From a phage: a DNA stretch of 43,293 bases. Every line of letters begins with the position of its first letter. The first letter of the stretch is position 1. The DNA lies in sequence record PV357169.1; one strand, given 5' to 3'. A program made the position numbers and the translations under genes. A model generated the notes under the pieces. The model had not been told where the DNA came from. It saw nothing but the letters and a program-made list of their open reading frames with translations, and did not search any database. Shown in pieces: positions 1 through 43,293 of this stretch.

Positions 1-314
1 CACAGCGTGCTTACTCATTACCTGCTGATATTGGTTCTGGGGTTACTGTTGTAAGCCTTAGTCCTGCCGGAGTATTAGTACACTCTGCCGGTAATGTAGA
101 CTTAGGTGCACTTGCTGTTGCTAGTGGGGCCACTTCAGGAACATTAACTATACCTAATGCAGATACAACTAAGTCGTATAGCGTTCGCCCATGGGTAGAT
201 AATCCAGCTACTGTAAACGATACTGCTTCCTGCGCTGCTGGCGTAATTACAGTAAACAGGCCTGTAGCAGTAGGTGTCCAACTTCCATCTACAGTGGAAT
301 ACTTATTGTTTTAA
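1..314 (+). CDS. 3' part of a gene that starts at 43046 and crosses the contig junction (156 aa in total); hypothetical protein downstream of the tailspike
   Basis: Frame from ATG 43046 continues through the 91-nt end overlap to TAA at 312-314; product is Ser/Thr/Val/Ala/Gly-rich; followed directly by a hairpin terminator. Confidence 0.5.
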   Translation, partial: QRAYSLPADIGSGVTVVSLSPAGVLVHSAGNVDLGALAVASGATSGTLTIPNADTTKSYSVRPWVDNPATVNDTASCAAGVITVNRPVAVGVQLPSTVEYLLF

Positions 315-315
315 A

Positions 316-350
316 CAAAGCCCCCCCCCCCCTGTAGTTGGGGGCTTTTC
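316..350 (+). terminator. Hairpin terminator after the last gene (poly-C tract / GGGGG stem followed by CTTTTCCTTTT)
   Basis: C12 run at 321-332, loop TGTAGTT, GGGGG at 340-344, then T-rich tail. Confidence 0.45.
321..332 (+). repeat. Homopolymer tract C12
   Basis: Seen directly; matched by a G13 tract at 562-574 about 230 bp downstream. Confidence 0.9.
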
Positions 351-531
351 CTTTTGTAGGTTAGTATTTATAAGTACTATTCCAGGTGCATATACGAAGT
401 TATCTGCAAGTGGGTACAAGAGAAGCGCCTGGAACATCACAAGGACTTCTCCCCCTGCGCAGGTGTATATCTGAACTCGAAATTTGTTATACTTACCCGA
501 CAGGGTCCCTCACCCTCAACGCGCCCAATTG

Positions 532-544
532 CCCCCATAGGGGG
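532..544 (+). repeat. Perfect palindrome CCCCCATAGGGGG
   Basis: Seen directly; as I recall the same 13-mer lies in the T7 terminal repeat, which suggests proximity to a genome end. Confidence 0.6.
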
Positions 545-561
545 TGTCCTGGGAGAATTTA

Positions 562-574
562 GGGGGGGGGGGGG
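562..574 (+). repeat. Homopolymer tract G13
   Basis: Seen directly. Confidence 0.9.
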
Positions 575-798
575 TATCTAGGTGGCTGGATGTCTGGACG
601 TCTAGATGGCCGCGGGCAGCCTGGGGCCTGCCAGTGCCTCTATGGCGCTCTCAGCGGCTCTCTGCGCTGCGCTAGGGCTATCGCTAGTGCTACCCTACGG
701 CTATGCCTGTGCGTTCACTAGGGCGCTTCCTGTGCGCTCCCTGTGGGCCATAGGGGTGCGCTCTGCCTTGCTTATTTTGTGCAGCCATAGTGCCACAC

Positions 799-820
799 CT
801 AGTGGGCCGTAGTGGGCCGC
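799..820 (+). repeat. Tandem direct repeat, 2 x TAGTGGGCCG
   Basis: Seen directly in the non-coding left-end region. Confidence 0.7.
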
Positions 821-846
821 CCAGTGCGCCGCTAGTGCGTCTATAT

Positions 847-881
847 GCTATCTCTAGAGCTATCTCTAGGGTTATCTCTAG
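847..881 (+). repeat. Tandem direct repeat, 3 x ~12 bp (GCTATCTCTAG / AGCTATCTCTAG / GGTTATCTCTAG)
   Basis: Seen directly. Confidence 0.8.
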
Positions 882-940
882 TGCTTTACATTGTGCCGAT
901 TATATGCTACGCTGCGCGCTCCCCACTAGGGCGCACATCC

Positions 941-980
941 ACTACCCACCACTACCCACCACTATCCACCACTATCCGCT
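941..980 (+). repeat. Tandem direct repeat, 4 x 10 bp (ACTACCCACC x2, ACTATCCACC, ACTATCCGCT)
   Basis: Seen directly. Confidence 0.8.
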
Positions 981-1056
981 ACACTCTGCCGTACTCTGTC
1001 GCTATCCCCAGAGCTATCCCTTACTCTTACTTTCATTCGAAAGCTATTCTGAAATG

Positions 1057-1073
1057 ATGTTACAGGAGTAGGA
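1057..1073 (+). promoter_or_regulatory. Copy 1 of conserved motif ATGTTACAGGAGTAGGA (candidate phage-RNAP promoter or nick-site element)
   Basis: Identical 17-mer also at 21259-21275 and 33408-33424; a variant at 13115-13134. Confidence 0.4.
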
Positions 1074-1494
1074 GGGTTTTAGGGAACTACATACACACTA
1101 CTTACTACTACTCACTAGTATCCCCTAGTAATGCCCTGTATTACGACCGTAGGGAGTAAGCATTACCTACACAGTCACCGCATCACTACGTGTCCTTTCA
1201 CTACGTACGGACACTACGTGACGCTTTATGTAGTACCGTGTAGTGTTGACTAGTAGTGGCTAGTATCGGCTAGTGCTATCCCTATTATGGTTGTAAGTAT
1301 TTGCCCTGCTTACCCTTTTTTGCCCTTAGGGATAAATATTTGCAAAAACTTTAAAATATTACTTGCTTCTTTTGGTTTGTTAGCGCTATAGTTCAATCAC
1401 CGGGAGGCGCTGAGGCGCTGAACGGGGTAGAGTCGGGAGACTCCACCGGATTAAAGCTAAATAGTGTGAAGGGTTAGATACTCAATAAAAAGAG

Positions 1495-1523
1495 TTGACA
1501 CCGCGAGGGACATAAGTTAGATT
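1495..1523 (+). promoter_or_regulatory. Candidate host sigma70 early promoter (TTGACA - 17 bp - TAGATT)
   Basis: Perfect -35 hexamer at 1495-1500, 17-bp spacer, 4/6 match -10 at 1518-1523; rightward, at the start of an ATG-poor leader before the first early gene. Confidence 0.4.
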
Positions 1524-1949
1524 GAATCCCGAAGTAAGAAGACTTCCCGATAGGTGATTAGCATCACGTTAAAAGGCTTCAACGGGGAGGCATCGGAAGA
1601 TGCAAGGTAGGACGCGCAAGGAGGCGCTAACAGGTAGTAAGAAATAAACGCGTGACAAGTTCTGATTCACCTAGTAACTTAGATAGCGAACAACGTAGTA
1701 AGCTGGTTTGCGGGGAGGCCCAGTACCTTAACTGGTACGTTGACGACCAAGCCTAGATAATCAGTTATAAAGAGTAAACGTGCCGGACGTTATCACCGGG
1801 GTTCTGAGGCAAACCTTACTGCCGAGGCGTGAGCAGCACGCTCCTCTGAATCGAGGGAACAAGGCGCGGAGTGTATCCCGCAAAGAGCATATAACATAGC
1901 GTAGCAGTAACAAGGCTGCGCTAGATTATGTTCTCTGAGAGGTAAGAGT

Positions 1950-2147
1950 ATGCGCAAAGCAAAACGCCTAGTATTGCGGCGGAATATGCAGTTATCACTG
2001 AATCCTACCGACGACGTGCCGCTTACTGTGAAGCCCAGCAAACAAGGACTTAGCAGTGAGCACAAGGTGAGGGGAAAGCAAAAACAAAAGGGCGGCAGTA
2101 AACAGCCTAGTGGGTGGCCTACTGTTAACTCCCAATTTGGGCACTAA
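1950..2147 (+). CDS. Small basic early protein (65 aa), hypothetical
   Basis: ATG preceded by GAGAGG 7 nt upstream; first ORF after the long leader. Confidence 0.45.
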   Translation: MRKAKRLVLRRNMQLSLNPTDDVPLTVKPSKQGLSSEHKVRGKQKQKGGSKQPSGWPTVNSQFGH

Positions 2148-2153
2148 TTACAG

Positions 2154-2183
2154 CCTATAGCATCCTATGTGGTGCTATGTGAA
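2154..2183 (+). promoter_or_regulatory. Conserved stem-loop element A (CCTATAGCATCCT...GCTATGTGAA)
   Basis: Stem TAGCA/TGCTA; same flanks and a co-varying stem at 2937-2966 and 9714-9745; 45 nt upstream of the gene at 2226. Confidence 0.45.
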
Positions 2184-2225
2184 GTAATTCGATAAGTAAA
2201 CAACCAACAATCAAAGAGGTGCGTC

Positions 2226-2801
2226 ATGACTCATTCAACTGGTAAAGTATTTAAGCTCACTGCTGCTGCTGGTATCCGCAAAGCACTGTCTGGCGTAGTG
2301 GAAGCAAAGCGCAACATCACTATCAGCGCGCTCTTTCACGGCCTGATTAGCAGCAACGTTTCCTGGGCTACTGAAATGCAGCGCAGCGACGCCGCTGACT
2401 TCGATATGGTGCTGCGTACGCTGTTGCCCATCAAGTTTAACAAGGAGTCCGGCAAGTACGAATTCAATGCTAAGAAGTGCTATGCGTCTGCTGAGAAGCT
2501 GGGTATCGAACTGGACACTATGCGTCTGGATTATAAACAAGCTGACAAGCAAGGCCGTGAAGAGATTGTGACCAGCTTCTATAGCTCCTGTATGGCCCTG
2601 TACGCTGCTGAAGCAGAGCAAGTGAAGAATGATGCCCTTGATGCCGATGCAGTGCGCCTGCAAGCTCTGGGGCGCGTTAAAAACGCCATCAAGAAGGCTA
2701 AAGAAACTGGGGTGAGCGACTCTGATTTGGTATCTATGCTTATCAGTCAGGGCGTGGATGTACGCGCTGTACTGGATGCAACTTTGAAGGTAGCGGCATG
2801 A
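2226..2801 (+). CDS. Early protein, hypothetical (191 aa)
   Basis: Long ORF with AAGAGG RBS 7 nt upstream. Confidence 0.7.
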   Translation: MTHSTGKVFKLTAAAGIRKALSGVVEAKRNITISALFHGLISSNVSWATEMQRSDAADFDMVLRTLLPIKFNKESGKYEFNAKKCYASAEKLGIELDTMRLDYKQADKQGREEIVTSFYSSCMALYAAEAEQVKNDALDADAVRLQALGRVKNAIKKAKETGVSDSDLVSMLISQGVDVRAVLDATLKVAA

Positions 2802-2929
2802 TTTATAAGATTCAAGCTATCAAGTGGTGGGCATTGATTCCGGCAGCTAACGACTCTGACGCCTTTGATGTGCCAACCCGGGGCCGCCATAACAGGTGGC
2901 ACTATAAGGGATTGGGAGAATACGTATAA
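2798..2929 (+). CDS. Small hypothetical protein (43 aa), translationally coupled (ATGA overlap)
   Basis: ATG overlaps the stop of the upstream gene; below the ORF-track size cutoff. Confidence 0.25.
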   Translation: MIYKIQAIKWWALIPAANDSDAFDVPTRGRHNRWHYKGLGEYV

Positions 2930-2936
2930 TGGTAAG

Positions 2937-2966
2937 CCTATAGCGTCCTGCGGGGCGCTATGTGAA
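2937..2966 (+). promoter_or_regulatory. Conserved stem-loop element B (CCTATAGCGTCCT...GCTATGTGAA)
   Basis: Stem ATAGCG/CGCTAT; compensatory change relative to element A. Confidence 0.45.
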
Positions 2967-2989
2967 TACCGTTAACAACGGGGTTTCAA

Positions 2990-3211
2990 ATGAAAGCAAA
3001 GCTAATCTATCCGGGGCATGTACTCTGGCCCGTATGGTGCAATCAAGTGCATACAGAGTATAACTATACTGTGATGATATTCTCTGACCGCGACACCAAT
3101 CAGGAATCCCCTTTAGATCTCGTAGACACCCATACCGAAGCAGCGGCGCGTACTTTGCTGGATGCCGTGAATCTCGGTATTATTACCGACTGGAGACAAC
3201 TTTATGACTAG
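2990..3211 (+). CDS. Early protein, hypothetical (73 aa)
   Basis: ORF directly downstream of stem-loop B; weak RBS. Confidence 0.5.
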   Translation: MKAKLIYPGHVLWPVWCNQVHTEYNYTVMIFSDRDTNQESPLDLVDTHTEAAARTLLDAVNLGIITDWRQLYD

Positions 3212-3467
3212 TATTGTCAATATCATTGTTACCAGCGCCATGCTGGTGCTAGGCAACGATGTGAATAACCCAGTGCCTTATTGCACTGTACACGTCCAAC
3301 AAGGGCAGCAGCAGGAGCAGCAACCACGCCCTGAGTACGACCTCTTTGAGAATCCAGAGGGCGGTTGCAAGGCGTTAGGTATTCGCCTACTTAAGGCGGT
3401 GCGAGAACAAGTGCCTAACGTCGCGGTAACTCTGACCGTGGACGGTGTAAGCAACAACGGTATCTGA
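3204..3467 (+). CDS. Early protein, hypothetical (87 aa, Gln-rich centre)
   Basis: Start overlaps the stop of the upstream gene. Confidence 0.5.
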   Translation: MTSIVNIIVTSAMLVLGNDVNNPVPYCTVHVQQGQQQEQQPRPEYDLFENPEGGCKALGIRLLKAVREQVPNVAVTLTVDGVSNNGI

Positions 3468-3474
3468 GGTGGGT

Positions 3475-3654
3475 ATGTACGGAAAGAATCCTGAAACGCT
3501 GCTGATGCGTAGGCAGCAACCAACAATCGACGGGCTAGCGCGGGAGTACAGCGCAAAAGCAGCGCTGCGCCAGCACTATGAGAAACAAGCAAAGCGGCTG
3601 GGTATGACCCTGCGCGGTTACTGTCACCGTTTTAATGTGCGAGGTGTAATATGA
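3475..3654 (+). CDS. Early protein, hypothetical (~59 aa; GTG start at 3469 also possible)
   Basis: GAGGTGGGT directly upstream of ATG 3475. Confidence 0.45.
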   Translation: MYGKNPETLLMRRQQPTIDGLAREYSAKAALRQHYEKQAKRLGMTLRGYCHRFNVRGVI

Positions 3655-3854
3655 ATGAATTAGTTGCATATGACTTGTACAAGCGCCCGAACGGGTTACT
3701 GTACCGGGTGCCGCTGTATGGTACGCTGAACGAGCACGCTGAACACTATAACAAACCTCTGCAGCGGTGGTTGCAGTCAAGCCACACAGTTGGCGGTATA
3801 GTATCCAGCGACAAGAGCACACTCGTGGCTCGCAATGTAGTATTCAAGGATTAA
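3651..3854 (+). CDS. Early protein, hypothetical (67 aa)
   Basis: ATGA overlap with the upstream gene. Confidence 0.5.
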   Translation: MNELVAYDLYKRPNGLLYRVPLYGTLNEHAEHYNKPLQRWLQSSHTVGGIVSSDKSTLVARNVVFKD

Positions 3855-3856
3855 GT

Positions 3857-4201
3857 ATGCTTACAGTAGACGAAACAGCGCTACTGTGCTGGCGCTTGCT
3901 AGAAACGCAGGGCAAGTGCGGGTGCCCGTGGGAAATATTCAAAGAGGTTCCAGATGAACTCAAGCAAATCGTGCCAGTCGAGCGCCGATTACTCCGCGTT
4001 AGAAAAGAGGGTATTGGCACTGTTCTCACAACCTATCGAGAGTATACAGAGTCTGCCGCGCGCAGATTGCAAGAGCACATTTCGTTCGATGTGGTTGCAG
4101 CACTCCTACGGTACGGGTATCGTGGAGCCTATACAAGATTTAGGGCGGCTGTGCGCTCGTATTATAAGCAGCGACAACTCTCAGCGTGGTATGCACGCTG
4201 A
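3857..4201 (+). CDS. Early protein, hypothetical (114 aa)
   Basis: Internal ATG of track ORF 3767-4201, with AAGGA RBS 8 nt upstream and no overlap with the preceding gene. Confidence 0.5.
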   Translation: MLTVDETALLCWRLLETQGKCGCPWEIFKEVPDELKQIVPVERRLLRVRKEGIGTVLTTYREYTESAARRLQEHISFDVVAALLRYGYRGAYTRFRAAVRSYYKQRQLSAWYAR

Positions 4202-4247
4202 ACTTTTAATGCATGATGAGATACTACTAACACCGGAGACAAAGAAA

Positions 4248-5948
4248 ATGCAAGGGACTAATAAAGTAACTGTAGACGTAAAAGTACCTGCCCACGAGGG
4301 TTGGACCATCAAATTTCCAGAAGGGGCCAATGCTCTTCCACTGAAGGATAGTATGTACTCTTCCGGGGATTACTGGTGCCAACTTCCCTACCTATCAACT
4401 CAAGGCCGTGCGCGCGTGCAAAGTAACAAAACCCGTGCGCTTTTGAATGGCTTTTATATGTTGTCAAGGGTGCTGCCGGGGTACCATGTAGCACTCGGCA
4501 ACTTTACAGCTGCAGGAGAGGAGTTGAGTGTATATACTGGGCCGCTGGGCACGGTTGATGTTAGTGACACTCTCCTGCATAACCTCTTTGGCTGTGCAGG
4601 TACCTGCGACCAAGCATTCGGTTTATCTAGCAGAAACTTCTATGATGGCCCTGACGTAGTTACAGAACGCGTAGTAGAAGCGGTCCAATACTTTACCGGA
4701 TACAAGGTGCACAAGCAGGCTATAGAGTTATTCGAAGAGATTATGCTAGCACCTACGTACTCCCTCCGGCGCAAATACCTTCGTGGGTACAGTGAAATTG
4801 ATGGGGATTACTGGGCAGCAACCTTGCTTATGCAGTTGCACGGATTTGTAGTATCTAGATTTGCAATCCCACTAGGTTTCGGCTTCCGCAACGGTGAGCC
4901 TGTAGTAATGCTGGGGCAGCCGCGATTACACAAAGACTACGCCGCTGTTACTGAGTATCGCTGTGTAGAGATGCGAGTAGGTAAGTGGCTCGCTAACTAT
5001 TACGGCAGCGGTGTAGACTTCAGGGAATGTATTGAAGACCTCAAAGCTATGAATGTGGAGCCTACTACATATCTTTGTAAGACCGAGCGGGAGTGGTACA
5101 ACGCATACGAGAATGGTCCTCGTAGCTGCATGACCGGATACAACTTCGAAGATAGCCCGGTGCGTGTATACGCTACGACTAGTCACGGCTTGCCGGACAA
5201 TAATCTGCGCCTGTTCATCCAGTATACTGGGGAACTTTTTGGTGACGACTTTGAAGTGCACGCCCGTGCTATCGTTAACATCGAAACCAATGAATATGTC
5301 CGTGCATATGGGGATGCTGCGGATGCCATCCTACGTGCTAACGGATATGAGTGCAATACAGACTGCTTAGATGGCGTACTACTGGCGCGTATTCCGCACC
5401 CTGAAAATGAAGGTGCCGTGCTTATGCCGTACTTGGATGGGAACCAAGACGGGGTGGATGAATTGGGCGGGGATGCATTCGTTATCTGCGACTGCTACGA
5501 CTACGAAGCGAAGGACGCTGCTGGTTACATTTGGATTGATGATGGTCACAGTGCTTGTGCAGAGTGTGGGGGACGTTTCGACGAGGATGACATGTACGTA
5601 GCTTGTGACGGTGGTTATGTATGCCCGCACTGCATCGGTGATACTTACGTACAGGTAGTGGGCCGCAGCATAGTGTACCCATCATGGGATTGCTCATGGT
5701 CTGACTACCACGACTCTTGGGTACTTGACCGGGACGTAGAACATTGTGCTGTAGAGGGTACAGTGCATGATGAAGAGCCAATGGCGTGCGTACAAGGGTA
5801 CAATGTTCTGAGTGTGCATGCCGAAGAGCACCCAGTGCACGGTATGATTCTCACGGAGTATGCTGCGTCCATATTGGATGAGCCCTACCTCGGTAATGAA
5901 GAAGCCGAAGAAGACAAAGAAGCTAAAGCAGAACAGGAGGCAGCTTAA
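4248..5948 (+). CDS. Large early protein of unknown function with a Cys-rich C-terminal region (CDCYDY, CAECGG, CPHC), ~566 aa
   Basis: Start chosen at ATG 4248 with GGAGA RBS (track ORF opens at 3954 but overlaps the previous gene); paired Cys motifs suggest metal binding. Confidence 0.55.
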   Translation: MQGTNKVTVDVKVPAHEGWTIKFPEGANALPLKDSMYSSGDYWCQLPYLSTQGRARVQSNKTRALLNGFYMLSRVLPGYHVALGNFTAAGEELSVYTGPLGTVDVSDTLLHNLFGCAGTCDQAFGLSSRNFYDGPDVVTERVVEAVQYFTGYKVHKQAIELFEEIMLAPTYSLRRKYLRGYSEIDGDYWAATLLMQLHGFVVSRFAIPLGFGFRNGEPVVMLGQPRLHKDYAAVTEYRCVEMRVGKWLANYYGSGVDFRECIEDLKAMNVEPTTYLCKTEREWYNAYENGPRSCMTGYNFEDSPVRVYATTSHGLPDNNLRLFIQYTGELFGDDFEVHARAIVNIETNEYVRAYGDAADAILRANGYECNTDCLDGVLLARIPHPENEGAVLMPYLDGNQDGVDELGGDAFVICDCYDYEAKDAAGYIWIDDGHSACAECGGRFDEDDMYVACDGGYVCPHCIGDTYVQVVGRSIVYPSWDCSWSDYHDSWVLDRDVEHCAVEGTVHDEEPMACVQGYNVLSVHAEEHPVHGMILTEYAASILDEPYLGNEEAEEDKEAKAEQEAA

Positions 5949-6982
5949 TGTACGGTGTTGACCTTAAACTACTGACAAAGATACTAACAACGCACCGACC
6001 TAGCTGGGGTAGTACCAAATGGTTTGAACCTCTACTTAGTAGCGCTCTTGCTGGTGCAGAGCACTACGTTAGGGATGCTCATGGTAACTACTTTGTGCTT
6101 ATTGGTGGCTCTGAACAGAGTGATGTAGCATTTACATCACACCTCGACACAGTGGCCCGGCCTGGTAGTGCTGCGCCAGACATTGCAACCACTAACAAGG
6201 GTGTAATGTTCCTGCGGAATCCACAGGTGGCGGATTGTCTAGGTGCAGACTGTGGTGCTGGTATCTACTTGATGCTGGAGATGATTAAGCGGGGAGTACA
6301 TGGACGTTACTGCTTCTTCGTGGATGAAGAGGTAGGCTGTGAAGGCAGCAGTGCATCCGCCAAGGACGACACTGGCTTCTGGACTGGTGTCAAGGCAATG
6401 ATTAGTTTTGACCGCCGAGGTGATGAGATCATTACGCATCAACGATACCAGCGTTGCTGTTCTGATACGTTCGCAAAGGAGCTGGCGGCCCGACTAGGAC
6501 GAACGGATGCGCACTTACAAAAAGGGGTATACACTGACTCTGCTGAGTTCATGCAGATTATCCCCGAATGCACTAACGTAGGTGTAGGGTACATGCACGA
6601 ACATACACCAGATGAGGTGCTGGACCTTAGCATTCTTGGTAGCGTACTGGAGCGCGTACTTAGTCCGGGTACATTCAAGCACCTGCCGATTGAGCGTGAT
6701 CCTAAAGTAGTGGAACCGGATGCGTGGTTATCTGCCTATACGCATCCCCTAACGATGCCTCTGGATGTTCCCCCTGCGGAAGATCCGCATTTACTAGCAG
6801 CGTTTAAGGAGGTGTCACAACTTTCTAAGCAGCAACTGATTAGCTGGGTGCTAGATAACCCAGCAAGAGCGGCGGAATACATCATGGTGTATTCTGATTA
6901 TGGCTTCAAAGAAGAGCTGATTGAACTAGGCACCCGAGTTGTAGAGGACTGGGGTGGATACGATAATATTGTGGAGGGTTGA
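5948..6982 (+). CDS. Putative M20/M28-like zinc metallopeptidase (344 aa)
   Basis: Ordered motifs SHLDTV, GADCGAG, DEEVGCEGS and a later His (GYMHEHT) resemble the metal-ligand pattern of M20-type peptidases; TAATG coupling to the upstream gene. Confidence 0.45.
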   Translation: MYGVDLKLLTKILTTHRPSWGSTKWFEPLLSSALAGAEHYVRDAHGNYFVLIGGSEQSDVAFTSHLDTVARPGSAAPDIATTNKGVMFLRNPQVADCLGADCGAGIYLMLEMIKRGVHGRYCFFVDEEVGCEGSSASAKDDTGFWTGVKAMISFDRRGDEIITHQRYQRCCSDTFAKELAARLGRTDAHLQKGVYTDSAEFMQIIPECTNVGVGYMHEHTPDEVLDLSILGSVLERVLSPGTFKHLPIERDPKVVEPDAWLSAYTHPLTMPLDVPPAEDPHLLAAFKEVSQLSKQQLISWVLDNPARAAEYIMVYSDYGFKEELIELGTRVVEDWGGYDNIVEG

Positions 6983-6984
6983 TT

Positions 6985-7452
6985 ATGTCTAAGTTTAAAG
7001 TTGGTGATAAAGTAGTACGCAAATCACCCGACGACAGCTCGTCGTTTAAGAAGCGCCAAGGGGATTTTGATTACTACACAGTTACAGCTATATCCTCAGG
7101 CGGTCACTGGTTACGGTTGAACAATTGTACTATCGATGGTGACTGGTACCCGTGGTATGCATCTAACTTTGAGCTGTACCAAGAGCCGGACGACGAGCTG
7201 CCACCGGTTCCAGCTAGTGTGGCTTACATGAACTCCAAGCGCGACCGCGGCAACGACCAGCGGCTAGTCCTAGAAAGATGCAGTTGGACTGATGAGAACC
7301 TACTCTACATCGGAATAGTTCCTAAAAAGAACAGCACCCGGGCAGAGCAGGAGATTGGTATTAATATGAGTCCTGATGCAGCCCTGCAACTAGCACACGA
7401 CCTTCGTCGCATGGCTATGGATATCAAACGTAAGGGGAAAGCAAATGCATAA
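6985..7452 (+). CDS. Hypothetical protein (155 aa)
   Basis: GGAGGG RBS 6 nt upstream of ATG 6985 (track starts at TTG 6979). Confidence 0.6.
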   Translation: MSKFKVGDKVVRKSPDDSSSFKKRQGDFDYYTVTAISSGGHWLRLNNCTIDGDWYPWYASNFELYQEPDDELPPVPASVAYMNSKRDRGNDQRLVLERCSWTDENLLYIGIVPKKNSTRAEQEIGINMSPDAALQLAHDLRRMAMDIKRKGKANA

Positions 7453-7648
7453 AATTATCACGTACAAAATGCCGCCTAAGAGTATTGTGGTTGGCATTCC
7501 GTTCACTTGGGGATCATGCAGCTTTTGGGTTATAAAGGTAGAGGGTGGCTACATATACCGTCTGGACGATGGACGGAAGGTGGATGTACCCGAAAGAGAC
7601 ATTTTATTGTGTGGAATAGTATACGCTAACAGAATCGAGATTAAGTAA
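7445..7648 (+). CDS. Hypothetical protein (67 aa)
   Basis: AAGGGGA RBS; overlapping stop/start with neighbours. Confidence 0.5.
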   Translation: MHKIITYKMPPKSIVVGIPFTWGSCSFWVIKVEGGYIYRLDDGRKVDVPERDILLCGIVYANRIEIK

Positions 7649-8439
7649 TGGACCAGCCCTGGCTTAGAGCGTGCAAGCGCCTGGCCGTGGGGCAGAGGGC
7701 ACGCTTTCGGTGCTGCGGCAGGGACTCCGCCGGGGTGCTCTATAATAACCCGGATGCCTGGGAATACTATTGCCACCGCTGCAAACAGGTAGGCAAGGAG
7801 CGCAAGCAGTACCAGCGCATACAGTTACAGGAAGAGCCGAGGGTGCAGCCCTCTGCACCTGCAGATGCAATTTGCATTAGCCAAGCGCCTGCAGAAACGC
7901 AGAGTTTTATTTACGGATTCCTTGCTTCAAAGGGAATCATGCCTGAAATGGTGGGGGATGCAGAATGGAGCAAAGAGAAACAGCGGATAATCTTCCGTGT
8001 CGGAAGCGCTGCTCTGGGCCGTGCAGTACATGCTCGGCAGCAACCGAAGTGGGTAATGTACGGCCAGCCAATAGCTTTCGCTGTCGCGGAACCTGCCGTA
8101 GCACCGGCTGTAGCTGCGGGCGCTCCTCTAAAGGTCGTGCTCACAGAGGACTTACTCTCAGCCCTGAAGATACAGCACGCAGTTACGAGCTACAGTGCGT
8201 TGAACGTGCAGGCTATAGCTATGCTGGGTACACGCTTGCCCACGCAGCTAAGGGCCTGGCTGATTCAGAATCGCCCGGAAGTGATTCTAATGTTGGACAA
8301 TGACCCGGCAGGACATGCTGGGGTAGCGGCAACACGCCGGGCACTGCGCCCGTTCATGCAGTGCCGAGAACACTACTTCGCTGCGGATCCTAAGGACGCA
8401 GAAATCAAAGAGATACTGGAGGCATTAACTTGGACTTAA
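7648..8439 (+). CDS. DNA primase (zinc-ribbon + TOPRIM)
   Basis: CCGRDSAG...YYCHRCKQ zinc-binding pattern; acidic TOPRIM motifs LTEDLL and MLDNDPAG. Confidence 0.7.
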   Translation: MDQPWLRACKRLAVGQRARFRCCGRDSAGVLYNNPDAWEYYCHRCKQVGKERKQYQRIQLQEEPRVQPSAPADAICISQAPAETQSFIYGFLASKGIMPEMVGDAEWSKEKQRIIFRVGSAALGRAVHARQQPKWVMYGQPIAFAVAEPAVAPAVAAGAPLKVVLTEDLLSALKIQHAVTSYSALNVQAIAMLGTRLPTQLRAWLIQNRPEVILMLDNDPAGHAGVAATRRALRPFMQCREHYFAADPKDAEIKEILEALTWT

Positions 8440-9710
8440 TAGTTGTGCGTGCAATGTGCACGCAGAAGGTCTGGAACCGACTGCGAGAGCAGATACCCAA
8501 GTCTATGCTTGCGCCGGACACCTCGAACCTGCTGGACTGGGTAGGGCTGTACTGGAACACGTACCCAGAGCACCAAGAGGTGCAGTGGGATGCGATGCAG
8601 AGTATGCTCAACCTCCGGGCCGGGCATCTATCCCGTGAAGAGCGGGTGATTATGGATGAGCTTATGCGGGGAGTACAAGCCGTACCACAGGATTCTGTGG
8701 TGGGGATTGTGCAGACCCTGAATGAGTTGGCATACAGCGGAGAGGTTGCAGCGCTCACGCAGCGCTACCAAGACGGTGAGGAGGTTGATTATCTACTGGA
8801 GATGAAGCACCTCCAGCGCAAGTACGGGGATGGTGCTGCTGTTCATGATTCGCTACTAGAGTGGGAGAGCGGAAGTGTTGATGAGATACTTGCCGCGACT
8901 GATGAAAGTGGTGGTCTTAAACTGGGCGTATTTGAGCAACTCTCTAATAGCATCCGCGGGCTTCGCGGTGGTGATTGTATTGCTGTGGCTGCCCCTGTTG
9001 ATTCTGGTAAAACTAGCCTACTCGCTGCTATTGCTGTGGACTTTGCTAAGCAGATGCAGCAGCAACCGGAGGTGTACGGGGATCGTCCGATTCTATGGCT
9101 GGTTAATGAAGGCCCGGCGACGCGCACTGTGCCGAGGGTATACCAAGCGGCGCTGCATTGGACTCTGGCTGAGATTAAGGACAGGCACAGTAAGCAAGAG
9201 TTTGTGCCGGCCTATTTGGAGAAAGTAGGTAGGGCTGACCGCATCCGTATCAAGGCGGCACACTCTCTTACTATGGCTCAAATCTCTACGCTAATGGAGG
9301 AGATGCGCCCGGCGGTAATCATCATAGATATGGTAGCTAACATCCGTGGTGGTACGATGGAGAGCGAACACCAGAACCTAGAGGCGAAGTGGCAGGAGCT
9401 GCGAATCCTGGGGTGTGAGAATGACTGTGCCGTTATTGGTACTATGCAGCTTTCACTCGAAGGTTATAACCTGCTGTTTCCACCGCTCACAGCAATGAAG
9501 CAGAGTAAGATTGGTGTGCAAGGTGCTTTGGATTTAGCAATTATGATGGGGTGCTTGGACAGGAACGAGCAGCCGCATATGCAAAACATTCGTGGTATCA
9601 GTACGCCGAAGAATAAGATGGCGCTATCGGGTAAGGAATCGCTACTGCAATTCGAGGTAGCATTCGACCCAGGTAGATGCCGATTTAACGAAGGGCAGAT
9701 TAACAAGTGA
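8430..9710 (+). CDS. Replicative DNA helicase (DnaB/T7 gp4 C-terminal-like)
   Basis: Walker A AAPVDSGKTSLL; directly follows the primase; probable TTG start with GGAGG RBS. Confidence 0.75.
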   Translation: MDLIVVRAMCTQKVWNRLREQIPKSMLAPDTSNLLDWVGLYWNTYPEHQEVQWDAMQSMLNLRAGHLSREERVIMDELMRGVQAVPQDSVVGIVQTLNELAYSGEVAALTQRYQDGEEVDYLLEMKHLQRKYGDGAAVHDSLLEWESGSVDEILAATDESGGLKLGVFEQLSNSIRGLRGGDCIAVAAPVDSGKTSLLAAIAVDFAKQMQQQPEVYGDRPILWLVNEGPATRTVPRVYQAALHWTLAEIKDRHSKQEFVPAYLEKVGRADRIRIKAAHSLTMAQISTLMEEMRPAVIIIDMVANIRGGTMESEHQNLEAKWQELRILGCENDCAVIGTMQLSLEGYNLLFPPLTAMKQSKIGVQGALDLAIMMGCLDRNEQPHMQNIRGISTPKNKMALSGKESLLQFEVAFDPGRCRFNEGQINK

Positions 9711-9713
9711 CTT

Positions 9714-9745
9714 CCCTAGCGCCTTCCTAGAGGGCGCTATGTAGG
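9714..9745 (+). promoter_or_regulatory. Conserved stem-loop element C (CCCTAGCGCC...GGCGCTATGTAGG)
   Basis: 7-bp stem TAGCGCC/GGCGCTA; related to elements A and B; sits just after the helicase gene. Confidence 0.4.
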
Positions 9746-9772
9746 TACACAGATGATGGATGGAGATATACT

Positions 9773-9871
9773 ATGTTTATACTGACAGACTGGGAGTGCA
9801 AGCACTGCGGGGCAAGGTTGACATTTATAGGTGGTATGTGCATCCAGTGTGGGAGAAGGCAGAATGCTTAA
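9773..9871 (+). CDS. Small zinc-ribbon-like protein (32 aa; CKHC...CIQC)
   Basis: GGAG RBS 8 nt upstream; two CxxC pairs; below the ORF-track cutoff. Confidence 0.35.
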   Translation: MFILTDWECKHCGARLTFIGGMCIQCGRRQNA

Positions 9872-10019
9872 ACCGTCCGACATTAACTATCTCGACGAAG
9901 AGGTAATTAAGGCGTACGCTGCATCTGTGGGTACTTTCAGCATACGGCCCGTGCTAATTAGCAGCCGGCTGATTGTGCACTTGGCTGTCAATAAGGCGCG
10001 GAGGATTAATTGGAGATGA
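9864..10019 (+). CDS. Hypothetical protein (51 aa)
   Basis: Internal ATG of track ORF 9831-10019 with GGAGAAGG RBS. Confidence 0.35.
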   Translation: MLKPSDINYLDEEVIKAYAASVGTFSIRPVLISSRLIVHLAVNKARRINWR

Positions 10020-10465
10020 CAGATTGTATCGACCACGGGCAGAAGGGAAGCACTTGCCGAGGAAAGTGCGCTGGATATGGCCGCTCCAGATTTGATGGAG
10101 AGACAACTGGAAGCCACCGCAAAGCGTATTGTATAGCCCACAACTTGAAGCTGAGTGATATCGCGGGACTTGTAGTCCGGCATTCGTGTGACAATCCTCG
10201 GTGCATAAATCCGGAGCACCTGCTACTAGGGACTTCTAGTGATAATATGCAGGACCGAAATAAAGGTGCGCGTAATTTGCTGGGCAGCCGCAACCCTGCT
10301 GCCAGACTTACCCCAGAAGACGTGCACAGTATACGAGAAGCATATGCTGGCGGTGAGACCCAGGTATCTATAGCGAGACGCTTCGGGATAAGTCAAGGAT
10401 ACATATCTAATATCATAAAGGGGAGGGTATGGAATGAGCAGAAGCATCCTGATAACGGATTATGA
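10010..10465 (+). CDS. HNH homing endonuclease (copy 1)
   Basis: HSCDNPRCINPEHLLLGT HNH core; paralog of 13155-13589; 3' end overlaps the DNA polymerase start by 32 nt. Confidence 0.8.
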   Translation: MEMTDCIDHGQKGSTCRGKCAGYGRSRFDGETTGSHRKAYCIAHNLKLSDIAGLVVRHSCDNPRCINPEHLLLGTSSDNMQDRNKGARNLLGSRNPAARLTPEDVHSIREAYAGGETQVSIARRFGISQGYISNIIKGRVWNEQKHPDNGL

Positions 10466-12773
10466 GACGCAAAATCACCCATATTACGGTAGTGTTGCTT
10501 CCCCGTACTGTCCGGATAATTACATCGTAGAATCAGCGTGGCGTATTGACCGCACGCACGATGACGGTACGGTAGAAGTAGGCCCCGTAGAGAGTGTACG
10601 GTATAACAGTCGCGCGCACTTTGAAGCGGCACCTGTATCAGAATGGCTCCCAATACCAGCTGACTGTTGGCTGATTGTGGCCCACAACGCCGCATATGAG
10701 ATTAGCTGGTTCCTAACCTTTGCGCGCGCCGAGTTTGAGGCCTTCCTAAAGCGGGGAGGTCGCGTATTCTGTACGATGCATTCTGAGTACATCGCCTCGG
10801 ACTTTCAGAGTATGTATCCGTCACTGGACGAGACAGCTCCTAAGTACGGCGGTACGCACAAAGTAGACGGTGTTAAGATTCTATGGGAGCAAGGTGTATT
10901 AACCTCCCAGATCGACCCTATACTATTGCACGACTACCTAGTTAACGGGGATATACCGAACACGGCCCTGTGCTTCTACGGCCAGTGCGGTATCTTTGCA
11001 GAGCGCAACCAAATGCAGTACGTATGGGAGCGCATGGATGCCTTACTGGCCTGGGCCTACTGCGAATGGTTCGGTCTGTTCGTGAATATGCCGATTGCTC
11101 GCAAGAACCAAGAAGAGCAGGAACAGCGTATACTGGAGATTAAGAAGGAGCTGCAGCAGTATATCCCCAAGGACTTGCCGGAGACGCTAGATTTCAACTT
11201 CGGTTCTGACTTTCATATGTCTGCGCTGGTGTATGGCGGCCCTATCAAGTACCGCAAGAAGGTGCCCTACGACCCGCCGCAATACGTCAAGGCGGACTAC
11301 TGGCAAGTAGGCGACACTTGGGTTGCTGTGGATGATATGCCCGCTCCCCCTGGGGCGACTACATACAAGGCCGGGAAGAACAAGGGCTTACCAAAAGTCT
11401 TCCGCATAGATACAGCGGAAGAGAAACTCAAATGGGAAGAGGACCTCTACTTCTGCCCAGGCCTGGTTAACATCCAAGAACTGCCCGAGGTACTCCGAGA
11501 GAAGTATGCTGAGCGTGGAGAGTTCAGGCAAGCCCGGAATCTGCAGGATGGGACACCAATCTACAGCACCAGTACTGATGCTATGGAAGCGCTAGCCCGT
11601 CACGGGTTCGAGTTCTGTCGATTGGTGAACGAGCTAGGTGCTCTGGAGAAGGACACAGGAACCTACTATCTACGAACGGAGTACAACGAAGATGGGTCAG
11701 TTAAAAAGACCTCGGGCATGCTTCAATACGTCATACCTCAGAACCCTGATGGTTCAGGTATTATCCACCACCGTCTTAACACCTGTGCCACCGTCACCGG
11801 GCGACTGTCAGGTTCTAACCCGAATCTCCAGAATCTACCGCGCGATGGGACGAGCCGGGTTAAACAGATGTTCACCTCTCGTTTCGGAGAATCTGGTCGC
11901 ATCACTGAGGTTGACTATTCGGCCCTGGAAGTGGTTATGTCTTGTGTTCACACTGGAGACCTTAAACTACTGGGGCTACTGCAGTCCGGCACGGACATGC
12001 ACTGTTACCGACTAGCATTTAAGGAGAACAAAACCTACGAAGAGATGTACGACCTGTGCCATAACGCTGACGGGCCAGACTACAAGTACTGGAAGCAGCA
12101 GCGTACGGACATTAAGCCCCCTAGTTTTGCTGCGCAGTATGGTGCTACGGCTAAGGGTATCGCCTTTGCTACCGGATGTACCGTAGAGTATGCACAGGCG
12201 TTCCTGGATAACGAGGCTAAGCTGTTCCCAACAACCATAGGATTCCGCGCTGTTGTCAAGGAAGAAGTAGAGCGTACCGGGGCAGCTGGACGCATTTACC
12301 GGGAGCAAGCTGATGATGGTAGTTATCGTATCTACCGAATTGGTACCTGGACCAGCCCAGCAGGTGCCCGCTACAGCTTCCGTCAGAAGGAGCAGTGGAA
12401 GGAAGTAGTCCCTGGCCAGCGCAAGCAGAAGGTGATGGACTACAAGGAAACCGAGATGGCTAACTACTGGTGTCAAGGTGAGGCGTTCTTCTTGATGGCA
12501 GTCGCAGCCGGTATGGTTCTGCGTGCGATGCTGGCACGTGACTGGTTCGACAATCAGGTGTGCTTGATTACGAACGTACACGATGCATTGTATCTTGACA
12601 GTGCCAATCCAGAGGTAGGCAGAGAAGCGAGCCTGTTAGTTAAGCAGTGCATGGAAGACGCACCTAAGCGTATCCACCAGCTATGGCCTAACTACGGTAT
12701 CATTGGGCAGGTCCCGTTCCCAGCGGAAGCTGAAATGGGTACAAGCATGTACAGTAAGGAGAAAGTAGAATGA
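10434..12773 (+). CDS. DNA polymerase, family A (T7 gp5-like)
   Basis: Motif A EVDYSALE, motif B K...FAAQYG, motif C VHDALYLD; N-terminal exonuclease-like region. Confidence 0.9.
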   Translation: MSRSILITDYETQNHPYYGSVASPYCPDNYIVESAWRIDRTHDDGTVEVGPVESVRYNSRAHFEAAPVSEWLPIPADCWLIVAHNAAYEISWFLTFARAEFEAFLKRGGRVFCTMHSEYIASDFQSMYPSLDETAPKYGGTHKVDGVKILWEQGVLTSQIDPILLHDYLVNGDIPNTALCFYGQCGIFAERNQMQYVWERMDALLAWAYCEWFGLFVNMPIARKNQEEQEQRILEIKKELQQYIPKDLPETLDFNFGSDFHMSALVYGGPIKYRKKVPYDPPQYVKADYWQVGDTWVAVDDMPAPPGATTYKAGKNKGLPKVFRIDTAEEKLKWEEDLYFCPGLVNIQELPEVLREKYAERGEFRQARNLQDGTPIYSTSTDAMEALARHGFEFCRLVNELGALEKDTGTYYLRTEYNEDGSVKKTSGMLQYVIPQNPDGSGIIHHRLNTCATVTGRLSGSNPNLQNLPRDGTSRVKQMFTSRFGESGRITEVDYSALEVVMSCVHTGDLKLLGLLQSGTDMHCYRLAFKENKTYEEMYDLCHNADGPDYKYWKQQRTDIKPPSFAAQYGATAKGIAFATGCTVEYAQAFLDNEAKLFPTTIGFRAVVKEEVERTGAAGRIYREQADDGSYRIYRIGTWTSPAGARYSFRQKEQWKEVVPGQRKQKVMDYKETEMANYWCQGEAFFLMAVAAGMVLRAMLARDWFDNQVCLITNVHDALYLDSANPEVGREASLLVKQCMEDAPKRIHQLWPNYGIIGQVPFPAEAEMGTSMYSKEKVE

Positions 12774-12991
12774 CTATTAAACCAGGTAGTATTGTGGAGA
12801 TACTAGGACTTGGGCCGGAACCATTAGAACCTAGACACCGTGATTACTTTGCACCTGGCACTCAGCATCGTGTGATATCTTATGATCCTGAACTCTGGGA
12901 GGTGGAATTAATCAATCCAGATAACAACTCAGAGAAGCCTGGGGATGGTATTACCTTCTTCTCTGGAGAGTACAAACTTATCGTGGAGTGA
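12770..12991 (+). CDS. Hypothetical protein (73 aa)
   Basis: ATGA coupling to the DNA polymerase gene. Confidence 0.5.
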   Translation: MTIKPGSIVEILGLGPEPLEPRHRDYFAPGTQHRVISYDPELWEVELINPDNNSEKPGDGITFFSGEYKLIVE

Positions 12992-13114
12992 TGATATAGG
13001 TGGACCCTTGGGTGGTGTAGGGGGTTAGGGTAGCATGAGAATTAGCTAGGGTCAAGCAGATAATTAATTAAAATTATTTGTTGACTCTGACTTGATTCTG
13101 TGATTTACCGAGAA

Positions 13115-13134
13115 TTAATGTGATACGAGTAGGA
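13115..13134 (+). promoter_or_regulatory. Variant copy of the conserved motif (TTAATGTGATACGAGTAGGA)
   Basis: 16/19 identity to the 21259 copy; 20 nt upstream of the HNH copy 2 start. Confidence 0.3.
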
Positions 13135-13154
13135 ACAACATAAGAGGATACCAA

Positions 13155-13589
13155 ATGTCGATGTGCATTGACCATGGGTATACCAAATGCCTTAATAAGA
13201 ACGGGTACCGCCGGGCATGGTATAAGCCAACTAAACAATTGGAGCTTCTGCACCGGGTGGTGTACGCTGAGCATAACGGGATAGACATAAGGGCAATGGC
13301 CGGGCTGTCTGTTAGACACACCTGCGATAACCCTAGGTGCATTAATCCAGAGCACTTAGTGCTAGGGACGCACTTGGATAATATGAATGACCGTGCGGAA
13401 CGTGGAAGGAACCCAGATGTACGGGGAGAGCGAAACCCAAAAGCACTGCTATCTTGGGACGCCGTGCGGGATATTAGGGCCAACTATGTCCCGTACAAGA
13501 AAGGTATGCGGCAACACTTTGCTAATAAGTATGGTGTGGGTGTACATGTAATCAGTGACGTGATAAGTAACAGGAGCTGGAATGCCTAA
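13155..13589 (+). CDS. HNH homing endonuclease (copy 2)
   Basis: RHTCDNPRCINPEHLVLGT HNH core; AAGAGGA RBS. Confidence 0.8.
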   Translation: MSMCIDHGYTKCLNKNGYRRAWYKPTKQLELLHRVVYAEHNGIDIRAMAGLSVRHTCDNPRCINPEHLVLGTHLDNMNDRAERGRNPDVRGERNPKALLSWDAVRDIRANYVPYKKGMRQHFANKYGVGVHVISDVISNRSWNA

Positions 13590-14562
13590 GTTAAACACAA
13601 TCAAGCTATTCACCAAAGAGCAGCACGTAGATATCCTAAGCAAGCACAGCTCTAACGTGGACGCTGCAGCCGCCTACAACAAGCTGGCAGGACTAGCTGA
13701 GCCGGTGGTGTACCGCCAGATGGTGAAGTACTGGCGCAGCATCTTCCTAGACCACAATGGTAGCAAGGGTAAGGCAGTATCTCACATGAAGGAGGCACTA
13801 AAGCTCATACAGCCTAGCCCCACTGATGACATCGGTAAAACCTTCGTACCGGAAGTATGCCACCGTATTCTCGTTGTCGGTGATCTGCATGCCCCCTATA
13901 CTCACGTAGATGCCATGGACTTCCTAAAAAGTGTGCGGGATGAATACTGTCCTGACATGGTGGTACAGGTTGGTGATGAGACGGACGGCCACGCTATATC
14001 ATTCCACGAAAGTAACCCGAACCTAGACAGTGCCGGGGTGGAACTGGAGAAAGCTAAGCTAGTGCTGGAGGAGCTGCATGAACTATTCCCGAACCTTCTT
14101 GTTTGCGATTCCAATCACGGGAGTCTTGTATATCGCCGCGCCAAGGCTCACGGCTTACCAGTTCAATTTATTAAGCGATACCGGGACATTCTATTCCCCG
14201 AGCATAGTGCTCCAGGTTGGTCGTGGGCCGATGCTTGGGTGCTTAGTACACCTCTCGGGCCCGTCCGGTTTCAACATCAGGTTAGCGGCGACTTCATGCT
14301 TAACGCGAGCCACGAGAGAACGTCGCTCGTTTTGGGGCATGAACATGGGCGCTTCGAAGTACAATATGCGGCTTCTTCTACGGCACTGTATTTTGGCGCA
14401 TATGCAGGGTGCCTGATTGACCGCAAGAGCATGGCCTTTGCTTACGGCAGACTCACCCGTAAGAAACCAATCCTGGGTGTACTGGTAATCACGGAGGGTT
14501 GTCCCCAGTTAATTCCGATGTTACTTGACGACAATGGTCGTTGGGTTGGTCGTTCTAAATAA
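13582..14562 (+). CDS. Calcineurin-like metallophosphoesterase (putative nuclease/phosphatase)
   Basis: Signature order GDLHAP, GDETDGH, DSNHG, GHEHG. Confidence 0.7.
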   Translation: MPKLNTIKLFTKEQHVDILSKHSSNVDAAAAYNKLAGLAEPVVYRQMVKYWRSIFLDHNGSKGKAVSHMKEALKLIQPSPTDDIGKTFVPEVCHRILVVGDLHAPYTHVDAMDFLKSVRDEYCPDMVVQVGDETDGHAISFHESNPNLDSAGVELEKAKLVLEELHELFPNLLVCDSNHGSLVYRRAKAHGLPVQFIKRYRDILFPEHSAPGWSWADAWVLSTPLGPVRFQHQVSGDFMLNASHERTSLVLGHEHGRFEVQYAASSTALYFGAYAGCLIDRKSMAFAYGRLTRKKPILGVLVITEGCPQLIPMLLDDNGRWVGRSK

Positions 14563-14575
14563 TATAGAGGTGATG

Positions 14576-14743
14576 ATGAAAATGGAAATCTGTTCTATAC
14601 TGGGTCTTATCTTTGTAACTCTGAAACTGACCGGCGTTGTCGCCTGGTCTTGGTTGTGGGTGCTGCTCCCGTTCTGGGGGCCTTTAGTGATCTGCCTGTT
14701 AGTAGTGCTCATTCTATTGGGTCTTAAGGCCTTAGCCAGCTAA
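14576..14743 (+). CDS. Small membrane protein, two predicted TM helices (~55 aa)
   Basis: Strongly hydrophobic ORF; several in-frame starts (14570-14582) after a GAGG RBS. Confidence 0.4.
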   Translation: MKMEICSILGLIFVTLKLTGVVAWSWLWVLLPFWGPLVICLLVVLILLGLKALAS

Positions 14744-14794
14744 GCCCTGCATCTGCACGTAAATATTATTTGAACTAAACGAGGACATAATTAT

Positions 14795-15655
14795 ATGACT
14801 ATGAATGCACTGGATACTCTGAACTCCCTGGTTGCTGCCGCGATTGAAACCCAAGAAGTTGATATGACTGAGACTGCCCAGGGTGGTGCGTACGAAGATG
14901 TACTGCTGCCGAAGGGTGAGTACTACGGTTACTTTACTGAGTACGTGGAAATTGGTAAGCGCCTGCCGACTAAAGGTGGTAAGCCTACCGGTAAGCCTGC
15001 CGCGGCGAACGTTCGCATCGGGATTGTGGTGTACGGCCCGAACGGTGAGGTGAAGCGTATCCGTCCGTATCCGATGACTATCAGCAACTTTGAGCGTGCG
15101 GGCTTCAAGAAGTTCTTCGACAAGCTCAACTATGATGGTAGCATTAAGCACGCTGCGCAGCGACTGGGACAGGCGTTTGTGTTCCCGGTGGACGAGCACA
15201 CCAGCGCAGCGGGTAAGAAGTCCAACATCGTAGACCTCGCAGCAATCCGTCCGATTCCTAAGTTCGACCCAAATACCGGCGAGCCAATTAAAATGCCTGA
15301 GCTGGATGCTTCCGAGATTAAGCTGTTCTTGTGGAACAATCCGACCAAAGAAACCTGGGATAGCTTGTATATCGAAGGGACCAAGGATGATGGTAAGAGT
15401 AAAAACTGGATTCAGGAAGACATGTACAAGGCTGTTGACTTCCCAGGCAGTGCGTTGGATATTATGCTGAATGCTGGTTCGGTTCCGAGTCCTCAGTCTA
15501 TGCAGGCCCCGGCTGCTCCTGCAGCCCCCGCAGCCCCCGCAGCCCCAGCCACCCCGGCTGCGCCCACTGCACCAGCGGCACCGAGTGCTCCAGTAGCACC
15601 AGCAGCACCAGTGGCTCCAGCGGCTCCTGTAGCGCCTGCTGCACCGCAAGCCTAA
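14795..15655 (+). CDS. Hypothetical protein with C-terminal (PAAPA)n low-complexity tail
   Basis: GAGGA RBS; residues ~240-286 are almost pure Pro/Ala repeats. Confidence 0.65.
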   Translation: MTMNALDTLNSLVAAAIETQEVDMTETAQGGAYEDVLLPKGEYYGYFTEYVEIGKRLPTKGGKPTGKPAAANVRIGIVVYGPNGEVKRIRPYPMTISNFERAGFKKFFDKLNYDGSIKHAAQRLGQAFVFPVDEHTSAAGKKSNIVDLAAIRPIPKFDPNTGEPIKMPELDASEIKLFLWNNPTKETWDSLYIEGTKDDGKSKNWIQEDMYKAVDFPGSALDIMLNAGSVPSPQSMQAPAAPAAPAAPAAPATPAAPTAPAAPSAPVAPAAPVAPAAPVAPAAPQA

Positions 15656-15707
15656 GCAACCCTATTACTAACTAATACGGCCCCGCCTGGGGCCTTAGAG
15701 GAAGCCT

Positions 15708-15962
15708 ATGAATATCATCAAGATTCTCACCAAACCCCTAAGTGCAGCTTATACAGCAGAAGCTAAACGTGCTGACGCTAAGGCACAAATGAATGAACAG
15801 TTGTCGATTAAGTTTGCAGATGATGCAGTGCGCCTGGCGGCACAATCCGAGGCACGAGTAGAAGACTCCAAACACAGCAAAGCTGAAGCAGCTAAGTGCG
15901 CTGAACAGGCTGATAAACTGCGCGCTAAGCGTGATGAAGTAGTAAACTTTCTGGGGGTATGA
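15708..15962 (+). CDS. Hypothetical protein (84 aa, Ala/Lys-rich)
   Basis: AGAGGA RBS; follows a GC hairpin (GGCCCC-GCCT-GGGGCC) at ~15680-15695. Confidence 0.55.
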   Translation: MNIIKILTKPLSAAYTAEAKRADAKAQMNEQLSIKFADDAVRLAAQSEARVEDSKHSKAEAAKCAEQADKLRAKRDEVVNFLGV

Positions 15963-15965
15963 TTG

Positions 15966-16343
15966 ATGGATAAAGTATTAGACGCATACAAGAATCTGGC
16001 TAAAGCTGTAGCTTCAGTGGTATATGACTCGGCGCATGATTATGTTGTAGATGATGATGAGTTGGGCACACTCTATGATGCGCTGGATAAACTGGCTGCC
16101 CTATACGGCATGGATCTGGAGCTGGCCGCTACCGCCTTCAAGGAACACAACGACCTGGCGGCACATGCCGATAAGTTGAAGGGGGACGATCTGGCAGTTA
16201 TCCGCATCGTAGGTACTCTCAGTATCGGGTTGGCGGAGATTGGTTCCTGTATCTACGACGTGGACCAGAGTCTGCGTACGCCAGAAGTAATCGGGGATAT
16301 GCTTGGTACCGTGTTGGTACTGTCTGAGTTGGAGTCGTGCTGA
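15966..16343 (+). CDS. Hypothetical acidic protein (~125 aa)
   Basis: ATG 15966 overlaps the upstream stop. Confidence 0.55.
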   Translation: MDKVLDAYKNLAKAVASVVYDSAHDYVVDDDELGTLYDALDKLAALYGMDLELAATAFKEHNDLAAHADKLKGDDLAVIRIVGTLSIGLAEIGSCIYDVDQSLRTPEVIGDMLGTVLVLSELESC

Positions 16344-16501
16344 TGCTATACTTACATCGTGCAATTTACGTAGTTTTGATTCTCCCACTAATCCCCTTGG
16401 CGGGACTCTGCTACCTGTGCGACAAGCTCACCAAGGCGAAGTGGGCTGAACGTTGGGTTAACTGGGCCGACAAGAAGGCTCGAGACATCACGGGGCGCTA
16501 A
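16343..16501 (+). CDS. Small hydrophobic protein (52 aa)
   Basis: ATG overlaps the upstream TGA and its stop overlaps the next ATG (TAATG); below the ORF-track cutoff. Confidence 0.35.
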   Translation: MLYLHRAIYVVLILPLIPLAGLCYLCDKLTKAKWAERWVNWADKKARDITGR

Positions 16502-17469
16502 TGATTATCAACGGGGTTGACTTGTCCCAGCTCGGGGAGCAGCTAGCCCCGCAGAACTCTGGGAAGATTCTGCTATATGACGCAGATTTTTGCGTGTACA
16601 AAGCCGCCGCTACAGTGAAACGTTTAGATACGGCGATACGTCGCTTCTATCAGCTAGTGCTTGAGGACATGTTCTTGGTGGGCTGCTCGGAAGCAGTGGC
16701 GTATCTTACTCCTGCTGGTTGTGCTAAGTGTCTGCGTTGGCACCTACCCACAGCTAAGCCGTACCAGGGGCAGCGAGCTAATCGGCAGGAGCTACCACTG
16801 AAGGCACCTTTGAAGCGGCACCTGATTGATAATCCGGACCAGTATTCTGAGCAAGGTATCCAAGTAGTTAGTAGCGACTTCTTCGAGGCGGATGATCTAT
16901 TCATAATGGACTCATACGCTTTCGGTGAGCGCGGTATACTGATGTCACAGGACAAGGACTCCTGGCTCAGCCCTATGGCCCGGTTCGATATCCCGACCGG
17001 AACCGTGTGGCCTGCCTTGAATAACCCCTTCGGCTGGATTAAGTGGGATGATACCCAGGCTATGCCAGTACGGGCGCATGGCACTAAGTTCTTCTGGTGG
17101 CAGATGCTAGCAGGGGATGACGCAGATAACGTCAAAGGCATCACATTGCTTGATGGGAAGCTCTGTGGGAAGCGAACGGCCTTTGATGCTATCTACCCTA
17201 TTACCTCAGAGCAGGACGCCGCAGAATTCGTTGTAGCGGCTTATGCTCGAAACAACCAAGACGTACTCGCAGAGGCTGAATGCCTGTGGCTGAGGCGCTC
17301 CCAGTCAGATTCAGCGTACCTGTATCTGATGTCACTGTTGACTACTCCCAGTCTGCGTGACTGGGTGCACTCGCTGCACGAGTACCATAAACAGCACATA
17401 CAGTGGATACAGGAGCACCCAGACAATGGCGAAGATGACTGCGAAGGAAATGAGCCTGCGGGCGATTGA
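16501..17469 (+). CDS. 5'-3' exonuclease (FEN/PIN-like, T7 gp6-like)
   Basis: Acidic clusters LLYDADFCVYKAA, FEADDLF, GDDADNVKG. Confidence 0.7.
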   Translation: MIINGVDLSQLGEQLAPQNSGKILLYDADFCVYKAAATVKRLDTAIRRFYQLVLEDMFLVGCSEAVAYLTPAGCAKCLRWHLPTAKPYQGQRANRQELPLKAPLKRHLIDNPDQYSEQGIQVVSSDFFEADDLFIMDSYAFGERGILMSQDKDSWLSPMARFDIPTGTVWPALNNPFGWIKWDDTQAMPVRAHGTKFFWWQMLAGDDADNVKGITLLDGKLCGKRTAFDAIYPITSEQDAAEFVVAAYARNNQDVLAEAECLWLRRSQSDSAYLYLMSLLTTPSLRDWVHSLHEYHKQHIQWIQEHPDNGEDDCEGNEPAGD

Positions 17470-17641
17470 GTTATACTACGAGGGGAAGCATGATGAACTT
17501 GAAATTATTTTGGACGCGCTGCGTGAACGAGCACCCAAAACACATCGAAGAACAGTTGAGCATTTGGATTCTCTCATTCACGACAATGCTCTGCTGGATG
17601 TAGTGGGGGAGATTGAGTTATGCGGGATATACTCGGATTAA
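17426..17641 (+). CDS. Hypothetical protein (71 aa)
   Basis: Internal ATG of track ORF 17357-17641 with AGGAG 10 nt upstream; overlaps the exonuclease 3' end. Confidence 0.4.
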   Translation: MAKMTAKEMSLRAIELYYEGKHDELEIILDALRERAPKTHRRTVEHLDSLIHDNALLDVVGEIELCGIYSD

Positions 17642-17700
17642 TTATCTGTATTGTAATAGCCTTATGTGGCGCACTGCTGGCTTATGGGTTAAGTTTATGA
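17620..17700 (+). CDS. Tiny hydrophobic peptide (26 aa)
   Basis: GGGGGAG RBS 8 nt upstream; bridges two genes by overlaps; speculative. Confidence 0.2.
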   Translation: MRDILGLIICIVIALCGALLAYGLSL

Positions 17701-17855
17701 CTCCACTGGATAAGATTAGGGCGCAATTAGAAAGGGAAACTACCGTTAAACCTAAAATTAAAACGGTGCCTGGACACTTAAGAAACACAAAGTGTCCGTG
17801 CGGTAGTGGTAGAAAGGCAAAGAATTGTTTGTGTGAGGACCCTAAATGGCCCTAA
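17697..17855 (+). CDS. Small protein with SEC-C-like metal-binding motif (CPCGSGRKAKNCLC)
   Basis: Internal ATG of track ORF 17613-17855; motif read directly. Confidence 0.4.
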   Translation: MTPLDKIRAQLERETTVKPKIKTVPGHLRNTKCPCGSGRKAKNCLCEDPKWP

Positions 17856-18268
17856 GAAAGATTACACGGGCGCAGATTCGCTCTGTGGCTATTAAGCTCG
17901 CCAAAGACCAGGGAGGCGTATGCCTCCTTTGTGGCAAACCTTTGGACTTTACAATCAAGGGGGTAACGGGTGATTCTGTTGTCGTTGACCACTGTCATAT
18001 TACTGGGCGTATTCGGGGTGCTCTTCATCGCTCGTGCAATGGAGGGGAAGGCAAGGTGGCATCTGCCGCTGGGCGCTGGATTGTTGGTAGCATGCAATCT
18101 CCTGGGGCTATTGCTGAATCTCTGCGTAGGGTTGCCGACTACCTAGACCGAGAGCCAACGGATATGCTATACTATACGCATAAGACGCCGGAAGAACTGG
18201 CACAGGCACAGAAGCTCAAGGCCCGCAAGGCCAGGGCACGACGCAAAGCACGGGAGACTATTAAATGA
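17846..18268 (+). CDS. Endonuclease VII-like Holliday-junction resolvase
   Basis: VVVDHCHITGRIRGALHRSCNGGEG matches the His-Me finger pattern of T4 endonuclease VII. Confidence 0.7.
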   Translation: MALRKITRAQIRSVAIKLAKDQGGVCLLCGKPLDFTIKGVTGDSVVVDHCHITGRIRGALHRSCNGGEGKVASAAGRWIVGSMQSPGAIAESLRRVADYLDREPTDMLYYTHKTPEELAQAQKLKARKARARRKARETIK

Positions 18269-18642
18269 CGGACGTTATTCTAGGTAAATGCGCAGGTTAT
18301 TGTGAGGCTTGCGCTGGGGATATCAGATACCCTCACAGAGACTCTTTAGCTGTTAGGATGCAAAGACTTAAACCAGCAACTACACAGGAACCTACTGCAC
18401 CTGTAACCACTGACGCAGTGAACTCCCCGAAGCACTATCAGTTCTTCCCGGACCTAGAGGCTATCGAAGTTATTGCTCGTAGCATGACTCAGGAGCAGTT
18501 CTACGGTTATTGTTTGGGAAACAGATTAAAATACCGTCTACGCGCCGGTAACAAGGATAAACTGGAGCAGGATATCGCCAAGTCAGATAAGTATCTGGAG
18601 CTGTATGGGAAGCACAAAGGACTCTGTACTGATGCCGAGTGA
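18265..18642 (+). CDS. Hypothetical protein, possibly DUF3310-like
   Basis: NSPKHYQ and downstream YxxR segments recall that phage family; recalled, not searched. Confidence 0.35.
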   Translation: MTDVILGKCAGYCEACAGDIRYPHRDSLAVRMQRLKPATTQEPTAPVTTDAVNSPKHYQFFPDLEAIEVIARSMTQEQFYGYCLGNRLKYRLRAGNKDKLEQDIAKSDKYLELYGKHKGLCTDAE

Positions 18643-18783
18643 GTGGTGTCACCAGATGTGGCAAGCAGCAATAGAGCGGGGTGACGAAAGCTCCGCTAAT
18701 GATTACCTGGAGATGTACAATCTCTGGGTAAGTCGAAACCAGTAGTTAGAAATACCAGACATAACCAAGGAGATTAAGCGCCT

Positions 18784-21252
18784 ATGATTAGCGCCCTGAA
18801 TACGGTTGTAGTACCAGAGGAAGCACTGGTGGAACGCCAGTTGGAGCTTGAAGAGACCTACAAGATTCGCGGCATTGAACGTGCTCGCAAATTGATTACC
18901 GATGCTCTACAAAACGGCGGGATTATGAACCTGCCAATGACTCAGCGTATGCTCACCTCTGCGTATGATGTAGCCTCTGCAGCCATTGAGGAAATGCGTA
19001 ACGTTAAAGCCCCAGGTATTGGTGGAAAGTACCGCCGATTCCTGCGCTTAGTCCCCTTGGATGTCCTAACTACTCTGAGCCTGTGCACAATGTTTGAGGC
19101 GTTCAGTGTAGCCCCTGGTGAGTCCGCCAGTCGCCGCCAGACAGCTCAGGCAGTGATGTCCGCTCTGGGTAGGAATGTACAGTCAGAGCTGCTGGCCCTA
19201 CAACTACGTAATGTTGCCCCAGCGTATATGGACCGGGTATATGAATACCTCACTGAGCGCCGTACTAAGTCGCCTACGCACATTCTACGTACGCTCCGCG
19301 CCAGTGCTGAGAACGTGCACTATGGGCATGAGCCTTGGACCAACGCTCAGAATATTTCTGTGGGACGTCTGCTGTGTTCCGCAGTGTTTGAGACAGGGCT
19401 GTTCCAGTGGAAGACGGGTAGTGGGAACTTGAGTATGCTATATCCCGCAGATAATGTTATGGAAGCATTTCAGCAGTTAGTGGAATCTGCTGACACTGTA
19501 ACTATGAAGCCTCCGATGCTGGTACCGCCGGTGCAACATACTACACTGTGGGATGGTGGATACCTCACCCCAATCGATAACCGTGGGACGTACCACAACT
19601 CACACATTGACCGCGCCAGACTGCGTGAAGTAGCAGAAGCATTTAAGTCTGCGGACGGTATCAAGAAGGCACTTAATAAGGCGCAGGAAACTCCTTATCG
19701 CATTAATAAGCAAATACTGGAACTGGTACAAGAAGCACGGGCCTTAGGTATTGGTGTAGGTATGCCGCGCTCAGTGCCAGAGCCGAAACCTGAGTGGTAC
19801 TTAGATGGTGTACCAAAAGAGAATTACACCGAGGAGGAACTCGACCGCTTCGGAGAGTGGAAGACGCGTATGTCCTTATGGTACAGCGCCGACCGTAAGC
19901 GTGTGTCGCAACTGCGTAGTCTATTGACCACGCTAGAGATGGCAGAGGAATTCAAAGATGAGAAAGCCTTGTACTTCCCGACTTGTGTGGACTGGCGGTA
20001 CCGACTGTACTTCAAGTCCTCACTGCACCCACAAGGTTCTGATTTGCAGAAAGCCCTTCTTGAATTCGGACGAGGTAAACCTCTGGGAGAGAGGGGGCTA
20101 TTCTGGCTTAAAGTGCACGTCGCTACATGCTTTGGTTATGACGAAACCCTATTCGAAGACCGCGCAGCTTGGGTTGATGCAAACTTTGCAGAGATTGAGC
20201 AGCTCGCGGATTCTCCTTTTGATTGCCCTGCTTTTACCTCCGCCGACAGCCCTTGGTGCTTCCTGGCAGCCGCTATCGACTTGGTTAATGCTGTACGTTC
20301 TGGATGCCCAGAAGAGTATATTAGCCGAATCCCAGTTGCTATGGATGCTACAAACTCAGGTGGGCAGCACCTCTCAGCGCTCCTGAGAGACCCTGTAGGC
20401 GGACGCCTGACGAACCTGTACTGGGAGGGTAACGACAAGAAAGCGGATCTGTATATGGACGTGAAGCGCCGTACGGACGAGAAGGTGATACTGGACCTGG
20501 ACAAAGAGGATTTCGTTATCCAGAGCACGTACTGGAGAGAGAACGAAATCACTCGAAGCATGACCAAGCGTCCTAGCATGACCTACTTCTACAGCGCCAC
20601 GGTGCGCAGCTGCAGCGACTACATCTTTGCAGGGGCCTGTGAAGAGGGGTATGAAGGAACAGACACGCACAGTCTCTGGAACTTATCCTGCTACCTTGCC
20701 CCTAGAATGCGTAGCGCTATTGAGGAAGCTAACCCGGCAGCAGCAGCAGCTATGGGGTATCTGCAGAACCTAGCTAGGCGTGTACCTGCTAGTCAGCATC
20801 TGCAGTGGAAGACTCCTCTAGGCGGGTTGGTGATGAACCGGTACTCTCAGCGAGAGGAGGTGCGTGTACGTATTGATTGTATGAACCTATCTGCCGTGCT
20901 GGTGCACAACCGTGACTTTAAGACCTGTAATAAGCGCAAGGCTGCCTCCGGTATTGCTCCGAACTTTGTACATAGTCTGGATAGTACGCACTTGATGATG
21001 GTACTCTGTGCTGCAGAAGGTATAGATATTATACCTATTCACGATTCGATGGCTACTCACGCATCTGACGTTGATGCTCTGCACCGCCATATCCGTGAAC
21101 AGTTTGTGAAGCTGTACGAGGAGCATGATCTTCTGGGGGATATTACCCGGGCAGCTGCCGAAGCAGGGGCAGACCTCACAGATTTAGAGATGCCTGCAAT
21201 AGGTACTTTGGACATCCGACAAGTACTGGAATCACCCTTCTTCTTCTCATAA
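18784..21252 (+). CDS. DNA-directed RNA polymerase, single-subunit T7-like (822 aa)
   Basis: Catalytic motifs PVAMDATNSGGQHLSALL and IPIHDSMATH; AAGGAG RBS; sits at the end of the replication module. Confidence 0.9.
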   Translation: MISALNTVVVPEEALVERQLELEETYKIRGIERARKLITDALQNGGIMNLPMTQRMLTSAYDVASAAIEEMRNVKAPGIGGKYRRFLRLVPLDVLTTLSLCTMFEAFSVAPGESASRRQTAQAVMSALGRNVQSELLALQLRNVAPAYMDRVYEYLTERRTKSPTHILRTLRASAENVHYGHEPWTNAQNISVGRLLCSAVFETGLFQWKTGSGNLSMLYPADNVMEAFQQLVESADTVTMKPPMLVPPVQHTTLWDGGYLTPIDNRGTYHNSHIDRARLREVAEAFKSADGIKKALNKAQETPYRINKQILELVQEARALGIGVGMPRSVPEPKPEWYLDGVPKENYTEEELDRFGEWKTRMSLWYSADRKRVSQLRSLLTTLEMAEEFKDEKALYFPTCVDWRYRLYFKSSLHPQGSDLQKALLEFGRGKPLGERGLFWLKVHVATCFGYDETLFEDRAAWVDANFAEIEQLADSPFDCPAFTSADSPWCFLAAAIDLVNAVRSGCPEEYISRIPVAMDATNSGGQHLSALLRDPVGGRLTNLYWEGNDKKADLYMDVKRRTDEKVILDLDKEDFVIQSTYWRENEITRSMTKRPSMTYFYSATVRSCSDYIFAGACEEGYEGTDTHSLWNLSCYLAPRMRSAIEEANPAAAAAMGYLQNLARRVPASQHLQWKTPLGGLVMNRYSQREEVRVRIDCMNLSAVLVHNRDFKTCNKRKAASGIAPNFVHSLDSTHLMMVLCAAEGIDIIPIHDSMATHASDVDALHRHIREQFVKLYEEHDLLGDITRAAAEAGADLTDLEMPAIGTLDIRQVLESPFFFS

Positions 21253-21258
21253 AATTTA

Positions 21259-21275
21259 ATGTTACAGGAGTAGGA
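21259..21275 (+). promoter_or_regulatory. Copy 2 of conserved motif ATGTTACAGGAGTAGGA, abutting the first post-RNAP gene
   Basis: Exact 17-mer (20-mer TTAATGTTACAGGAGTAGGA shared with copy 3); at the replication/structural module boundary. Confidence 0.45.
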
Positions 21276-21719
21276 ATGAAGTTAAAACACACTAGTAAAA
21301 CACCCAATACTCACTCACTAAAAGTTCTGCATAAGCACGATGATATTAGAGAAGCAGTGAGGGCTCTGCACGAACTTGGTCACGGCATTAGTCGGGGCCT
21401 TACCACAGAGCAACACTATTGGAGAGTACTAAAAAGTATACTGGGTAAACAGTATATACTAGGAGTCTATGACTCCCGGGGCGACTTAGTAGGTGCTGTC
21501 AGTTACTACCCAGAAGCTGTAGAGGACTGCCATTACGTAGAGCCTGTGTTGTACACAGACTTCTTCGTATTGAAACCAGGAAACAGTGAGGCAATGCTTG
21601 TAGTTATGAAGGGTCTGCAAGCAATCGCTAAGTGTATGCGAGCTGGGCGCATCGCCATTAGTCGCAATACATCGGATAATACTTACAAAACAACTTACCA
21701 TTTAGTGAGGTCAGCATGA
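21276..21719 (+). CDS. Hypothetical protein (147 aa)
   Basis: First ORF after the RNA polymerase. Confidence 0.6.
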   Translation: MKLKHTSKTPNTHSLKVLHKHDDIREAVRALHELGHGISRGLTTEQHYWRVLKSILGKQYILGVYDSRGDLVGAVSYYPEAVEDCHYVEPVLYTDFFVLKPGNSEAMLVVMKGLQAIAKCMRAGRIAISRNTSDNTYKTTYHLVRSA

Positions 21720-21979
21720 GCGGTGGATTAGGTAAACTGTTAGGTAAGGCCACGGATATGCTTGGCCTTACTGATAACGAAGGATTAGAACAACAGCAGC
21801 GCATGGCTGAGCAGCAGGCTGAGGCAGCAAAACAGCAGGCAGCCTTAGAGGCAAACAGTGCAGCTGACAATATTGCTGAGGTAAACCCCTCCGGCGCGGC
21901 CTCTGCATCTGCAGATGCAATTACGTCTGAGCAGAAGAAACGGCGACGGGCAGGGCAGAGCAACCCCCTGGGCCTGTAA
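21716..21979 (+). CDS. Small hypothetical protein, possibly virion-associated (87 aa)
   Basis: Gln/Ala-rich; immediately upstream of the portal gene. Confidence 0.5.
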   Translation: MSGGLGKLLGKATDMLGLTDNEGLEQQQRMAEQQAEAAKQQAALEANSAADNIAEVNPSGAASASADAITSEQKKRRRAGQSNPLGL

Positions 21980-21988
21980 GGAGGAAGC

Positions 21989-23584
21989 TTGGACTATAAA
22001 AAGACATTAGCGGAACTGTTCCTGGGGGACCAGGATGCTGGCGTACTGGATGCGTCAGAGAAGTTTGCTGAGTGGACGCTACCTACAATCTTTACCCGAG
22101 AGCTCTATACTGATGGGCGGCGTATGCAGCTTAGTCGAGACTATCAGAGTACAGGTGCTCAGCTGGTCAATACAGCAGCGACTAAAATTGTAGGTGCGTT
22201 ATTCCCGCAAGGTACTAGCTTCTTTCGGTTCTCTAAGAGTGCAGCCCTTGACAACTTTATTAGTAGTCTGGGAAGTTCTAGCACTGCGGAATCCCGTCTA
22301 TCCGAGGTAGAGAACACCGCCTCTCAGAAGGTGTTTGAGAAGGATGGGTATGCTGCTAAGCTTCAAGCTGTGAAGTTGCTGCTTATCACCGGGAACGCAT
22401 TGGAGTATATCGATGAAAGAACCGGGAAATCCATTATCTACTCGGTCCGTAACTTTACCGTTCGAAGGGATGGTAGCGGGAACGTGCTGCGACTCATTAT
22501 CAAGGAGCGCGCCAGCATCCAGGACCTCCCAGAAGACATTCAAAAAGCACACTACAACGGACGGGACCCCTACAGCGACATTGATATCTACACTGCCGCT
22601 TGTCGTAAGATTAAGCACCTTCCAACTGGAGAGGAAGCAGTAAGCTATGAGGTGTATCAAGAAGTTGATGGCCGTCGCCTAGGAGAGAGCAGCACCTACC
22701 CTGAGCTGGAACTTCCGTATAACGTATTGGTGTGGAACCTGGTTAATGGTGAGCACTATGGACGCGGTCTGGTGGAAGACTATGCGGGTGACTTTGCGCG
22801 GCTATCTGTGCTGACCGAAGCGTTGACCAACTACGAGATTGAGGCCTCCCGCCTTATCCCTATGGTTGATGCTAGTTCTGGACTGGATGTGGACGAGTTC
22901 TCTCAAGCCGAGACCGGTGAGGCAGTACAGGTTGGTGGTGGTGGTAGTAATGGTAACACCAAGTCCCCTGTAACAGCTTACGAGGGTGGTGCAGCTCAAA
23001 AGATTCAGTGGATTGCTAGCGACATTCAGATGCTTGAGCAGAAACTGGCTCGTGCGTTTATGTACACAGGCAATGCTCGACAGGGTGAGCGTGTAACTGC
23101 TTATGAGATTCGTCAGAATGCTAAAGAGGCAGAGTACGCTATGGGTGGTGGATTCAGCATCCTCAGTGACTCCTGGCTGCGTAAGCTCGCGTACCTGTAT
23201 ACTATCGTGGCGTATCCTAAGTTCAAGGTGTACCTCACCGAGGGTGTAGTGGATATCAACGTGATGGTAGGTACTGCAGCACTAGCTAAAGCAGCAGCAG
23301 CAGATAAACTGCTAGAAGCTACCCAGGCTATGCAGCTGGCTATTCCTGTGCTCAAACAGCTCACTCCTCGCTTTAATGAGGATGCATGCGTAGATTGGTA
23401 CTTGGATGCATACGGTATTGTAAGTGGACCGTTCATGCTCACAGAAGAGCAACTGCAAGAGAAGCAGCAAGTTCAAGATAATGCAGCGGCGGCATCAGCA
23501 GCACAAGCACAGTCGCAGGTACAAGATCTCCAGGCAGCGGATCCTACCGTAGCAGGACAACAACTAGGCCTGTTACCGGGCTAA
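21989..23584 (+). CDS. Portal (head-tail connector) protein, T7 gp8-like
   Basis: GERVTAYEIR...GGGFSILS and GEHYGRG segments parallel recalled T7 gp8; TTG start with AAGGAGG RBS. Confidence 0.8.
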   Translation: MDYKKTLAELFLGDQDAGVLDASEKFAEWTLPTIFTRELYTDGRRMQLSRDYQSTGAQLVNTAATKIVGALFPQGTSFFRFSKSAALDNFISSLGSSSTAESRLSEVENTASQKVFEKDGYAAKLQAVKLLLITGNALEYIDERTGKSIIYSVRNFTVRRDGSGNVLRLIIKERASIQDLPEDIQKAHYNGRDPYSDIDIYTAACRKIKHLPTGEEAVSYEVYQEVDGRRLGESSTYPELELPYNVLVWNLVNGEHYGRGLVEDYAGDFARLSVLTEALTNYEIEASRLIPMVDASSGLDVDEFSQAETGEAVQVGGGGSNGNTKSPVTAYEGGAAQKIQWIASDIQMLEQKLARAFMYTGNARQGERVTAYEIRQNAKEAEYAMGGGFSILSDSWLRKLAYLYTIVAYPKFKVYLTEGVVDINVMVGTAALAKAAAADKLLEATQAMQLAIPVLKQLTPRFNEDACVDWYLDAYGIVSGPFMLTEEQLQEKQQVQDNAAAASAAQAQSQVQDLQAADPTVAGQQLGLLPG

Positions 23585-23598
23585 CAACAGAGGTATAA

Positions 23599-24471
23599 AT
23601 GGACGGCGTAGAAACCACTCAAACTAACGTAACAACTACCCAGGTAGAGAACCAAGGCGGCCCTAAGATTCCGGGCCTGGGCGCTCCTCTTAACGCCCCA
23701 AATAATCAGGGTGTGCAGGATGCGCAGATCTCTATGCAGCAGCAACAGGGCAAAGATTCCCCTGCACCTGCAGTAGTTCCGGCAGTAGCTCCAGCACAGA
23801 TTCCTCTGGATATCGAAGCCCTAAAAGCGGCCCTTAATGACAAGGGTGGCGAAAGCGCCAAAGAGCAGCCTCAGGAGCTGGCTCAAACAGGCAACCCGAC
23901 GATTGATGCCGGTGTAGCGATGTTGAAGCAAGTCTCTGGGTTAACTGACTCGGACATGGTGCGGGCACTTAGTAAGGCCCTGGAGTATCAGGACCCTAAC
24001 CTAATCGATACGGCCTTCATCAAGGAGCGCTTCGGTGAGCACGCTGCGTATGCAGAGCTGCTGGCTAAGGCGTATCTTGAAGACCAGGTGGGACAAGCCA
24101 CTAAGGCTGTACAGGAAGCGTATGACCTCGTAGGCGGGAAGGAGAATTGGGAGGTAGCAGCGCAGCTGTTTAATTCCAAGGCCCCAGAGCCTCTGCGTAA
24201 GGCTGCACGAGTCCTGGCTGATTCTGGTGAGCTTAAACAGGCAGCAGAGTTAGTGGCAGGTTACTGCCGTGATATGGGTCTTATCAAGACCTCAAATCCA
24301 TTAGTACGTGGTGTCCCTGGCAACAATGCCTTGTCCGCTGCGGACTTCAAAGTAGAGTATGCTAAGCTGCGTCAGGAGGCAGGGAACCGAAGCCTGGAAT
24401 CTCAACAGTTCAGTCAACGTTATCATGATTTACTCGCACGCCGTGAAGCCGGTAAACGCGTAGGTCTTTAA
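23599..24471 (+). CDS. Scaffolding protein (putative)
   Basis: Position between portal and capsid; size and acidic, helical-looking composition. Confidence 0.55.
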   Translation: MDGVETTQTNVTTTQVENQGGPKIPGLGAPLNAPNNQGVQDAQISMQQQQGKDSPAPAVVPAVAPAQIPLDIEALKAALNDKGGESAKEQPQELAQTGNPTIDAGVAMLKQVSGLTDSDMVRALSKALEYQDPNLIDTAFIKERFGEHAAYAELLAKAYLEDQVGQATKAVQEAYDLVGGKENWEVAAQLFNSKAPEPLRKAARVLADSGELKQAAELVAGYCRDMGLIKTSNPLVRGVPGNNALSAADFKVEYAKLRQEAGNRSLESQQFSQRYHDLLARREAGKRVGL

Positions 24472-24495
24472 TATCATTTAAAAGGAAAGTAATAC

Positions 24496-25515
24496 ATGGC
24501 AGATACCATTTATAAAGCTGGTGACACTCGTCCGCATTGGGGTGGAGCGGCGTCCGACGTAGATATTCACCTGGAAGTGTACCAGAATGAAGTGGATACC
24601 CGCTTCCAGTACCAGGCGCTGTTCCTGGGTCTCTCTAGCCAGCGCTCTATCAGCGGCTCTAACACCTACCGTATCGACCGCCTGAATACCTCTGCGGTGA
24701 AGGGTCGTCGTTCTGGTGAAGCGCTGGATAGCACTCCGGTCCGTAACGATAAGATGATTATCGTAGTGGATACGGTGCTGTACATCCGTAACCCAATCGA
24801 CTACCAGGATGACTGGACTGGTCCGGACTTCCTCTCTGAGATGGGTCAGAACAACGGTTCCGAGTTCGCGGAGACCTTCGACCAGGCGCACCTGATTCAG
24901 CTCATCAAAGGCCGTTCCTGGGTTGCACCAGCGCACCTGAAGCCTGCGTTCAACGACGGTATCGAAGTAGGTGCTTCTATCCTCGTAGCGGGCAGTACTC
25001 CGGATAAGCAGCTGACTCAGGCTGAGATGGAAGCCAACGCCATGAACATCAACCTGGCTCACAAGGCTGGTATTGATGAACTCATCAAGCGTAAGACTCC
25101 GCTTATGGATATGATTACTCTGGTGGACGTGGATACCTACTCCCGACTGCTGGAGCATCCAAAGCTGTTAAATCTTGAGTTCGGCGCAACTAACGACGAC
25201 GGTTACAAGAACCGCCGAGTTGTGAAGATGAACGGTGTGCCGGTAGTAGAGTGCACTGAGTTCCCGACCGAAGCTGGTACACACCCGCTGGGTACAGCTT
25301 ACACGGTCACTGAGGATGATGCGAAGTGCCGCATGGTGACTTTCAGTAAGTCCAAGACCTTGGTGACGGTAGAAGCTAAACCGTTCACTTCTCGTATCTG
25401 GGATGACCAGCGCGAGTTCAACAACGTTCTGGACTGCTACGCGATGTACAACATCGGTCTGCGTCGTCCAGATACCGCCGCAGTGACTAAGTTCACCTTC
25501 ACCACCAAAGCCTGA
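24496..25515 (+). CDS. Major capsid protein
   Basis: 339 aa ORF in the T7 gene 10 position; followed closely by a strong terminator. Confidence 0.8.
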   Translation: MADTIYKAGDTRPHWGGAASDVDIHLEVYQNEVDTRFQYQALFLGLSSQRSISGSNTYRIDRLNTSAVKGRRSGEALDSTPVRNDKMIIVVDTVLYIRNPIDYQDDWTGPDFLSEMGQNNGSEFAETFDQAHLIQLIKGRSWVAPAHLKPAFNDGIEVGASILVAGSTPDKQLTQAEMEANAMNINLAHKAGIDELIKRKTPLMDMITLVDVDTYSRLLEHPKLLNLEFGATNDDGYKNRRVVKMNGVPVVECTEFPTEAGTHPLGTAYTVTEDDAKCRMVTFSKSKTLVTVEAKPFTSRIWDDQREFNNVLDCYAMYNIGLRRPDTAAVTKFTFTTKA

Positions 25516-25526
25516 TTGGAGGTTAA

Positions 25527-25724
25527 ATGGCAGTAATCGCCGTGTTCGGTCTGGAGACTCTCAAGGCCAACGCTGCTCAACGTGAGGCGGTAAAAGCCGC
25601 CTCCGAGGTAGCGAAGCACATTCAAGTAGGTTCGGTCGAATCTGGCCGCAAAGCTACTAAGCGTACCCGCAAAGCTGTTGATGCAGTAGCCGACGCAGCA
25701 GCTGGTACAGAAACTAAAGAGTAA
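25527..25724 (+). CDS. Small hypothetical protein between capsid gene and terminator (65 aa)
   Basis: Own GGAGG RBS 12 nt after the capsid stop. Confidence 0.4.
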   Translation: MAVIAVFGLETLKANAAQREAVKAASEVAKHIQVGSVESGRKATKRTRKAVDAVADAAAGTETKE

Positions 25725-25727
25725 TAT

Positions 25728-25770
25728 GCGCCCCTGGTGCCTTCGGGTGCCGGGGGCTTTTTTTTTTTGT
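25728..25770 (+). terminator. Rho-independent terminator after the capsid module
   Basis: GC-rich hairpin with TTCG loop (GCGCCCCTGGTGCC-TTCG-GGTGCCGGGGGC) followed by T11. Confidence 0.8.
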
Positions 25771-25813
25771 CCCTGTCTTAAAGGTCCTAGGGGTCTTTAA
25801 TAGAGGAACAAAT

Positions 25814-26374
25814 ATGAGAGAGTTAGACGCCATTAATTTGACGCTGGAAGCCCTAGGGGAATCTCGCGTTATGGATATCAACACTTCAAACCCTAGTGCG
25901 GGGTTAGCACGTTCTGCGCTCGCGCGTAATCGCAGAGGGTTGCTCAGTACTGGTTACTGGTTCAACGTAGTTGAGCGGGAGGTTACCCCTACAACTGATG
26001 GTTTTATTAAAATTCCATGGAACCATCTAGCTGTGTATGATGCGTGCTCCAACAATAAGTACGGTGTACGTGATGGAAACCTTTATAACCTAATCGAGCA
26101 GGACGAGTACTTCGATTCTCCTGTTAAGATTAAGGTGGTGCTGGACCTCAACTTTGAGGATCTTCCAGAGCATGCCGCCATGTGGATTGCAAACTACACT
26201 GCTGCACAGGTGTACCTGAATGACCTAGGCAGTGACGGCAACTACGCCAACTACGCTGCAGAGGCAGAGCGGTACAAGTCCCTGGTGTTGCGAGAGCATC
26301 TACGGAACCAGAAGTACAGTACCAGCAAGACCAGATTCGCACGTCGTATTCGTCGTGCACGCTTCATGATTTAA
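25814..26374 (+). CDS. Tail tubular protein A (T7 gp11-like)
   Basis: Size and position; some resemblance to recalled T7 gp11. Confidence 0.65.
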   Translation: MRELDAINLTLEALGESRVMDINTSNPSAGLARSALARNRRGLLSTGYWFNVVEREVTPTTDGFIKIPWNHLAVYDACSNNKYGVRDGNLYNLIEQDEYFDSPVKIKVVLDLNFEDLPEHAAMWIANYTAAQVYLNDLGSDGNYANYAAEAERYKSLVLREHLRNQKYSTSKTRFARRIRRARFMI

Positions 26375-26383
26375 GGAGAGGTT

Positions 26384-27478
26384 ATGGCACAATCATTAGA
26401 AGGCACCATTCAGAGTTTGCTCCAGGGTGTGTCCCAGCAGATTCCAAGAGAGCGCCAGCCCGGGCAACTTGGGGCTCAACTGAACATGCTCAGTGACCCG
26501 GTATCCGGAATACGTAGACGACCCCCAGCAGAGATTGTATGGGAGAGTAGTATCGACAATCCGGACCTAGACTCCCTGTATACAGAATACGTTGAGCGTG
26601 GTTCCGACGGTAGGCACCTGCTGATTAACACCAGTAACGGTAATTGGTGGCTATTGTCCAAGGATGGCAAATCCATTGTAAACAGCGGGAACGACCCGTA
26701 CTTCGTAACAACGGTAGGGCAGACCTCTATCCAGACTGCGAGTATTGCTGGGTTGACCTACATCCTGAATACAGAGATGGCTCCGAATGCAACTGTGGAC
26801 AACACTGGTCGAATTGACCCGAGCACCACGGGATTCTTCTACATCAAGACAGTGGCCTTCCAGAAGCGCTGGGAGGTTACTGTATCCTGGACAGGTGGTT
26901 CCGTATCAGGTTATTACAACGCCCCTGATGCAAGTCACGGCGAATCCGCAGAGTGGGTTTCCGCGCCGTATGTAGTTAGGGCCTTAATCGACGGGGATCC
27001 TAATGGTCAGGGTATAGGCTCAGCTATTACGGCGGCTGGTGGAAGTATAAGCCGTTTCGAGGGGTATATGTATATATCCGGACTGCCTAATCTCGTAGTT
27101 AGTACATCTGCTGGAGACACCTACGCCGTGGCATCTGGGCAGAGTAGGGTTCATCAAGAACAGGACCTACCTGCACAGCTACCAGCACAGGCTCACGGTA
27201 CGATGTGCCAAGTGGGTACAGCTTCAGCTGAGACAGCGTGGTATCAGTTCGACTATAATTCCCGCACCTGGTCAGAGGTTGGGGCCTACGGTAGCATCTC
27301 CAAAATTACTAACATGCCCCGGGAACTGGCATCGGATGATAACATCATTGCTCGTGAATGGGAGGGGCGTCTTGCTGGGAACGACGAAAACAACCAGGAC
27401 CCTGGGTTTATTGAGAATGGCTACATTACAGGTATAGCAGCATTCCAGGCCGTCTGGTGCTGCTTAGTGGTAGTGTAG
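26384..27478 (+). CDS. Tail tubular protein B, N-terminal fragment (frameshifted gene)
   Basis: 364-aa ORF that ends in an implausible tail (AVWCCLVVV); continues in the -1 frame from ~27415. Confidence 0.6.
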   Translation: MAQSLEGTIQSLLQGVSQQIPRERQPGQLGAQLNMLSDPVSGIRRRPPAEIVWESSIDNPDLDSLYTEYVERGSDGRHLLINTSNGNWWLLSKDGKSIVNSGNDPYFVTTVGQTSIQTASIAGLTYILNTEMAPNATVDNTGRIDPSTTGFFYIKTVAFQKRWEVTVSWTGGSVSGYYNAPDASHGESAEWVSAPYVVRALIDGDPNGQGIGSAITAAGGSISRFEGYMYISGLPNLVVSTSAGDTYAVASGQSRVHQEQDLPAQLPAQAHGTMCQVGTASAETAWYQFDYNSRTWSEVGAYGSISKITNMPRELASDDNIIAREWEGRLAGNDENNQDPGFIENGYITGIAAFQAVWCCLVVV

Positions 27479-28761
27479 TGGACATGTCAGCATCTGGGCT
27501 GTATCAGCGATTCTATCGCTCTACAGTAACCTCTCTGCTGGATACAGACCGTATCAGCATTAGCTCGGCATCTGCTCAGGATTCCGTGTACCGTACAGCT
27601 ATACAATTCAACCGAGACTTGGTTCTGTTTGCAAATAGCATGCAGGCTGTAGTGCCTGGGTCAGTAGTGCTTACTCCAACTAACGCCAGTATTAGCATCA
27701 CTAGCACCTACGAATGTGACAGCCGAGTAACGCCAGTAATGGCTGGGCAGACTGTGATTTACCCGAACAAGCGCAACAGCAGCTACGCGGGTATTCTGGA
27801 GCTTATCCCATCCCCGTATACTGCCTCACAATATACTACGCAGGATGCGACTGTGCACCTCCCTCGGTATATCCATGGGAGGGTGCTGCAGATGCAAAAC
27901 TCCAGTGTCACTAATATGGCGTTTGTGCGTATGTCCGGACAGCGCAAGAGTCTGCTGGTATATGAGTTCATGTGGGGTGGACAGGATGGTGGTAAGGTGC
28001 AATCAGCCTGGCACCAATGGACGTTCCCGTATAATATTCTGAGCGTGCAGGCACTTGAAGATGAAGTGTTCCTGTACCTGCAAGGGCCAAGCCCGGGCAA
28101 TAAACTTCTGATTTTGTCTATGGACCCACGCGAGGGGTACAACCTCGGCAGTGAGTATACAGATGCGTACTCGGACTTGCAGACGCAAGTTACTGTAAGC
28201 GCCGGAGTGTTAACAGTGCCCGCAGTATTGCGCCCAGCGGGTTGGGCGGATACGTACAAAGAGGACCTAATCCTCACGTACCCAGCCAACAATCCTATGG
28301 GACCTACCGAAGTAGGGTTACAGGATATTGCCGGTACAAATCAGCTCAGAGTCGTACGTGGTGTTCCTGATGGGCAGTATATCCTGGGTCGCAGGTACAA
28401 TAGCGCATTCACTCTGACTACCCCAGTACTTCGGGATCAGAATGATAAGTTAGTTGGTAGCGGGCACGTGCGTTTGTTGCGTCTGGATGTAGCAGTACGT
28501 AACTCCGGGCACTTTGATGTGCATGTAACGGATACGCCCCGGGATGTTGACTGGAGTGGAGAACTCACAGGTATCTTGATGAACTCCAAGGAGCTGACGT
28601 TGGGGCAGACCTTGCGTATGGACTTGGCTACCATCACGGTGCCGTGCCGCACTAACGCGGATACTACGGAAATCACTTTGTATACCAAGGGCTCCCAGGA
28701 GCTGAACGTGCTGGATATCTCTTATATCCTGCGCTACAACCAACGCAGACGGAGGATTTAA
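27457..28761 (+). CDS. Tail tubular protein B, C-terminal fragment
   Basis: 434-aa ORF; the two fragments sum to ~798 aa, about the size of T7 gp12. Confidence 0.6.
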   Translation: MLLSGSVVDMSASGLYQRFYRSTVTSLLDTDRISISSASAQDSVYRTAIQFNRDLVLFANSMQAVVPGSVVLTPTNASISITSTYECDSRVTPVMAGQTVIYPNKRNSSYAGILELIPSPYTASQYTTQDATVHLPRYIHGRVLQMQNSSVTNMAFVRMSGQRKSLLVYEFMWGGQDGGKVQSAWHQWTFPYNILSVQALEDEVFLYLQGPSPGNKLLILSMDPREGYNLGSEYTDAYSDLQTQVTVSAGVLTVPAVLRPAGWADTYKEDLILTYPANNPMGPTEVGLQDIAGTNQLRVVRGVPDGQYILGRRYNSAFTLTTPVLRDQNDKLVGSGHVRLLRLDVAVRNSGHFDVHVTDTPRDVDWSGELTGILMNSKELTLGQTLRMDLATITVPCRTNADTTEITLYTKGSQELNVLDISYILRYNQRRRRI

Positions 28762-28762
28762 T

Positions 28763-29350
28763 ATGGGTATGTGGTGGGCCGCCGCCGCCCTAGCAGGCTC
28801 TAAACTGCTTGGTGCTGGGGCGCAGATTGAGGTTGCCAAAGCACGTAACAAAGCAGTAATTCAGCAGACAGCGAAGCAGCTTAACGATATTGCGCTGCAA
28901 CGTGCCCAGTCCAGGGACCGGACTGAGGTTGCTCTGTTCAACATTCAACAGCAGAAGCTGCAAGCACAGAGTCAGGTAGGCCTGCAAGCTGCTGCGTCCG
29001 GTACTATGGGGGCGTCTGTTAAGGATGCCGTAGCAACCGTGAATACAGTAGCAGATCGTCAGATATCTGGAATCAGGTCCCAGCAGGCCACTCAGGAAGA
29101 GGGCTACCGAATGATGGTGGATAAGGCCGTGGATAGCGGATTAGCCAATATGGACCTGGAGAGCGGATACGATAAGATGTTTAATGCCGCCTTGGGCTTT
29201 GGTGGGCAACTGCTCGGGCAATACATAGGGAATGAACTATCCAAGAGCACTCCCGATAGTACCGACACCGCCCCGGAGCCTGCAGCAGATAATTCGTTCT
29301 TGTATGACCTATGGGGCAGCAAGGGTAATAGCAAAGTACACACCTGGTAA
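28763..29350 (+). CDS. Internal virion protein A (putative)
   Basis: Position after the tail tubular genes; N-terminal hydrophobic segment. Confidence 0.5.
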   Translation: MGMWWAAAALAGSKLLGAGAQIEVAKARNKAVIQQTAKQLNDIALQRAQSRDRTEVALFNIQQQKLQAQSQVGLQAAASGTMGASVKDAVATVNTVADRQISGIRSQQATQEEGYRMMVDKAVDSGLANMDLESGYDKMFNAALGFGGQLLGQYIGNELSKSTPDSTDTAPEPAADNSFLYDLWGSKGNSKVHTW

Positions 29351-29365
29351 ACTAAGGGGAAGTAA

Positions 29366-32050
29366 ATGCCTGTAATTCAACCCAACCGACAGGGTCTAAA
29401 TATCGGCGGCGTGCAATTGCAGGCCAACGAGGTTAACTTGCCCTCTACAGTCGGGGATGTAGTAGTAGACACGTCCAAAGCAAACCGCCTTGCAGCACTC
29501 TCTGGCTTCGTCCAGGACTTCGGTATAGGGTTTGATGCAGCAGTAAAAGAAAATGCAGCAGCAGCCACTGTGCGAGGTGCTATGGATGCCCAGGGTGCAG
29601 TAGATGCAATGGCCTCTAAAGATGAGGCAGTACAGAAGCAGAATCTATTTGTACGAGAAGCCTACCAGGATGGTTATGTATCTGCTGCGGCCTACGATTC
29701 TCTAGCTAAGTGGCGCACGGATAGTATTGCTCGCGCTAAGAAGGCAGCTGAGGCTGGGCTGACCGATGAAGAGTTCCACCAGCAGGAGCAAGAGCATGTC
29801 CAGGCTATGTCTGACAAGCTCGGTATGTATCTTCCGGATATGTCCAAACAGTCCGCTACAGCGGTACTGCAGCAGCTCCGTGCAACCAGCTTAGCGAATT
29901 ATACGGCCTTCCAGAAGGGTCGCGCAGAGTTTGCGGTAGTACAAGCAGATCGTGCGCTGGACCGTGGGCTTAGCTCCTCTGTTGATGAGTTCTATCAGCG
30001 CCTGAATGCTGGGCAGGGTGCAGCAGCACAGATGTCAATTAAGACAGGACTGGATAGCATCCTAGCGGCTGAACACCTGGATAAATCTAAGAAGCTAGAC
30101 CGGGCCAAGCAGTACCTGGTTAGTGTAGCACAGCAGACCCAGGACCCTTTAATCATCAACCAGTTGCAGGAGATGGCAACGAAAGAGCTGGGCGTCAATG
30201 CTGTAGACGTCAATGCTGCCTTGTATCAGGAATTTAAACGTGCCGGTACCCAGGTTGAGACTCAGGCACGTTTTGAAATCTCCGATGCAATCCAGTCTCT
30301 TGAGGGGCAATCCCCGGAAGAGCAAGAGCAGACGATGCAGCATATCCGCAACCGTGTGATTGAGTTATCTGTTACGGATGTGTTAAGCCCTGGTACCAGT
30401 ATGGAATTCTGGAACAAGGCCCAGACTATCCGGGAGAAGACTGCGGATACACAGGCTTTACGTATCGCCATCACAGGGAACCTCCCTACATCCACCTTAG
30501 CTGGGATGTTCAAAGGGGATTTGGATAAGGCCCGGTCACAGGTACTCAAAAACTTCCCAGACACTCCAGAGGGGAACTTGCAGCTACTGGCTTATGGTAG
30601 CAACAGTAAGGATGCGTGGGCCGTTAATGAGGCGCACAAGCGCATGTCCTCGGATATGGCGCGTACCCTCACTACACTGGACCAGTTAGGTGAGGATGGG
30701 CAGGTGTCCAAGGAGAATGTCAATAGCATCAACCTGTGGGCCCAAGCATATAGTACCAGTACCGACTTAGGTAAGATGGCTCTGCTGTCTGAAGTCCCAT
30801 CTGAGTGGCAGGGGGTGGTTCAGAAGGCCATTGCACAGAACCCCAATAACGCCAGCAACACCATTCTGGACGACCTGCGTCGCCAGGCCCGTAACAAGGC
30901 TAGCGGGCGCTACAACAACATCAGTAGCAACCCCACAGACAAAATGGTGGATCCGAGTCACACTGCTAATTGGTTCAGCTTCTTCGGCACAGCGGACGCA
31001 CAGCGCCAAGAGGCGCGCGCCGCTATGGAGGAAGAATATCGGTACGTATATAATCACAACCCAGAGGCGTTAGTTGGTAAGGATCCTGATGATATCAACA
31101 CGATGCTCAAAGGTAACATCCAAGCCCGTAAGCTGGAGTTAGATATCTCTGGAGCCCCTCGGCACGTGTATCTGCCAGCTGGGACTTCTATTCAATCCCT
31201 AATGGGGGATTATCGAGGAGACCAGGAGCAGTTCAAGTCGTCTCTGCAGCAGCAGATTCAGAGCCAGGTCAACGCCTTAACTAACCCTAGCAACCTTGAA
31301 CGAGTAGTAGTGCAGGCTGCCACAGCGGGTAACTCAGCGCAGAACATGACTGTTACTATATTCGACAAGAAGGGAACCTTCCAGACTATGTCGGTGAATC
31401 TGCGTGACGTTCAAACCACTGCGCAAGATGCGTACAACAAGGCGCTAGCTGGTGAGATGAAGATTGGCAGCGAGCAAGTAGGTGTCCGTCCAGCTACCTT
31501 CTACGACCATGACAACGGCAGAGTTGTAAGTACGCAGGTCAATGGACGTAATGGGGTAGGTGTAGAGCCATCGCTATTCAGTGAGATTCTTGCCAACACC
31601 ATGCAGTTCGAGGGATTCCGAGAAGGCAAAGGTAATGGTAGCGTAGGCTTCGGTTTGCACAACAACTCCGGTATGCCTGTTCCGAAGAAAGTTACTATTG
31701 ACGACGGTATTAGTATTCTGAAATCCTCCCTGGAGAAGCAGTACATCCCGAATGTGAACAAACAGTTGCGCGGACAGGGCTTGAATGCCTCTGCGGATGC
31801 TATGAAGGTTATGGTTGACTTGAACTATCACGGTGGTAACGGTAGTTCTGGCCCGGTAGCAGAGGCAGTGGCACAGGTACGTAAAGCTTCCAAGTCTCCG
31901 GTAGGGGCGTACCAGTACCCTGTATCTGAGGCTCAGGGTAAGGCTTGGCAAGCACTCCGTAATACTCCAGCTTACAAACAGGCACAGCCTAAACGTAAGA
32001 AATATCTGGAGCAAGGACTACGTAACTGGATGTTTGAGGTAACACACTAA
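29366..32050 (+). CDS. Internal virion protein B (T7 gp15-like, putative)
   Basis: 894-aa ORF in the conserved position. Confidence 0.55.
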   Translation: MPVIQPNRQGLNIGGVQLQANEVNLPSTVGDVVVDTSKANRLAALSGFVQDFGIGFDAAVKENAAAATVRGAMDAQGAVDAMASKDEAVQKQNLFVREAYQDGYVSAAAYDSLAKWRTDSIARAKKAAEAGLTDEEFHQQEQEHVQAMSDKLGMYLPDMSKQSATAVLQQLRATSLANYTAFQKGRAEFAVVQADRALDRGLSSSVDEFYQRLNAGQGAAAQMSIKTGLDSILAAEHLDKSKKLDRAKQYLVSVAQQTQDPLIINQLQEMATKELGVNAVDVNAALYQEFKRAGTQVETQARFEISDAIQSLEGQSPEEQEQTMQHIRNRVIELSVTDVLSPGTSMEFWNKAQTIREKTADTQALRIAITGNLPTSTLAGMFKGDLDKARSQVLKNFPDTPEGNLQLLAYGSNSKDAWAVNEAHKRMSSDMARTLTTLDQLGEDGQVSKENVNSINLWAQAYSTSTDLGKMALLSEVPSEWQGVVQKAIAQNPNNASNTILDDLRRQARNKASGRYNNISSNPTDKMVDPSHTANWFSFFGTADAQRQEARAAMEEEYRYVYNHNPEALVGKDPDDINTMLKGNIQARKLELDISGAPRHVYLPAGTSIQSLMGDYRGDQEQFKSSLQQQIQSQVNALTNPSNLERVVVQAATAGNSAQNMTVTIFDKKGTFQTMSVNLRDVQTTAQDAYNKALAGEMKIGSEQVGVRPATFYDHDNGRVVSTQVNGRNGVGVEPSLFSEILANTMQFEGFREGKGNGSVGFGLHNNSGMPVPKKVTIDDGISILKSSLEKQYIPNVNKQLRGQGLNASADAMKVMVDLNYHGGNGSSGPVAEAVAQVRKASKSPVGAYQYPVSEAQGKAWQALRNTPAYKQAQPKRKKYLEQGLRNWMFEVTH

Positions 32051-32053
32051 CAG

Positions 32054-32071
32054 AGGCCCTTCGGGGCCTCC
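32054..32071 (+). terminator. GC hairpin with TTCG loop (GAGGCCC-TTCG-GGGCCTC); terminator or processing site
   Basis: Perfect 7-bp stem directly after the stop; not followed by a clean T-run. Confidence 0.4.
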
Positions 32072-32099
32072 CCTTATCAAAATTCTTTCAGGAGATATT

Positions 32100-35000
32100 A
32101 TGGCTCAGTTTCTGAACCAAGAACCGAATCCACAGGAAAAGGATTCTGCTAAGGGCGCAACACTTAAACCTGCGCCTGCGCGTATAGATTGGAACGATGC
32201 GGGTGATGACGGCTTGAATGCACTGGAGCGTGCCTCCTTACTAGCACAGGCCAAGACTCCTGCTACTACAGCTGCAGAGAGCTTTGCGTCTGGTATGGGT
32301 AATAGCATCATAGCTGCAGCTATCCGTAAAGCCTCCGCCCCGGCATTTGTCCCAGAGCAGGGTTTTGATGCTAAGAAGCAATTAAGCACTGATTCACGGG
32401 CTAAACTCTATACCCCTAATCAAGAAGAAATTGATTACTTACATGGAGCAGTGTCTCTGGAGGACTATAACTACCGCATACAGCAGATGCTTGATCAGCG
32501 TCATCGCGATCGCTTAATGGCTGACAACACAATAGCTGGGTTCGCTGGGGCTATAGCAGGTGACTCTCCATTTCTCCTAGCTCCGATGTCTGCGGCAGGT
32601 ATCGCTGGTCGGGCTGGCTTAGCAGTGCGCACTGCTATCCGCGCAGCGGATGTAGGTACGGCTGTTTATGCACAGGACCAACTGGGTCAGTCTGCGGCAG
32701 TTACTGCTCTTGTAGCAGGTGTAGCTGGTCTAGACCAACTCTGGGATATCCGTAGGGCTGTACGCGCATCTACGGCAGCTGCGTCAACTACAAGAGCTGC
32801 TGAGACCACCCCTAATGCTGCTACGGCAACTTCCCGCACTGCTCCGGAAGAAGTAGCAACAAGTCGCAATGTGGTAGATTCCCCTGCTGGCCCGTCTAAT
32901 GCGCAAGCTGATAGTGCTGCGGTTGCTAAAACCACTGACGGTTTACCAGAAGGTTTAAGCTTGAACGTGCTGGATGATGTAGAGCACCACGCTTACTCTG
33001 GTGTACGCGTACCTGGTATAGAGGTAGAAGTAAATCGCGGAGATAAGTTGGTTGGTGTTGTGCAGGCTTATCGTGTAGGTGATGATTTACAAGTAGCACA
33101 TGCCTGGGTTGATAAATCCCTGCGTGGCAAGGGAGTAGGTGCGAGCATGTACAAAGCACTAGTTAAGCGCGCTACTGATGCAGGATATGGTAACTTGTTG
33201 TCTGATAACTCAGTAACTGCGTCTGCTCAGCAGATGTGGCGCAAACTTGGTGCTACCAAAACCAAAGATTTTAAAGAACTAACGGACGGTATTGAAGGGC
33301 AGCGTTATGCAGTCTCTGCGGATGAAAAGTCCCCACTCTTTACTCTAGACTTGAAACGTCCTGTGTTTGACCCAGATGCGCCTACAACTCGTACAGCGAG
33401 GGATGTTAATGTTACAGGAGTAGGAGAGGGGGAAGAAATCCTCACCAAAGCACTGGATGAACCGATAAAAGTCCTTAGAAACAACACTACTACTGTTAAC
33501 ATTAAAGCGCAGGACGTAGTTCGATTCCTAAAGACCTCTGAGCATTTATCTAAGGGTCAGAAGGCTATCCTGGACACCCTGGGCGATGCAGTACAGGACA
33601 TTGATTTTAAGTTGGTGGCAGGCTCTTCTAACCGTAGCCACTACAGCTTTCCACTGGTATCAAGAACTGATAGGGGTTTTGTATCTTTACGTGCCCCTAA
33701 GAAAGCTAATGGAAGTACTTGGACAACTGTAGGCGACGCCCTACGTGCCATGGACGCCGATACTAGTCGAGTAGCAGTGCACGAGCTGATTCACGCTGCC
33801 ACTACTAGGGCCCTTAAGCGGAATCCTGAAATTGCTAGTAAGCTGGAAGAGGTGCGCGCTGCAATAGCAGCTGATTCAACCCTCAGTGATAAGCTTAAGT
33901 ACTACGCAAGCGATGTGCACGAGATGCTAGCTGGACTAGGTGATAGCCCTGAGTGGGTGGAGTATCTCTCTAAAACTCAATCTCCTACTGGTAGGAGTAT
34001 GCTCCGCCAGATTGGTGAGTACATCATGAATGCCCTGGGGATTCGCACCAAGGGGTCCGCTCTGGAGGATGTTCTGGACGCGTACGAGGATGCTGTCAAG
34101 TGGACAGCAAAGGACTACGCAGAACAAGTTCAGAGCTTCCGCAGCGAATCTTTCCAGGACCTAGCGGATACATCGGTTAAGAATGAGGCCCTGAAAGCTC
34201 AGACTATGATGGACACGGCCAAGCGTAAGTTAGCCACTATGTTCTCCCTGTATGATAACATCGCAGAGGGTAGCGAGGACCTGGCACGCTTACTGGTATC
34301 TGATGCTACTGCTGTAGGCGGTCGTAAACCGTCTGTGGTGGACTTCAAGCGTAACCTTACGTTGGAGATGGATGCTAGTGCCAGTGTAGTTGAGGACGCT
34401 ATACTTGGTGCCCTCAAGGCCAAAGGTGTAGGTTTCATAGACCGCTTCTTCCACCGTAGCAACTTCCGAGCAGCTCGTGCTGACTTAGAAGATCGCTTGG
34501 GCCGTTACCTGGACTCTGCGTACAGCGCTGAGGTTAATGGACGCCCTGTACCTCTGCCGGACTCTGACTTGGTTCCGCTAGTAGAGGCGTACCGCAACTC
34601 CGGCTGGGCCAGTAAGTGGCACGATCACATGACTGCTGCCGGACTGGTGGATGACGGTACTCTGATTAAATCGGACTATTACTTCCCTCGCCAGTACAGC
34701 TACGATAAGATGCGCCAAGGTATTGCAAATGGTCGCTCCCTGGATAATTATCGGGATCTGTTCCGTCAGGCATTGCGTGACGTGTACCCGTCTATGGAAC
34801 CCGAAGTTGTCCAGCGCGTTGCTAAGGAGATGGTTGACGGTATCTATAACGGACGCTCCTCGGCTTCTGGTCCTATGTGGAAGCAACTCATCAATGGTAT
34901 GGGTAATGATGAAGTAGTTATGGCCATGCGTAATGCTGGCGTAGACGAGAGTGCAATCCAGAGTTTCTTGGCAGGTAATGTCCGAGAATCTGGCGCTACC

Positions 35001-36362
35001 TCGCCTGCTAAGAACCTCCGTCAACGTACCCGCTTCAACATGGACAAAGAGTACATCGTAGACGGTCAGGTTATGCGCATGCAGGATCTGATGGATACTG
35101 ATGTAGCCAAGGTAATGCACGGTTACACCAACCGCATGTCAGGTCGTGTAGGTATGGCTTACGCCGGAGTCTCTGACCTAAAAACACTAGAGACGATGAT
35201 TAACGAGTCCAAACACGCTCTGGCTGATTCCGGTAAGTGGGAGAAGACCGTTAATGACACCATCGACTTTATCTTAGGTGGGGCACCAGCCGACGCCGGT
35301 CAAATGCCGGACCTGCTCCGTGCAGCCGGTAACATGGCCAACGCTACCATGCTTAAGAACTCTGGGTTGTACCAGCTTACTGACACCGCTCTAGCGCTGA
35401 AAGAGTTTGGTATGTCCCGAGTACTCCGCAGTATGCGTGAGCAGCCCTGGTTTAAAGAGGGTGCCGTAGCTATTCGCACTCCGGATATGGCTAGTCGTCT
35501 GGATGCAATCCTACGTGGTAGTATCCAGAAGGAGATGCGCTTCCGCTGGTTGAATACCTACGCAGACGATAACTTGGACCTGACCCGTCAGGCTTCCTGG
35601 TTTAATGTCACCCAGAACGTTGGACAGGCTGCGCGTCACGTCAACGGTATGAGTATGGTACATCGACTGCAGGTTAACCTTAACTCAGGTATTGTAGCGG
35701 ATGAGCTCCAGCAGATGTTCAAGGGCGACGCTGAGGCGTTTAAGCGTCTGGAGCGTTTCGGGCTTACCCGCGACGTTGCAGACCGTGCCATTGCTGCTAA
35801 CAAGGCTAATCCTGGTGCTATGTTCCAGCCGGACCTGCAAATGCAGATTGAGGTGGTAGGTACCAGAATGATGGACTACCTGGTGCAGCAAGTACGTACC
35901 GGTGAGACCTCGCACTTCGCACAGTTTAACCCTATTGGCAAGATAATTGTAGGTTACCAGAGCTTCGCCCTGGCTGCCACCAACAAGATTCTACGTAGGG
36001 AGCTGAGCGACGCTGGATGGATTGGCGTAGCCCATATTATGGCGTACCAGTTCCCGTTAATGCTACTGGCTACTATGGCTAAGCATGGTATGGATGGGAA
36101 GGACGTAGACACCCAGAAGCTAATCAGTGAATCTGTGATGGGTATGAGCGCCATTGGTGGGATCTCGCTTCTGCAGGATATCTTCACTGGGGACTCACCG
36201 CGTCACTCCTTGGCGTCTATGGGTTACGTTACAGGGCTGTTGGGTGCGCTGCAGGATCTGGCTACTGGGGATATGGATATCCAGACCTTCACTAAGCAGG
36301 TCCCGTTAATCCAGGAATTCGCTCCTACGCGAGCTATAATCAATAACTTCGGAGACGATTAA
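32100..36362 (+). CDS. Internal virion protein C (T7 gp16-like ejection protein, 1420 aa) with GNAT-like and HExxH segments
   Basis: Largest ORF, in the conserved position; Ala-rich N-terminus; RGKGVG segment (~aa 345) and HELIH (~aa 561). Confidence 0.6.
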   Translation: MAQFLNQEPNPQEKDSAKGATLKPAPARIDWNDAGDDGLNALERASLLAQAKTPATTAAESFASGMGNSIIAAAIRKASAPAFVPEQGFDAKKQLSTDSRAKLYTPNQEEIDYLHGAVSLEDYNYRIQQMLDQRHRDRLMADNTIAGFAGAIAGDSPFLLAPMSAAGIAGRAGLAVRTAIRAADVGTAVYAQDQLGQSAAVTALVAGVAGLDQLWDIRRAVRASTAAASTTRAAETTPNAATATSRTAPEEVATSRNVVDSPAGPSNAQADSAAVAKTTDGLPEGLSLNVLDDVEHHAYSGVRVPGIEVEVNRGDKLVGVVQAYRVGDDLQVAHAWVDKSLRGKGVGASMYKALVKRATDAGYGNLLSDNSVTASAQQMWRKLGATKTKDFKELTDGIEGQRYAVSADEKSPLFTLDLKRPVFDPDAPTTRTARDVNVTGVGEGEEILTKALDEPIKVLRNNTTTVNIKAQDVVRFLKTSEHLSKGQKAILDTLGDAVQDIDFKLVAGSSNRSHYSFPLVSRTDRGFVSLRAPKKANGSTWTTVGDALRAMDADTSRVAVHELIHAATTRALKRNPEIASKLEEVRAAIAADSTLSDKLKYYASDVHEMLAGLGDSPEWVEYLSKTQSPTGRSMLRQIGEYIMNALGIRTKGSALEDVLDAYEDAVKWTAKDYAEQVQSFRSESFQDLADTSVKNEALKAQTMMDTAKRKLATMFSLYDNIAEGSEDLARLLVSDATAVGGRKPSVVDFKRNLTLEMDASASVVEDAILGALKAKGVGFIDRFFHRSNFRAARADLEDRLGRYLDSAYSAEVNGRPVPLPDSDLVPLVEAYRNSGWASKWHDHMTAAGLVDDGTLIKSDYYFPRQYSYDKMRQGIANGRSLDNYRDLFRQALRDVYPSMEPEVVQRVAKEMVDGIYNGRSSASGPMWKQLINGMGNDEVVMAMRNAGVDESAIQSFLAGNVRESGATSPAKNLRQRTRFNMDKEYIVDGQVMRMQDLMDTDVAKVMHGYTNRMSGRVGMAYAGVSDLKTLETMINESKHALADSGKWEKTVNDTIDFILGGAPADAGQMPDLLRAAGNMANATMLKNSGLYQLTDTALALKEFGMSRVLRSMREQPWFKEGAVAIRTPDMASRLDAILRGSIQKEMRFRWLNTYADDNLDLTRQASWFNVTQNVGQAARHVNGMSMVHRLQVNLNSGIVADELQQMFKGDAEAFKRLERFGLTRDVADRAIAANKANPGAMFQPDLQMQIEVVGTRMMDYLVQQVRTGETSHFAQFNPIGKIIVGYQSFALAATNKILRRELSDAGWIGVAHIMAYQFPLMLLATMAKHGMDGKDVDTQKLISESVMGMSAIGGISLLQDIFTGDSPRHSLASMGYVTGLLGALQDLATGDMDIQTFTKQVPLIQEFAPTRAIINNFGDD
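33408..33424 (+). promoter_or_regulatory. Copy 3 of conserved motif ATGTTACAGGAGTAGGA, inside the internal virion protein C gene
   Basis: Exact 17-mer; encodes NVTGVG in frame. Confidence 0.35.
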
Positions 36363-36363
36363 T

Positions 36364-37353
36364 ATGGCATTCAGCTGGCAAGAACAAATCAAGCCAGCTG
36401 GTACCCAGGATATCCAGTGCGATATTGAGTATTTGGACAAGTCCTATATTCATGTATACCTAGACGGTGCGGAAACCACTGGGTACACCTGGACCAGCGC
36501 TACTAATATAAGATTAAATTCGGCCCTAACTGCGAACACTACAGTGCTTCTCATTCGTAAGACTGAGCGCGAGTATCTGTATATTGAGTTTGCTAGCGGC
36601 TCTCCGTTCATCGAGGTGAACGTAGATTCTCAAAATACACAGTTCTTGCACTTGGCGCAAGAGCTTGTGGAAGGCAGGGCTATCCCCGGATTCTACGGGG
36701 ATATAAGCATGAACGGGTACCGCATCACGAATGTATCAGACCCGGTGGACTTGCAAGATGCTGCTACCAAGCACTACGTAGACTCTCGTATTGATGCAGA
36801 GCACGCCGCTTGGGTATCCGCTGATGCCACCATCAAATCCTACGTTGTTTCTGAGGACGCCAGGCTAGACACCCGCATCGACACAGAACGCGCCGCTAGG
36901 AAGGCTGCGGACGATGCCTTGAGTATGCGTACCTCTGCTCTGGAAAACACCTTTATAAGTGGTGTAGAAACAGTAAGCTACCCGTGGAGCACGGTGCTTA
37001 CAGAGGATACAGACGAGGTAACTCCAGGGCTAAAGTTTACTAAGGCTATAGTAGAACTTAATGGTGTTGGGCAGATTCGTGGCTACAGTTTTGAGATTGT
37101 AGATAACACCATAATGTTTGCCGAGACTCTCCCTGCAGGAACGATCGTAGCTGCTCGATTAGGTGCTGATGTAACTGCAGGGGACGGTTTCGCTACACAA
37201 GCATCCGTAGACCACTTAGCCAACTCCTTAGGGGCTTTGGCGTACCTAGGCAAAGCAGAGGCTGTGGAGGATGCAACCGGTGCTGAGGACGTGGTGAATC
37301 AACTAAATGCATTACTAGCAGCACTACGTGCCAGCGGAGTAGTAACATCCTAA
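36364..37353 (+). CDS. Tail fibre protein with T7 gp17-like N-terminal adaptor domain
   Basis: N-terminus loosely resembles the recalled T7 gp17 N-terminus; position before the terminase genes. Confidence 0.6.
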   Translation: MAFSWQEQIKPAGTQDIQCDIEYLDKSYIHVYLDGAETTGYTWTSATNIRLNSALTANTTVLLIRKTEREYLYIEFASGSPFIEVNVDSQNTQFLHLAQELVEGRAIPGFYGDISMNGYRITNVSDPVDLQDAATKHYVDSRIDAEHAAWVSADATIKSYVVSEDARLDTRIDTERAARKAADDALSMRTSALENTFISGVETVSYPWSTVLTEDTDEVTPGLKFTKAIVELNGVGQIRGYSFEIVDNTIMFAETLPAGTIVAARLGADVTAGDGFATQASVDHLANSLGALAYLGKAEAVEDATGAEDVVNQLNALLAALRASGVVTS

Positions 37354-37365
37354 CAGGAGGATCAT

Positions 37366-37668
37366 ATGGCAGGGGCGGCTAAACGCAGCCGTCTCTCGGA
37401 GCTGCATCGCATGTTCACAGAGGCTTTGATTGAAGAGATCAAACAGTCTAAAGAAGATGAGGTGCCGCTCCCGGCCGCAGATAAGTCAGTCATCGCTAAA
37501 TTCTTGAAGGATAATGATATCACTGCGGATGCAGATTCCGAGGAGATGCAGGACCTTCGTGATGAATTTGATGATGAACTAGCGGCACGCAGAGAGGCGC
37601 GTAAACAAGAAATTTTAGGTAAGATTAGTGGGTCTGACTCTGAGGATTTACTAGAAGGAATTGTCTAA
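37366..37668 (+). CDS. Terminase small subunit (putative)
   Basis: 100-aa acidic protein immediately upstream of the large terminase. Confidence 0.5.
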   Translation: MAGAAKRSRLSELHRMFTEALIEEIKQSKEDEVPLPAADKSVIAKFLKDNDITADADSEEMQDLRDEFDDELAARREARKQEILGKISGSDSEDLLEGIV

Positions 37669-39524
37669 TGGTATCGGCGAAGACTGCGCGAAGACTGCGC
37701 ATGCTCAACCAGAAACTTGCCGGCTATAGTGCGAATCCGCGCAGTATTCCCAAAGAGGAGCGCGAGGATATCGCCATGATGATGGCGGCTACCCTCGGCA
37801 ATTTTAGGGAGTTCGCATATATAGGTATGCGCTTCCTGGGCTTTACGCTCACGGAGATGCAAGCCGATATTGCAGAGTACATGCAGAAAGGTCCTAGGAA
37901 GCGCATGGTGGCTGCACAGCGTGGTGAGGCTAAATCTACACTAGCTGCGCTGTATGCTGTCTGGCGGCTCATCCAGGACCAATCCTGCCGTATACTGATT
38001 GTATCCGGTGCGGAGAAGCAGGCGTCCGACGTTGCGAACTTAATCATTCGTATGCTGGAAACCTGGCCTCTGTTGTGTTACCTGAAGGCCGACCCTACTC
38101 GTGGGGACCGTACTTCATTTGAAGGCTATGACGTCAACTGCGACTTGAAACCGCTGGATAAGTCTGCCAGCGTAGCTTGTGTCGGTATCACTGCATCCCT
38201 GCAAGGGAAGCGTGCTGACCTGTTGATTCCAGATGATATTGAGACCACCAAGAACGGTTTGACACAAACCCAGCGTGAGCAGTTGCTGATGATTTCGAAA
38301 GACTTCGCGGCTATCTGTACGCACGGGGATACGCTGTACCTGGGTACACCACAGACCAAGGACAGTATTTATAAAACCCTGCCGGGGCGTGGTTTCGAGG
38401 TCCGAGTGTGGCCTGGACGCATCCCGTCAGTTGAAATGGAAGAACGATATGGAAGTACACTTGCTCCTTATATACTGCAGCTCATTGAGCGGGGTTATAA
38501 ACGAACCGGGTTCGGAGTAGATGGGACGTTAGGTGAGAGCACTGACACCGGTCGATACGACGAGGATGCGCTGATTGAGAAGGAGCTGGACTTCGGCCCA
38601 GAGGGTTTCCAGCTGCAATACATGCTTGACACAACCTTGTCTGATCAGATGCGCACCCGTATCAAGTTGTCGGATATGCTCGTGTACTCTGGTAGCCTAG
38701 ATTCCTCTCCTGAGACCTTCTCCTACATTGCGGACCGTCGGTACTTGTACCAGCATGAGCATGAGGGGATTATGGGGCAGCAGATGTACTCCCCGGCATT
38801 CTATGGAGATATGCATCTACCATATCAGCATAAGGTGCTAGTGGTGGACCCAGCGGGTTGTGGTGGGGATGAAGTGTCCTACGCTGCAGGCGGTGCTGCT
38901 AACTCGTACATTCACTTATTCTCCGTTGGGGGTTTCCAAGGAGGTGTAAGCACTGAGAATATTGATAAGCTCATTGATTTGTGCGTAGAGTTGGACATCT
39001 CAGACATGGTGGTGGAGAGTAACATGGGGCACGGTACTGTGTCTATGCTGATCCTGAACCGCCTAAGAGAGCGTCGCCTTGCTGGTATTGGTGTGCGCGA
39101 CATCAACAACACCACGCAGAAAGAGCGCCGTATTATCGACACAATCAGCCCTGTAACTCGACGCCATCGCCTGGTGGTGCATGAGCGTGCTATTCAAGAT
39201 GATATTGGGACTTGTATGCTCTACTCCCGAGACCGTCGGTGGTTGTACTCTGCGTTCGCACAGCTCGCAGGTATTACGTACGACCGAGGGAGTTTAGCGA
39301 AGGATGACCGAGCAGACGCCATCGCTATGATGGTGGCAGTACTGAATGGACACCTGGTAGAAGACGAGAAAGTAGTAGCTGAGCGTGAGTCCGAGAAGAT
39401 GGCCCTGGCCTTCATTGAGAACCCACTGGATTGGGCACAGAGTAAATTGTCTAAGGGACTTCGCGGTGTAGCGGCTCGGTTGCAGAACCGTGGCAGAGGT
39501 AAACAACATAGAGGAAGAAGATAA
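37668..39524 (+). CDS. Terminase large subunit (T7 gp19-like)
   Basis: ACVGITASLQGKRADLLIPDDIE and RILIVSGAEKQASDV closely parallel recalled T7 gp19 segments. Confidence 0.9.
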   Translation: MVSAKTARRLRMLNQKLAGYSANPRSIPKEEREDIAMMMAATLGNFREFAYIGMRFLGFTLTEMQADIAEYMQKGPRKRMVAAQRGEAKSTLAALYAVWRLIQDQSCRILIVSGAEKQASDVANLIIRMLETWPLLCYLKADPTRGDRTSFEGYDVNCDLKPLDKSASVACVGITASLQGKRADLLIPDDIETTKNGLTQTQREQLLMISKDFAAICTHGDTLYLGTPQTKDSIYKTLPGRGFEVRVWPGRIPSVEMEERYGSTLAPYILQLIERGYKRTGFGVDGTLGESTDTGRYDEDALIEKELDFGPEGFQLQYMLDTTLSDQMRTRIKLSDMLVYSGSLDSSPETFSYIADRRYLYQHEHEGIMGQQMYSPAFYGDMHLPYQHKVLVVDPAGCGGDEVSYAAGGAANSYIHLFSVGGFQGGVSTENIDKLIDLCVELDISDMVVESNMGHGTVSMLILNRLRERRLAGIGVRDINNTTQKERRIIDTISPVTRRHRLVVHERAIQDDIGTCMLYSRDRRWLYSAFAQLAGITYDRGSLAKDDRADAIAMMVAVLNGHLVEDEKVVAERESEKMALAFIENPLDWAQSKLSKGLRGVAARLQNRGRGKQHRGRR

Positions 39525-39901
39525 TGGCATCAATCATCGCGGCTAAAGCTGCGGACGTCCAGTACGCTATTGTAGGTAAGAGCCAGAACCTCGAGAAAGA
39601 GGTGGCCCCGGATTATAATGCCGGGTTTATTGGTACGGGTGCACTGGATAAACTCAACGCTTTCTTTACCTACATGGAGTCCCAGGGATACTCGGCTACA
39701 GCTACTGGTGAGTCTTTTAAGGCTGACGGCACCTTGCAGGCTCGTCTATTTTCTATGCTATTCCAACTTAGCAAGACAGGTTATGTAGCACTCACTGGTA
39801 CCGGTATGCCCTTAGGTGAGGACTCTGGTACTGACTTCGACAATTCATTCAAGGCCCTACAGGCGGCTTTCGTTGCAGCTACTAATGCTGCTGCGGGATA
39901 A
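39524..39901 (+). CDS. Hypothetical protein (125 aa)
   Basis: ORF starting one base after the terminase stop. Confidence 0.5.
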   Translation: MASIIAAKAADVQYAIVGKSQNLEKEVAPDYNAGFIGTGALDKLNAFFTYMESQGYSATATGESFKADGTLQARLFSMLFQLSKTGYVALTGTGMPLGEDSGTDFDNSFKALQAAFVAATNAAAG

Positions 39902-39914
39902 TAGGAGAATCTAT

Positions 39915-40097
39915 ATGGCAATTGCAAAAGCGACCCAAGTGCAACAGCAGGAGCTGCTGCGTCAGCTGAACATTCTCGGTAAGGATCTGTATGCTATCCT
40001 TACCCAGCCACAGGATGTAGTCCAGACCGGCGCAGCGTTCGACGCTAAGATTGCTGCCCTAGAAACAGCTATTACCGCTGTGAAGTCGGCTAGCTAA
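39915..40097 (+). CDS. Hypothetical protein (~60 aa)
   Basis: AGGAGA RBS upstream of ATG 39915. Confidence 0.45.
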   Translation: MAIAKATQVQQQELLRQLNILGKDLYAILTQPQDVVQTGAAFDAKIAALETAITAVKSAS

Positions 40098-40501
40098 TGT
40101 ATAAACTGGTCGCTGGGTTACTGCTCGCGGTTACTCTGACTGGTTGCTCAGCGACCTCTGCACTAACCGGCTTAGTTGGCTCTAAGCCGGAAGTATCTGC
40201 ACAGGTTGGTGCTGAGAATACTAAGCAGGTACTCGGGCTGAATAATAAGGTGGACTCCAGCACCACCAACAAAACTGATGTACAGGATTCTAACGTAGGT
40301 ACACTGGATACTTCTAGCAAGAAGCAAGTGCAGACTATTAGTACTGGCACAATCCAGGCAGAGCGCCTACAGGTAGTTAACAATGATAGTTACAGCCTTA
40401 TCCTCGCCGGATTAGCAGGGGCCAGCATTCCTTTGGTCTTCCTAGTAACCATTCTGGTGATTCGTAAGCTGTTCAGGAAGAAGGGTCAGCAGGATGATTA
40501 A
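40097..40501 (+). CDS. Unimolecular-spanin-like protein (N-terminal lipoprotein signal + C-terminal TM helix)
   Basis: Lipobox LTGC at residues 14-17; C-terminal hydrophobic helix followed by RKLFRKKG. Confidence 0.5.
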   Translation: MYKLVAGLLLAVTLTGCSATSALTGLVGSKPEVSAQVGAENTKQVLGLNNKVDSSTTNKTDVQDSNVGTLDTSSKKQVQTISTGTIQAERLQVVNNDSYSLILAGLAGASIPLVFLVTILVIRKLFRKKGQQDD

Positions 40502-40745
40502 AGTAGGGGATGTAGTTGGGGCAGACCTCGCTACCCGGGCAGGGGCAGCTGTTACTGGTGCTACAGTCTCAGGAGGCTGGTTGGCGGAGTTAATGAGTTG
40601 GAACTGGAGTGTGATCAGCTTCATTACTGCGACGGTATGTGCAGTGCTAACCCTGGCGTGGAATGCGTACTATAAACGACGCACATACAAGCTCCTAGAA
40701 GAGCACGCACGTAAGGGGGCGATTAAATATGAGTTTAAGGACTAG
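40494..40745 (+). CDS. Putative holin / pinholin (83 aa)
   Basis: One strongly hydrophobic TM segment, charged C-terminus; directly upstream of the endolysin. Confidence 0.45.
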   Translation: MIKVGDVVGADLATRAGAAVTGATVSGGWLAELMSWNWSVISFITATVCAVLTLAWNAYYKRRTYKLLEEHARKGAIKYEFKD

Positions 40746-41340
40746 GGTTATAGCAGCACTCGCCGGGGCGACCATGCTCGGCGGAGCTATTACTGAGGTA
40801 GTCCAACACAACGAGGGCTTGAGCCTTACAGCATACAAAGACAGTGCAGGCATCCCTACAATCTGCTACGGGGAGACAAAGGGCGTCAAAATGGGCCAGA
40901 GAGCCACACTGAGCGATTGTCAGAAGCAACTGATAGAATCAGCAGGGGAGCATGCAAAGGCTCTTGACGGGCTTCCTATGCAGCTCTCTGACGTAGCCTT
41001 AGTTGGGTCCATAGACTTCATTTATAACGTAGGCGTAGCTAGCTTCAATGGCAGCGCCGTGAAACGGCATCTCAAAAACCTTGATTATGCAGCGGCTGGA
41101 AAGGCTGTGCTGGACTGGCGTTACATTAGTAAGTACCAGCAGAAGTCCCCAGGAACTGGTTGGGTTTATAAGGGTAGCAACCGCTGGATTTTCGACTGCT
41201 CCCAGTATATTAACGGGCAGCGCAATAAGGTATGCTGGGGCCTATGGGAACGTAGGCAGTGGCAAGCAAAGGCTATTGGTAATCGGTATGACTCATTGGA
41301 GTCTGCTGTTAATGCACTCATGAAAGGACAGGGGATATAA
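40729..41340 (+). CDS. Endolysin, T4-lysozyme-like muramidase with N-terminal SAR-type hydrophobic segment
   Basis: Catalytic pattern E-x8-D-x5-T (NEGLSLTAYKDSAGIPTICYGET); N-terminal VIAALAGATMLGGAI. Confidence 0.7.
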   Translation: MSLRTRVIAALAGATMLGGAITEVVQHNEGLSLTAYKDSAGIPTICYGETKGVKMGQRATLSDCQKQLIESAGEHAKALDGLPMQLSDVALVGSIDFIYNVGVASFNGSAVKRHLKNLDYAAAGKAVLDWRYISKYQQKSPGTGWVYKGSNRWIFDCSQYINGQRNKVCWGLWERRQWQAKAIGNRYDSLESAVNALMKGQGI

Positions 41341-42995
41341 TGGCACTTACAAATTTAATTTACAATGCGAGCAAGAATAATGACCGTGAACAGTGGCGTC
41401 GTAGTCTTGTAGAGGCAGGGTTAACACTTGTTGATGGTAGCTTTGAAGAGGGTGCTACTGCAAACAGTAAAACTGATGCTGTTTGGCATATTGCCGGTGG
41501 TCAGTGTTATACGTGGGATGCCACATTCCCTAAAACCGTTCCTGCTGCCTCAACCCCAGAAACTTCTGGCGGTGTTGGTTCAGGCGCATGGGTGAGTGTT
41601 GGCGATGCAAGTTTGAGATCGGACCTCTCAAGCACAGACGTCGGCAGAGGTGCCTCTTTAATTGGGACAACTGACGGTAGTAATGTGCAAGAGGCTTTGG
41701 ATGATATTAATAACTCAATATACCAGGACCCTCTTACCAAATGGCATCTTGGTGGTACGCTAAAAATAAAGCAGGGAGTGTATGATGTATCCTCAGCACT
41801 TACCCTCGATTATGGCAATTATGATGCTTCGTTTATAGGCTCTCCTGGTGTTCGCGCTCATTACGAAGGCGAGAACATGGCAGAAACCATCTTTAATTGT
41901 CAGGTTGCTGATTTTAACTTGAAGATGCTAGGAGATACCGTTGGGGCGACACAACGTGTACACGCATATGATTATCTGGGGAACATTACGCTTAAAGGTT
42001 CGGGATCGTCTTATGGTCTTGTTGTATCCAGTAAAGCATATACTAAGTTAGAGAACATAGTATCTTACGGACATACCAACGGGGAAGGTTTACGAACAGA
42101 TGGCGTTTTAACGTCGGAACTGGATAATGTGTACCTGCAGGCGAATCGTATTGGGTGGCGAGCGGTTAATTATGATGATGTGTCAGAACTTAATGCAATT
42201 ACGGTCAACAGATTAACGGCAAGCCAGAATACACAATGGGGTATTCTTGGCGACAGATGGGGTGCAGGGACTACCATCAACAGCCTTACCTGTGAGGGTA
42301 ACGGCACGCAAGGTAATGCTGGAACTGGCGGTATGCAGATTGCCGTGAACGGTCTTAATGGATCATGTGCTTTGGTGCTTAACAACCCATATTTCGAGGG
42401 TAATGCCGGTGGTTCTGACCTTGCCATTGATAACACGGGAACGCGCCCAGTAACCGTAATTATTAACGGCGGCGGCTTCCATCGTGTTAGTAATACGGCT
42501 TACACCATAAACAACTTAAATATTACAAGTTCTGGCGGGGGTAAAGTAACCGTAATTCTCAATGGTACGACATTCCAGAGCGCGGGTTCTTATGCCCCAA
42601 GCAGCACGCGACCGTTCTGGGTTACTGGCGCTAATTGTGAAGTAATCGACATTGGCTGCACATTCACGGAGCAAACCAGCAAGAATACTTCTGTCTCTGC
42701 TGGAAGTATTCCTCGTTCTGGAAGGATTAGTGCCGCGGGTGGCATAGGAATTGCGCCTGGTGTTTCATCAGTAAACGTAGTAGCTACGGGGGTATATGAT
42801 GTAGTTTTTTCTCATGAATTATCTACATATCTTGATGGGTATGTGGTACAGATAACGCCAATATCGGCGGGTGACTCCGTGGCTTGTGATGTTGAATATT
42901 TCAGCACAACCCGATTCAGGGTTACATTGAGGAACACTGTCAGCGGCGCTGGCATAGCGAGTGCATTCGCTTATAGTGTCACAAGGCTTGTATAA
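41340..42995 (+). CDS. Tailspike protein, probable polysaccharide depolymerase (beta-helix-like)
   Basis: 551 aa, Gly/Asn/Thr-rich repetitive segments typical of parallel beta-helices; right-end position. Confidence 0.6.
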   Translation: MALTNLIYNASKNNDREQWRRSLVEAGLTLVDGSFEEGATANSKTDAVWHIAGGQCYTWDATFPKTVPAASTPETSGGVGSGAWVSVGDASLRSDLSSTDVGRGASLIGTTDGSNVQEALDDINNSIYQDPLTKWHLGGTLKIKQGVYDVSSALTLDYGNYDASFIGSPGVRAHYEGENMAETIFNCQVADFNLKMLGDTVGATQRVHAYDYLGNITLKGSGSSYGLVVSSKAYTKLENIVSYGHTNGEGLRTDGVLTSELDNVYLQANRIGWRAVNYDDVSELNAITVNRLTASQNTQWGILGDRWGAGTTINSLTCEGNGTQGNAGTGGMQIAVNGLNGSCALVLNNPYFEGNAGGSDLAIDNTGTRPVTVIINGGGFHRVSNTAYTINNLNITSSGGGKVTVILNGTTFQSAGSYAPSSTRPFWVTGANCEVIDIGCTFTEQTSKNTSVSAGSIPRSGRISAAGGIGIAPGVSSVNVVATGVYDVVFSHELSTYLDGYVVQITPISAGDSVACDVEYFSTTRFRVTLRNTVSGAGIASAFAYSVTRLV

Positions 42996-43002
42996 TAGCA
43001 AA

Positions 43003-43024
43003 GCCCCGCTTCGGCGGGGTTTCC
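43003..43024 (+). terminator. Hairpin with TTCG loop (CCCCGC-TTCG-GCGGGG) followed by TTTCC
   Basis: Directly after the tailspike stop. Confidence 0.5.
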
Positions 43025-43045
43025 TAGAAAAACAATGAGGTTTAT

Positions 43046-43293
43046 ATGAACGAAATGTTCTCACAAGATGGTAAAGGTTCAACGGGAATCTTAACTAATA
43101 AACAAGCAGTGGCTCGACACTTCGGAGTTAAGCAATCAGAGGTTGTTTACTTCTCAGTGGGTGCTCTGCTTGCTGGTTACAAAGTCATCTATGACAAAGT
43201 GACACAGCGTGCTTACTCATTACCTGCTGATATTGGTTCTGGGGTTACTGTTGTAAGCCTTAGTCCTGCCGGAGTATTAGTACACTCTGCCGG
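43046..43293 (+). CDS. 5' part of the junction-spanning gene (continues at 1-314 after removing the 91-nt overlap)
   Basis: ATG with GAGG RBS; the ORF runs off the end of the window. Confidence 0.5.
   Translation, partial: MNEMFSQDGKGSTGILTNKQAVARHFGVKQSEVVYFSVGALLAGYKVIYDKVTQRAYSLPADIGSGVTVVSLSPAGVLVHSA
43203..43293 (+). repeat. 91-nt exact duplicate of window positions 1-91 (circular-assembly overlap)
   Basis: Seen directly; identical base for base. Confidence 0.95.

Follow-up and report, generated by a model that had tools for sequence, protein, structure and literature searches.

The three overlapping genes between positions 40097 and 41340 of the phage record PV357169.1 raise the question of how this phage would break out of its host cell and whether a single protein does the work of a two-gene Rz/Rz1 spanin in the process. 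A preliminary description, made from the sequence alone, had proposed a lysis cassette composed of a lipoprotein with the topology of a unimolecular spanin (u-spanin), a holin candidate with one transmembrane segment, and a T4-lysozyme-like endolysin that possibly carries a signal-anchor-release (SAR) domain. In this study, we followed up that proposal in the window, by which we mean the whole stretch of 43,293 nucleotides that was analyzed. We found that the cassette is real, that it had been interpreted correctly, and that it is already known and ordinary, having been in the literature since 2015. Judged by homology, the region is the standard three-gene lysis module of a KP34-like (Drulisvirus) phage, with a predicted one-piece spanin, a small holin, and a membrane-tethered lysozyme. 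An explanation of lysis in three full steps, by a SAR endolysin, a phage 21 S-family holin, and a u-spanin, is very probably right, with all of its functional steps transferred by homology from T1 gp11 and the S and R proteins of phage 21.

A cassette shared by KP34-like phages

The three overlapping reading frames were confirmed on the + strand at the gene coordinates in Table 1. The source genome is, on the evidence of its sequence, that of a Drulisvirus (KP34-like) podophage. Its lysis region is 98.7% identical to that of the Drulisvirus Shigella phage SFN6B and was matched by 250 related phage records; the closest relatives of the genome halves are about 94-96% identical to them, and no searched record is identical to the genome. 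In comparison with phage Minorna, the ratio of synonymous to non-synonymous codon changes is 15:3 in the spanin gene, 12:2 in the holin gene, and 41:11 in the endolysin gene.

Table 1. Genes and predicted features of the lysis region (positions in the window)
Feature	Position	Strand	Basis and remarks
Predicted unimolecular spanin gene, T1 gp11 family	40097..40501	+	134 aa; PHROG 1804, T1 gp11 homology, Minorna orthologue annotation
Predicted lipoprotein signal peptide, lipobox LTGC	40097..40147	+	Sequence and regex scan; Cys17 codon 40145-40147; Ser at +2
Predicted periplasmic domain of mature spanin, aa 18-100	40148..40396	+	Ser/Thr/Val/Gln-rich; no Cys besides Cys17 (composition)
Predicted C-terminal transmembrane helix of spanin, aa 101-122	40397..40462	+	Hydropathy; basic tail RKLFRKKGQQDD follows at 40463-40498
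Predicted holin gene, phage 21 S (pinholin) family	40494..40745	+	83 aa; PF04971, PHROG 20, EssD similarity
Gly/Ala/Thr-rich, weakly hydrophobic N-terminal segment of holin, aa 16-31	40539..40586	+	75% G/A/S/T
Strong predicted transmembrane segment of holin, aa 37-58	40602..40667	+	KD peak 1.8; position conserved in 8-member alignment
Predicted SAR-type GH24 endolysin gene	40729..41340	+	203 aa; PF00959, PHROG 7, PDB matches
Candidate signal-anchor-release segment, aa 7-25, VIAALAGATMLGGAITEVV	40747..40803	+	Follows R4 and R6; no Cys
Predicted catalytic triad E29-x8-D38-x5-T44	40813..40860	+	Regex match

The spanin gene starts at a TAATG junction (40095-40099), and the endolysin gene ends at another (41338-41342). 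The spanin and holin genes share the 8-nt overlap ATGATTAA at 40494-40501, and the holin and endolysin genes overlap by 17 nt (40729-40745). These overlapping and abutting junctions suggest that the three late genes are translationally coupled. Between 37000 and 43293, a scan for sigma-70 promoters returned promoter-like sites no more often than in shuffled sequence, and a terminator scan returned no convincing + strand terminator within the cassette. An antisense ORF of 97 aa (40383-40090) was rejected because a stop interrupts it in Minorna. Upstream of the spanin gene lies a 60-aa ORF (39915-40097); considered as a conserved lysis partner, it was set aside, having no similarity to the ORF in the same position in Phoria (Phimunavirus).

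The order spanin-holin-endolysin, with a u-spanin and a SAR endolysin, is the published "Kp34likevirus" signature (Eriksson 2015, PMC4411677), and the same reading of the cassette has been published for JKP2 (PMC10194101) and Minorna (PMC6554615). The KP34/Drulisvirus cassette also runs from a u-spanin through an 83-aa holin to a SAR endolysin and likewise follows the large terminase gene and two small ORFs and precedes the tailspike gene (PMC4411677). Among the matches listed, the spanins of Drulisvirus records are 94-99% identical to the present one, and we see no difference of substance between their cassette and ours. The preliminary description had called the placement of the spanin gene before the holin gene a less common order; this is true across phages generally but not for the present genus, whose published signature it is (PMC4411677). 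The spanin-first order is also present in Phimunavirus. The account of phiKMV (Autographiviridae; Briers et al. 2011) given in PMC4411677 describes a related podophage that likewise follows a pinholin and SAR endolysin strategy but has the order holin-endolysin-Rz/Rz1 and a two-component spanin, unlike the present cassette.

The predicted one-piece spanin

The N terminus of the first gene product, MYKLVAGLLLAVTLTGC, has a lysine (K3), a hydrophobic core, and the lipobox LTGC with Cys17, followed by Ser at +2. At the other end, residues S98 to I122 are uncharged and contain the strongest hydrophobic peak of the protein (Kyte-Doolittle 19-residue mean of 2.4), after which comes the tail RKLFRKKGQQDD. 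The 134-aa protein matched PHROG 1804 ("Rz-like spanin") at 4.3e-50 and has 52% identity with ZL19. It shares 40% identity with T1 gp11 over 125 of its 134 aa (E value of 2e-25) and so falls within the T1 gp11 family as delimited by Kongari et al. (2018, PMC6139136), who set a minimum of 40% for both the identity and the aligned share of the length; the spanins of KP34, F19, and NTUH-K2044-K1-1 are listed in that family. In an alignment of seven members, G16-C17-S18 is invariant, every member has the C-terminal hydrophobic segment and basic tail, and a periplasmic motif, P31..A35-Q36.G38.E40-N41.K43, is conserved. The Gly-Cys-Ser and the C-terminal transmembrane domain (TMD) with its basic tail are thereby kept from Drexlerviridae to Autographiviridae. 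The lipoprotein signal with its LTGC lipobox, the membrane helix, and the basic tail named in the preliminary description are thus visible in the sequence and conserved among relatives, and its choice of a unimolecular spanin over a two-gene Rz/Rz1 system agrees with the homology to the prototype.

That prototype, T1 gp11 (Summer et al. 2007; PMC6139136), has the lipobox LSGC where the present protein has LTGC, and both have Ser at +2. The two proteins are also alike in their C-terminal TMD and basic tail, in their length (133 aa in T1, 134 aa here), and in the common periplasmic motif P-(D/E)-(V/I)-(S/T)-A-Q-x-G-x-E-N-x-K. Gene 11 of T1 restores lysis to lambda defective in Rz/Rz1 (PMC6139136). 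The gene order in T1 is holin-endolysin-spanin, with the spanin last, whereas the spanin gene comes first here, and T1 is a siphovirus (Drexlerviridae) whereas the present phage is a podovirus (Autographiviridae). The Minorna orthologue is annotated as "unimolecular spanin". SFN6B, the closest record, carries no annotated CDS for the spanin ORF.

Two curated models scored below their cut-offs: Pfam LPAM_1 on the signal (14.8 bits against 20) and NCBIfam spanin2_3 on the protein (19 bits against 80). When the spanin was modeled by AF2 from its single sequence, the mean pLDDT was 57.5, with values below 50 over most of residues 32-94 and no strands predicted there; a helix was predicted at 96-129. 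Moderate confidence was reached in the two terminal hydrophobic helices alone, and the model is uninformative for the periplasmic domain. The pattern expected of this domain in the T1 gp11 family is a short helix and, after it, several beta strands.

Within the spanin gene, the only in-frame alternative starts are GTG/TTG codons at 52, 78, 113, and 121, and the only Shine-Dalgarno-like sequence among them is a GGGG run ahead of TTG113, inside the TMD. T1 gp11 reportedly yields a shorter inhibitory product. Lipoproteins avoid the Lol pathway when the lipidated Cys is followed by Asp at +2. Ser at +2 gives no such avoidance signal, and because the present protein has Ser18 and no Asp in this position, it is expected to be sorted to the outer membrane.

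The preliminary description had named a separate Rz/Rz1 pair elsewhere in the genome as the finding that would speak against its reading. We looked for one genome-wide, and a six-frame lipobox scan of the window, together with hydropathy profiles of every + strand ORF, found neither an Rz/Rz1 pair nor an i-spanin-like protein. When every start codon in the six frames of the 43.3-kb window was considered, a convincing lipoprotein signal was seen in the ORF at 40097 alone. A weak "WGSC" ORF at 7445-7648, which belongs to a PHROG of unknown function, was rejected as a second spanin, and so was an "LVAC" ORF, which is embedded out of frame in the endonuclease VII gene at 17846-18268 and matches no family.

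The holin and the endolysin

The second gene product exceeds the threshold of the phage 21 S (pinholin) family and is a predicted member of it. Pfam PF04971 was matched over residues 27-67 at 27.6 bits (E value of 2.8e-6), a margin of 1.6 bits over the gathering score of 26; PHROG 20 (holin) was matched at 8e-17, and BLASTP aligned the protein with DLP12 EssD (E value of 7e-5), beginning at T21 opposite T15 of EssD. Among 269 matches, 243 are at least 90% identical, and the holin of phage Kpn13 is 100% identical. The preliminary description's holin candidate therefore stands as a holin with one strong TMD, at about residues 37-58, before a basic C terminus (KRR..K..RK..K), and is refined from a generic holin to a candidate relative of S21.

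The alignment with S21 (EssD) of phage 21/DLP12 extends from the end of TMD1 through TMD2 into the basic tail. Residues 16-31 align with the SAR-type TMD1 of EssD/S21, with G27 invariant in an alignment of eight members. Compared with S21, however, this TMD1 equivalent is shorter, consisting of just 16 uncharged residues bounded by charges (R15 and E32). In the comparison of the two closest homologues, an acidic residue flanks the Gly-rich segment each time, as E32 here and as Asp in ECO104 4-5-2. The holin also differs from S21 in that the dual-start motif is absent, since it begins MIKVGD and M1 is the sole in-frame Met before residue 34. A dual-start motif is typical of S21 and is not required for PF04971 membership. 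Published predictors give one TMD for the holins of this group, as opposed to two in S21 (PMC4411677, PMC10194101, PMC6554615). Taken together, the PF04971 score and the alignment of the N-terminal segment with TMD1 of S21/EssD fit a pinholin/SAR-endolysin pair. A joint reading, which we regard as rather unlikely, is that the KP34-like, Phimunavirus, and T1-like holins are a topological variant of the pinholin and that T1-type cassettes were transferred between phages. The TMD1 equivalent may then be non-inserting, with the holin made directly in the N-out/C-in "activated" form; timing may need neither a SAR-type TMD1 nor a dual-start antiholin; and homologous holin, endolysin, and u-spanin genes may have been exchanged by siphophages and podophages, the gene order changing cyclically.

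The third gene product matched Pfam PF00959 (Phage_lysozyme) at 9.2e-21 and PHROG 7 (endolysin) at 1.8e-34, and it scored 42 bits against NCBIfam BgtA endolysin, below the cut-off of 315. Its best PDB matches were 3HDE and 4ZPU (RrrD), with E values of about 6e-10 and alignments that begin at residue 2; 3HDE we take to be the phage 21 SAR endolysin. With 3HDE as the closest solved relative, the T4-lysozyme-like endolysin with a hydrophobic N terminus described earlier is supported, and the enzyme is a candidate SAR endolysin. Residues R4 and R6 are followed by VIAALAGATMLGGAIT (KD of 1.8), and G/A/S/T make up 62% of residues 7-22, compared with 65% in the SAR segment of RrrD. Basic residues and a weakly hydrophobic, G/A/S/T-rich segment abutting the catalytic domain conform to the SAR pattern. 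The uncharged core before E23 is 16 residues long (V7-T22), whereas that of RrrD/R21 has 23, and this shortness makes true SAR behavior uncertain. E29, D38, and T44 are invariant, and the basic-then-hydrophobic N terminus is present, in 8/8 homologues aligned.

The same E-x8-D-x5-T motif occurs at E35 in RrrD. In relation to R21 (RrrD; 3HDE, 3HDF, 4ZPU) of phage 21/DLP12, the present endolysin thus keeps the triad and is longer in two places: about 20 residues are inserted at aa ~140-160, and the C terminus is extended by about 14 residues. Phimunavirus has both additions. Phage 21/DLP12 also has a two-component Rz/Rz1 spanin (rzpD/rzoD), in contrast to the u-spanin here. In a different podophage, KBNP1315, an endolysin reported to be of the SAR type lysed cells and was blocked by azide (PMC4640515).

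The proposed course of lysis and its alternatives

By analogy with phage 21 and T1, the endolysin would be exported via Sec and held inactive on the inner membrane by its weakly hydrophobic SAR segment while the holin builds up in the same membrane. At a set time the holin would trigger and form small holes, collapsing the proton-motive force. On depolarization the SAR segment would leave the membrane, and the freed lysozyme (E29/D38/T44) would refold and degrade the peptidoglycan; with no Cys in that segment, the expected route of activation is the refolding of R21 and not the disulfide isomerization of P1 Lyz. The spanin, lipidated at Cys17, would have been sorted to the outer membrane, with its C-terminal helix staying in the inner membrane, so that a single chain would span the periplasm and pass through the murein mesh. 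Loss of the murein would leave the spanin mobile, and it would then disrupt the outer membrane, probably through fusion of the two membranes, the mechanism proposed for T1 gp11; the virions would thereby be released.

Each of the three parts of this scheme can be read otherwise. The endolysin might be secreted by way of a Sec signal peptide that is cleaved off and be kept inactive in the periplasm in some other way, so that the holin acts only as depolarizer and timer. Its uncharged N-terminal core is short (16 residues), and a signal-peptide predictor flagged the orthologous endolysin of JKP2 (PMC10194101). We nevertheless consider secretion improbable, as the alignment of the N terminus with the SAR region of 3HDE/RrrD begins as early as residue 2, its G/A/S/T content (62%) is like that of the RrrD SAR segment (65%), and E29 lies just 4-7 residues past the hydrophobic stretch. 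In R21 structures the released N-terminal sequence packs into the active enzyme, and with E29 so close, cleavage would remove the sequence that does so. It is quite improbable, too, that the holin is of the canonical large-hole type with a single TMD and that the hydrophobic N terminus of the endolysin is incidental, lysis then following the lambda route. One strong holin TMD was detected, published predictors concur, and the PF04971 threshold is exceeded by only 1.6 bits. The holin is nonetheless above that curated threshold, its gene lies directly upstream of a SAR-endolysin homologue, and the conservation of the endolysin N terminus in all eight homologues argues that it is functional.

The remaining alternative denies the phage a spanin and makes the 40097 product an outer-membrane lipoprotein of another role, such as Cor-like superinfection exclusion. 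A weak match to PHROG 1119 (Cor; E value of 0.0057) points this way, but it is confined to the first 48 residues, reaching no further than the signal peptide and the beginning of the mature chain. The C-terminal TMD is absent from Cor-type lipoproteins, T1 gp11, with 40% identity over 125 aa, is experimentally a spanin, and the gene lies within the lysis cassette in every relative examined, all of which makes this reading extremely unlikely.

With the three-step scheme of SAR endolysin, phage 21 S-family holin, and u-spanin preferred, the significance of the locus beyond correct annotation is small: the genome is that of a typical Drulisvirus, with genes predicted for all three lysis steps, the spanin included. 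The CDS missing from SFN6B is an annotation gap of the kind catalogued by Kongari et al. (PMC6139136). The predicted holin is one of a widespread family. Drulisvirus phages are common therapy candidates, and their SAR endolysin and u-spanin are therefore of applied interest.

Spanin identity and the search for a second system

The preliminary description had proposed a lysis cassette consisting of a unimolecular spanin (u-spanin), a holin with a single transmembrane domain (TMD) and a signal-anchor-release (SAR) endolysin, and all three reading frames are present where it placed them. The spanin begins with MYKLVAGLLLAVTLTGC, in which a basic residue leads into a hydrophobic core and the lipobox LTGC with Cys17; Ser occupies +2. 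A Ser/Thr/Val/Gln-rich middle of ~83 residues, Cys-free past Cys17, is followed by the strongest hydrophobic segment of the protein (S98-I122, Kyte-Doolittle 2.4) and the basic tail RKLFRKKGQQDD, so both the lipoprotein signal and the C-terminal helix claimed earlier are seen. The u-spanin identity is borne out by homology. The protein matches PHROG 1804 ("Rz-like spanin") over its full length (4.3e-50) and, in direct comparison, the prototype u-spanin T1 gp11 from the lipobox through the cytoplasmic tail (40% identity over 125 residues, E 2e-25). By tblastn, relatives occur in 1,141 phage records, with identities of 94-99% within Drulisvirus and 38-52% in many T1-like Drexlerviridae and Pectobacterium Phimunavirus phages. 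When seven members drawn from the two families are aligned, G16-C17-S18 and the motif P31..A35-Q36.G38.E40-N41.K43 do not vary, and each protein closes with a hydrophobic helix plus a basic tail. The T1 gp11 family, drawn up with a cut-off of 40% identity over 40% of length, includes KP34, F19 and NTUH-K2044-K1-1, and T1 gene 11 complements a lambda Rz/Rz1 defect (Kongari et al. 2018, PMC6139136). The orthologue in phage Minorna is 98% identical; the Center for Phage Technology labelled it "unimolecular spanin", and the genome announcement describes it as T1-like (PMC6554615).

The alternative, a two-gene Rz/Rz1 pair elsewhere, was searched for across the window and none was found. A six-frame scan of the 43 kb from every start codon revealed no other convincing lipoprotein signal, and no + strand ORF has the build of an i-spanin (an N-terminal TMD and a periplasmic domain of ~100-150 aa). 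Two lipobox-like ORFs, one of 67 aa with unassigned function and one out of frame inside an endonuclease VII gene, lack any spanin family match. We judge the features of the cassette to be beyond chance because of the uniqueness of the spanin's signal, the excess of synonymous over non-synonymous changes relative to Minorna (15:3 in the spanin, 12:2 in the holin and 41:11 in the endolysin) and the stop that interrupts, in Minorna, a 97-aa ORF antisense to the spanin gene. The overlapping gene boundaries suggest translational coupling of the lysis genes.

Two side observations concern the spanin family. Shigella phage SFN6B (NC_047929.1), the closest public genome, has an annotation gap, in GenBank and RefSeq records alike: an intact, 99.3% identical ORF lies at 39975-40372 (locus 3098-3495), and no CDS is annotated there. 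By tblastn, the N-terminal half of the mature protein is partially matched in 21 records of Campylobacter phages and by a "lipoprotein" of an Enterobacter phage (N5822), to be compared with a weak Cor match in the PHROG search; a module shared with other phage lipoproteins may form the beginning of the mature spanin.

Features of the cassette and its surroundings (window coordinates; lysis genes on the + strand)
Feature	Position	Detail
Direct repeat	1-91; 43203-43293	exact, 91 nt
Small ORF	39524-39901	125 aa, phrog_7128
Small ORF	39915-40097	60 aa, phrog_7375
Spanin start junction	40095-40099	TAATG
Spanin	40097-40501	134 aa
Spanin/holin overlap	40494-40501	ATGATTAA
Holin	40494-40745	83 aa
Holin/endolysin overlap	40729-40745	17 nt
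Endolysin	40729-41340	203 aa
Endolysin end junction	41338-41342	TAATG
Tailspike	41340-42995	551 aa
Hairpin	43004-43022	CCCCGC-TTCG-GCGGGG, then TTT
Junction ORF	43046-43293, then 92 to ~315	156 aa

Holin and endolysin

A hydropathy scan sees one strong hydrophobic segment in the holin (~residues 37-58), followed by a basic C-terminus. This agrees with the single TMD described earlier and with TOPCONS/TMHMM results published for orthologues (PMC4411677; PMC10194101; PMC6554615). The protein matches PHROG 20 holin (8e-17) and PF04971 "Bacteriophage P21 holin S" (27.6 bits against a gathering score of 26). Residues 16-31 are weakly hydrophobic and 75% Gly/Ala/Ser/Thr. BLASTP (E 7e-5) aligns the holin with EssD, the DLP12 prophage homologue of the phage 21 pinholin S. 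The alignment takes in the Gly-rich end of the first TMD, from T21 (T15 of EssD), and then TMD2 and the basic tail. T1-like holins align weakly (E 6e-6, TMD and tail), and Gly in the N-terminal region is invariant in the alignment that includes them. Judged by its sequence, the N-terminal segment is a homologue of the pinholin's SAR-type TMD1 and a candidate membrane segment; it has just 16 uncharged residues between R15 and E32 at its borders. A dual-start motif is absent from the holin.

The endolysin carries R4 and R6, then VIAALAGATMLGGAIT and a GH24 lysozyme domain (PF00959, 9e-21) with the catalytic motif E29-x8-D38-x5-T44. Its closest solved relatives, 3HDE and 4ZPU (RrrD), align at ~6e-10 from residue 2, and therefore the N-terminal hydrophobic segment lies within the match. 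The two sequences are nearly the same as aligned, and their start recurs in the translated DLP12 rrrD gene; we take 3HDE to be the full-length phage 21 SAR endolysin R21. E29, D38 and T44 are invariant in eight homologues, all with the basic-then-hydrophobic N-terminus, which together with the 3HDE/4ZPU alignment upholds the suggestion of a possible SAR endolysin. Disulfide caging of the P1 Lyz style is excluded because the candidate SAR segment is Cys-free, and by analogy R21-style refolding would be the likelier activation route. A periplasmic disulfide between the conserved Cys157 and Cys169 is possible. Two additions are shared with Phimunavirus, an insertion of ~20 residues at roughly aa 140-160 and ~14 extra residues at the C-terminus. 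The Minorna announcement credits the endolysin of that phage with "two predicted transmembrane domains" (PMC6554615). The only other hydrophobic stretch in the window's protein, ~residues 85-103 (Kyte-Doolittle ~1.3), falls within the Phage_lysozyme domain match (residues 27-135), and we infer a buried helix there, not a TMD.

Genome identity and surroundings

In all, 250 phage records match region 39500-41400; almost every one is a Klebsiella, Escherichia or Shigella Drulisvirus (Autographiviridae, Slopekvirinae), and SFN6B leads with 98.7% identity across the full query. Since the closest relatives differ between the left 25 kb (Klebsiella phage KPV811, 95.9%) and the right 18 kb (SFN6B, 93.5%), the window is, by these comparisons, a complete mosaic Drulisvirus genome, identical to none of the records searched. 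The large ORFs are all on the + strand and follow the customary order of early, DNA metabolism, RNA polymerase, structural, terminase, lysis and tailspike genes. Between the large terminase and spanin genes lie two small conserved ORFs without a TMD; no sequence counterpart of the 60-aa product was found in Phoria, a Phimunavirus.

The tailspike carries a Tail_spike_N domain (PF18668, 7e-20). Beyond ~41600 nothing in the closest genomes matches it closely, which suggests a swapped receptor-binding/depolymerase module and hence a host specificity unlike that of SFN6B. The GC-rich hairpin 9 nt past its stop codon is plausible as an intrinsic terminator closing the late operon. Because an ORF crosses it, the repeat at the window ends looks like an overlap left by circular assembly and not like the physical terminal repeat of a linear Drulisvirus genome. 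Residues 1-93 of this junction ORF match tailspike N-terminal anchor domains (phrog_7992, 8e-59) and residues 90-156 the last 67 residues of tailspike family phrog_28781 (578-644 of 644); it looks like a second tailspike minus the central enzymatic domain.

Proposed lysis pathway and relation to known cassettes

We are committed to a pathway of pinholin, SAR endolysin and u-spanin, every functional step of which we infer by analogy. Sec would export the endolysin, which the inner membrane would hold inactive until triggering of the holin depolarised the membrane; the endolysin, freed and activated, would then degrade the murein. The spanin, predicted to be held in the outer membrane by the Cys17 lipid and in the inner membrane by its C-terminal helix, would, once freed, disrupt the outer membrane, probably by fusion. 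What the sequence shows is the features themselves, their homology and conservation, and the lack of an alternative spanin. Experimental support comes from elsewhere: T1 gp11, phage 21 S/R and the endolysin of KBNP1315, a different podophage, which is reported to be of SAR type (PMC4640515) and is likened here by type, not by sequence comparison.

The cassette matches on every point that of the KP34 group, described in KP34, SU503, SU552A, NTUH-K2044-K1-1 and F19 and used as one argument in creating the genus (Eriksson et al. 2015, PMC4411677): a one-TMD, 83-residue holin, argued to be a pinholin, with a SAR endolysin and a u-spanin in the order spanin-holin-endolysin, in contrast to holin-endolysin-Rz/Rz1 in phiKMV. 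The JKP2 (PMC10194101) and Minorna (PMC6554615) papers give the same description, and this order is therefore the rule for the genus. The spanin gene does precede the holin gene, an order that the preliminary description called less common, but this is not unusual for such a phage. The observation is confirmed and its interpretation supported, and the feature was already known; the scientific interest that is left lies in the membrane topology of this holin family. Phoria (1447-2684) has the u-spanin-holin-endolysin order of Drulisvirus, whereas T1 (42878-43982) and other T1-like Drexlerviridae have homologues of all three genes in the order holin-endolysin-u-spanin. The cassette appears to be common to sipho- and podophages, with its gene order cyclically changed.
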